From the NCBI GenBank assembly GCA_026770705.1, contig JANJGN010000026.1:39060001-39124000 (forward strand): 64,000 nucleotides of DNA, in the 5' to 3' direction. This DNA comes from Isurus oxyrinchus (Eukaryota). Positions 1-64,000 of this stretch are shown here, piece after piece. The stretch's first letter is position 1, and every line of letters starts with the position of its first letter. The translations under genes and the position numbers were made by a program. The notes beneath the pieces are model-generated. The model was not told the origin of the DNA, made no database searches, and saw only the letters and a program-made list of their open reading frames with translations.

Positions 1-131
1 GGCCTTGTGTGGGAATGAGGGTTCTTTGCTCATGTCCACACTGCTTAAACAAAGAGTTTATATTATTGGTTAAAAACTGAAAACACAGTGGCGAATCAGT
101 GGATTGAGAGTTGAAGCTTCACATCAGAGCT

Positions 132-258
132 GGTATCAGAGGGAATGGAGCAGGGAGAGAGGATCCCTGGGGTGATGTTCAGTGAGTTCAGGAGGATGGT
201 ATCAGAGGGAATGGAGCAGCGAGAGAGGATCCCTGTGGTGATGTTGAGTGAGATCAGT
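132..258. repeat. 66-bp direct tandem duplication
   Basis: ggtatcagagggaatggagcag-gagagaggatccctg-ggtgatgtt-agtgag occurs at 132 and 198. Confidence 0.85.
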
Positions 259-589
259 TGTTTGTTGCGTCAGGCAGACCGCAGGTTCTGAGAATTTCCA
301 CGAGTTCTACTCACTGGTAATCCTGATAAACCCCAAACTGCGGTAATAATTTGCAGGATTACTGCTCGATAACGTCTTTTTGTCAGATCGGCCCCAGCTT
401 CTGGGAGTCATTCTTGGGTTTGTGTCAGCTGTTTCTTCTGTCTTAAATGTGTACTTTTTGTTATTCATTTATGCGATGTGGGCGTGGCTGTCTGGGCCAG
501 CATTTATTACACATCCCTAATTGCCTTGAGAAGATGGACTGTGATGTCTCTGCCTTGTGAGTGTTTAATTGGACAAGGTAGAGAGAGTC

Positions 590-905
590 CAGGCGAATGC
601 TCTGGCGGTACGGGTTCAAATCCCAACATGGCAGCTGCTGGGATTTGAATTCAGTTCATAAAATCTGGGACTGAAAACTGACCTCAGTGATGGTGACCAT
701 GGCAACTATCACCGATTGTCGTAAAAACCAATCTGCTGCACTAATATCCTTTAGTGAAGGAAATCTGCCATCTTTACTGGCCGACATGTGATTCCAGGTC
801 CACAGCAATGTGACTTAACTGCCCTCTGAATTGGTCTCGGAAGCCGGCCTGTTCGGGGCGGCCTTGCCAGCGACACCCACATCTCATGAAAGGATAAAGA
901 GGAAA
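590..905 (+). mobile_element. tRNA-derived shark SINE with LINE-like 3' tail
   Basis: B-box GGTTCAAATCCC at ~612, body ...gaaggaaatctgcc..., tail gccagcgacacccacatctcatgaa plus A-rich end; related copies at 23625, 27470 and 27700. Confidence 0.75.
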
Positions 906-1209
906 AAACTTTTAGTCCCAATCTAATCCCTGCTAAACGGACCCTGGGAGTGTTTAACGGGACTGTGTAAAGGAAACTTCAGTCCTCCATATGCTGTCGT
1001 GTATGGGCCTCTGATGAAGCAGACCCCTGCTGTTTACTATTACCTGATGTGACTGTGAGAAGCCTGAGTATGAGTGAAATCACCGAGGTTCTCCTCGCTG
1101 TGCAATCATTCTGCCTCTGGTGTTTGCCGTAAAAAGGCAGTGGTAAAGGTGTATTAACACCGATGAGTCGCTGGGTGGCGCAGTGCCTCTTTCACTGAAG
1201 GACTTTGGG

Positions 1210-1320
1210 CTCTGAAGAAGAGTCCTAAGGACTCGAAACGTTAACTCTGTTTTTTGTCTCCACAGATGCTGTGAGACCTGTTGAGTTTTTCCAGCTTTTG
1301 CTGTTTTTGTTTCACATCCC
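1210..1320 (+). mobile_element. Penelope-like element terminal-repeat fragment
   Basis: gactcgaaacgttaactctg...ccacagatgctg...tttccagc...ctgttttt; the same motif flanks the GIY-YIG element at 45890. Confidence 0.6.
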
Positions 1321-1449
1321 AGACAGGACTGGTTAAAAATACCTGTCTGGGAAAGGGGGGAAATCAGTGTAATAGGGAAAATGGAGCGGTGTCGACGATG
1401 GGCCTTGGAGAAAGGAGTTGAGCAAAGTCAGTTCGTTTCACATTCATGA

Positions 1450-1491
1450 TTTATTAACAGCTTCAGAGAACATTTTACAGGAAAGTTTATT
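1450..1491 (-). terminator. Polyadenylation signals of the membrane-form mu mRNA (AATAAA x2)
   Basis: tttatt on + at 1450-1455 and 1486-1491, about 420-450 nt after the TM2 stop. Confidence 0.7.
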
Positions 1492-1905
1492 TTAAAGTCA
1501 ACTGAAGTGAATATAATGACTGAGAGTCACATTGAGAACAGAGCACATTCGCTCTGAGCTGCCAAATATGTGTACAACTGTAACAGAGACCAGAAAGAGA
1601 AAACAGGAGCTCAATATAAAGGCAAGGGAATAATTGTGAATGAGGAATGAGAAAAGTTACTTATTTACACAGGGAATTCAAGCTACTGGGAAATTATAAG
1701 CTGCTATTGCAATGAATCATAATTATCTTGCACATTTGAAAGAGAGAAACGGAAATACCGTCCATGATTGTCTCAGCTACAAATTCGGAAACAGAAACTG
1801 AAGGTATTTCATTTTTAGAGTCATGGAGAAGACTTCTCTTACATTCGGAATACAGAGATCTCAATAAGGAGCTGAGGAAAATCTACGGTGTCCAAAATTC
1901 AATGG

Positions 1906-1914
1906 TCATTTGAT
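1906..1914 (-). CDS. IGHM: IgM TM2 exon, coding part (Ile-Lys-stop)
   Basis: Minus strand tcatcctcttttacag|ATC AAA TGA; phase 0 matches the TM1 donor and gives the cytoplasmic tail K-I-K. Confidence 0.9.
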   Translation of the reverse strand: MK

Positions 1915-2052
1915 CTGTAAAAGAGGATGAAATAATGAAGCAGATGTTTATGATCTAGGACATTTATGTTAGAGTTTTAATCAATGAAACATTGAGAGAT
2001 TTTTCAAACTGCTTCTGTCAGTTTGAAGTGTGAATGGATTGAATCTTCTCAC

Positions 2053-2180
2053 CTTCGCCAGAGTGACGGCAGTGCTGTAGAAAATGCTCAGGAAGAACAG
2101 GATGATGAATGTAGAAGCGGTTGTCCAGATGTTGCCGTTATCATCCTCAGAGTCTTCAATCCAGATGCGGTCTGTGGAAT
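2053..2180 (-). CDS. IGHM: IgM TM1 exon: (DST)DRIWIEDSEDDNGNIWTTASTFIILFFLSIFYSTAVTLAK
   Basis: Acidic spacer plus conserved antigen-receptor TM motif (WTTASTF..LF.LS.FYST.VT); donor AAG|gtgaga at 2052. The only usable AG acceptor is at 2173-2172 (exon start 2171); the homology-expected start at 2180 is preceded by CG. Confidence 0.93.
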
Positions 2181-2719
2181 CGACGGGGATATAGCCGAGG
2201 AGATATAATTAGATTGTTTATTAATCTAGGATATCATTTTTAAACATTTCCTTTACTCTTTCCTAAGTTATTAATGTATTCAATGTTCAATGTATATCTA
2301 CTATTAAGTGACACTCAATAACCCATCTCTGTAACTATCTCCACAGCTGTCCTTCCTTTACAATGTTTGTACAGTCCATGTCGGAAAATATAGCAACTTT
2401 TCTCCAGTATCAGTTCATTTTCGAACAATTTCGTATGATCTATTACTGGAGAATATTATGATGGGTATCGGGAGAGATTCACCGAGTTACTTATTTGGAA
2501 ACTGTGAACGTTGTTTTTAAAAGCTCAGATGTGATTTCCCATCTTGTTTGTTTATTTGTGATGGGAATGTTTGGTGCATCATTAACTTAAATCAGTTTCT
2601 CAGTAAGAGCATTGTTCAAGTGTGTTTATCAGGTAATAGAGACAATTGTCAGAGGATATGCCCGTTAAAAAAGTACATTTGAATTATACTTTCTTCAATC
2701 GCCTGAAATTTGTGTTGTG

Positions 2720-3810
2720 CTTTAGCTTTTGTGTGTGTCTGCATCAGTATCTCGCGCTTTGCATTACTGTTCGTGTGTCCATAGGTGTACATATGTGTTA
2801 ATGAGTGTGTTCATGTGCCAATGAGTGCTGATTTGTGTATTTTTGTGTCTGCGTCTTTACGTATATTTTGTTTTTCTGCCAATGTGGATGTATGCATGTG
2901 TTATTGTGTGTGCTTATGTCTTGATTTCCAAATTTACTTATTACTATCTGTGTAAATGTGTGTTTATCTGTTTAATGTGTGCCTGCTAGTATGAGTGTTA
3001 ATGTTTCTTTTTGTGTTCCACGTGTACGTCAGCATATTAATGTCTGTGTCATACGTCTGTGTGTGTGTGTATGTATGTGTGTGTTTGTGTGTATGCACGT
3101 GTGTGTGTGACACAGCGAGAAAGAGAAAGTTTTTAATATGTGCTTTTGTGTGTTGATCGATATTTAGAACTATGTATCAATGTGTGTTTATGTTTTCATA
3201 AGTACTAACGTGTGTTTTTTGTTTTCTAGTGTGTATGAGTATATTCATATTTGTGTCGACATGTGTGTTTGTGAATGTGTTAGTCTGTTCCTCTGTGTTT
3301 TTGTGTCTGGGTGTCGTCTGCTCATATGTGTGCATGTGTTAATGTGTGTCCATGCATTTGTTTTAATTTGTACGATAGTGTATGTCTTTATGTCTGTATT
3401 TATGTCATTGTGAACGTGTGATAATGCATATGCTAAAACTTACGTTTGTTCTTTGTGTCCTTGAATGAGTCTGCTTGTCCGGTTTTATCTGTGTGTGTGT
3501 GATTGTGTATATGTGTGTGAGCGAGTGTATCTGTTTGTGTATTTCTGCATGTGTGTGACTGTGTGCCTGTGTATTTGTTTATGTGTGTGATTGTGTGTAC
3601 GTGTGTGTCTGTGTATGTTTGTGATTGTGCTTGTGTGTGTGTGCGTGTGTGTGCACGTGTCTCTGTATTTGTCTATGTGTGTCTGCCTGTGTTTGTGTGG
3701 CTGCGCATGTGTGGGTTTAAATGTGTCTGCCTGTACCTGTATGTGTTTGTGTCTGTGCCTATGTGTGTGTATACGTGTGTTTGTGTCTGTCCATTTGTGT
3801 CAACTGTGTG
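2720..3810. repeat. Degenerate (TG)n-rich low-complexity tract
   Basis: Continuous tgtgtg/tgtatg runs; the C/V-rich ORFs here are artefacts. Confidence 0.9.
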
Positions 3811-4359
3811 TATTTTTATTATTTTCCAAAATTTCACCAGTACCAATGATCGAGTCTGACCTTGATATTGAAAATTTTGGTGAATATTTTCAATGTTCTG
3901 TGTATAAACGTGTTTTCTGTGAGATGCAAGGTGATATCAGGTGAACGAATGCAAACAACCAACCATGTGCCTCATAAAATTCAGGGACAGAACCTTGAAC
4001 AACTCAGGGAGGATTCAGTCACCAGTTTAGATTCGGATGATGGGAAATCAATCTTAGCATAAGCTTAACAGGAACAAGAGTGTTAAAACATCTTGAAATT
4101 ATGTTGCATAAATATATGTTTTTACAACATCCTAAGCATGATGGGAGTTTAAAATCTGTGGCCAGTAAGCTGGAAGCCAACTGGGACTGTTGGTAACTGC
4201 ATCCTGACAGTAGAGACCGTTTCCTTCCAGATTCTCTGCTCGGTGAGTGAGGGTCCAGTGAGTTAATAGTTTTGCTCTGTCTGGTTGTCTAAGCAATTTC
4301 CCTTTCGGTTCTCTCTGCTGAGAAGGTGGAGACACACCGGGTGAACCAATGAGCTTCCT

Positions 4360-4800
4360 CGTCTGTTTGTTTAGCAAGTGGAGGTAAAATTGGCTTAAAA
4401 TTTTCCTTTCAGTTTTCTCTGTTGGGGAAGTGGAGGCACAGCAGGTTAACAATTTCCCTTCCCCTCTCTCCGTTGGGAAAGTGGGGTACAGTGGCTAAAC
4501 AATTCCCCCCCACCCGCTGTTGTGGAAGTGGAGGTGAAGTGGAAGTGGAGGTGAAGTGGGTTAACAATGTCCCCTTCCCCTCTCTCTGTTGGGGAAGTGG
4601 GATAAAGTGGGTTAACAATTTCCCTTCCCCTCCCTCTGTTGGGGAAGTGGGGGTAAAGTGGGTTAAGAATTTCCTCTCCAAATCTCTCTTTTAGAGAAGT
4701 CGGGGTACAGTGGGTTAACAACTTCCCTTCCCCCTCTCTCTGTTGGGCAAGAGGGGGTACAGTGGGTTAACAATTTCCCTCCCCCCCACTCCCTGATGGG
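4360..4800. repeat. ~51-bp minisatellite, ~8 copies
   Basis: Unit gttaacaatttcccttcccctctctctgttggggaagtggggtaaagtgg; anchors at ~4445, 4495, 4560, 4611, 4661, 4714, 4766. Confidence 0.9.
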
Positions 4801-5198
4801 CGATTGTTGGGACATGTTTCTGTGTGACTTCACTTCAGTTCCCAGTGGGTGTGGTGCAGCAGTTTAAAGGTGACATCCATTTTAAAGGGATGGAAGACAA
4901 GAGAAGCAGGAACACCCAGATCTAAATGTGCTGTGATTGTTTGTCTGAAATGGGACTTGTCAGATTTCTCCTCAGTGGGAGGAGAGCTGGTGAAGTTATT
5001 TTGCAGAATCCCGTAATGAATGAGCTTTACTCTGTCTCTAACCCTGGGTGTATCTGAGCTGGGAGCACTGGGTGTACAAGACTTGGGTATGAGTCCTGTA
5101 AATATTCGATTTTAACTAAACAGGTCTAACATCAGCAAAAGTGGAAAACAACATTGATTAAACGATTGTGTATTTAAATCACGATTGGAGAAAAGGAC

Positions 5199-5214
5199 TT
5201 TATTATTTTTTATT
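5199..5214 (-). terminator. Polyadenylation signals of the secretory mu mRNA (AATAAA x2)
   Basis: tttatt on + at 5199-5204 and 5209-5214, 28-43 nt after the secretory stop codon. Confidence 0.85.
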
Positions 5215-5241
5215 GAAGTTTGAAATGTAACCGAGAGGTTC

Positions 5242-5633
5242 TCATTGACATGAATTAACGGTGTCCATCAGTGCAAGGGAAATATTCACAAAGCTCGGTT
5301 TACCACTGGATTTATCAACCGTTCTGTTGATGATCTTCAAGGGGATCGCTTCATGTCCCACCACACAGGAGTAAGAAGTGCCGCTGGCCCACTCCTCCGC
5401 TGCAATGGATAACAGGCTGTACATGAAGAAGGAGCGATTGCCGTTCTCCGCCACTACCTCCGTGTTCTTGTAGTTTCCGGGAGCCACCGGCTTGTCATTG
5501 ACGGTCCACTTGACGAAAATCTCTCGCGGGGAGAAACCTCTCACTAAGCAGCTGAGGGAGACGAATCCCTGTGCGGAGACATCTTCTGCCGAGGGCAGGA
5601 GGACAGACACGGACGGTTCCCGCGGGTCTTTAA
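5242..5633 (-). CDS. IGHM: IgM Cmu4 plus secretory tailpiece ([14 protein letters not shown]...[24 protein letters not shown])
   Basis: Acceptor tctgcag|TT at 5634; C1-set Cys/Trp; tailpiece with NIS glycosylation site and penultimate Cys; internal donor AGTG|gtaaac at 5303 used for the membrane form. Confidence 0.97.
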
Positions 5634-5764
5634 CTGCAGAAAATGTACAATAAATGTCAATAAACTAGATACTTTCGTAGACAATGAAACCGCTGGTTAG
5701 ATGTGAGAGAAACGTGTTTTGTGACGAATATTAAGGTTTTTCATTATCCACCTCTTGGAAATAT

Positions 5765-5955
5765 ATCACCGATCCTTCACTATAGCTGAATCAAAATCCT
5801 GGAACTCCCTTCCTAACAGCACTGTGGGTGTATCTACACCACATGGACTGCAGCGGTTCAAGAAGGCAGCTCACCACCACCTTGTCAAGGACAATTAGGG
5901 ATGGGCAATAACTCTGGCTCAGCCAGCGACGTCCACATCCATGAATTAATAAATA
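5765..5955 (+). mobile_element. 3' end of a CR1-type LINE / SINE tail
   Basis: tcaaaatcctggaactcc...gcagctcaccaccacctt...ggatgggcaata...gccagcgacgtccacatcc plus A-rich tail; same as 16490-16640. Confidence 0.7.
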
Positions 5956-6335
5956 AAATACTTTGGGATATGTCTGGCTTTCCAGCTCGGAGCAGAGGTG
6001 GCACAATCCTCTTCTCTAAGAACTTATGGGGTTGGACGAGAAAGTTTCTCAACGTTTACAGCACAGAAACAGGCCATTCTGCCCAACTGGTCTATGTTGG
6101 TGTTTCAGCTTCGCACCAGGCTCCTGCCAACTTGCTTCATCTAAACCCAATGGCACAGCCTTCAATTCATTGTTCATTCATCTACTTATCAATTTCCCCC
6201 TGAAAGTCCACAGGCCCAGGGCGTTTAGATGGCGAAATTGCTAATCAGAGTAGACTGAATAGTAAATATTGATCCTGACACTTACACTGGAAATAGACAC
6301 ATTGAACAACTTATTGCTTCAATTTCACCGCTCAC

Positions 6336-6647
6336 CTTGTTCCTTGTGGATGGAATTTCTTAAAGGAGTCGGCAGATCCTGATGGCTCACCATGCAGTAG
6401 AACTCAGCCCCACTCAGCCAGGCTTGTGTCGAGATGTTTACGTTGCTGACCACGCTGTCGGGATCCTCTCCCGGTTGGACGGCGATCTCTGATTTCAAAG
6501 GCTTCTTTTCTTGTGTCCAGGACACGAGGATTCCATAAGGAGCATTAGAAACGATGCAGGTTAAGGACACGGTCGCCTCCAGTAAGACCTGTTCTATTGG
6601 AGGTGGCATTAGACTAATTGTGGGATCGTTGGTGCAGTGGTGATCAT
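6336..6647 (-). CDS. IGHM: IgM Cmu3 ([31 protein letters not shown]...[16 protein letters not shown])
   Basis: Acceptor ctcacag|AT at 6648, donor AAG|gtgagc at 6335; 312 bp, phase 1-1; C1-set motifs. Confidence 0.96.
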
Positions 6648-7270
6648 CTGTGAGACAGAAATGAAGATCAACCAAAGTTTCACCTTCAGGAGCAGGACAG
6701 CAGTATTCAGCCTTCATTCCCTGAAGGAGAATTAATCACCTTGGACATATCAACACCTAACTATCATCTTTAATTTTCTTTACACAATGGAAAAGCAGCT
6801 TGGTCTGTGTAAATCGTTCTCATAATTTAAGTCCTTCAGCCCCGGTAACATTCTCATGAATCTGCTGTGCCCCAGTCCCAATACAAATGTATAATTCCTG
6901 GGCCTTGGAATGCAGGACTGAAAGCCATTTTATAAATAGGGTGGATGCACTTTCCAACACTCTATCCCGAAGCTGTTACCAGTGAAGGGTTCCAGACATC
7001 TTCTGCCTTTCGAAATATGATCAGCTGACTCAGGGTAAAGCTGATATCAAGTTCACCTCAATCACTCTGTGACGTCAATGTAGAGACGTGATGTGATCAA
7101 ATCCTGAATGGTGAACAATCCAAATGCAGCACTTACATCAGAATTAAACAATAACTACATGAAAGTAAATAAAAGTTGTTCCGTGCTTTTTACTAACTCC
7201 AATAAATTCCCGATTTGATTAACATTGCAGAGCAGAATGATCTGTTGCTTCCACGGTTTGTATTTCTTAC

Positions 7271-7585
7271 CCTCACACTTGGTGGCGTTTCGACTTTGAG
7301 TGACCCCTTGGTGAGTGACCTGACAGGTATAGACCGCGTCGCTGAACCATTCCCCAGCGGGGACTTTCAGCCGACTGGTCGCCGAGAAGTTCCCGTTCAC
7401 GTCAAAGACAGGAGAGGTGACAATTCCTGAATCCATGGGTTGTCCATTCTTCAGCCACTTCACGGTGATTGACTTTGAACGGAGATCGATGATTGAACAG
7501 ACGGCGATTGCAAATTTGTTGGTTCTGATTTCTTCCCGGGAACTCACGGTGAGGAGAACAGTTGGCGGTAAGTCAGGACGAGGAC
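7271..7585 (-). CDS. IGHM: IgM Cmu2 ([20 protein letters not shown]...[20 protein letters not shown])
   Basis: Acceptor ttttgaag|GT at 7586, donor GAGG|gtaaga at 7270; 315 bp, phase 1-1. Confidence 0.96.
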
Positions 7586-7784
7586 CTTCAAAAAACACAG
7601 GTTAGCCATTTCTTGCAGAAGAAATTGATAACAGATACAATGAGTTATTATATTTTAACCATGGACACGAACCTGGAATTTCCAGGGATCAGAACTATGC
7701 AGAGTACTATAAATACGTTATAACCAAGGCTCTATACAGGTCAATCACAGCCTTTCTGTTTCTCACAGGTTCCCCAACACTTAC

Positions 7785-8084
7785 ATTGCATTTCAACGCT
7801 CTTGTCTGAGACGCTGTGTCGAACCTCACACTTGATTATGCTGCATTCCCCCTCTGACTCGGTGATGGTTAACTGGCTGCTCAGAGTGTAGGTTCCCTTC
7901 TGGTTTCTCACTGATGGGTAAGTCTTAAATCCAGTGGTGATCTGCTGCCCATCTTTCTTCCAGGTCAGGCTGGTGATTTCTGGGGAATAGTCCATCGCCA
8001 AACAGCCGTAGGTGACGGAGCCGTCGGGGTTGTGTTGCTGACAGGAGGAGACCAGGCTGTAGAGAGTGGGTGCAGACGGTGTCG
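7785..8084 (-). CDS. IGHM: IgM Cmu1 ([35 protein letters not shown]...[15 protein letters not shown])
   Basis: Acceptor ctttcccag|CG at 8085, donor CAAT|gtaagt at 7784; 300 bp; N-terminal Cys at the usual L-chain-bonding position. Confidence 0.96.
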
Positions 8085-8329
8085 CTGGGAAAGAATGGCC
8101 GATCGAACAAGTTAGACTCTGTGATTTGTGATCATTAAGTAACCAAACAACTCAAAATTTGACTATAACTATAAACATATCCTAATATATTCCAATTGAA
8201 ACCCACATCCACATTTGATCATTTATTATTTCCATCATTTGATGGCCCTCACCTGTCGGTTCCCTCTTTAGAAACCCACACCTCTTTTCCCGCCTCTATC
8301 CCATTACTAAAAGAGAACATTTTGATGTC

Positions 8330-8490
8330 ATCTGAATGACGTACCTTTCAGTGGATTAAAATGGAAGAGCAGAGGATTTTACCCATTATTTCAGTCACCG
8401 TTTATTTCTCAATCAACAGCACTTGGTGATAGACAAATTGTCTCGTCATTTATATTATTGCAGTTTGGAATTTGGCTCTGTTCAAATTTC
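8330..8490 (+). mobile_element. Highly degraded Deu-domain SINE fragment
   Basis: gaagagcagagga...tttatttctcaatcaacagcac...gtcatt...ttgcagtttg resembles the reverse of the Deu-SINE at 63640-63960. Confidence 0.4.
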
Positions 8491-8639
8491 CTGATGCCCC
8501 CTCCCCTCTCCACGTCCCCCCAAAACAAAGAATAGCAACAACCCTTCGAAAGTACCTTTGTAATGGTACCTATATAATGACCATAGAACTCTAAACTGAA
8601 TACCAGTTACAGTAAGTACAACAGTTTCCAATCGTATGT

Positions 8640-10190
8640 ACATATGAACATGCGGATCAGTAGCAGGAGTAGGCCATTCGGCCTCTGGGGCCTCCTCCAC
8701 CATTCACTCCGGTCATAGCTGATCCGATTGTGGCGTGAACTCCACATTCCCGCCTACTCTTCGCTATCCTTTGACTCCCTTGTCAATGAAGAATCTCTCT
8801 ACCTCTGCCTTGAAATTTTAATGACTCATCCTCCATCGCTCTCTGGGGAAGAGAGTTCCAAAGTTTCACGACCCTTTGAGAGAAAAATAAAATCCCTTCA
8901 TTTCCGTCTGAAATGGGAGACCTCTTCTTTTTAAACCGTGTTCCCTATCGTTAGTCTCTCTCACAAGGGGAAACATCCTTTCAGCATCCACCCTGTCAAT
9001 TTCCCTCAGGATCTTACATGTTTCAATAAAATCAGCTCTCATTCTTCTAAACTCCGATGGGTACAGGCCCAGCCTATCCAAACTTTCCTCATAAGATAAC
9101 CGATGACACCTCCCAGTATCATTTGAATGAACATTCTCTGAACAGCTTCTAATGCTTTTATATCCTTTCTTAAATGAGACCAAATCTGTACACAGTAATT
9201 CAGATGAGGTCTCATCCCCACCCCGTTAAACTGTAATAAAATATCCTTCCATTTATATTATATTCCCCTTGTGATAAATGCCAACATTCCCTTTGCCTTC
9301 CTCATCACTTGCTGTTCCTGTATTATAACTTTTTGTGATTCATGCACCAAGGGATCCACATCCCTCTGTACCTCAGGGTTCTGCCATCTCTCTCCCTTTC
9401 AATAATATGCTGCTTTTGTATTCTTCCTGACAAAGTGGACAAGTTTATATTTTCCCAGATTATACTCCAACTGACATTTTTTTGCCCACTCACTTAACCT
9501 ATCGATATCCCTTTGCTGACCTTTATCCCCTCTTCACCATTTACTTTCCTATCTGTCTTTGTGTCATCAGCAAATTTAGCAAATTCATTCAGTCCTTTCA
9601 TTCAAATCATTGATATAAATTGTAAATAGGTGAAACAGCAGCATTGATCCCTTGGCACTTCACTTGTCACATCTTGCCAACATAAAATAACCAATTTATC
9701 CCTATTCTCTTTTTCCTGTTAGCTAACCAAACTTCTACCCATGCTGAAATGTTACTGCCGACACCATTATTTCGTGCAGTAACCTTTGATGTGCCACTTT
9801 GTCAAATGCCTTCTGGAAGCTCAAGTACAGCACATCCACAGGTTCTCCTTTATTCATGTTCCTTGTTACTTCCTCTATAGGCCTCAAATATTTCAGCCAA
9901 ACATGATTTCCCTTTCACAAAACCATGATGGGTTTGTGGGTCAAATGCCTAATTGCATTTGAATTTTCTAAGTGACCCGTGATAAACTCCTTAATAGATT
10001 CCAGCATTTTCGCTCTGACAGATGTTAAGCTAACTGGCCTGCAGGTTCTTACCTTCACTTTCCCTTCTTTATTTAATATAAAAGCCTCATTCCCTATTTT
10101 CCAATCTGATGAGATCTTTCCAGAATCTAGGGAAGTTTGGAAAATTAAAACCAATGCCTCTGCTATTTTAGTAGACACCTCATTAAGGCC
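8640..10190 (-). mobile_element. CR1-clade LINE, degraded RT/3' portion
   Basis: Fragments RPHLNYCVQIWS, LSYEESLDRLGLY, DWKIG...RPVSLTSVRAKMLES, interrupted by frameshifts. Confidence 0.92.
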
Positions 10191-10363
10191 AAAATATTTG
10201 TCCAACTTCTCAGCCCATTTCTTTATTTTCCTTTATTACCGGCTTGTCCAATCCATGTCCCGTGGCTGGATTGTGACCCCCAAAGCCCCTCTATATGGCC
10301 CCAGGACCCTTTGTTCTAAATGCTGGTCAGGCGGGTAAGTGGAATTGAAGATATCTGTTAAGA

Positions 10364-10476
10364 GCTGCTCCTCCAATCACAGGCCGGTCTTCTACCCATT
10401 AACTGCTGATAGGCTGACTAGCGGGCCTATCAGCAGTAAAAATGGGAGACAAACAGGTTGTGATTGGAGGGGCAGC
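10364..10476. repeat. ~113-bp imperfect palindrome (hairpin)
   Basis: gctgctcctccaatcaca...cccattaactgctgataggc pairs with gcctatcagcagtaaaaatggg...tgtgattggaggggcagc around a central CTAG. Confidence 0.9.
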
Positions 10477-10689
10477 GAACACCCGCTGGAGCAAGGTGCA
10501 GGGAGCCAGGGGGGAAGTGCACGGAGACATTGTCTCCCATCTTTCCCAGGCACTGAGTGCCTTTCTCCGGGAATGGAATAGCTTTCAGGAGGAGGAGAGA
10601 CAATGAGGGAGAGAGAGAGAGTTAGAGAGAATGGGGACCAGGGTGTCTGGGGCCTCCACTCTCAACGGCTTTCGGCCAGCTCTCCCCGT

Positions 10690-13120
10690 TTTTGCCCAGC
10701 TCTCAGTCCTTCCCCCACACCCCGCCGAACTGCCCTGTCCCCCCACCCCACACACCTACCTCTCTGCCGTTTGTCCCCCAGCTCTCTGCACTTACTCCAT
10801 GGCTCTATTCGCTTTCGCCCGGATCTCTGACCTTTTCCACTGGCTCGCTGGCTTTTACCCTGGCTCTCTACACGTCCCACCCCCCCACTTCTCTGCCAAG
10901 AACCCCCTCCCCCCACGGTTGCTCTGCCCTTTCCCACCCACCGCTCTGCCCTTCACCCCGGCCTTTCTGCCCCTTTCCCCCTCCCGCCACTGTGCCCTTC
11001 CCCCCTCCTCTCTGCCCTTTCCCACATGCCTCTCTGCCCTTTTCCCCTCCTGCATCTGTGCCCTTTCCCCCTCCCACCTCTCTGCCCATTCTCACTCCCA
11101 CCTCTCTTCCCTTTACATCCGCCGCCTCTCTACCCTTTCTCTGTCACCTCTGTGCCTTTTCTGCCCCAGCTCTCTGCACACATTCCACTGCTCTCTATGC
11201 TTTCACCCGGCTCTCTGACCTTTTCCACTGCTCTTTTCCCATTCCCCCAGCTCACTGCCCTTTCAATTCCCTCTCTGCCCTTCCCTCCTCTGCCTCTTTC
11301 CCCCATCCGCCCCTCTGCTCTTTCCCACCAGCCTCTGTGCCCTTTCCCCCTCCCACCTCTGTGCCCTTTCCCCCTCCCACCTCTGTGCCCTTTCCCCCTC
11401 CCACCTCTGTGCCCTTACCTCCCACCTCTCTACCCTTAGCCCCTCGCCTCTCTACCCTTACCCCAGCTCGCTGCTCTTCCTGTTGACTCACTGCCCTTTA
11501 CATCACCTCTCTGTCCTTCCCCCCTCTACCTCTCTGCCCCTCCCCCACCTCTCTGCCCTTTTCCCCCTCTGCCTCTCTGCCCACCCTCCTCTCTGTCCTT
11601 CCTCTTTCTGCCTCTTTGCCCTCCTCCTGTGTACCCTTCCCCCCTCTGCCTCTCTGCCCTTCCCCACCCCACTGTCCGCCGTTTCCCCCCTCTGCCTCAC
11701 TGCCCACTCTCCTCTCTGCCCTTTCCCCGCCGCCTCTCTGCCCTTTCCCCCACCCATATTCCTGCCCTTTCCTCCTGCTGCCCCTCTGCCATTTCCCCTC
11801 ACCTCTCTGCCTGTCCCACTCCCTGCTTCTCTCCCCTGTCACCCCTCTGCCTCTTTGCCCTCCCGCCTCTCTGCCCTTTCCACCTCCTGCCTCTCTGCAC
11901 TCCCCCGCCTCACCCCTCTGGCCTCCGCCCCCTCGCCTCTCTGCCTTTTCTCCCCCAGCTCTCTGCACTTATTCCCTGACTGTCTGTGCTTTCGCCCGGC
12001 TGTCTGAAATTTCCCGTTGGCTCTCTGCCTGTTCTCCAGCTTGCTGACCTTTCTGCCGCTTCTCTGCCCTTCCCCGCCACCTCTCTGCCCGTTAAACCCC
12101 CCGCTTCTCTGCCCTCCCCCCTCTCTGCCCTTTCACCCTCCCGCCTCTCTGCCCTTCCCCCACCCACATTCCTGCCCTTTCCTCTTGCCGCATCTCTGCT
12201 GTTTCCAGTCATGTCTCTGCCTGTCCCACCCCCTGCTTCTCTGCCCTGTTACCCCTCTGCCTCTCTGCCCTCCCTCCTCTCTGGCCTTTTCCCCTCCGGT
12301 CTCTCTGCGCTTCCCCCCACACCTCTCTGCCCTCCCCCCCCCGCCTCTCTGCCTTTTCTCCCCCAGCTCTCTGCACTTACCCCATGGCTCTCTGTGCTTT
12401 TGCCCGGCTCTCTGACCTTTCTGTCACCTCTCTGCCCTTTCTGTCGTCTCTCTGCCTGTCCCACCCCCCCGCTTATCTGCCCTCCTGCCTCTCTTGCCTT
12501 TCCCCCTCAGGTCTCTCCGCACTTCCCACCCCCTCCCCGCCTCTCTGCCTTTTCTCACCCAGCTCTCTGCACTCACTCCATGCCTCTCTGTATTTTCGCC
12601 CGGCTCTCTGACATTTCCGTCGCCTCTCTGCCCATCCCACACCCCGCTTCTCTGCCCTCCCGCCTCTCTGCCCTTTCCCACTCCCGCCTTTCTGCACTCC
12701 CTGCTCTCTGCCCTTTCCTCCTTCCACCTCTATGTCCTTTCCCCCTCCCCTGCCTCTATGCCCTCCCCCCCCGCCTCTCTGCCCTTTCCCCCCGCCTCTC
12801 TGCCCTTTCACTGGCTCGCTGACTTTTCCCCCTGCTTGCTGACCTTTGCCCCATCCCAAAGCACTTTCCGCTGGATCCCTGCCCTTTTCTCTGGCTCTCT
12901 ACCCTTCACTCCCAACACCCACCACTCCCCCAGCCCCCCGGCTCTCTGCCATTTCCCTTGCCTCCCTGCCCTTTCCCACAGGCTCTCTGAGCTTTCCCCC
13001 CAACTACCTGCCCTTTCCAATGAAGCTCATTGCTCCCTTCAGCCATGCTCCACTTTCTGGCACTGCTAGGCCTCAGGCCTCGCTTCCAGGTCTCTCTTCC
13101 CCGCAGTTCCCACCCTCCCA
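10690..13120. repeat. Pyrimidine/C-rich (sense-strand G-rich) VNTR
   Basis: Many cctctctgccct(t)tccc motifs plus a longer recurring unit ccccagctctctgcact...cccggctctctgac at ~10776, 11164, 11953, 12361, 12558. Confidence 0.95.
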
Positions 13121-13139
13121 GACACCGATTTATGAAATG

Positions 13140-13720
13140 TGATCGAGTGCGTGAGCTAGTGCATGATTGACAAAGTGAGGGTAGCGACAGAGCAAGGGTG
13201 GGTGGCTGAATGAGTGAGTGTGCATAGGTGAGTGAAGGTGTGAATGAGGGTTGGTGGTGAGTGGGCATGGGTGAGTGTCTGAATGTGGGTGAGTGAGGGT
13301 GGGTGATTGAATAAGGGTAGTCGAGTGGCTGAGTGAGGGTTGGTGGGTATGTGAGGGTGGGTCTGTGAGTGAGGGTGAGTGGGTGTGTGAGGGCAGGTGG
13401 ATGAGTTATTGAGTGTCAGTGAAGGTGGGTGAGTGAGGATGGGAGAATGAGTGAGGGTAAGTGAGTGAGGGCGAGTGAGTGAAGGTTAAAGTAATTGATG
13501 GTGTTAATGAGGGTGAGTGAAGCTGGGTGAGTGGCTGAGGGTGAGTGAGGATAGGTGAGGGAGTGATATTGAGTGATGGTGAGTGAGTGAGGGTGGGTGA
13601 GTGAGGGTGAGTGAGTGAGTGTGAGTGAGAGTGAGTGTGAGTGAGGGTGGGTGAGTGAGGGTGATTGAGTGAGTGTGTGAGTGAGGGCAAGTGAGTGATG
13701 GTGAGTGATTGTGGGTAGTG
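13140..13720. repeat. (GAGT/GGGT)n low-complexity tract
   Basis: gagtgagtgagggtgggt repeats. Confidence 0.9.
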
Positions 13721-14305
13721 AAGGTTCTCAGGTGCAGGAGGCTCATCAAGGCGACGTTTCTCTGAATGATTTTCCATGCCGGCTCAGCTTTCCGTTGCCT
13801 GTTGTCCACAGCTGAGCTGGGGGCTCCTCCATTCGGCTCCACCACTTCCACCTCCACCTTATCTTCATCTCCATCAATCCTGTCCCGATTCTCCATGTTG
13901 ATCAGCTTTCAGTTACACCGGCTGTGTAAAGTCAGGCAGCAGTGTAGATCGCTGGCCAGCTGCTTTAATGTCGATGTCTTTCTTTGAGAAACCCGTGTCA
14001 GTGTGCGAATAGGCAGACTGAGGGGGCTGGAGGGGAAGGTTACAGCAAAACCAGGATGGGCCGTGCAGGCATCTTGCACCAAGTGTGCACCAGTGTTGGG
14101 GATCCAGGCGGCCGTGGTCTCCATCACATCCCTCCCATTTTCTTGTTTCTTTGTGTTTGGTTCAACACTTCAAAATTCTTCACATATATAGTGATGTCAC
14201 CTGTGTAATTTCATTTTACACAAAAAGACATCAGAAATGGAACAATGAACATACCTGCAACTTAACGGATTTTCTTTCTGAAATTAGCATTTTCAGCCCA
14301 TTTCT

Positions 14306-15275
14306 GTGTTTGAGAATGTGTGTGTGAGTGTGTGGGTGTGTGTGTGTGCATGAGAAAGAGAAAGAGAGAGAGACAGACAGACAGAAAGACAAAGTCTGTG
14401 TGTGTGTGACTGTGTGTGGGTGCTTGTGAGTGTGTGAGAGAGAGGGAGAGTGTCATAGGGAGTATAAGTGTGAGAGTGTCTGAGATAGAGAAATGTGTGT
14501 GTGAGAGAGAGAGCATGTGTGTGTGAGAGAGAGAGCGACTGTGTGTGTGTATGTGTGTGTGTGTGTGTGTGTGAGAGTGTGGAGTGTGTGTGTAGGGGTG
14601 TGAGTGATAGGTAGTATAAGTGTGTGAGAGACAGCAAGTGTGTGTGGGACAGAGTGTGTGAAAGAGAGAGCCAGTGTGTGGGTCAGAGAGAGAGAGAGAG
14701 AGAATGAGAGAGAGAGTCCGTGTGTGAGAGGAACAGTGTCTGTGTGTGCGAGAGGGAATGTGTTTGTGTTTCTGTGTGCGTGAGAGAGGGGGAGAATGAG
14801 GATGTGTGTGTGAGAGAGTGTTATGTGTCTGTGTGTGAGAGAGGGGGAGAATTGAGAGAGTGTATGTGTGTGGGAGAGAGGGTGCATGTATGAGAGAGAG
14901 AGAGTGGGTGTGCATGTGTCTGTGTGTGTGTGTGAGAGAGAGAGAATGCATGTGTGAGAGTGCATGTGTGAGAAAGAAAGAGTGCATGTATGTGTGAGGG
15001 AGAGAGTGTGTATGTGTGTGCACAGTTGAGAGAGTATGTGTGTGAGAGTCTGTATGAAAGTGTGTGTGAAAGAGAGAGGCAATGTGTGAGAGACAGAGTG
15101 TGTGCATGTTAAAGGGAGTTTGTGTGTGAGAGAAAATGTGAATGTGTGTGTGTGACAGAGAGAGAACGAGAGAGTGTATGTCTGTCAGAGAGAATGCGTG
15201 AGAGAGTGTGTGTGCATGTGTGTGAGAGAGAGCGTGTGTGACAGAGAAAGTGAATGAGTGAGGGTGTGTGGTAAA
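14306..15275. repeat. Mixed (GT)n/(GA)n microsatellite
   Basis: Alternating gtgtgt and gagaga runs; the H/T/L/S-rich ORFs are artefacts. Confidence 0.95.
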
Positions 15276-15819
15276 GAGACTGAGTCTTTCGAGGTAGATC
15301 AGCCATGATTTGACTGAATGGTGGGAAGGATCGAAGAGCCGAATGTCCTCCTCTTGCTCTCATTTATGTCATTCATTCCACCCCCTGCAGGCGGCAATCC
15401 AATGACTCAGTTTTTGATGGCAGCTCCTTTTTCCCAAATCCCCCGCGGCTGGTTATTTGGAGCGGGAGTCTGATATTTGTCTATTTCAATCGTTTAAATA
15501 ACTCACAGCCTCTGATCAGATCAGAACAGGCGCTGCTCTCTGGAGCCTCACTGTCACTCCCTGATTCTGTTTGTTCTGAAATTGTGCTCAAGTTCAGGTC
15601 ACTCACATTCAATAATTTTCTGATACTCAAAATGCTTTAACATAATTAATTTATTAAAACTTATACATGTTCTCTGCAGAAATATTGTTAAAAACAATTA
15701 ACGTGCATCATTTCAACTGAGCAATGGAACAATTTATTTTCACAGATCTGGCTCGAGAACCCACAGCCAGTTAATTTGATGCTGATTCAGTTTGTTTGAC
15801 CTCTGCGGGGTCAAGACTC

Positions 15820-16030
15820 TCAGGTAAGGAACAGGACAAGTTAAGATATGGATTAAATCCCCCACTCCTCCTCCAGTACACTCCTGTCATCAGCTGCAAG
15901 GGTGGAATTCAACACAAAGTCAACTCTCCACTGAACTGTCAAACACCGGGTCAGGTACAGCACAGGTTTGAAATAAAATAAAACTCTGTCTACATTGTCC
16001 TATCAAATATACTCAGGAGAGGGTTCAATC
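15820..16030 (+). repeat. Degenerate copies of the ~67-bp tandem repeat
   Basis: caaacacc-gg-caggtacagcacaggttt...actct-tctacattgtc; same unit as 32310-33310. Confidence 0.6.
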
Positions 16031-16049
16031 CAGTATTGATATAAGTGCT

Positions 16050-16640
16050 GTGCTGCAGGAGTCAGTCAGAGGCTGGGAATTCTGTGGCGAGTAATTCAAC
16101 ACCTTTCACCCAAAGAAAACTGACCATCTACAAGGCACAAGTCAGGACTGGGATTGAATAATTTCCACTTGCCTCAATGTGTGAAACTTCAAAAAACCCC
16201 AAGAAACTTGATATTATCCAGGATAAAGCAGCCCACAGAATTGGTACCCCATCCACTACCTTAAACTTTCACTCCTTCACCCACCAACGCACAGTGACAG
16301 CAGTGTGTACCATATACAAGATGCACTGCAGCACCTCGCCAAGGCTCCTTCAAAACCGGCAAGCTCTCCTAATTAGAAGGACAAGGGCAGCAGATGCTTG
16401 GAAGCACGGCCACCTGTATGTTCCCCTCCAAGACACCGAACATCCGGACTTGGAACTATATCGCCGTTCCTTCACTTTCAATAGGTCAAAATCCTGGAAC
16501 TCCTGATCTAACAGAATTGTGAGTGAACCTGCAGCTATTCAAGGAGGTGGCATTTCAATACTCCCTCAAGGTTGGACAATTAGGATGGGCAACAAATGCT
16601 GGCCTTGCCAGCGACCCCAACATCTTACGATAGGATTAAA
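16050..16640 (+). mobile_element. LINE (CR1-related) 3' fragment
   Basis: KKLDIIQDKAAHRIG...HQRTVTAVCTIYKMHC, the C-terminus of an RT ORF, followed by the shared 3' tail. Confidence 0.8.
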
Positions 16641-19600
16641 AATAAGACACAGGGTAATTTCTTCCTCCACATTTTCCAACCAAAAAGGTCAAGGACTGCT
16701 ACGGCACAGATTAAAATCAGATAAAACTTTCTCTGCATTGCCTAACTGAACACTCCCAAGACACATACATCACTGGCTTAAATCGACCAAATTTCCTTCG
16801 ACAGCCAGTCTGTCGTTTCTGAATTGTTCTTTTTGACTGTCACAATGGGTTGGGCATCTCATTTCTGAGGCGCCTGCTCAAAAATTCAAACTTTCACATT
16901 TCTCACAGGCACAAGTTTTTTTTTTAAAGAAATAAATCAAATTGCGCTTCCTGAAATACAGGAGAGCAAACCAGAAGGTTAACAACAAATCAGGAAGATT
17001 CCTGGTCCCAGCACAGTGACCACTCGCACAGAAACAGAACAGACAGAAATGGTGCAACAAGTGAGTTCCCAGCAGATGGATCTGTGCAATCTGTCCATTA
17101 CATTCAAGCTGTTTGATTCTAATTGATCAATGGTCAATTTACTGCTATTATTCTATAGCTTCTTTGAAATTAACCTGATTTTCATCACAAAACTCCCTTT
17201 GAAGTCCAGCTAATTCTCCCTGTCTGTCTCAAATCTCCAAACAATGTAAGATTCAAGTTACCCTGAAATGAGCACATTAAATATTACAGATTTAGGATAA
17301 TTTGGTGTCCGTAATAGAGACTCAGTGACGGGGTAAGAATTAAACAAATCAGGAAACATTCACATTGAAAGCCGATTACCCACTGATTTGATTCGATTTT
17401 AGAAATAAGTATAACCAATAAAGTCATCGAGGCAAAACACCTTATCGAGCTGAGCATAGCTGAGTAAGAAAAGTATTCTTTTCTCAATTTATTTTGGATA
17501 CGATTAAAAATTCTCTCCACCCTTTGAGATTTTGCATTCACTATAATGACCAGTATACTACTTAATTGTTGGAGTTCATTTATGTTGAATTAATTATCCC
17601 TAATATTATATTGTAAGTTAATTATCTTGTTACTGTCAATTTATTTTTTGTTAGCTGATTTCTACTCTATAATATGAAAAATATGGTTTTCAAAAATTGA
17701 AGAAATGTTTCCCTCTGGGACTTTGTGAAATAATTAGGATTTATTTAAATCAACCTGACACTGAAACAATGTTAAACAATAAACTTCAAATTACTAGATG
17801 GTAACATTCAGGCAAGTATATCAATTTTACTTAAATCTAATCACGACCTACTATTTTACTTTTACTTCGACTGCTCTGTTTTAATATATAAAATTGTAAA
17901 CTATGTGTGTTTCTGAACGCATTGAGAAATCAGAAATTCCATCTATTCTCATCGAGTAATTCACACGACGAATTTATGAGTGGAATATTTTAAATACTTT
18001 CAAATCTGGCCGGGGTCACAGCACATTAACTGTCGATGAACTGTAACATCATCTGTTTGCTAAAGCAAACTTCTCTTAACTCAAAACTACATGTAAAAAA
18101 ATGTTCCTCGCAGTTACTTATTATCAATAAAAGTGCTTCCTTGATAACAATTAAATTATAAGGATTTTTTTAAGTATATTGTTCATGGAAAGGAGATCCA
18201 AATTGATCAGTATACAATTGGATGAGAACAATTCATTCAGATTAGCTGCGCCACTGAAATATTGCAAATTGATTAGATATTTTGTTCTTCAATTTAATAT
18301 TTAATAAGAATTAAGCATGAATCTCAGATATAATCTGTTCTCTGATAATTCTATCCTGTGTACAGCACAGCTATGGAAGACAGGAAGTTGTTTTTAAGTT
18401 CAAGACTAATATTAATGTTTGCAATTAAATTAGTCTGTTCGAATTTCAAGCTTTTCCTTGTCAATCTCTATTCATACGTAGTCTGCACCTTCTTACAGTT
18501 CAAAAATAAATAAGAACAATTCCTTGACTGCCAGTGAATTCCACCCCCAAAAAAATGTTTACAATTAGATTAGTGACAGTTATCTCGCTATCCAAATCCC
18601 AATGACATTGAAGGAATAATATGGTTACCGCTGCACAGAAAGAATGTAATAACCGGACATATTGCAAAACTGCAATGTCAAACTCCTCTTTAAGTCAATG
18701 CAAACTTAATCAGGGATATTAAAAAATCCAAAATCTCTTGTGAAAATGAACAATTCTGTAGAATCAGTATATTCTTATTGAAATTTTTCAATCATAATCA
18801 CAAAATGATTCCACCCTAAAAACTTTCCCAATCAAGTTAATTGTGCGCAGTGTACAGCAGAATGTAAAAAGCAATTAATGATCAATTAGATTAACATGAA
18901 AGCTGTTCGGTCAATATAGAGAAATATTACCACATTATAACTGCTTGAATTATATTAATTTTACTCTACAATTTGAAAACTTGTTAATTATATAGTTTCT
19001 GATTGCAGTGACGAAGTATGTTCTGATTGAGCGTCTTAATCCATGGTTTAGTTTAATCTGCAAGTATGACTTGAAATAAAAACAAAATGTTCTAACACAT
19101 ATTTAAACGCTTTCCCCCCATTTCTGAAGTCTGCCCTTTTTCATTCTACAATCGCGCTTCAAGCAGATACAAATGTGTGGACTGTTTCCATTCAGTCACA
19201 AAACCTGTAACAGCTCAATATCACCGAGTTTAAACAAAGCAGAAACAATGCAGAACCGCCTAACTGTTTCATAAATTCTACTTGTTCAAAGTCACCCAGA
19301 TACACAATCTCCTCAGGAGAAAAACACCAAATCACATCACTGAGGGGCTGAAATCCGTTTCATGGAGAAGCAGCTCAATTCTACAAACACTTCCAACAGA
19401 ATCCAAAGTAATATTGCAAGAAAATCTCAATGTCGAATTCAGACAATCTGCTCGTCAGCAAATGAATGAATAATTCAACTAAACAGAAATATGGAATAAT
19501 GTCAACAGCATTGTGTGTAGGCGGAACGTGTTCAATAAATTAATATTGAAACTAAAGCACATTTTGTTGATATTGGGTTTGATTTCAAACGTATTTAAAC

Positions 19601-19961
19601 CCTTGTGCAGTAAATGGTAAAACCCGCAGCCATTAGATGTCACCGAGATTAAACATTGCAGAAATGTCAAACTGTTTTTACAAACGTTAGATATTTCAAG
19701 TAGTCCGGCCACACAGTATCCTCAGCAGATAAACACAAAATCACAACAACCAGGGTTTCAATCCCTCAGCAGCACATTTTTGTAGAGATACATGGAATTA
19801 CAGAACTCAATTTCAGCAGAATCACATGAAACATTGTAAAATATCTCCATACAGAATCCACCAAACCCAAGTTTCAGTGAACGAATCAGTTATTAAAATA
19901 GACAAAAATATAAAGCAAAGACTCAAATAAAGCAGTTACTAAATAAGTGAATGGTTCTTAC

Positions 19962-20009
19962 CTGCAGTCACCGTCACCATGGTCCCTTGTCCCCAGTAGC
20001 CCATGATGT
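19962..20009 (-). CDS. IGHJ: JH segment (IMGYWGQGTMVTVTA)
   Basis: WGxG motif; donor GCAG|gtaaga at 19961. Confidence 0.97.
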
Positions 20010-20048
20010 CACAGTGTTACACTCCCTGGGCTGTGCCATACAATAACT
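20010..20048 (+). promoter_or_regulatory. JH RSS, 23-bp spacer
   Basis: CACAGTG (20010-16), 23 nt, ACAATAACT (20040-48). Confidence 0.95.
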
Positions 20049-20377
20049 TTCCCTGCACGAAAAAGACAGAAATCCAACATTATTTTAAATATTCATAAGT
20101 GAGGGGCAAAGTAAGGTCACGATGAATCTTCAAGAAATTATATTTGTGTTTGTAGATATCTTTAGGTTTTCATGGAAGACTTTCATTTTTTATAATTCAC
20201 AGAGTAACACATGAAAATGTTATTGAAATCACCAACTGATGAATGGATAATTATCACAACTTTTCCATCTTTAACCATGTTTTGTGGGCAGTGCTGGATA
20301 AAAATAATACTTCACTGTAAATATAACAGGATTGTAAAAGCGAGCACTGACCCAGGCAGACTCAATTAGTGCTGAGG

Positions 20378-20405
20378 GGTTTTTGTATTGACAGTAACTG
20401 CTGTG
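20378..20405 (-). promoter_or_regulatory. D2 3' RSS, 12-bp spacer
   Basis: Minus strand CACAGCA, 12 nt, ACAAAAACC. Confidence 0.93.
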
Positions 20406-20418
20406 CCATCTAGTATAT
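20406..20418 (-). other. DH2 diversity segment ATATACTAGATGG
   Basis: 13-nt core between two 12-RSSs; frames YTRW / ILD / one with a stop. Confidence 0.93.
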
Positions 20419-20446
20419 CACAGTGAGACACACCATGTCAAATACT
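20419..20446 (+). promoter_or_regulatory. D2 5' RSS, 12-bp spacer
   Basis: CACAGTG, 12 nt, TCAAATACT. Confidence 0.88.
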
Positions 20447-20758
20447 GCGGCAGATTGTTCACTGTAAAATACAAAGATTTAAGTTCACTGCCCTCTCAAA
20501 AATCTGATTCCGACACGCTTAAGAGTGAATCAGTGAGATATTTCAGGCTGTGCTGGTCATTATATTTATAAATGTGACTGGATTTCTTTTAAAGCCTCTG
20601 TGCAGATTTAGCGTGTCCGCCAACACTCACAAAGCGGAAGACTTCTATATTTTTTTCCAAACCAATATTACCTCTACCCATTATGTTATTTAACTCTCAT
20701 TTTATTTGACGTTCCTGCTGTGTTAGTGATCACCAATTTAAACAAACTCCTTCTCTGA

Positions 20759-20796
20759 GGTTTTTGTATGAGGATGTCGCTGTGCACAGCACTGTG
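20759..20796 (-). promoter_or_regulatory. D1 3' RSS, 22-bp spacer
   Basis: Minus strand CACAGTG, 22 nt, ACAAAAACC. Confidence 0.95.
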
Positions 20797-20813
20797 ACCC
20801 ACTACTGTAGTAT
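20797..20813 (-). other. DH1 diversity segment ATACTACAGTAGTGGGT
   Basis: 17-nt core flanked by 12- and 22-RSS; frames YYSSG / TTVVG / one with a stop. Confidence 0.95.
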
Positions 20814-20841
20814 CACAGTGAAATACACCCGCACAAAAACT
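20814..20841 (+). promoter_or_regulatory. D1 5' RSS, 12-bp spacer
   Basis: CACAGTG, 12 nt, ACAAAAACT. Confidence 0.95.
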
Positions 20842-21199
20842 GCACCCACTCTGTTCAGTGCTGCCTCCTAATATTCACTTCAAATAGATGTTTACCTCTG
20901 ATCTAGTTTAGAAATTGTGCAACAATTTACAAAACTCAATGAACAGAGACTCCTCCAAGTATCAGACATAATAAAATGAACATTATATCCAGGTCTGTAA
21001 TTGCGGAAACGGTTAACGGTAGATAAAAACACAGCAAAAGCTGAGCCCATTATACCGGTTGGTTTGGTAGGATTTACTGTTAAATTTTATCTGTGTTAGT
21101 TTTGCTTGTTGCCTGGTTTTGTTCATTAAAATTAATATTACATTTAAAACAAGTACTCACCGTCAGGTTATGATGGAAGTTATTGAGTCCCTCTCGATC

Positions 21200-21238
21200 T
21201 GTTCTTGTTCAGTTCCAGCCCTGGTTCCTTTCGCTGTG
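21200..21238 (-). promoter_or_regulatory. VH RSS, 23-bp spacer
   Basis: Minus strand CACAGCG, 23 nt, ACAAGAACA directly after YYCAG. Confidence 0.93.
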
Positions 21239-21548
21239 TCTCCTGCACAGTAATAGATGGCGGTGTCTTCAGTCTTCAGGTTCGTCATGTCCAAGGAGAA
21301 GATGTTCCTTGAAGTGTCTTTGGACGCTGTAAATCGATCTTTAATTGCTGGGGCGTAATAGTTGTATGATGAACCAGAACTATAGTATTGAAGTAGCCAT
21401 TCCAGCCCCTGTCCGGGAACTTGTCGGACCCAGCACATGTAGTAGCTGTCAAGATCGAAGCCGCTGGTTTTACAGGTCAGTCTCAGGAAGCCTCCGGGAC
21501 GCCTGGTCTCTGCCTCTGGCTGAGTCAACACAACCTCCGACTGGACAT
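21239..21548 (-). CDS. IGHV: VH exon ([52 protein letters not shown]...[10 protein letters not shown])
   Basis: Acceptor tttttacag|AT at 21549; canonical V-set Cys, WVRQ, GLEW and YYC; open frame. Confidence 0.97.
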
Positions 21549-21676
21549 CTGTAAAAATATATCAAAAACCCCGAAGATTAAACCTAGTGAAATTATTCTT
21601 GACTCTGTAACATTCCAGAGAGAGACTAACACTGAGATAGTAACAATGAGAAACTTGGACAATAAAAACTACTCAC

Positions 21677-21722
21677 GGGATAAGAAAGTCAGCAACAAAC
21701 TGAGAGAAATCGCTGGCCTCAT
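21677..21722 (-). CDS. IGHV: VH leader exon (MRPAISLSLLLTFLS)
   Basis: Hydrophobic signal peptide, 46 nt, donor TCCC|gtgagt at 21676; a second in-frame ATG lies at 21734. Confidence 0.93.
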
Positions 21723-21812
21723 CCTTCTGCTCATTTGGGGAAAATGGTTCTGTCCAGAACTCAGTGAACAAACCAACTCCCGGACTGTTGGATTCCGGCC
21801 CCAGTGAGCGGC

Positions 21813-21845
21813 ATTTAAATACCCGGCAGGAGGGGGCGGGATTCC
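21813..21845 (-). promoter_or_regulatory. VH promoter: TATA-like TATTTAAAT and GC box
   Basis: TATTTAAAT at 21821-21813, ~90-100 nt upstream of the ATG; gggggcggg at 21832-21840; no ATGCAAAT octamer nearby. Confidence 0.7.
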
Positions 21846-23624
21846 AGGCGCCGCCTGTTGATTCCCTGGTGGAGGCGGCGACTGGATCCACGCCCCATCT
21901 TCCACATCCCCAACAGAATGGACTCAGATATTTACAATAGGTTATTGTTCAAAGTGGACATTTTATCTGTATCGGGATATTTGGCTGAATGGATTTATTG
22001 TAATGTCTCCATTGGTTCTAATGGTGAAATTGCAGTTGAGCATCTGTTAATAAAAATCAAATTCCATTGTAAATTAAGTCCATTTATTTCTACACTACTT
22101 CCCAAGGGTTTGAATCTAAAAAAAATACATTATCAGGGAATAAAGGTCAGTCTGTTTTGCAGCAACCCGGGTCTATATCTCACTACAATAATTAAGTGTC
22201 ATCAGTCGCAGGAATTATTATTGATTTATGTAACTAAGTGCAGACGATGAGCAAAGTGATTCTGTTTACAGCCAGGGTGGCTATCGCTCTACAATTTGGG
22301 TCCGGAGATAAGAAGAATCTCCTCACATTATACAATGCATCTCCTTGCATTTCTCGATCTGCCCCTGACCCGAAGACAGCCCTGTGAAAATTAGCGATAA
22401 AAGAAGCCCGCCCGCCTGATAATTCAACAGTAAGTTTATAGAGAAATGTAAAATTTACATCAACTTTTGACAAAGAAGTTAATGAATCAGAACAGACACG
22501 GAGATCAGTAAAGTTATCCTTCAGCATCCAAATCATTGCAGCTAATTTTATTGGCCTCCCGCTGTCTACCATTCACTGGTATTGGGAACACAGGATATCA
22601 GGACTTTGCGGCATATTACACAATATCACAAGAATAAATGTTTTATCTTCCACTGAAGCGGGTCATGAACTGGTCATTTCTCCACTCATTGGCAGCTATG
22701 AGAGGGACTGTTAAATAATCGAAATCAGCACAAATTAAACTGTACAGTTCACGGTGCTAATGAGGTATAAGGGACCCCACAGGCTAAATGAGGTGCACAA
22801 CTGGGAGAATACTCAAGGAATTCCTGCAGGTTCAATACAATTTTATGGTTTTCTTTTAATTTAATTTCTTTTATTTTTTTTTCCATTCTACTCAGCTCAT
22901 TAGACTGGGACATTGGGACCATCAACATCGCTCTCTCACACTCCATGAAGTTCTTAATAACTGGAATGCCCTTTATTAGAAATAATATAACTTAATATGT
23001 GGTGAATTTAATATTTTCTGATCGAGTTTAATCTCAGAGTGAACACGGCATTCATTCAAATATTTCCTTAGATGAAATACCATTTAAAATGTGTCTTTCG
23101 TGTGCCACAGAAACATTTATTGTTTGAATGGCAAAAAGCATTTTGTTCATTCATATCCAGACTAATCCGCCCCACACAGTATTTGGCAGCAAGCCAGCCA
23201 GCTGCAGTCAGGGAGGCTCGAATGTCCAATGTTATTTACAGGAAGCATCTGGGGGGTTTGTGCAGTTAATCAAGGATCTGTTTCTTCAGAACTGGCCGCT
23301 TGGCTGCAAGCCAACTTCAAACCCTTAACATTGTCAAGTAGGCCTATTTATAAACAAATCAACCCAGCAACAACACTGGAGTCAGTTTTATTTTTTAAGT
23401 TGTGAACCTATGTGAACTATTCCCATCTCTCAGAAAAGAAAAGTTATTTAGCTTCTCTGACACTGTTTGCAACAATAGCTCATCGGAGGATCTCTCCAAC
23501 ACATCTTAAAATTCTGATGGATGGATGGAAAGAATTACAGACAGACTATTAGAGAGGACTCAGAGAGAGGATACAATTTGTAACAGTCAAACATATACAT
23601 TTGTGTGATTTTTTTGCCCCTTTA

Positions 23625-23945
23625 CTCTTTCACGGGATGTGGGAGTCACTGGCAAGGCCAGCATTTGTTGCCTGTCCCTAACTGCCTTTGAACTGAGTGC
23701 CTTGCTCGGCCATTTCAGAGGGCAGTTAGAGTCCATCATGTTGCTGCGGATCTGGAGCCACATGTAGGCCAGACTAGGTACAGTGGCAGATTTCCTTTTC
23801 TGAAGGACATTAGTGAATCAGATGAGTTTTTTTTTCTACAATCGATGGTAGTTTCCCGGTTTCCTTCACTGGATCAGCTTTCAATCCCAGATTTATTATT
23901 GAATTTAAATTCCATCAGCTGCCATGGTGGGATTTGAATTCGTGT
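23625..23945 (-). mobile_element. tRNA-derived SINE (same family as 590-905)
   Basis: Reverse of the head (gccatggtgggatttgaa) and tail (gggatgtggg...ctggc..ggccagcattt). Confidence 0.8.
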
Positions 23946-24769
23946 CTTTGTTACTTATCCAGTGACATGAATACAACACAACCGTCTGCCAAAGAACGGA
24001 GGGATGACTGCAGTGATGCAGGAATGAATGGTAGTTGGATGTCTGAATATTTTGATTAAGGAATCAATGAATGGGTTGACCGATGTATCGATCGACGCGC
24101 CTGAAAAACGCTGTTCTACCTTCCTATATTGGTGCATGATGACTTTATATCTTGAAGCAGGTTCAGTATTTCATTTGTGTTAGTCTAATACCTTCAGTCC
24201 CTCCAGATTTTCTGGACGTATTCCATCCCCAGCCTAACGAGCTGAACGTCACAAGAGAAGGCTGGAGATGTTCCTGCGGTACTGATGATTCTTCCCTTCT
24301 GATGGTGAATCATCATCTTTCAGACAGAAATCGGGTACATAATTCAGTTTAGGATGGAGGATTGTAATATTTGAAATATGTGGTCCTTGCAACAAAACAT
24401 TCAACACATCCTCACCCAAATTAGTGAAGGTAACAGACATTACTCACTGGAGAGCCGCATTAACTTACAGTCAGGTCCAGGTAGTTTTATTTAGACCACC
24501 ACTTTACAAACCCTCACACACTCCAGTTATACATCAGGAGTTTCTGTGTGATGATGAGGAGATTACTTGTCAATAAAGCACAGAGGCTGCTGGGTAGCTG
24601 CTCATTACCCTCAGTCTGATTTAATTCCATTTCCCGCTGAATTCTGGGACAGATATTTTCCTTTACTGACAGAATGGTCAATGTGATCTCAATCAATGTT
24701 AATGATATTAAATGGATCGCAATTACATTTTGTATGGAATAAAATGCTGAAAATGATTGGATCATGCAA

Positions 24770-25020
24770 TTATTAATCTTTGTGAATGGATGATAATTTC
24801 TGAACATAATTATTTGTATTGTGAATTGATGGTAATTGGTGAATATAATTATTTATCTTTGTGGGTTGATGATAATTGGTGAATATAATCATTTATCTTT
24901 GTGAATTGATGATAGTTGGTGAATATCATTATTTATCTTTGTGAATTGATGATAATTCTTGAATAAAATTATTTACCTTCATGAATTGATTATGGTTGAT
25001 GTTGATAATTATTTATCTTT
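24770..25020. repeat. 40-bp AT-rich minisatellite, ~6 copies
   Basis: gtgaattgat-type anchors at 24782, 24821, 24861, 24901, 24941, 24981. Confidence 0.9.
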
Positions 25021-25059
25021 CTCCACCTTTACGACCTTCTTCTTCTCTGCTGAAAGATA

Positions 25060-26600
25060 AGATCCGTTCCACAGGAGGTGAATGATGCAAAAATCACCAC
25101 ACTATCTGAAAACAAAGCCGACAGTTGCGACTGCAACAACTACAGGGACATCTCATTCATAGAGTCACGGAGAAGTCCATCTCTTGGGTCATGCTTTAAA
25201 GACCTCATCTGGTTGCAGGCTGAAGCACAGTGTGATGTTTATGTCAGACGATATACTCTGATCATGATTTGCTCCATACGCTCGACACCGTCAGCAGAAC
25301 ATGACTCTCGAAGATTTTTGGGAAAATTGGCTCTTCACCAAAGCTCTCTCTCATCCACCCCTTCCATGACAACATGCACTGCACTGTCCAGATTGATGAT
25401 TCCATTTCTGACAGATTCGGAGTGAAGAATGGAGTGAAACAGGCCTGTGTCCAACCCCCACTCTGTTGGGCACCTTCTCCATGCAGCTGATCTTTGTCTT
25501 CCCTGTCGATATGGAAGGAGTCGACTTACACTCGATCAGACCGCAAGCTCCACAATCTATAAGACAGAAAGCGAAGACATAAACACATTGAATCTTGATC
25601 AGAGAATTCCTCCACGCTGATAACTCTGTCATCAAAACGAAAACTTATCCACAAAGACTGATGGACTGTCTCTCCCATGCCTGTAACTTGTTCTCCCTGA
25701 CTATAAGCATGGAGAAAACCCTGGTCATGGGACAAGGTGTTGTATTTCCGCCATTGATCACACTAAATAACAAACGGATGGAAGTAAGTTCAGTTCCCTG
25801 GGTTCCAAGGTGACAGGCAGCCTGTTCCATGATGAAGAACTTGATACCCACATGGGGAAAGCAGCTGCCACCTTGCCTGACTCATGAAACGCCCGTGGAA
25901 TAATATCAAACTGACCTTAGGACCAAGCTGATGGTTTATAAGGCCTGTGTTCTCAGCACCTTGTTGAATGGCTGTGAAACATGGGCGACTGACAGCTATC
26001 AAGTAAAGAAGCTCCACAATTTCCATCTTCAAAACCTGCTGCGCATTATGGGTACGTACTAGTAGGATAAAGTCACGAATGCAGTGATACTCTCAAAGGC
26101 AGAGCTCCTAAGGCTGAAGAACTCATCAAACAGAAGCGGTTTTTGTGGTTTGGGAACGTTCGTAGGATGGAAGATGGTCACAGACACAAGGATTTTCTGT
26201 TTGGTGAGGGAGCTGGAAGCAGGCAACCAGTGGGATGCCCAAAGCTCTGCTTCAAGGTTGCTTGAAGTGAAGGCCCTAAATATCGATTATCACGACTGAG
26301 TGTAACTAACTGACAACTGAGGAAAATGGCGACTCCTCCTGTGGGTTGGCGTGAATCACCACGATGACCAGCGGCTAAAGCGGCTTGGAAGTCAAGGCCA
26401 ACACCGGGAGAAAAAAAATCAAGCCACTAACACAGAGAGAAAAAAAATCAAGCCACAACGACATTTTGTAGCTTCATGTGTAGCACTTGTGGCAGAGCCT
26501 GCCTCACAACAATTGGCCTCCTTAGCAATCAGCACATCTGAAATGAGTTTGTTTCCATTGTGTGTCTGTGACCTTTCTTAGATGGAAGGTTGTCCAGGAA
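25060..26600 (+). mobile_element. RTE-clade LINE, degraded
   Basis: DAKITTL..NK.D..DCNNYRDIS, EAQC, GVKQ.C..PTL, EFLHADN (YADD region), LTISMEKTLVM, YKACVLSTLL.GCETW. Confidence 0.85.
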
Positions 26601-27469
26601 CTTTGTGAATTTCAGTTGCAAACAATGTGATTTGCTTCTTGCTCTTTCTCTCCCTCCCTATCTCCCTCACATATACAGAGACCAAAATGGCACCTTGTGC
26701 TTCAACTTAAGATGCCACGTTGACTTCCTGGGAGGCTTCATAGGCCTTAACTATTGAAGAAAATGACCCTAACTGTCCATCAAGTGGTATCATGAACCAA
26801 TAAACTTTTCCCAACACTATGTTTGTTGAGGTGGATATTAAAGTTCCCGCCATCTCTATACAGCGCCCTGGTCAACATCCTTCCCTTTAATCAAGATGAA
26901 CAAAGTTACATCACCAGGAATTGGGCCACTTTACTCTGGTGCTGACTTTAACTTGCGCTAATCAACCACGTTCATCTGCAATTAGTTGAACATTGTTAAA
27001 TTTTGACACCTCCCGCAGAAAGCGATGTGGTGTGACACCTGGGGAAGCGGATTCTTGATACAATGTCAAAGATAGAACCTGACAGCGACATTTTCACAGT
27101 AGCTGCAATTGCAAATTTTGGCCAGCAGATGGATGTGACATCTTAATGGACACATTCTATGAAACAGGCATTGTCTCAGTTAATACTGCACTGGACTTTG
27201 TCTCTCTCTTTTTAAATTGGACTCCATCTATTTTTATGTTAGACCAAACACTGTCTCTCTTTATATTTCAATGTACCCTGTTTCAAATAATACTGCACCA
27301 GTCAATACCAATATTTATATCACACAGTCTGGAGGTTCCCAATTCAAACCGATTGGATTTACCTCTGCAGTCCTGTCACATCCAATTGTAAATGGTGGTG
27401 GACAAGTAAACAAATAACTGGAGAATGGGACTCCACAAAGCTGTGGGTCTGGAGTTATATGTATGGGAA

Positions 27470-27700
27470 GTGGTGATGTGCTGGTATTCTCACTGGATGT
27501 GTAAATCGCTGGGGGTCTGTGTTTGAATCCCACCATGGCAGATGGTGAAATTTGAATTGAAAAATCTAATGATGATCATGAAACCATTGTTGTAAAGACC
27601 CAACCTAACAAGCTACATTGTTCTCAAGGGGGCAATTAGGAATGGGCAATAAATGCTGGCCTAGCCAGCGCCGCCCCCATTCTCATGAAGGGACGAACAA
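27470..27700 (+). mobile_element. tRNA-derived SINE, internally deleted
   Basis: gtttgaatcccaccatggcagatggtg...gggcaattaggaatgggcaataaatgctggcctagccagcg. Confidence 0.75.
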
Positions 27701-27945
27701 AATGTAGGCCAGACTGGGTAAGGACGGCAGGCTTCCTTCCCTAAAGGACATCGGTGAACCAGGTGGATGTTTAATATAATCGAATATAGTTTCATGGTCA
27801 CCATTATTGAGATGAGCTTTCATTTCCAGATTTATTAATTGAATTTGGATTCCACATGCTGCCATAACGGGATTCAAACCCCTATTCCCAGGGAAAAGGC
27901 CTGGATCTCTGGGTTACTGATTCAGTGACGTTCCCACTGCACGAT
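27700..27945 (-). mobile_element. tRNA-derived SINE, 5' half
   Basis: Reverse of the SINE body (ccagactgggtaaggacggcag...ccctaaaggacat...gggattcaaacc). Confidence 0.7.
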
Positions 27946-28209
27946 CGTCCCTCCCATGTTATACAGGATCCTGGTTCCATTATTAATTCCCTGGGAACTA
28001 TTTTATTTCTATTGTGCTGGGTCAGGCCTCTGTCTGCATTAAAATAGACCCTATCTCATTAATGTTCCACTGGAAGCCATCTCAGTTTGTATTGCACCGG
28101 ATTCTTTCTCTGTTTATATTACACTAGGCCCTGTCTCTGTTTATGTTATATTAAATCTTGACTATGTCTACATTATAGTGGTCATTGTAACTATGACACT
28201 AGGCTATGT

Positions 28210-28345
28210 TTCTGAAGAAGAGTCAATGGACTCGAAGCATTAGCTCTGTTTCTCTCTCCACAGATGCTGTCCAACCTGCTGAGTTTGTCCAGCATTTTCT
28301 GTCTTTATTTCAGATTTCCAGCATTTGCAGCATTTTGCTTTTATC
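28210..28345 (+). mobile_element. Penelope-like terminal-repeat fragment
   Basis: ctgaagaagagtca..gactcgaa...ccacagatgctg...cagatttccagcatttgcagcattttgctttt. Confidence 0.65.
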
Positions 28346-28559
28346 TATGTCTCTGTTTAAATTAGAGCTGCATTACTCCATGTTTCTGTGAGATGGGGAG
28401 ATATTATAAATAATGAAGTTAGGCTAGAAATCGGTATCTGGTAGTAGCCTGAAAGGACGGTATCGGATCGGCCGCATATGCTACGCAGCACTTGATATTC
28501 ATTTTCAGTGCAGTCAGCAGAATTAGATTTCAGATATCCCTTCTGTTCCGGCGCCAAAG

Positions 28560-31020
28560 GCCAATTCCCTACCCATGGAGTGGTATGTGTAGGAGGATAC
28601 AGGGCATTATGTTCCCATGTGCTTGTTGCCCTTGTTATTTTGGGAGGTGGAGGTCACAGGTATGGAAGGTGTTGTTGAAGGGGCCTTGGCGAGTTGCTGC
28701 AGTGCATCTTGTGGATGGTACACTCTGCAGCCACTGTGTATCAGTGGTGATGGGAATGAATGTTTAACTCTTGGATGAGGAGCCTATCAAGGGGTTGATT
28801 TCCCCTGGTTGGTGTGGAGGTTCTTGAGTGTTGCTGCAGTTACATTTGTCAAGGAAAGTAAACAATTTCCAACAGGCATCTGACTTGCAGATTTGCAGAT
28901 GGTGGAAAGGCTTCAGGGAATCCGGAGGTGAGTCATTCGCCACAGCATTCCCAGCCTCTGACCTACTCTTGTAGCCACAGTATTTATATGGCTGGTCCAG
29001 TTCAGTTTCTGTTCAATGGCACCTGCACAACGTTGATGGTGGGTTTCAACGACGGTAATGTCTTTTGAACGTCAAGGGGAGATGTTTGGTTTCTTTATTG
29101 TTGGAGTTGGCCATTGCCTGGCACTTGTGTGCCGCTTATATCACTTGCAATTTATCAGCGCAAACTTGTCCAGTTTGAGATGCAATAAGTAAGGACGGTT
29201 TCATTATCTGAGAGGTCATAAATGGAACTGAACACTGTACAAATATGAGCGGACATCCCCACTCCTGACCCGGTGATGAAGGGAAGCTGCTGAAGATGGT
29301 TGGACCAAGGACACTTCTCTGAGAGACTCCTGGAACGATGGCCTGGTGCTGAGATGCTTGGTCTCCAACAACACAACATCTTCATATTTGCTAGGTGTGA
29401 CTCCAGCCAGTGGAGAGACCTGCCCCTGATTGCCATTGACCTGACACTTTCCAAGGCTTCCTGATGCCACACTCAGTCAATAGCTACTTTGACATCAAGT
29501 ACTGAAGCACTCATACATCATGTCTGGAAGTTCGCTCTCTTGTCCATGTTCAGACCAAGTTTACAAAGAGCTTTGATGCTGGCTGATCCTGGTGGATCCA
29601 GTCTGAACTTCGGCGACACCTTCACTCACTTTACTAACGGTTGAGAGTAGACTGATTGAGCTGCAAAGGGATGGACCTGATCTGTTGTCCATTATGTACA
29701 GCATTCTGGCTTCATGTGATGGTTCATCATTTTCAAGTATGCCTGGTCTTGCTTCTGACCTGCTGGCCTACATTCCTCATTGTTCTCAGGCAGGCGGTTA
29801 GACTCATAGACGTTTACAGCACAGATGGAGGTCATTCGGCCCATCGTTTCTGCCCCAGTAAACAAAGATCTGAGTACACTAATCCCATTTTCCTGTGCTT
29901 GACCCGTAGCCCTGGAGGCTATGGCAGCTTAAGTGAACATTTAAATCCTTCTTAAATGTTACTAGAGTTTCTGACTCAACCACCCTTTCAGGCAGTGAGT
30001 TCCAAATTCCTACCACCCTCTGGGTGAAAAAGATTCTCTTCAACTCCCCTCTTAGCCTTCTACCTCTTATCCAAAATCTCTGCTCTCTGGTTTTTGATCC
30101 CTCTACTAATGGAAAAGGTGCATTCCTATCCACCCTATCTATGCTCCTCAGCATCCCCTCAACCATCGTTGCTACAAGGAAAACAGCCCCAGCTTATCTA
30201 ATCTTTCCTCATAGCTCAGACACTCCAGTCTAGACAGCATCCTGGTAAATCTCCTCTGCACTCTCTCCAATGCAGTCACATACTTCCTAGACATGTGGTG
30301 ACCAGAACTGCACGTAGTGCTCCAGTTGTGGCCTAACCAAAGTTTTACACAGTTCCAGCATAACCTCTCTGCTGTTGTATTTTATGCCTCAGCCAATAAA
30401 TGCAAGTAACCATATGTCTTCTTAACCACCTCATCTAACTGCTCTGCTACCTTCAGGAACCTGTGGATAGGCACACTAAGATTTGAGCGAGGGATATTCT
30501 GGTCCATGAGATTACACGGTGTGATTGAATACAACTATCCTGCTGTAAATGACCAACAGTATCTCGTTGATGCTAAGTTTTGAGCTGGTAGATCTGTTCT
30601 GAATGTATCCCGTTTAGCACAGCGGCAGTGCCGCACAACACAATGGAGAATGTGCTCAGTGTGAATGCCGGCCTTGGTTTCCACAAGGACAGTGCAGGGG
30701 TCAATCACATCGATGTCAATAGTGTGGTGGGCCGGAGATCAGGTAAGGGTTTCCCTCGTGCTGGCTTTCTCACCATTTGTGGGAGGTCCATTCTGCTAGA
30801 TACGCCATTCAGGACTCATCCAGCTCCAGCATTCGTGGTCTTGTCAAATAGTAATTGATTTTGCAAATTCACAGCATATTCGTTGCCCTTGCTACCCTCA
30901 GTGTTTCTTCCACGCAGTGCTAAAGATGAAGGAGCACAGATTCATCAGCTGAGGGAGGGCAATAGGTGGTAATCACCAGGAGGTATCTCCACCCAGATCT
31001 TATCTGGTTCTGTGGGACTT
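28560..31020 (-). mobile_element. Old LINE relic interrupted by a younger CR1 fragment
   Basis: LDVK.A.D.VWHQ.AL...IRG..LHWLESHL RT motifs at 29150-29500; homologous to 16050-16640; appears to continue at 30490-31020. Confidence 0.65.
29800..30480 (-). mobile_element. CR1 LINE 3' fragment
   Basis: FFTQRVVGIWNSLPERVVE, the CR1 ORF2 C-terminus. Confidence 0.9.
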
Positions 31021-31029
31021 CAGGGCATC

Positions 31030-31290
31030 TGGTGTCAATATTGCTGCACTCCACCGTGTCTCTGTTCATATTACACTGGACCTGTCTCATTGTCACTGCT
31101 CTAGTCCGTGTTTCTGCTTCTGTAACACGGGACCCTGTCCCAGTTATTGTTGCTCTCCACCATGTCTCTGTTCATATTTTACTGGGCCTGCCTCATTGTT
31201 ACTGTTCTAGTCCATGTTTATGTTTCTGTAACATTAGGTCCTGTCTCAGTTATTTATGTAATTATCCTCTGTTTATATTACATTAGTATA
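31030..31290 (+). repeat. Degenerate 27-bp satellite
   Basis: ctgtctctgttcatattacactggac-type units. Confidence 0.65.
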
Positions 31291-31509
31291 TTCCCTTACT
31301 TCATTGCACAAGACTCTGGAAGTAGGAGTTAAATTGTTTAATTTAAACAGCTGCAAGATAAGAGAGGTCTGTGGATCATGAACAAAAATCTGGGATGCAG
31401 GGAGGACAACTTATAACATCTAAATAGGCACCTATGGTAATTGTTCCCACCATCTTGCTGCCTTATCTTCACTATTTCCACCCCAGACAATTTCCCCATT
31501 ATTGCACGT

Positions 31510-32310
31510 GTGCAGTGCTGTAATAACTGAGGCAGGGTCTAATGTAATTTAAATATAGGTATGATCTTGCACAGAACTGAGACAGTGTCTACTGAAATAC
31601 AGAGAGAGTTCTAGATTAATATACACAGAGACATGTCAATTATAATATAAACAGAGACAGGGCCTTGTTTAATAGAAGCAAAGGCAGGGTCTAGAGTAAT
31701 ATAAACAGAAACAGGGCTGAGTGTAATATAAATAGAGACAGGGTCTAGTGTATTATAAACATACAGGGCCCAGTTTAATATAATCAGGGGCAGAGCCTAA
31801 TGCAATATAAACAGAGACAGTGTCTAGTGCAAAATAAACAGAGTCATGTCGAGTGTAATATAAACAGCGACATATCAAGTGTAATACAGACAGGGGCAGA
31901 GTCTAGTATAATATAAACAGAGATAAGGTCTAATATAATGTAAACTGAGACAGGGATCAGTGTAACATAAACAGAAATAGGGTCTTGTGTAATATAAACT
32001 GGGACAGGGCCTAGTGCAATATAAACAGAGACTATGTCTCATGCAATATAAACAGAGGCATGTCGCATATAAAAAAAAGAGACATGTTGAGTGTCATATA
32101 AACAGGGACAGGGCCTAGTGCAATATAAACAAGAGACACCGTCTAATGCAATATAAACAGAGACATGTCGAGTGTAATATAAACAGGGGCAGGGCCTAGT
32201 GTAATACAAACAGAGGCAGGGTCGACTGTAATATAAACAGAGACAGGGTCTGGCCTGTGTAATATAAACAGGGACAGGGTCCCAGTCGAAAGCAGTATCG
32301 AGACAGGGTC
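31510..32310 (-). repeat. 27-bp satellite array (inverted relative to the main array)
   Basis: Unit agtgtaatataaacagagacagggtct repeated ~28 times. Confidence 0.9.
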
Positions 32311-33310
32311 TACTGTCCCATCAAACACTCCCAGGACAGGTGCAGCATGGGGCTAGGCACAGAATTTAAAGTTACCTCTACATTGTCACATTGAACACTC
32401 CCAGGGAAGATGCAGCACAGGTTAGAAAGAGAGAAACTCCGTCGCCACTATCACCATGAAACAGTCCCAGGGCAGGTACAGCATGGGTTAGATATGGTTA
32501 GACACGGTCTAGTGTAATGCAGAGACAAAGCCCACTGCTCCATCAAACAGCGGCAGGTATAGCATCAGGCTACATTAATAATGTAAAGTTCACTCTACAT
32601 TGCCACATGAAAATCTCCCAAGGCAAGCAAAACACGGGTTAGATTCAGAGTGAATCTCACTCTACACTGTCGCCATCAAACATTCCCAGGGCAGGTACAA
32701 CACCGTTCAGATACAGGGTAAAACTTCCTCTACATTGTCCGCTCAAACACAGTCAAGGCATGTAGGGTGAGGGTTCTATGCCGTGTAAGGTTTCCTCTGC
32801 ACTCTTCATCAGGCATTTCCCAGGAAGCTCGACACTGGGGGCAGGTAAAGAGGAAAGCTGCCTCTGCACCGTCACATCAGGCATTCCCATGGCATAGATA
32901 GGGGCAAATCCCCCTCTACAGTGTCTACATGTCAAATACAGTGTGGTTTAGATGCAGAGTAAAGCTCCCTCTAAATTGCAATATCAACTACTCCCAGGTC
33001 AGGTATAGCACAGTTTAGATACAGAGTAAATCTCGCTTCACACAATCATATCAAACACTCCCAGGGCAGTCACACTGCAGGTTAGGTGCAAAGTAAAGCT
33101 CCCTGTACACTGTTCCATCAGACACTCCAAAGGCAGGAACAGCACGTGTTAGATACAGGGAAAGGTCCTTCGGCACGGCCAAATCAAATCTTCGCTACTG
33201 GCTACAACACAGGTTAGATACAGAGTAAAGTTTCATCTGCAGTTTCCCACCAAGCACTCTCAGGTCATTGAATGCTCAAAACAGATTTAGAATAAAGTTC
33301 CCTCTACGGA
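32310..33310 (+). repeat. ~67-bp tandem repeat, ~14 copies
   Basis: ctgtcccatcaaacactcccagg-caggtacagcac-ggttagatacagagtaaagctccctctaca. Confidence 0.9.
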
Positions 33311-34142
33311 TTCTAATCCATTTCATTTGATTCATTTAGTTTGAAGTGTATGAATCGGGCTGAGAGAATACATTGGCGAGACATTGACTTCATGTTGTGG
33401 AGTAAAGACAGTGACCCATGGTGGAGAGACAAGACAAAGAACCAGAGAGGAGAAAGAGAGAGAAAGAGAGAATGCAGGAAATCTCTACAAACACATTTGC
33501 CGTGCCATTATATTACATGATAAGTGGGAATCTTTCTTAATTGTGAACATAGATATCATCGTAACATAATTCTCATATAACTGATATAAAAAATGCCCAA
33601 AAAACAATTGCTACTGAAATCTGTTGATGTATTTGCATGTTTGACTCTAATTCTGTGCTGTGTTGATGGGGAAATATTTGCTGCGTTTTTGTGTCCCCAG
33701 AATCTAATCTGGGACTTCTATTTGTGTTTATTTACATAAACGCCTCACTGGTTTCAATGAAGTGTTCATGGCAGCAAAACCAGATAAACACCGACACTTA
33801 TTGATTGGTTTCAACTCAAAACAAGGGCTTATTTTAAGAATATTGACAGTTGGTACAAAATTAATTGAAACATTTTCAATATCCATTAGAACAGATGTTA
33901 TTTATTTCAAATAATTAAAATAAATTTAAATTAATAATTCAGTTCTGAAAGTTCTACTGTCACAATCAATGATGAATATTTGAACAGGCTGGGATTACAC
34001 TGAATGTCAATTTGTTGGAAGATTTAACCGATTTAAACCGGACCAATTTAAAACAGCAGTCAGAGGAGCGACCTATAATCATATTAATCTCAGAGTTTTC
34101 AACATGTCACAACTAGCATTTTAAAATGCTAACATTTAGGAA

Positions 34143-34420
34143 GAATTTGCATTTATAGAATGCTGCTTATGCCCCAGGACGTCCTAAAGCCCTTGAAATT
34201 TGTTAATGTACATTTGTTGAAGTTTCATCATTGCTGTAATGTTAGAAATACATCCAGTGAGTTGTACACAGCAAGCTCCCATGAACAGAGCTGTGAAAAA
34301 TGACGAGATAATATGTGATTTTAGTTGAAGAATGAATATTGGTGAAGGATAGTGGGGAGAACAGTCCTGCTCTATAGATTGGTACCAAGGGAGATTTTTC
34401 ACCTGCCATAGGCCTGAAAG
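34143..34420 (-). mobile_element. Deu-domain SINE (SacSINE1/AmnSINE1-like)
   Basis: ttgcatttata...ctgtaatgt.agaaa...cacagcaagctccc...gggagaac...ttttcacctg, the reverse of the Deu domain as recalled. Confidence 0.65.
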
Positions 34421-35049
34421 CCTGACCTGTTTCTCTCTATATTGATGCCCACTGACCTGCTGAGTGGTTATTTTTGCTCTGTTTTCAATTTCCAGAACGC
34501 GCAGTACTTTGCAGCATTTTAATTCGTTCTTGGGATATGAGCATTCATGATGAAGTAATTCTTGCACATGGCCCTGTCTGAGTTTATTCTAGTCCAGACC
34601 ATATATCAGGAATCACTGCACTGGCCCCTGTCTCAGTTTCTATTAATCGAGACCCTGTATTAGTAAAGGCTGCACTGGATATTGAGTTTAAATTGATCAG
34701 AATCATGTATCAGGAAACACTGCACTGGACACTGTCTCAGTTTTTATTAATCCAGACCCTATATTAGTAATGACTGCACTAGGCCCTGATTCAACTTATA
34801 TTAGTCTAGACCCTCTATCAGTAATCATTGTAAAGGACACTGTTTCAGTTTATATTGATCCTGATCTTGTATCATTAATCATGCACTAGCCCCTGTCCTA
34901 GTTTACAATAATGGAGTCCCTGAGTCAGCAATCACTGCAATAGGCCCTGTCACAGTTTTTATTAATCTGGATCCTCTGTCAGTAATCACTGCACCAGACG
35001 CTGTCTCAATTGACATTGATCTAGACCTGTATCAGTAATCAGTTTATAC

Positions 35050-36130
35050 TATCACAGAATCACACAGTGCAGAAGAGGACCTTCGGACCATTGAGTCTGC
35101 ACCAACATGTGAGAAACACCTGACCTACCTACCTAATCCCATTTACCAGCACTTGGCCCATAGCCTTGAAAGTTATGACATGCCAAGTGCTCATCCAGGT
35201 ACTTTTTAAAGGATGTGAGGCAACCCGCCTCCACCACCCTCCGAGGCAGTGCATTCCAGACCATCACAACCCTCTGGATAAAAACATTTTTCCTCACATC
35301 CCTACTAAACCTCCTGCCCCTCACCTTGTACTTATAGCCCCTTGTGACTGACCCTTCAACTAAGGGGAACAGCTGCTCCCTATCCATCCTGTTCATGCCC
35401 CTCATAATCTTGTACACCTTGATCAGGTCGCCCTTCAGTCTTCTCTGCTCCAACGAAAACAACCCAAGTCTATCCACCTCTCTTCATATCTTAAATGTTT
35501 CATCCCAGGCAACATCCTGGTGAATCTCCTCTGCACCCCCTCCAGTGCAATCACATCCTTCCTATTATGTGGTGACCAGAACTGTACACGGTAAACCAGC
35601 TGTGTCCTCACCAAGTTTCTATACAAGTCCAACATGGCCTCCTTACTTTTGTAATCTATGCCTCGATTGATAAAGACGTGTCCCATATGCCTTTATCACC
35701 ACCCCACTAACATGCCTCTCCACCTTCAGAGACCAATGGACACACACGCCAAGGTCCCTTTCTTCCTCAGAACTTCCTAGTGTCATCCCATTCATTGAAT
35801 ACTTCCTAGTCAAATTACTCCTTCTAAAGTGTATCACCTCACACTTTTCAGGGTTAAATTCCATCTGCAACTTATCTGCCCATTTGATCATCCTGTCTAT
35901 ATCTTCCTGCAGCCCAAAGCACACAAACTCACTGTTAACCAACTGGCCAATCTTTGTGTCACCGCAAATTTACTAATCCTACCCCCCACATAGTCATCTA
36001 TGTCATTTATATAAATGCCAAATAACAGGGGATCCAGCACAGATCCCTGTGGTATACACTGGACACTGCCTTCCAGTCACTAAAGCATCCTTCTGTCATC
36101 ACACTCTGTCTCCTACAACTAAGCCAATTT
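35050..36130 (-). mobile_element. 5'-truncated CR1 LINE inserted in the satellite
   Basis: LQEDID...MEFNPEKCEVIHF, LVRTQLVYRVQFWSP, RLGLFSLEQRRLKGDLI. Confidence 0.93.
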
Positions 36131-39100
36131 TTCGAATTATATTGTGCCTCAGTTTTTATCAATATCGACTCTGTATCAGTAAGCACCGTACTAGGCCTTG
36201 TCTTCCTTACATTAATTTAGAGCCTGTATTTGTAATCATTGCACTGTACCCTGCCGCAGTTTATATCAATCAAGACCCTGTGTCAGTAATCACTGCACTG
36301 GACACTGCATCAATTTATGTTGTATGTATCAGTAGTCTCCGCACTAGACTTGTCTCAGATTATATTAATCTAGATCCTGTCTGTAATCTTTGTACTTGAG
36401 GCTCTCTTAGTTTATATTAATCTAGACCCTGTAACATTAATCATTGCACTAGGCCCTGTCTCAGTTTTTATTAATCAAGACCCTATATCAGTAATCACTG
36501 CAGTAGACACTGTCTCAGTTGATATTGATCTCGAGCCTGTACCAGTAATCACTGCAGTAGACCCTGTCTCATTTTGTATTGATCTTGACACCACCTCAGT
36601 TAACTCTGCACTGGACTCTGTCTCACTTTGTATTAGCCCGGTCCCTCTATCAGTAATCACTGCACTAGATCCAGTCTCAGTTTATATTAATTTAATCCCT
36701 GCAGCTGTAATCACTGCAAGAGTTCCTGTCCCAGCTATATTTATCTGGGCCCTGAATCAGTGAACACTTCACCAGGGCCTGTCTCAGTTTATGTTGGTTC
36801 AGACCCTGTATAAGTAATTACTGTACAAGAGCCTGTCTCCGTTTATATTAATCAAGATGCTGTTTCAGTAATCATTGCACTAGACCCTGTTCTGTTTATA
36901 ATAATTTGCACCCTGAACTTAAAATCACTGCACTGGACTGTTTCTCAGTTTATATTAATCTAAAGCCTATATCTGTAATCACTGCAGTAGACCCTGTCTC
37001 ATTTTATATGCATCCAACCCTGTAACACAAATCACGGCACCAGGCCTTGTCTCAGTTTATATTAGTCTACACCCTGTGTCAGTAATCACTGCACTAAACC
37101 CTACATCATTTTATATCAATTTGGACCCTGTATCAGTAGTCACTGCACTTGAGCCTCTATCAGTTTATATTAATCTCAGCCCAGTATCAGTAAACCCTGC
37201 ACTAAGTCCTGTCTCACGTTATTTTTTATCAATCTAGACCCTGTAGCAGTAATCCCTGCCCGAGCCCAGTCCCAGTTATATTTATCTAGGCTCTATATCA
37301 ATGAACACTTCATGAAGTCCTGTCTCAATTTATGTTAGTCCAGACCATGTATCAGTAATTACTGTACAAGGGTCTGTCTCAGTTTATATTAATCAAGCTC
37401 CTTTTTCTGTAATCACTGCACTCATCCCTGTTCTGGTTATAATAATCTGCACCCTGAATCTATAATCACTGCACTTGGCCCTCTCTCAGTTTCTGTTAAC
37501 CTAGACGCTGTACCAGTAATCATTGCATAGGCCCTGCCTCAATTTATATTTATCTTGGCCCTGTATCAGTAATCACTGTATTGGACATTGTCTGAGTTTA
37601 TATTGATTGAGACCCTGTATCAGTAATAACTGCACAAGAACTTCTCTCAGTTTATATTAACTTAGGTCCCATGTCTGTAATCACTGCACTAGTGCATTCC
37701 ACAGTTTACATTAATCTAGATCCTGTATCAGTCATCACTGCACTCAACATTGTCTGAGCTTATATTGATTAAGACACTGGGCTAGACTCTGTCTCAGTTT
37801 ATATTAATCTGGATCCTGTATCAATCAGCACTGCACTATGGCCTGCCTCAGTTTATATTATTCCAGACCATCTATCAGTAATAATTGTGTTAAGCCCCAT
37901 CTTAGTTTATATTAATCTAGATCCTGAATCAGTAATGACTGCACTAGGCCCTGTCTCACTTTATATTAATCCAGATCCTGTATCAGTAATCGCTGCATTT
38001 GGACCTATCTCAGTTTATATTGATCGGGACACTGTATCAGTAATTACTGCAATATGCCCTGCCTCAGTTTATATCAATTTAGACTCTCTATCAGTAATCA
38101 CTAGACTTGGCCCTCTCTCTGTTTATATTAATCTAGACCCTGTATCAGTTTATATTAATCCATGCTCTGTGTCAGTTATCACTGCACTGGACATTGTCCA
38201 AGTTAATATTAATTGAGACCATGTGTCGGTAATCACTGCACTCGGCCCTGCCATAGTTTATATTAAGATGGATCCTGTGCACTATGCCATGCTTCATTTT
38301 GTTTATCAATCTAGGCCCTGTATCAGTAATCACTGCACTAAGCTCCATCTCAGTTTACATTAATTTAGTTCCTGTAGCAGTAATCAGGGCACGAGCCCCT
38401 GTCCCAGTTATATTTATCTGGGCCCTGTCTCAGGTTATGTTAGTTCAGACCATGTATCAGTAGTTACTGTACAAGAGCCTGTCTCAGTTTATATTAATCA
38501 AGGCTCTTTTTCAGTAATCACTGCACTCGTCCCTGTTCTGGTTATAATAATCTGCATCCTGTATCTATAATCACAGCACTTTGCCCTCTCTCATTTTCTA
38601 TTAACCTAGACCCTGTATCAGTAATCACTGCAAATTTCCCTGCTTTACTTTATATAAATTTAGACCCTAAATCAGTAATCGCTGCACCAGGCCATGCCTC
38701 AGTTCATATTAACCTAGACCATGTATCAATAATCACTGCACTAAACACTATCTCAGTTTTATTTTTATCAAGACCGAGGATCAGTAATCACTGCACTAGA
38801 CACTGTCTCATTTTATATTAATCTAGACCCTCTATCATTAGTTACTGCACTAGGCCCTATCTCATTTTATATTGATGTACACCCTGTAATTGTAATCAAT
38901 TCAATGGACACTGTCTCAGTTTATATTGATCCTGATCCTCTATCATTAATCACTGTACTAGCCCCTGTCCTAGTTTATGTTAATCTAGTCCCTGTGTCAG
39001 TAATCACTGTAATATGGCCTGCCTCAGTTCATATTAATCAGTAATCGCTGCACTAGGCCCTGACTCAGTTCATATTAATTTAGGCCATGCATCAGTAATC

Positions 39101-40847
39101 AGTGCAATGGACGCTTTCTCATTTTATATTGATGTACACCCCGTAACTGTAATCATTTCAATGGACACTGTCTCAGTTTATATTGACCCTGATCCTGTAT
39201 CATTAATCACTGCACTATCCCCTGTCCTAGTTTCTGTTAATCTAGTCCCTGTGTTAGTAATCACTGCAATATGGCCTGCCTCAGTTCATATTAATCTAGA
39301 CCCTAAATCAGTAATCGCTGCACTGCGCCCTGACTCAGTTCATATTAATTTAGGCCATGCATCAGTAATCAGTGCAATTGACACTGTCTCAGTGTATATT
39401 GATATTGATCCTGTATCATTAATCAATGCACTAGCCTCCGTCCTACATTATATTTACCTCGGCCCTGTATCAGTAATCACTGCACTATGCCCTGCCTCAG
39501 TTTTTAATCTAGACCCTGTATTAGTAATCACTGCACTAGGCTCTGTCTCAGTTTATATTAATCTAGACCCTGTATCAGTGATCACTGCACTGGACACTGT
39601 CCCAGTTTATATTAATCCCGACCCTGTATCAGTAATCCTGGCATTAGAGCCTGTCTCATTTTAAAAAAATCAAACCCTGTATAATAATCAGTGCAATGGA
39701 CGCCCTCACTTTATATTGATCTAGAGCCCGTATCAGTAATCACTGCACTAGCCGCTGTCCTCGATTTTATTTATCTAGGCCCTGCAACACTAGTCACTGC
39801 ACTATGGCCTGCCTCAGCTTATATCATTCCAGGTCCTGTATCAGTAATAACTTCACTGGACCCTGTCTCAGTTTATATTAGTCCACACCCTGTATCAATA
39901 ATGACAGAGTTAGAGAATGCCTCAATTTATTTGAGTCCAGACCGTGTATCAGTAATGACTGCATTGGCCCCTATCCCAGTATATATTTATGTCGACCGTG
40001 TATCAGTAATCACTGCACTAGTCCCTGTTTCTGTATATATTGATCTAGAACATGTGTCAGTAATCACTGCACAGGACCCAGCATCAGTTTGGATCAGTCT
40101 AAACCCTATAATCAGTAAACACTGCACTTGGCCCTGTCTCAACTCCTATTAATCTAGACCCTGTATCAGTAATCACTGCACTAGACCCTATCCCACTTTA
40201 TATTGATCTAGACCCTGTATCATAATCAGTGCAATGGACACTGTCTCACTTTATATTAATCTAGGCCCTGTATCAATAATCATTGCAGGTTCCCATGCCT
40301 CAGTTTATATCAATCCATATCCTGCATCAATAGTCACTTTTCTCATTTTAAATGAGTCCAGAACCTGTATCAGTAATGACAGAACTAGAGAATGCCTCCG
40401 CTTATTTTAGTCCAGACACTGTAACAGTAATCACTGCACTATGCCTTGCCTCTGTTTTTATCATCTAGACCCTGTATCAGTAATCATCACATTAGGCTCT
40501 GTCTTAGTTTATATTAATCTCGACCCTGTACCAACAATCACTGCACTAGGTCCAGTCTCAGTTTATATTTATATGGGCCCTGTATCAACAATCACTGTGC
40601 TGGACATTGTCTGAGTTTATATTAACCTAGACCCTGCATCAGTGTTCACTGTGCTAGACCCTGTCTCAGTTTTTATTAATCCAGACCCTGTATCAGTAAT
40701 CACTGCACTGGACCCTGTCTCAGTTTCTATTAATCTAGACCCTGTATTAGTAATGACTGCACTGGACATTGTCTGAGTTTATATTGATCAAGACCATGTA
40801 TCAGTAAACACTGCACTGGACCCTGTCTCAGTTTCTATTAATTTAGT

Positions 40848-40985
40848 CATCTATGTCAGTTATATAAGTGATGAATAATAGGAGACCCAGCACAGATCCC
40901 TGTGATACACCACTGGACACTGGCTTCCAGTAACTAAAGCATCCTTCTGTCATCATCTTCTGTCTCCTACAACAAAGCCAATTTT
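40848..40985 (-). mobile_element. Duplicated remnant of the 5' end of the 35050-36130 CR1
   Basis: Close match to 35995-36130 (cagcacagatccctgtg...ctaaagcatccttctgtcatca...ctcctacaac.aagccaattttt). Confidence 0.9.
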
Positions 40986-43900
40986 TGAAGTATATTCTTC
41001 CCTGTCTCAGTTTTTATCAATCTAGACCCTGTATCAGTAATCACCATACTAGGCCTTGTCTCAGTTTACATTAATTTAGAACCTGCATCAGTAATCACTG
41101 CACTGTGCCCTCCACAGTTTATATTAATCAAGACCCCGTGTCATTAATCACGGTACTGGACACTGCCTCAATATATATTGAGCTGGACCATGTATCAGTC
41201 ATCTCTGCACCAGACCTCTCTCAGTTTATATTAATCTAGACCCTGTTTCAGTAATCACTGCAGTAGAAACTGTCTCAGTTGATATTGATCTTGACACCAC
41301 CTCAGTTATCTCTGCACTAGACTCTGTCTCACTTTATATTAGCCCAGTCCCTCTAACAGTAATCACTGCACTAGATCCAGCCTCAGTTTATATTAATTTA
41401 ATCCCTGCAGCAGTAATCACTGCAAGAGCTCCTGTCCCAGTTATATTTATCTCGGCACTATATCAGTGAATATGGCCTTGTCTCAGTTTATGTTGGTTCA
41501 GACCTTGTATCAGTAATTACTGCACAAGAGCATGTCTCAGTTTATATTAATCAAGACCCTGTTTCAGTAATGACTGCACTTGACCCTGTTCTGGTAATAA
41601 TAATTTGCACCCTGAACCTAAAAGCATTGCACTCAACTGTTTCTCAGTTTATATTGATCTAGACCCTGTATCAGTTTATATGCATCCAACCTTATAACAC
41701 AAACCACGGCACTAGGCCTTGTCTCAGTTTATATCAATCTAGACTCTATACCAGTAATCACTGCACTTGAGCCTCTCTGAGTTTATATAAATCTCGGCCC
41801 GGTATCAGTAATCCCTGCACTATGCCCTGCCTCAGCTTCCTTTATGAATCTAGACTCTGTTTCAGTAATCACTGCACCATGCCCGTCTCAATATATATTA
41901 ATCAAGACCCTGTATCAGTAATCACTGCCCGATCCCCTGTCCCAGTTATATTTATCTAGGCCCTATATCAATGAAAACTTCACCAGGCCATGTCTCAGTT
42001 TATGTTAGTTCAGACCATGGATCAGTAATTACTGTACAAGACCTGTCTCAGTTTATATTAATCAAGCCCCCTTTTCAGTAATCACTGCACTCGTCCCTGT
42101 TCTGGTTATTATAATCTGCACCCTGAATCTATAATCACTGCACTTGGCCCTCTCTCAGTTTCTATTAACCTAGACCCTGTATCAGTAATCACTGCAGTAG
42201 TCCCTGCCTCAACTTATATTTATGTCGGCCCTGTATCAGTAATCACTGCATTGGACATTGTCTGAGTTTATATTGATTGAGACCCTGTATCAATAATTAC
42301 TGCACAAGAACCTGTCTCAGTTTATATTAAGCTAAATCCTGTGTCTGTAATCACTGCACTAGAGCATTCCTCAGTTTATATTAATCTAGATCCTGTATCA
42401 GTAATCAGTGCACTCGGCATTGTCTGAGTTTATATTGATTGAGACCCTGTGTCAGTAAACAATGGACTAGACCCTGTCTTAGTTTATATTAATTTAGATC
42501 CTGTATCAGTAATGACTGCATTAGACGCTGTCTCAGTTTATATATTAATCCAGGCCCTGTATCAGTAATCGCTGTACTTGGACCTATCTCAGTTTATATT
42601 GATCTGGACACTGTATCAGTTATCACTGCACTAGACCCTGCCTCAGTTTATATTAATCTAGGCTCTGTGTCAGTAATCACTGCACTTGGCCCTGCCACAG
42701 TTTATATTAAGCTAGACCTTGTGTCAGTAATCACTGCACAGGGCCCTGTCTCAGTTTATATTGATCCTGATTCTGTATCAGTAAGCACTGAACCAGACCA
42801 TGTCTAAATTTAGATTAATCTTGAACCTGTATCAGTAATCCCTGCACTATTCCCTGTCTCAGTTTTTATCAATCTAGACCCTGAAACTGTAATCACTGCA
42901 CTAGGCCCGGTCACAGGTTATATTAATCTACACCTTGTATCAATCATCACTGCATTAGACCCTGCATCACTTTATATTGATCTAGACTTTGTATCAGTTC
43001 TTTCTGCACTAGAGCCTGTCTCAGTTTATATTAGTCCAGAGCCTCTATCAGTAATCACTGCACTCGGCCCTATCTCCAATGTTATTGATCTAGATCATGT
43101 ATCAGTAATCACTGCAAAGGACACTGTCATATTAATCACTGCATTAGCACTTCTCCTAGTTTATATTTATCCAGGCCCTGTCTCAGTTTATATTAATCTG
43201 GACCCTGTATCAGTAAGCACTGCACTATGCCCTGCCTCAGTTTATATTAATTTAGCCCCTGCAGCAGTAATCACTGTCCGAGACCCTGTCCAAGTTATAT
43301 TTATCTGGGCCCTGTGTCAGTGGACAGTGCACCAGGCCCTGTCTCAGGTTATGTTAGTTCAGACCGTGTATCAGTGATTACTGTACAAGAGCCTGTCTCA
43401 GTTTATATTAATCAAGGCCCTGTTTCAGTAATCACTGCACTCGTCCCTGTTCTGGTTATAATAATGTGCACCCTGAATCTATAATCACTGCACTTTGCCC
43501 TCTCTCAGTTTCTATTAACCTAGACCCTGCATCATTAATCACTTCAATATGTCTTGTCTTAGTTTATATCAATCTAGACCCTAAATCAGTAATCGCTGCA
43601 CTACACTGTGCCTCAGTACATATTAATCTAGACCATGTATCAGTATTCACTGACTAGACACTATCTCAGTTTTATATTTATCAAGACCTTGGATCAGTAA
43701 TCACTGCACAAGACACTGTCTCATGTTATATTAATCCAGACCCTGCATCATTAATCACTGCACTGGACCTTATCTCAGTTTATACTGAGGTACACCCTGT
43801 AACCGTAATCACTTCAATGGACACTGTCTCAGTTTATATAGATCCTCATCCTGTATCATTAATCACTGCACTAGCCCCTGCCCTCGTTTATATTACTCTA

Positions 43901-45889
43901 GTCCCTGTGTCAGTAATCACTGCACTAGGCCCTGCCTCACTTTATATCAACCTAGACCATCTATTAGTAATCACTGCACCAGGCCCTGTCTCAATTTATA
44001 ATAATTTGGTCCCTAAATCAGTAATCGTTGCACTAGGCCCTGCCTCAGTTCATGTTAATTTAGGCCATGTATCAGTAATCATTGCAATGGGCACTGCCTC
44101 AGTTTATATTGATCCTGATCCTGCATCATTAATCACTGCACTAGCCTCTGACCTACTTTATATTCACCTCGGCCCTGTATCAGTAATCACTGCACTAGGC
44201 TCTGTCTCAGTTTACATTAATCTAGACCCGGTATCAATAATCTCTGCACTATGCCCTGCCTCAGTCTTTATCATCTAGACCTTGTATCATTGCTCTCAGC
44301 TCTGTCTCAGTTTATATTGATTCAGACACTGTTTCAGTAATCACTGGACTAGCCGCTGTCCTCGTTTTTATTTATCTAGGCCCTGCATCAATAATCACTG
44401 CACTATGGCCTTCCCTAGCTTATATCAATCTAGATCCTGTATCAGTTACCACTTCGCTCGACCCTGTCTCAATTTATATTAGTCCACACCCTGTTCCAGT
44501 AATAACAGAGCTAGAAAATGCTTCAGTTTATATGAGTCCAGGCCCTGTATCAGTAATCACTGTACTGGCCCCCTTCCCAGTATATAGTTATACAGACCCT
44601 GTGTCAGGAATCACTGCACTAGCCCCTGTCTCTGTTTATATTGATCTAGACCCTGTGTTTGTAATCGCTGCACTAGACCCAGCATCAGTTTATATCAATC
44701 TAAATCCTATAGCAGTAATCTCTGCACTTGGCCTGTGTCAAGTTCTATTAATCTAGACCCTGTATCAGTAATCACTGCACTAGACCCTCTCTCAGTTTAT
44801 ATTGATCTAGGCCCTGCATCATAATCAGTGCAATGGACAGTGTCTCATTTTATATTAATCTAGGCCCTGTATCAGTAATCACTGCACTATGCCATGCCTC
44901 CATTTATCAATCCATATCATGTATTAGTAATCAATGCACTAGACCTAACTCAGTTTATATTAGTCCAGAACCTGTATCAGTAATGACAGAACTAGGGAAT
45001 GCCTCAGTTTATTTTAGTCCAGACACTGTAACAGTAATCATTGCACTAGCCCCTGTCTCAGTTTATATTTATCCAGACCCTGTATCAATAATCAATAATG
45101 CACAACGCCAAGTCTCAGTTTATATCAAGCTGGAGCCTATATCAGTAATCACAGCACTATACCCTGTCTCAGTTCATATTAATCAAGACCCTGTATCAGT
45201 AATCACTCTACTGGACACTGCCTCCATTTATATTGATCTAGACCATGTATCAGTAATCACTGCACTTGGTCCTGTCTCAGTTTATATTAGTCTAGATCCT
45301 TTATGAGTAATCGTTGCTCTAGCCCCTGCATCAGTTTATATCAACCTCGACCTGGTAACAGTAATCACTGCACTTGGCTCCGTCTCAAGTTTTATTAATC
45401 TAGACCCGGTATCAGTAATTACTGCACTGGACACTGCCTCAGTTTATATTGATCTACACCCTGCATCAGCAATCATTGCCCTAGCCCCTGTCCTAGTTTA
45501 TTTTTATCTCAGCCTTGTATGAGTAATCACTGCACAATGGCTTGCCTCAATGTATATCAACCTTGACCCTGTATCAATACTCACTGCACTGGACATTGTC
45601 TGAATTTATATTGATCGAGACCCTGTATCAGTACACACTGGACTAGACCCTGACCCAGTTTATATTAATCTAGATCCTGTGTCTGTAATCACTGCACTAG
45701 AGCATGTTTCAGTTCATATTAATCTAGATTCTGTATCAGTCATCACTGCATGTGAGCCTGTCTCAGTTTACATTAATCTAGACCCTGTATCAGTAAGCAT
45801 TGCACTAGGCCCTGTCTCAGTTCATGATAATCTAGACCCTCCATTAGTAAGCACTGCACGAGGCACTGTCTCAGTTTATATCAATCTGG

Positions 45890-47202
45890 ATAAAAGCAAA
45901 ATAGTGCGGATGCTGGAAATCTGAAAGAAAAGCATAAAATGCTGGTAAATCACAGCAGGTCTGACAGCACCTGTGGTGAGAGAAGCAGAGCTAACTTCCT
46001 GAGACCTTATGACCTTCCTCAGAGCTAAAGAGAAGTCAAAACGTGATGACATTTACTGTTTAAGCGGGGTGGAGCAGGTCAGGCTGGATAGAAGGCAAGC
46101 AATAGGCGGGGTTAAGGTGACACTGACAAACATATCATAGGCAAACAGAAAAAGGGAGTGTTAATGGCAGTAGTAAGGCTAAAGTAGGTGCTAAAGAGTC
46201 ATGAAGGTAAGAAAGCAGAATGTGTTAACAGCAGAGCCAGAATCAGCACACTGTGAAAGAACAACATGGGACAAGTAACTGATTGCCCTTTTGGGGGTGT
46301 GGTAGGGGTGGTTGGGGATAAATGGTAGAGAAAGGAATAAAAAGGGGGATAAAAAAAAGGATAAAACAATGAATAAATGAATAAGGCTGTAAAGTGCATT
46401 ATTGGAAGATGAGTTTCTGTTCCTCCAGTTTGCGTTGGGCTTCACTGGGGCAATGCAGCAGGTCAAAGAGGGACATGTGGGTATCAGAGAAGGATGGCAT
46501 GTTGAAATTGCAAGCGACAGGAAGTTCTAGGTAATGCTTGCAGATAGACCGAAGGTGTTCCACAAAGCGGTTTGCCGGTCTGTGTTTGGTCTTCCCAATC
46601 TAGAAGACACTGCATTGGGAGCATCAAATGCAATCGACCAAATTGAAGGAGGTGCAATGAAGCGGTGCTTCACCTGAAAGGAGTGTTTGGGCCCTTGGAC
46701 GGTGAGGAGGTAAGAGGTAAAGGGGCAGGTGTTGCATCTTCTCTGATTGCTTGGGAAGGTGCCATGGGAAGGTATGAGCTGTTGCGGATGATGGAGGAGT
46801 GGACCAGGGTGTCTCGGAGGGAACAGTCCCTGTGGAATGCTGACAGGGGTGGGGGTGGAGTGGTGAGGGGAAGATGGGTTTGGTGGTGGCATCATGCTGG
46901 AGTTAGCGGAAATGGTAAAGGATGATCTTTTGAATGCGGGGATGGTGGGCTGAAACGTGAGTAAAAGGAGGACCTTATCATGATTCTGGGAGAGAGGGGA
47001 ATGTGTGAAAGCAGAGTCAGGGGAGATGGGTCGGACACAGTTGAGGGCCCTGTCAACCACAGTGGGTGGGAAACCTTGGTTAAGGAAGAAGGAAGGCATG
47101 TCCGAAGCATCATTTTGGATAGTGGCATCGTCGGAACAGATGTGAAGGAGGTGAACAAACTGACAGACTGGAATGGCGTTTTTCCAGCATTTTCTGTTTT
47201 TA
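45890..47202 (-). mobile_element. Penelope-like retroelement, degraded GIY-YIG endonuclease region
   Basis: RRCNTCPFT..TVQGPKHSFQVK then, frameshifted, CTSFNLVDCI*CSQCSVF*IGKTK...RFVEHLRS; terminal repeat at 45890-46030 and a short inverted copy at ~47178-47202. Confidence 0.88.
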
Positions 47203-47869
47203 TATAAACCTAGACCCTGTATCAGTAATTATTCCATTGGACCCTTCCTCCATTGACATTAACCTCGGCCCTGTATAAGCAATCACTTCACTCGACCCTG
47301 TCTCAGTTTATATCAATCTAAACCCTGTATCAGTAATCACTGCACTAAGCCCTGTCTCAGCCTATAATAATCCAGGCCCTGTATCAGGAATCACTGCAAT
47401 TGACCCTGCCTCAGCTTATGTCAATAAAGGCCCTGTTTTAATAATTCCTATACATTCAATTTATTTCATGCCCTCATTTGTAACTGTAAACACAAGATTA
47501 CACTTTGCTTTCATTATTATTGTAGAGGTGAATGTCACTGTTAATAGGATGATGGGCCCTATCTTGTTTATTATTGCAGCTGTCCATATCTCTACCTGTG
47601 TTGCAATTGGTCCTTTCCCAGTTATCACTGCACCTGACGCTGCTGCTGTTTATATCATGCATATCATGTGCCAGTTATTACTACATTAGGTCATGCTTCT
47701 GTGGACACTCTAATTAACCCTTTTCCAGTTCACACTGTAGTCCAACCATGTTTTAATTTATATTTCACAGCAACTTTTGTTTTGTTATTTTACATTGAAC
47801 CATGCTTCAGTTATCACTGTTATTGACCTGCTGACCTTGTCTCAGTGATGACTGTACTGGACAATATGA

Positions 47870-48204
47870 ACACACAAACATATGAACAAGGAGCATGAGT
47901 AGGCCATTCAGCCCCTCGAGCTTGCTCCACCATTTAATAATATTATGGCTGTCTGATAGTAACATGAAATCTCCATCCCACCGACCCCCGATAACCTATC
48001 ACCCCCTTGCTTACCAAGAATCTATCCACCTCTGCCTTAAAAACATTCAAAGGCTCTGCTTCCACTGCCTTTTTAGGGAGCGAGTCCCAAAGACTCATGA
48101 CCCTGAGAGTGAAAATATTCGCCTCATCTCCATTTTACATGAGTGACCTCTTATTTTTAAACAGTGACCCTTAGTTCTAGATTCTCCCACAAGAGGAAAC
48201 ATCC
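47870..48204 (-). mobile_element. CR1 3' end (host element, continues at 51052-51390)
   Basis: MFPLVGESRTKGHCLKIRG; sequence resumes after CATCC at 51052. Confidence 0.8.
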
Positions 48205-51051
48205 ACAAGAGCATGAGGCCATAAGACATAGGAGCAGAAATTAGGCCATTCAGCCCGTCAAGTCTGCTCCACCATTCAATCATGGCTGATAAGTTTCTCA
48301 AACCCATTCTCCCGCCTTCTCCCCGTAACCTTTGATCCCCTTACCAATCAAGATTCTATCTATCTCAGACATAAATACACTCAATGACCTGGCCTCCACA
48401 GCCTTCTGTGGCAAGGAATTCCATAGATTCACCACTCTCTGGCCAAAGAAGTTTCTCCTCATCTCTGTTCTAAGAGGTCTTCCCTTTACTCTGAGGCTGT
48501 GCCCTCAGGTCCTAGTCTCTCCTACTAATGAAACATCTTCCCCACATCCACTCTATCCAGGCCTTTCAGTTTTCTGTAAGTTTCAATCAAAACCCCCCTC
48601 TACCTTCTAAACTCCATCGAGTATCGACCCAGAGTCCTCAAACATTCCTCATATGTTAAGCCTTTCATTCCTGGGATCATTCTCGTTAACCTTCCCTGGA
48701 CCCTCTCCAGGGCCAGCACATCCTTCCTGAGATACAGGGCCCAAAATTGCTCACAATATTCTAAATGTGGTCTGACCAGAGCCTTATAAAGCCTCAGCAG
48801 CACATCCCTGCTTTTATATTCTAGTCCTCTCGAAATAAATGCTGACATTGCATTTGCCTTCCTAACTACCGACTCAACCTGCAAGTTAACCTTAAGAGAA
48901 TCCTGGACTAGGATTCCCAAGTCCCTTTGCACTCCAGATTTCTGAATTCTCCCCGCATTTAGAAAATAGTCCATGCCTCTATTCTTCCCACCGAAATGCA
49001 TGACCTAACACTTCCTCACGTTGTATTCCATCTGCCACTTCTTTGCCTATTCTCCTAACCTGTCTAAATCCTTCTGTAGCCTCTGCTCTCCTCAATACTA
49101 CCTATCCCTCCAGCTATCTTTGTATCATCTGCAAACTTAGCCAGGATGCCCTCAGTTCCTTTCATCGAGATCATTAATGTATAAAGTGAAAAGTTGTGGT
49201 CCCAACACTGACCCCTGCAGAACTCCATTAGTCACCGGCCGTCATCCTGAGAAGGACCCCCTTATCCCCACTCTCTGCCTCCTGCCAGACAGCCGATCTT
49301 CTATCCATGCTAGTACCTTGCCTCTAACACCATGGGCTCTTATCTTACTGAGCAGCCTCCTGTGCGGCACCTTGTCAAAGGCCTTCTGGAAGTCCAAGTA
49401 GATAACATCCATTGGCTCTCCTTTGTCTAACCTACTCATTACCTCCTCAAAGAATTCTAACAGATTTGTCAGGCATGACCTCCCCTTCATGAAACCATAC
49501 TGACCTTGCCCGATTTTACCATGCACTTCTAAGTATTCTGAAATATCATTCTTAATAATGGACACTAAAATCTTACCAACGACCGAGGTCAGGCTAATCA
49601 GCCCGTAATTTCCTGTCTTTTGCCTCACTCCCTTCTTAAACAGGGGGTTACATTAACGATTTTCCAGTCCTCTGCAACCCTCCCTGACTCCAGTGATTCC
49701 TGTAAGATCACCACTAACACCTCCACTATCTCTTCAGCTATCTCCTTCAGAACTCTGGGGTGTAATCCATCTGGTTCAGGTGGTTTATCCACCGTTAGAC
49801 CTTTCAGTTTTCCTAGCACCTTCTCCTTGGTAATGGCCACCATACTCACCTTTGCCCCCTGACTCTCTTGAACTTTGGGGATGTCACTCGTGTCTTCCAC
49901 TGTGAAGACTGACGAAACGTACCTATTCAGTTCCTTCGCCATTTCTTTGTTCCCCGCTACTACTTCTCCAGCGTCATTTTCCAGTGGCCCAAAGTCCACT
50001 TTTGCCTCTCTCTTACCCGTTATATATCTAAAAAAAGCTCTTGCAATCTTCTTTTATGTTACTGGCTAGTTTACCCTCATATTTAATCTTCTCCTTCATT
50101 TCTTTTTTAGTTGTCCTCTGTTGGTCTTTGTAGGCTTCTGACTACTCTTTGCTGCATTGTATGCTTTCTCTTTAGCTTTTATGTTGTCCCTGACTTCCGT
50201 TGTCAGCCATGGTTGCTTCGTCCTCCCTTTAGTATGCTTCTTCTTCCTAGGGATGAATTTTTGCTGTGTCTCCCAAATTACTCCCAGAAACTCCTGCCAT
50301 TGCTGTTCCACTGTCTTTCCTGCTAGGCTCATCTCCCAGTCAATTCTGGCCAGCTCTTCCCTCATGCCTCTGTAGTTGCCTTTATTCAACTGTACTACCG
50401 TTACATTTGATTCCAGCTATTTCCTCTCAATTTGCAGGGTAAATTCAATCATATTATGGTTATTTCTTCCAAAGGGCTCCTTCACCTTAAGCTCCCTTAT
50501 CAAATCTGCCTCATTACACATCACTAAATCTAGAATTGCCTGTTCCCTGGTGGGCTCCACCACAAGCTGCTCCAAAAAGCCATCTCGTAGACATTCCACA
50601 AATTCCTTTTCTTGGGAACCACTACCAACCTGATTTTGCCAGTCTACCTGCATATTGAAATACCCCATGGTCACTGTAACCTTGCCTTTCTTACATGCCT
50701 TTTCTATCTCCTGGTGTATCTTGTGCCCCACATCCTGACTACTGTTCGGAGGCCTGTACATAACTTCCATTATGGTTTCTTACCTTTGCGGTTCCTCAAC
50801 TCTACCCACACAGATTCTACATCATATGACCCTACATCATTTCTTGCCATCGATTTAATTTCATTTCTTACTAACAAAGCAACCCCACTCCCTCTGCCAA
50901 CCCACCTATCTTTTCGATAGGATGCATATCCTTGGATATTTAGCTCATGGTCCTGATCCCCTTGCAGCCATGTCTCCATAAAGACCACCACACATACCTG
51001 CCAATTTCAATCTGCGCCACAAGCTCATTTACCTTACATTATACGACGCTT
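48205..51051 (-). mobile_element. CR1 LINE ORF2 (APE endonuclease + RT), frameshifted, nested in another CR1
   Basis: METWL, YRKDR..GRGSGVALLV, YRPPN, LDLVMCN (APE); SLTSVVGKIL, YLDFQKAFDKVPH, RPHLEYC (RT). Confidence 0.95.
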
Positions 51052-51390
51052 CATCCTCTCCACTTCCACTCTGTCCAGACCCCTCAGGATCCTATATGTT
51101 TCAGTCAAGTCGCCTCTTACTCTTCTAAACTCCAGAAGATATAAGCCTAGCCTGTCCAACTACTCCTCATTAGACAACCCACCCATTCCAAGTATTAGTC
51201 TAATAAGCCTTCTCTGAAGCTCTTACAACACATTTACATCCTTCCTTAAATAAGATGACCAATACAGTGCACAGTACACCAAACATGATCTCACTGGTGT
51301 CCTGTATAGCTGAAGCATAACTTCTGTACTTTCTTATTCAATTCCCCTCGCAATAAGTGATAACATTCTATTAGTTTTCCCAATTACTTA
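51052..51390 (-). mobile_element. Upstream part of the host CR1
   Basis: Continues the CR1 3' region collinear with the 8640-10190 copy. Confidence 0.75.
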
Positions 51391-51664
51391 CCATTTCTCC
51401 TTTTATCTTTCTCTCAGCACTGTATCTGTGTATATAATGCTATCTGCAGTTTAACTTATTAATGCACTGGACCATGCCTCGATATACATTACAATTGACC
51501 TTTTCTCAGTTATTACTGCACTCGACTATGTCTCCCTCTATATTACATTATATGATGCTTCATTTATTAATGCACATAGCCGTGCCTCTATATATACTGC
51601 AAGTGACCATTTCTGAACTGCTGTTGCATTGCACAAAGTCTCCGTTTGTATTATATTAGGATTT

Positions 51665-52830
51665 ATCTGACAACCAACATATGAAAAAAGTTATTGCACA
51701 TGGAATAAAAGGGGCAGAAGCAATGTGGATACAAAATTAGCTGAAAAAAAGGAAGCAGGGAGTAATGGTCGATGGATGTTTTTTGGGCTGGAGGAAGGTT
51801 TGTAGTGCAGTTCCCCACGGGTCGGTATTGGGACCCTTGCTTTTCCTGATATATATTAACGATCTATGCCTTGTTGTGCAGGGGACAGGTTGAAATTTTG
51901 CGGATGATACGAAGCTTGGGAGTGTTGCAAACTGCCAAGAGAACGGTGTGAAACTTCAAGAGGACACAGCGAAGTTGGTGGAGTGGACAGATAGGTGGCA
52001 GATGAAGTCCAATGTAGGGAAATATGAGGTGATGCATTTTGGTAAGAGGAACATGGACAGACAATATAAAATAAGAGGTGGAGTTTTGAAAGGAGTGCAG
52101 GAGCAGAAAGACTAGGGTGTAGATATGCATTGATCATTGAAAGTGGCAGGACAGGTGGAGAGAGCAGTTAATAAAGCATATAGTATCCTGGGCTCTATTA
52201 ATAGGGGCATCGAGTACAAGAGCAGGGAGGTTATGCTGAATTTATATAAGGCCCTCATTAGAACTCACCAGGGATATTGTGTACCATCCTTGGTACCATA
52301 TTTTAGGAAGGATGTGAAGATATTAAAGGGAGTGCTGAAGAGGTTTACAAGAATATTCCCAGGGATGAGAAACTTCAGTTATGAGGATAGATTGGAGAAG
52401 TTGGGATTATGTTCCATGGAGAGGAGAAGGCTGAGAGGAGATTTGATTGAAGTTTTCAAAATCATGAGTGGGCTGGACAGAGCAGAGAGGAAGCAGGTGT
52501 TCCCATTAGTGAAAGGATAAAGAATGAGACGGCACAGGTTTAAAATGATTTGCAAAAGAAACAAATGTGACGTAAAAAAAGCTTTTTCACAGGAATGGTT
52601 TGGGTCTGGAATACAATGCCTGGGAGTGTGAGGGAGGCAAGTCCAATTGAGGCATTCAAGAGAGCATTAAATGATTATTTGAATTGAATTGAAATAGAAG
52701 GTGCAAGGGTGCGGGGAAAAGCTGGGGCAATTGCACATGGTCAGAATGCTCATTTGGAGAGCCGATGCAGACAAGATGAGCCGAATGGCCTCCTTCTGTG
52801 CCGTTAAAGTTCTGTGATTCTATGATCCTG
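51665..52830 (+). mobile_element. CR1 LINE RT/3' fragment
   Basis: VPHGSVLGPLLFLIYINDL, FADDTKL, LEKLGL...RRRLRGDLIEVFKI. Confidence 0.93.
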
Positions 52831-53460
52831 TGATACTACTGTATTAGGCTGTGTCATTCATTATTCTATTCTTCTATGTCTCACCTTATATTATGAAGGT
52901 CCTAGCCCATTTATTAATATACTTGACCAAGTCTCAGTTATTACTGCACTATAAAAGGTCTCTGCTAACTGGATAGAACGGGAGAGAGAGCCAGGTGGAT
53001 AGATGGGTATTAATTTTGATATGTTATAATATCTTGTAGGTAAAAAGATTTTGGAAGAATACATTTAGTCTTGTTAATAACTATTAGACGTTATGTGCAA
53101 TTTCTAATTGCTCTGGTGTGATGTGTATAATGTTTGTGTTGAAAGTTTGGGGTGAATCTGGTAACATTCCCTTCATCAATGAGATTGAGGAACAGAAATA
53201 AAGGTGAGCCACATTGCACTGCACATTTCAGAACTTAGTCACAAACTGCATGTGTTGGAGATGAATAATTCATACTTGAGTTGATCAGTGGCAAGTGGTC
53301 ACAGTTTTCTTTAATTTCCAGATATTTTTCACTTTTCCAATGGGAATTTCTGTTTGATTTGGCGTGGCCACTAATTGTGAGAGATAGGGTCTGAAGGCGC
53401 ATCCTCAGGTGAATGGGCAGCCGTTGGCTCCTAATAACTAATTTTCTTGTATGTGAAAGT

Positions 53461-53520
53461 TGTGTGTGTGTGTGTGTGTGTGTGTGTCTGTGTGTGTTTG
53501 TGTCTGTGTGTGTGTGTGTG
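53461..53520. repeat. (TG)n microsatellite
   Basis: Direct reading. Confidence 0.95.
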
Positions 53521-54229
53521 AATGTGTGCAGCTGTATGTGTGGTTGTGGATGCGGGTATGTCTAGAACATATCATGCTTCATTGCTTGCAAAAGACATCA
53601 TTATTTTTCACATTACGATAGTTTATTGAGAATATATCTATATGCTACCTATGCTACCATTAATATTTATCGGTAATGCATTGTCTTGAGTGCTCTGGAA
53701 AGTAATGCCAAGCTGGCCATTGTAAAGTTGTAAAGGAAAATACATCTTTTAAATGACTCACTGAACTTCTTCCCTCTCTTCCTCTGTCTCAGACTACACC
53801 TAAATCAGTTAACCCCTCTTCTCTCTCTCAGACTTCACTTAACTCACTTACACAGACTGACAAGGGCTGGATCTGGCAGCTACGAAGAACCAATGTTTAA
53901 ATATTTTGCTTAAGGCACATTATCACTGAAAAGATTAAGTGCCAAAACTTCATCAGAGGAAAATTCAGTGCCATAAAGACACCAGCTCACTCACTTAACC
54001 TCTCTCCTCTCTTTCTCTGAGGCAGCACCAAACCCTCTTAAAACTTTCCATTTCAGAATAACCTCCTGTGAGCGGTTTTATTGTTTTAATTTCCGCTTTT
54101 TTCTCCTTCAGTCCATCTCGTCTTCGGTTAATATGTTAGAACTAAAACAATCTCATTTATTTAGTTCCTTAAAATGAGAATGGAGGTGAATGCAATGCTG
54201 AGACCGGCACCAATCTGTGATGCTATCAG

Positions 54230-54470
54230 AGTGAGTTCACCCTCACAGGCAGGATGACTGTTCACGGCGATAACATGAAACTGACATCTGCTGTTTCATT
54301 CTCAGGTAACACAACTTCCTGTTTCTCTGCTGCCGGTTCCAAACCGCACATCTCACTTCAGAGCAGAAAATAAATCCAGGGACCACAATCTTGTGAGAAC
54401 ATCTGTCAAGGCGGCTTATATTTGGCCACAGAGTCAGGGCAGAGTCACACAGATCACATTGCGGTGACAC
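54230..54470. promoter_or_regulatory. Candidate lymphoid enhancer (RUNX/ETS/E-box/IRF cluster)
   Basis: AACCGCA 54342, GACCACA 54381, GGCCACA 54424, TGCGGT 54460, ACTTCCTGT 54314, CATCTG 54285 and 54400, TGAAACTGA 54276. Confidence 0.45.
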
Positions 54471-54839
54471 TTACAAATGAGACCGTGTGATCCGTTTAGA
54501 GCTTCCATTTCCAGGACATAACTGGATGGTCAGTCACTGAGCTCCCTCGAGTCCCTGAAGCGGGGAAATGAGATCTTGCCACCTTTCATTTTTCGTTGTC
54601 ATGCTCCACCACCCACCTCCCCCAACTCTAACTCAGCTTCCACACCGCACCAATCCCCTCATCCCGCCACCGGCCACACACACACACTCCCTACACATAC
54701 GCTTTCCCTCGAAACTTGTTTCCTCTGTTTCTCTGCAACATTCATTTTGTTCTAATTTCATTTTAAGTCTCCTTCCCTAGTTTTATCACTGTCTATCTCT
54801 CTAGTGTATCTCTCTCCACCTCTCTGTTTGTCTATTGAA

Positions 54840-55120
54840 TAGAAGTGTTCAAAATCATGAAAGTTTGATACTGTGAATAAAGAGAGACTATTTCAACTGG
54901 TAGGAGGGTCGGTAACCAGGGGACGCACATTTACTTTATTGAGCAGGAAGACAGGAGGATAATTGTTTATTTTTTTTTAACAGGACGAGTTGTTCTGAAC
55001 TGGAATGCACAGCTTGAAAGGGTGATGGAATCAGATTAATAGTAACTTTGTAAAATGAATTCGATAAATATTTGAAGGGGTGAAAATTTGAAGGATTACT
55101 GGGAATGGGGCCAATTGAAC
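54840..55120 (+). mobile_element. Short degraded CR1 3' fragment
   Basis: gaagtgttcaaaatcatga...ggtaaccagggga...ctggaatgcacagcttgaaagggtgatgga. Confidence 0.7.
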
Positions 55121-58100
55121 GTCTCATCTATATCATTGTCCCAGCACCTTTCCTGTATCTACCTCTATCCCTCATTGAGCCCAAATAAAATGCAATGTTT
55201 ATACAGCTTTCGTCTTCTGCTAATCCTGTCTTTTGACAGCGCTTGAGTGTGTGTGTGTCGCTAATTGCCAGGAATCATTCAGAAGTTCACTAATGTGCAC
55301 AAACCACTACTTTGAACAAAATAATAACACTGAATAGAGCTCGTTTAGTAGAAAGCACGATTATCTTTAAGATTTTCGGCTCTGATTTTACCTTTCGTGA
55401 GGTTTTGGTGTTTAATCCTTTCAGTCATCATGTGCCTCAAGCTGAAGATTTAAACATTGGTTTCTACAAGCTGCCGGGTCCGGCGCTTGCGTGTTTGTGT
55501 AAATGGTGAACTGTCGGTAAGAATGAGAAGGAGCAGATTATTTTCTGTTCCTCTGACAGATGCAGCATTGACGCTGCAGATATCAGAAATCTCTGGAGTC
55601 CACCATTATTGTCCTCCCCTTGGGTATAACAGCTCTCAGTCAGGTGGAGTCAGTCACACGGGCCTCTGTCGTGATGTTTCTGCTCCGTTTTTACCACACA
55701 AATCCCTGGGTCACTCACCATAACACAGAAGCCTGCGCTAAGGCCCTAAACATCATTGCTTCCTTACACTTTCACACCCAATTACAGTCAGATGTTTATT
55801 AGAACCCCTGCCTCTCTTTATGTCAGATTACCAGCAGCCTCTGTTATTGACACACTGGAGCCGGCCTCTGATTATTATTGGACTAGGCCCCAGTCTGGCC
55901 CGGGGCCGGCAGTCAGAATTCGCTTTGCAAATGCAAGGAGGAAGAAGTTATTTGAATTTTTGGAGAGGGCGGGACGGTCAAAGCAGCAACAATGTCCCAG
56001 GAACCCGTCCTTTGCTGGATGGAGAAATTGTCCAGAGTTTCTCTGTCTTTAATTCCTCCTGCTGAGTGTAAGAAAATAATGGATAAAAGAACAGAAAGGC
56101 TGACATATAAACTCTCACCGTGAGCACTGGGCGTTATTAAATGGTCAACTCTCTGGATTGAGGCTTCAATCCACAACCTTTTGACCCAGGGGTAAACGTG
56201 ATGCTAATTCGTCAATTCTGACATAATGTCAGTTTCCATTGCATTAGTACAACAGTAACACATGACAGACGCTAGAAATCTAAAATAAAAACCGAATGTG
56301 CTGGAAATCCTCAACAGGTCAGACAGCAGGTGTCGAGTCTGTTTGTTTTCCGGGTCGTCATACTATTTGCTGCCTTGGGGAAAGGGTGGAGAGGTGGGAG
56401 GATTTTGGAGGCTAATTAAAAACCGGCGTTCTGTCACACGGACACTTTTCCCGTGGTCAACGGAGCCGGGATTGGAATCTGAACACAGATCTTACAGCTC
56501 AAAAGCAGGAGGACCGCCAACTGTACCACTCGGGAGTGCAGTGGCTCTGGAGAGAAGCAGAGTTAAAGTTTCTAATCGATGACCCCGGTTCTGCTGAAGG
56601 CTAATCGCCATGAAACGTTCACTCAGTCTATCGCCACAGATTCTGCCTGAGCTGCAGAGTGATTCCAGAATGTTATGTTTTATTTGCTATTACACTAGAC
56701 TGTGTCGGTATTATTGCACCAACTCCATTCCATTCAGATTGCAGTGGCGCGTGACTCTGTTATTGGGCATTAGGCAAAAGATTTGCTATTGTATCCATTG
56801 GCGCTGTCTCACACACACTATTATATCAGACCCAACTTCGATTTGGGTGGATCAGGTGCTGACTGTGCCGTTATCACACTGGATCCAGTGATTTAATCAC
56901 GCACTGCAACCTGCTGTCCTGTGTTATCATGAAACATTGTATTTTTTACACACAACTTTCCTGTTCCCTATATCCAATGTCACTGTATAAAACGCTGTCT
57001 CTGTAATGGTTGCACGAAGAGGCCACCTGTCATTCAAATTCTAATGCAAACCTCTCTCATTATTTCTGAAAACCTTGTGCCGATCAGTTTTCAATAGGAA
57101 TCTATTTCTGATTTTGTTAACGCTGAACCTGTTTCTGTTAGTGTTTCACCATGACCTCTTTCAGTTGTTATTTTACACAAAGCATTTTTGTTATCATGAT
57201 CACACAAATACCGGATCATTCAATGTTATACCAGTCCGCCCTCTCTCTTATTCCTGGACTAGCCCATTTCTCTGCTTATATTACTCCCTGGGTAAATTTG
57301 TGTTATCACTGCACCAGCGCATAACCCTGTTTGTATTGGACTCGGTATTGTGTCTGTTATTACTACACTAGCCGATATTTCTGCTTATATAACACCAGGC
57401 TCTGTATCTGATATTACTGCACTAGCCCATATCCCTGGTTATATAACATCAGGTCTTGTCTCTGCTTATGTTACACCAGGTCCGTTCTCTGTTTATGCTC
57501 CACTAGATCCTGGTTTATTTTCGGTAAGATTACATTGAATATACAACCTACAGACAAACCAATCAGTCCAAGAATGATTCGATTGGTTGTGGTGGAGTTT
57601 GTGAAAGTAACAGTTAAAAAAGCGGAAACAGAAATAGTGGAAGTTCTCTGGAGAGGAGCAGGAGTTTCAATCCTTCCCTTCAACAGAAGTAATACATCGG
57701 AGAATTACAGGCGTATTTATCTCATGTCAGGTAAAGGTAAAGTTTGATTTTTGCCATCACTTGCAAAAATCATCACACATTCAAGATGATCATGAACTTC
57801 TGTGAGATGTTGAGATGTTCATTTGTTAATAAACTGCAGGTTATTCTCGATGTGATTTAATCCACTTTCCAACTGATCGCCAGGGACAGATAAGCCACCT
57901 TAGAAACGAAATAGTCAGTCTGACATCATTTGATAAACAAATGCACGCACAAGATTGGTTATCAAAAAATATTCACAGTAATAAACAATCTGCAATTAAA
58001 ATAAATGCATAGTTTTGGATTTGAACACAATCACTTAAGGCGTGAATGGGCTGAAGGGAGAAGTGAAGGGAAATTACTAAAAAAATGATTTTCTCCAAAG

Positions 58101-58146
58101 AGTGGTATTAGATAATAAGAGACTCAGAATAAATAAGGGACTCTCG

Positions 58147-58179
<33 letters not shown>

Positions 58180-58619
58180 TCCAGTGAGTTAGATGCTGCA
58201 GAGAGAGAAGAGACTCTGAGTTTGGTGATAGACGTGCTCGTCTTAGTAACGAAATGGTCAGTTTGACATCACTTTCTAAACAGAAGTACACAATGAAACA
58301 TGTTATCAATAAACATTTACAGTATTAAGTCATCCGCAGTTACAGTTTGAGTAAAATAAAAATAAATACTGAAACATTCTGGTGAAGATCATCATTCATC
58401 TTTGAGAAATGGCGGCATAAGCAAGAGGCATGATTTTCTTTGGACACAACACGCATAACTGACAATATCCGATATATAATTTATTTGACTGAAACTAATT
58501 GAAAATAATGTCAGGTGCTGCAAAGAACAGGCCATCCAAACCCACCCTTTTTAGGTCAACGCCAGAGAACAATTCCCACCTCAACATCTTTGTGTATAAT
58601 ATTATCTCTCCAACTCAGA

Positions 58620-60160
58620 GAGGCATAGACCTCTGTAGTAATAACCGAGGCATTGCCTCATGTGGTAATAACTGAGGCAGGGTTAGCGCAGTGATTACTG
58701 AATCTGGGTTAATATCAATTGATATTAATCCTCTCTCGAGGCTAGAACAGTAATGATTGTTCCGGCAGATGGATTAATAACATCCTAGACAGGGTCTGGT
58801 GCAGTAATAACTGAGGTTGCCTCCAAGGTAAGATAAACAAAAACATGATCTTGTGGAGTGAAAACAGAGGCAAGGCGAGTGTAATATAGGGAGATGTGTG
58901 GATTAGTGCAGCAACAACTAAGACAGGATTTAGCGTTGTATATACAGACACTGGGTCCAGAACAGTAATAACTGAGACAACGTCACTGTATGTAATACAA
59001 CCAGAGCTGCGGCCGAATTCAGGAACAGCTGAGACAAGGCCAAGCACTGAAATAACTGAGGGAGGAACTGGTGTAATATTATCATTGACATAATCTATTT
59101 CAATATAAACAAAATCAGGGTCTGGTGCACTAATACTGAGACAGGGCCGAGTGCACCAATTATTGATACAGCACCTACAGTAATACAAACGAAGGCTGGG
59201 CCTAGTATCAGCAATTATTGAGCAGGATTTAGTGCAGTAATAACAGACTTAACCTTGTGTAGTATAAACAGAGACATGGCCTACACAGAAATAACAAAGG
59301 CAGTGTCTATTTTAATATAAACAGAGACAATATCTGGTGTAATATAAACTTTGGCAGGGTCTTGTGTAATATAAATTGAGACAGGGTCTAATGTAATATA
59401 AACTGAGACAGGGTCTTGTGTAATATAAACTGAGATAGAGCCTAGTGCAATACAAACTGAGGCAGGGTCCAGTGTAATATAAACAGAGACGGGCTCTAAT
59501 GTAATATGAATCGAGACGGGTTCCAGTGTAATATAAGCTGAGACGAGGTCTAATGTAATATAAAATGGAGACTGTCTACTGTAATATAAATTGAGATAGG
59601 GGCGAGCAGAATGTAAGCAAAGGCATGATCTAGTGGAATAAAAAGTGGAGCAGTGCCGAGTGCAGTATTAATCGAGACAGGGTCTTGTGTAATATGAACA
59701 GCGACATGATCTAGTTTAATAATAACTGAGGCAGGAGCTCGTGAAGGGAAACTATTACGGGGCATTTTGCAGTTTTATCTGATACAGGACCTTGTCAAAT
59801 ATCAACTGAGACAGAACCTGGTACAGAAATTACCAACACAGGACCTGGATTCATATAAACAGAGAAATGGACAAGTGCAGCAATAAGAGAGAGAGACACA
59901 GTATTATACAATAAAAATAGTGACAGGGCATCGTATGATCTAAACAGAGACATGGACTGGTGCAGCATTGGCCGAGGCATCCCCTAGTTTAGTATGAATG
60001 TGGCAGGGTTTAGTAGTGTAATAACTGAAATAGCCTTGTGCCATGCATACTGGAACATGTTCTAGCTTAACATAAGCAGAGACAAGTACTGTTGCAGTAA
60101 CAACTGAGATATGGATTATTATCACATTAGCCAAGACAAGGTTTAATTCATTGATAACTG
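58620..60160 (-). repeat. Degenerate 27-bp satellite array (inverted)
   Basis: gtgtaatataaactgagacagggtct and gtgcagtaataactgag units. Confidence 0.85.
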
Positions 60161-60164
60161 AGGA

Positions 60165-60800
60165 ATGTATAAGAAGGCATATGGGACACTTGCCTTTATT
60201 AGATGAGGCATAGAATATAAGAGCAGGGAGGTTATGCTGGAATTGTATGAAATGCTGGCTAGGCCACAGCTGGAGTATTGCGTGCAGTTCTGGAATCCGC
60301 ATTATAAGAAGGATGTGATTGCACTAGAGAGAGTGCAGATGAGAATTACCAGGATGTTGACTAGGCTGAAGAGTTTTAGTTATGAGGAGAGATTGGATAG
60401 GCTTGGGTTATTTTCCTTGGAGTAGAGGAGATTGAGGGGGGATATGACTGAGGTATAAAAATTATGAGGGTCATAGATAGGGTAGACAGGAAGGAACTTT
60501 TCCCCTTGGTGGAGGGATCAATAACCAGTGGGCATAGATTTAAGGTAAAGGGCAGAATGCTCAGGGGGAATGTGGGGATGAACTTTTTCACCCAGAGGGC
60601 GGTGCGAATCTGGAACTCACTGCCTGAAAGGGTGATAGAGGCAGAAACCCTATAACATTAAAGGAGTATTTGGATGTGCGCTTGAATTGCCATGGGCCTT
60701 GTGCTGGAAAATCGTATTAAAATAGTTAGGTACTTGTTTGACGGGCGCAGACTCGATGGGCCGAAGGGCCTTTTTCTGTACCGTAGACCTCTCTGACTCT
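60165..60800 (+). mobile_element. CR1 LINE 3' fragment
   Basis: RPQLEYCVQFWNP, FFTQRAVRIWNSLPE; tail ctctctgactcta. Confidence 0.93.
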
Positions 60801-61099
60801 AATGTCTAGTGTAATATGGCCTTTGTCCAATACATTAACAACTAAAATTGAACCTATTACAGAAACAACTGAGACACAACCTGTTGTAATATGGTCAGAG
60901 ACATGGCTTAGTGTAATATATACAGACACAGGGTCAAGTTTAACGTGAACAGGGACAGGGATGAGTGCAGAAATGATTGAGGCAGTGCCTGTTTCATTTT
61001 GTGTCTGTTTTATTTGTTTTACTGCCATCTACTGGACAGGCTCTGCTATTGCAGGCGTTGTAAAAAAGTCGATTTTAGTTACTGCTTCTGATACTAATG

Positions 61100-62355
61100 A
61101 CCATTACAGCACAGAAGGATGCCTTACGGCCAGTCCTGCCCGTGCTGAACTTCTGAAGGAGCCATTGACATAACGCCCCGTACTCCAGCGTTTTTTTCAC
61201 CTTTTTCAGGTAATGATCCAATTTCCTTTTTAAAGCATTGATTGTCCCTCAATCCACCACACTCTTAGGCAGTGCATTCCAAATCCTAACCACTCACTGC
61301 GTGAAGGCGTTTATCCCCTTGACTCAATTGCTTCTTTCCCGGGTTCTTTTAAACCTGTGCCCACTGGTTCTCGATTCTTCCTCGAATGGGCACAATTTCT
61401 CCCTATCTGCTCTGTCCAGACCCATCATGATTTTTAATACTCCTATTAAAACTCCTCTACACTTTCTCTTCCCCAAGGAGATTGAAGCCAACTTGCCCAC
61501 TCTTTAAACATAACTGGAGATCTTCATCCCTAGAACATGTCCCACAAATCTTTCCTGTGCCCTCTCTCATGCCTTCAAATTCTTCCTAAAGTGTTGTGCC
61601 CGGAATTGGACTCCATTCTCCAGCTGAGGCCTAACCAGTGTGTCACACAAATCTAACATAACCTCCGTGCTTTTATACCCTTTCCCCTACGATAAAGTCC
61701 AGGATGCTGTACGTTTTATTAACCACACTCTCTACTTGTCCTGTCACCTTCAATGATTTATACATATAAACAGCTCTGGTGCTGCAGCCTCTTTGGATCC
61801 GTACTCTCTTTTGTATTGTCTCTCTGCGTTCCTTCTCCAAAAATGAACCATTTCTCGCCTTCCCTGCGTTAAATTTCATCTGTTACTTGTCTGCCCTTTC
61901 CACCAACCTCTCTATGTTGTCTTGAAATTCTCCACTATCCTCCTAATGGCTCACAATGCTTCCACATTTCGCATCGTCTGTATATTTTGAAATTGTGCCC
62001 TGTACACCAAGGCCCAGTTCATTAATAAGTATCATGAAAAGCAGGCGTCCTAGCACTGATCCCTGGGGAACTTCATTATAATCCTTCCCCGAGCCCGAAA
62101 ATCAACCGTTCAAAACTACTCTTTGTTTCCTGGCACTCAGCCAATTCCCTCTCCATGTTGCTACCGTCCGTTTTATTCCAGTGAGCTCCAACTTTACTCA
62201 CAAATCTGCTCTGCGGTAAATCATCAAATGTCTTTTGGAAGTCCATGTAAACCACGTCAACAGCATTGGCCTCATCAACCATCGCTGTTATGTCATAAAA
62301 AATTCAATAAAGTTAGTTAAACATAATTTACCCTTTACTGGTCCATGCTGGCTTA
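61100..62355 (-). mobile_element. CR1 LINE RT/3' fragment, degraded
   Basis: VDVVYMDFQKTFD, VPQGSVLG, MKFNAGK. Confidence 0.88.
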
Positions 62356-63639
62356 ATGTGTCAATTCTAATGATGCTCATTACCTCCTGTGGGAAGTTCC
62401 AAAATTTAAGGTGCGACTATTGCTGATTAACATGGCTGATTTACGCATTTTAAGGTCAGCAAAAGAACAAAGTGTCTCAATCCTATGAATTAATTCATGA
62501 TGGTCTTGGCTGAAGCGAGGAATGTGGGCCAGGGCACAGTGTCGGGGCCATGGGCGGTATAATGTTCAACTCAACATATGCGACGTGGGCAGAGATTATT
62601 GGATCATGGTACCACCTGAAATATGATGTCGGTGATTTTCCCCAATTCTTCAGCTGCTACAGAGCTTCCGAGGGAGCCATGATAGGATCTCAAGTTGAAA
62701 TGTGTGTATGTGTGTCTGTCTGTCTGTGTGCGCGTATCTGTGTATCAGCGTGTGTACGTGTGTATCAACACATCATATTGTTTACAAATGATATCCACAA
62801 AGATAAATAATTATTTCCACATATTACGTTCAAGATTTTATTTTATACAAAATGTAATTGTTGTTCATTTAATATCGTTAACATAGATTGAGAGGGCATT
62901 GATCATTTCCTCAGAAAAAAACACCTCTGCCCCGAGTATTCAATTGGAATTGGGATTAAATTATTCGAATTATTCTCTGCGTTTTACTGTTAAGTAATCA
63001 GCTCAGCATTAAACAGAAACTCCTGATATAAACTTCGAGGAGGTGATAATTCGGGCAACTGATCGCAAAAAATAAATCTACCTATATCTGACCTGAACTT
63101 ACTCGGCCTTAAAATCCCGATGTTTTATTCCCCTTGCTTGGAAAGGAATGAAACACTGGCTGCTCTCCAGCAAGTTTCACCCTATTTCTATTGCCACGTT
63201 ATTCCTTCTTACCCTGTTACATTCGTTATTTCCGTCCTAACGTCTTCTAATATCCTCGGGTTTCATCTCGTGAAATAATAGTTGAAAAACAGCTTTGCAT
63301 AATATAAAAGGTCTCATGCTCCAGAGTAATGCAAGTGGGACAACTGGACAGGGCCTAATCCATTATCAGTGGAGGCATGGTCTCTAATGAAATAAAACGC
63401 AGGGCTATGGAGGAACAGCATGGGGTGGGGTGGGGGGCGGGTTGGGGACTGGTGGAGGTGGGGGTGAGAGTCCATGAGATAAATTCGATAGTTTATTTTA
63501 ACGCTGGTACAATCCTGAGTAGCTGAATGTCCTCCTTCGCAGCCAGATATGTAGGCGCATCCTAGAAGGCTATGACTTATGACTGCCTCAATCCAACACT
63601 TTTCATTTTACACCCAGAGTTCAGAAAAGGGGAAAAAGG

Positions 63640-63960
63640 AAAAATGTATTAGAGCACTTTTCACGATCATCGGGCATCTCTGAGTGTTTTACAGCCAAAA
63701 ATGTACTTCTGGTGTAATTACAATTGTAATGTAGGAAAGGCTGTAGCCAATTCACGCACAGCAAGCTCTCACAAGCAGCAATGTGATAATGACCAAATAA
63801 TCTATTGTCATGTTTATTGACAGCTAACTATTTGCTAAGAGACCTGGGACAACTCCCCTGCACTTCCAGCCAGGATAGTGCCATGGGATCTTTTACATCG
63901 ACCTGAGAGGGCAGACGGCCTTAGCTTAATGTCAAAGGGGGAACTGCTACCAACTGAACC
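63640..63960 (-). mobile_element. Deu-domain SINE (SacSINE1/AmnSINE1-like)
   Basis: gtaatgtaggaa...gcacagcaagctc.cacaa.cagcaatgtgataatgacca...gtgccatgggatcttttacat..acctgagagggcagacgg. Confidence 0.75.
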
Positions 63961-64000
63961 ACAGCGATAGACAGGGTTCATTGTGAATGAATATATAGGT

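What the first reader, a model, noticed from the sequence alone, without database searches (positions are those of the whole stretch)
2172..2190. TM1 splice acceptor appears mutated (AG to CG), with an in-frame fallback 9 nt downstream
The minus strand reads ...atctcctcggctatatccccgtCG|AT TCC ACA GAC CGC ATC TGG ATT GAA GAC. The bases after CG encode D-S-T-D-R-I-W-I-E-D, matching the D-S-x-D-H-I-W-I-E-D start I recall for shark mu TM1. The ancestral acceptor would therefore be tAG at 2182-2181. The only AG left is cacAG at 2173-2172, which keeps the frame but deletes 3 residues. The cluster may make a shortened or inefficient membrane BCR while the secretory form is intact.
Basis: partly seen in the sequence, partly recalled or inferred. 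Interest (0 to 1): 0.7.

Follow-up and report, generated by a model that had tools for sequence, protein, structure and literature searches.

The report
Shark IgM copy, broken membrane splice
One of over fifty near-identical shark antibody (IgM) gene copies has a one-letter change in the splice signal of its membrane anchor, and a spare signal nine letters on would likely still give a working receptor three amino acids shorter, so this is probably ordinary wear in a redundant family, unless it is a sequencing error.

Summary
Observation confirmed in the assembly. The window holds a complete, unjoined shark IgM heavy-chain cluster (minus strand). All frames are open and all splice sites canonical except the TM1 acceptor, which reads CG at 2182-2181. 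52 of 52 other TM1 copies examined have AG. Contigs of three presumed RNA runs join Cmu4 at the canonical position, so the 'paralogs start at 2171' refutation fails. Whether the C is real is unresolved: DNA-run contigs show only A, but they also lack this copy's other private alleles. The +9 CAG is in frame and removes D-S-T. It is ordinary coding sequence, present in 40 of 40 paralogs, and lies at the distance where cryptic acceptors are most often activated in human genes (PMC1636351). The shortened spacer would still be one residue longer than in solved mammalian IgM receptors. At this copy's private substitution rate about 0.2 splice-base hits are expected, and 6 of 40 paralogs carry lesions. 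Best reading: a real, probably mild mutation in one redundant cluster. No sign of a selected secretion-only gene. The scan had not noted this site before. Low interest.

The parts
2181..2182 (-). Ancestral TM1 splice acceptor, reading CG instead of AG (A>C at 2182)
   Evidence: 52 of 52 other copies AG
2172..2174 (-). Fallback CAG inside TM1 (+9, in frame, removes D-S-T); 11 of 14 pyrimidines upstream
   Evidence: present in 40 of 40 paralogs; use untested
2154..2156 (-). Second, weaker in-frame AAG at +27 (8 of 14 pyrimidines)
2208..2212 (-). Branch-point-like motif, A at 2209: 28 nt from the ancestral site, 37 nt from the fallback (predicted only)
   Evidence: motif scan
2053..2180 (-). TM1 exon, 128 nt, open, GT donor intact, no private substitution
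   Evidence: matches mammalian membrane mu chains at E 1e-8
1906..1914 (-). TM2 exon coding part (I-K-stop), canonical acceptor; private synonymous change at 1909; AATAAA at 1491 and 1455
   Evidence: TM1-TM2 joints in presumed-RNA contigs of related copies
5242..5303 (-). Secretory tailpiece with penultimate Cys, intact
5304..5633 (-). Cmu4 exon; internal GT donor for the membrane form after 5304
6336..6647 (-). Cmu3 exon, open, canonical sites
7271..7585 (-). Cmu2 exon, open, canonical sites
7785..8084 (-). Cmu1 exon, open, canonical sites
19962..20009 (-). JH with RSS and GT donor
20406..20418 (-). D2 with two 12-spacer RSS like those of paralogs
20797..20813 (-). D1 with 12- and 22-spacer RSS
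21239..21548 (-). VH exon, open, 23-spacer RSS; CDR2 two residues longer than 28 of 29 paralogs
21677..21722 (-). Leader exon; upstream promoter region matches paralogs

Best explanation
This is an otherwise intact shark IgM heavy-chain cluster whose TM1 acceptor reads CG, likely through a real copy-specific A>C mutation, and splicing would likely move to the in-frame CAG nine bases downstream, giving a membrane chain three residues shorter that is predicted to still work. Shown: the cluster anatomy, the CG, AG in all other copies examined, the frame of the fallback, and canonical joining in related transcripts. Inferred: (1) the base is real; (2) the same branch point and pyrimidine tract now deliver the spliceosome to the next AG, perhaps less efficiently; (3) losing D-S-T from the spacer is tolerated, since the acidic stretch, the transmembrane helix and the K-I-K tail are untouched; (4) with more than fifty copies, selection on any one is weak, so the change is drift, not adaptation.
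For: All other exons, splice sites, RSS and the promoter match intact paralogs. The copy is an old singleton: best other VH 91%, best C region 92%. It carries 21 private changes in 2227 non-coding sites, far above the error rate one expects of a chromosome-scale assembly (my knowledge; the rate here is unknown). About 0.25 hits in 26 splice bases are expected at that rate, or about 0.16 without the 3' UTR (by hand). The coding exons show no frameshift. No AG lies between 2226 and 2173; the fallback is CAG with 11 of 14 pyrimidines against 10 of 14 at the ancestral site. In human disease genes, cryptic acceptors after YAG mutation are biased to exons, peak at +8 nt and have a median of 12 nt (PMC1636351, passages and Table 1). 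Spacer between the Cmu4 end and the aligned TM1 position: 7 residues in solved mammalian membrane mu chains 7xq8_C, 8ema_A and 8e4c_B, 11 in the canonical shark form, 8 after the shift (counted by hand).
Against: No read or contig shows the C: all 34 contigs over 2182 in four DNA runs of one sample show A. This is weak, because they also miss this copy's other private alleles. No junction at the fallback is among the 21 loose ends listed for four presumed-RNA runs (7 more not shown). In wild-type copies the +9 CAG appears silent. 52 of 52 other copies keep AG, and five shark homologs (P0001-P0005) and two ray-like ones keep the full spacer length where a TM tail is shown, so the position is conserved. 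The predicted branch point is 37 nt from the fallback, near the long end of the usual range (my knowledge). The +8 peak comes from a collection of cases selected for having a cryptic site, so it gives no rate of rescue versus skipping.
Confidence: 0.55

Rival explanations
1. The mutation is real but rescue is poor. TM1 is skipped or the intron kept, so the cluster makes little or no membrane IgM. B cells that rearrange it would not be selected, and it is an early pseudogene.
For: The A of the AG is nearly invariant (established knowledge). The +9 CAG is not seen in use in the loose ends listed. 6 of 40 paralogous C regions carry lesions (L067, L069, L076, L077, L084, L098). The window's D2 has a private change that puts a stop in one frame. 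Skipping TM1 would join Cmu4 to TM2 out of frame and give a short tail with no anchor (frame read).
Against: There is no second lesion in any exon, splice site or RSS. TM1 has 0 private changes, though P = 0.30 at the non-coding rate, so this is uninformative. Private changes in the secreted exons are 5 replacement and 4 silent against 1014 and 303 sites, leaning to constraint but too few to test. The fallback has a good context.
Confidence: 0.22
2. The C at 2182 is a consensus error of the assembly, and the cluster is a normal functional IgM gene.
For: It is the lone exception among 53 copies. No allelic twin of this cluster is in G000 to confirm it. All DNA contigs laid show A. The gene is otherwise intact. 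L077's GT>TT donor is likewise not shared by its 99.66% twin L092, which fits either error or recent mutation.
Against: The copy has 0.6-0.9% private non-coding substitutions, 14 transitions to 8 transversions, as from real divergence. The change is a substitution, not a homopolymer indel. 32 of 40 paralogous C regions pass the script with no flag and two more flags are alignment artefacts, so the region is assembled cleanly. The contig test cannot see this copy: 27% of the stretch's 31-mers are shared by five or more paralogs, about the 0.26 share held by the best run.
Confidence: 0.2
3. The change is selected: the cluster is specialised for secreted IgM, for example as a constant-region recipient for VDJ switched in from other clusters.
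For: The secretory path is intact. The VH is distinct. Shark V regions can be expressed with the C region of another cluster (PMC4279169 and PMC5192425, passages).
Against: The change is confined to one copy with no twin. TM1, TM2 and their other splice sites show no decay. The closest VH relative (L054 cluster) keeps AG. One hit is within chance.
Confidence: 0.03

Closest known systems
Elasmobranch IgM heavy-chain minicluster (VH-D1-D2-JH plus one C gene; PMC5192425 section 3.1 read; PMC2435157 passages)
   Same: Same layout, four C domains, secretory tail, TM1 and TM2. TM1 is 79-88% identical to Scyliorhinus and Chiloscyllium proteins P0001-P0005.
   Different: TM1 acceptor reads CG. VH CDR2 is two residues longer than in 28 of 29 paralogs.
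Cryptic 3' splice-site activation after mutation of the YAG (PMC1636351, passages and tables)
   Same: An A>C at position -2 is among the listed mutation types (9 of 48 at that position). An exonic YAG lies at +9, next to the reported +8 peak.
   Different: Those data are human and come with RNA proof. Here use of the site is only predicted.
Mammalian membrane mu chain in solved IgM receptor structures (7xq8_C, 8ema_A, 8e4c_B, 7wsp, 7xt6)
   Same: Conserved transmembrane segment, aligned without gaps over 33 residues.
   Different: The mammalian spacer is 4 residues shorter than the canonical shark one and 1 shorter than the predicted shifted form.
Nurse shark IgM1gj and catfish secretion-only IgD locus (PMC4279169, PMC5192425, passages)
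   Same: Precedents for clusters or loci devoted to secreted antibody. That IgM1gj lacks a membrane form is recalled and was not in the passages read.
   Different: IgM1gj is germline-joined and lacks Cmu2. This cluster is unjoined, has four C domains and keeps intact TM exons.

Membership tests
Elasmobranch IgM heavy-chain minicluster | [quoted passage not shown] | tested here: met
   21548-19962; RSS match paralogs
Elasmobranch IgM heavy-chain minicluster | Four C-mu domains, open, with canonical splice sites | tested here: met
   Cmu4 matches mu chains at E about 1e-38
Elasmobranch IgM heavy-chain minicluster | Secretory tailpiece after Cmu4 with penultimate Cys and internal donor | tested here: met
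Elasmobranch IgM heavy-chain minicluster | TM1 and TM2 exons of the mu type | tested here: met
Fully functional IgM cluster | Canonical AG acceptor at TM1 | tested here: not met
   CG at 2182-2181 in the assembly; base not confirmed in reads
Fully functional IgM cluster | Rearranged and expressed as membrane and secreted forms | tested here: inconclusive
   Presumed-RNA contigs come from related copies; contigs cannot show absence
Cryptic exonic 3' splice site activated by YAG mutation | Nearby exonic YAG with pyrimidine tract and no intervening AG | tested here: met
Cryptic exonic 3' splice site activated by YAG mutation | Site is used in transcripts of the mutant allele | not testable with these tools
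   Needs raw RNA reads of this cluster; only contigs were offered
IgM1gj-like secreted subclass | Germline-joined VDJ and loss of Cmu2 | tested here: not met
   Unjoined V, D, D, J and intact Cmu2
IgM pseudogene | Stops, frameshifts or lost exons or RSS | tested here: not met
   None found apart from the one acceptor

The most novel reading that the evidence does not exclude
A shark IgM cluster with a distinct VH has been turned by one splice-site change into a secretion-biased gene. Its constant region would be used mainly by plasma cells or as a recipient of VDJ switched in from other clusters, making it a natural membrane-exon mutant that tests whether shark B cells need surface IgM from a locus to use it.
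Probability: 0.05. Interest if true: 0.5.

Novelty: new member of a known kind. Interest (0 to 1): 0.15.

Why it matters
Little by itself: one base in one of more than fifty copies, of a kind expected in a redundant family. For annotation, the cluster should be flagged as 'TM1 acceptor non-canonical, status unknown', not called a pseudogene. If the base is real and the cluster is expressed, it is a small natural experiment on spacer length and on whether a cluster needs its own membrane form to pass heavy-chain selection in sharks.

Tried and rejected
Read check in DNA runs: uninformative, since contigs drop single-copy variants and whether organism A is the window's species is unknown. Presumed-RNA contigs: no listed piece carries this copy's full set of private alleles, which is no evidence of silence. 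A trap: the Cmu4 exon of 39 of 40 paralogs ends in C-G, so their spliced mRNA aligns over 2182-2181 and mimics the CG; RNA pile-ups cannot confirm the base. Rejected: (a) that paralogs start TM1 at 2171; (b) an upstream replacement acceptor, since the nearest AG at 2227-2226 runs into a stop; (c) that the fallback was newly created (40 of 40 have it); (d) copying of the C from cDNA, as one matching base is chance-level. Selection test on TM1: too few sites. In one search TM1 was cut one base too long, so its printed tails are wrong; this was corrected. Script flags on L075 and L094 are alignment artefacts of a shifted, in-frame C2 acceptor and were dropped from the lesion count; my checkpoint note had counted L075. 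Literature: searches listed no paper on a shark TM1 acceptor mutation; one search listed none on spacer deletion; Lee et al. 2008 on nurse shark IgM pseudogenes was not held and may describe similar lesions. No supplements were read. No structure or complex prediction was run.

Full report
What is there. The minus strand of the window carries one complete shark IgM heavy-chain cluster: leader 21722-21677, VH 21548-21239, D1 20813-20797, D2 20418-20406, JH 20009-19962, Cmu1 8084-7785, Cmu2 7585-7271, Cmu3 6647-6336, Cmu4 5633-5304, secretory tail 5303-5242, TM1 2180-2053 and TM2 1914-1906. All frames are open. RSS and promoter match 29 paralogous V regions (part of its V rows was cut and redone). 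Every splice site is canonical except the TM1 acceptor, which reads CG at 2182-2181.

The observation. AG stands at this place in 29 of 29 loci, 38 of 39 pattern matches, the exception being the window, 40 of 40 fetched C regions and 11 of 11 further clusters found through their V genes. That is 52 of 52 distinct other copies, many of them close twins. The searches score only their best candidates, so more copies may exist. A pattern for a non-A base matched the window alone. Five shark proteins from other species keep the same spacer length (P0001-P0005); these are gene predictions, not cDNAs. In three of four presumed-RNA runs, from three studies and two organisms, a contig joins the end of Cmu4 at the canonical position; the fourth has a contig ending at 2181. 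No join at 2171 is among the 21 loose ends shown; 7 were not shown.

Is the base real? Not settled. Four DNA runs of one sample show A in all 34 contigs over the site. They also show only the paralog letter at other sites private to this copy. The best run holds 0.26 of the sampled words, about the 0.27 that five or more paralogs share. So these contigs do not contain this copy. No allelic twin exists in G000: best other VH 91%, best C region 92%. Indirectly, the copy has 21 private changes in 2227 non-coding sites, 8 of them in the 3' UTR. About 0.16-0.25 hits in the splice dinucleotides are then expected if selection is weak. The change is a substitution in a cleanly assembled region. I put real at about 0.8; the assembly's error rate is unknown to me.

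What would happen. No AG lies between 2226 and 2173, and the upstream one leads to a stop. The next AG is a CAG at +9, in frame, with 11 of 14 pyrimidines before it and a branch-like motif 37 nt upstream. It removes D-S-T. A weaker in-frame AAG lies at +27. In human disease genes, cryptic acceptors after YAG mutation lie mostly in the exon, with a peak at +8 and a median of 12 nt (PMC1636351, passages and tables); that set was selected for cryptic use and gives no rescue rate. The CAG is present in 40 of 40 paralogs, so it is ordinary coding sequence, not a compensating change. From alignment coordinates, solved mammalian membrane mu chains have 7 residues between the Cmu4 end and the aligned TM1 position, e.g. 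572 to 580 in 7xq8_C. The canonical shark form has 11 and the shifted form 8. Length alone is therefore unlikely to disable the receptor (inference). The secretory path is intact in sequence.

Background. Of 40 paralogous C regions the script flagged 8; two flags (L075, L094) are artefacts of a shifted in-frame acceptor, leaving 6 with lesions. L077 has an isolated GT>TT donor that its 99.66% twin lacks. Nurse sharks have 9-12 functional IgM clusters and three pseudogenes (PMC5192425, passages); pseudogene groups are also named in PMC2435157 (passages). Tests for selection on this copy are underpowered: 0 private changes in TM1 (P = 0.30), and 5 replacement and 4 silent changes in the secreted exons.

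Rivals. Real with working rescue 0.55; real with poor rescue, an early pseudogene, 0.22; assembly error 0.20; selected secretion-only cluster 0.03. The last draws on switching between clusters (PMC4279169 passages; PMC5192425 passages and section 3.1), but nothing here points to it: the closest VH relative keeps AG and the TM exons show no decay.

What is known. It is a member of the elasmobranch IgM minicluster family by all structural tests, and it fails only the canonical-acceptor test of a fully functional copy. It is not IgM1gj-like. Searches listed no report of such a lesion, but the key nurse shark paper (Lee et al. 2008) was not held. PMC6795676 was read in passages and PMC2193153 in passages; other papers were seen only as search listings. 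The scan's own notes hold nothing on this site and only IgM tail remnants elsewhere in the genome (unchecked).

Verdict. Interest 0.15. A by-product may deserve more attention: two paralogous clusters carry an exact D2-J spacer inversion bounded by the heptamers.

Noticed in passing
L037 (G000:C152, V near 301835) and L038 (G000:C26, V near 36123413), oriented positions about 2850-3245: The D2-J spacer (window-equivalent 20405-20010) is exactly inverted between the two heptamers. D2 is joined to J's RSS and J to D2's 12-spacer RSS, with a few extra bases: reciprocal hybrid joints standing in the genome, in 2 of 29 V loci. A germline hybrid joint between D1 and D2 is described in PMC2193153 (passages); this one is D2-J.
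   Followed up: partly
L034, L040, L041, L048: Germline-joined paralogs: D2-J joined in three, D1-D2 joined in one, of 29 V loci. The window's cluster is unjoined.
   Followed up: partly
L077 versus L092 and L098: L077 has an isolated GT>TT donor at Cmu3 that its 99.66% twin L092 lacks; L098 has a one-base deletion in Cmu1. Either recent mutations or assembly errors.
   Followed up: partly
L075, L094, L062, L063, L115-L117 (start of Cmu2): The Cmu1-Cmu2 linker varies in frame among clusters by 3 to 27 nt, in L075 and L094 through a shifted acceptor, so in-frame linker shortening is common in this family.
   Followed up: partly
window 21239-21548: VH has a CDR2 two residues longer than 28 of 29 paralogs, shared only with L054, and an extra Cys before the first framework Trp.
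   Followed up: partly
window 20406-20418: D2 has an A where paralogs have G, making a stop in one reading frame.
   Followed up: no
window 1824-1868: Seven private changes cluster in the membrane-form 3' UTR; may partly be an alignment effect near an indel.
   Followed up: no
window 36400-45900, 31600-32300, 59300-59600: A long degenerate 54-bp tandem array and related 27-bp arrays upstream of the cluster.
   Followed up: no
window 8700-10200 and 10650-13700: The J-Cmu1 intron holds what looks by eye like a decayed LINE fragment and a long purine-rich low-complexity tract; the LINE label is recalled, not tested.
   Followed up: no
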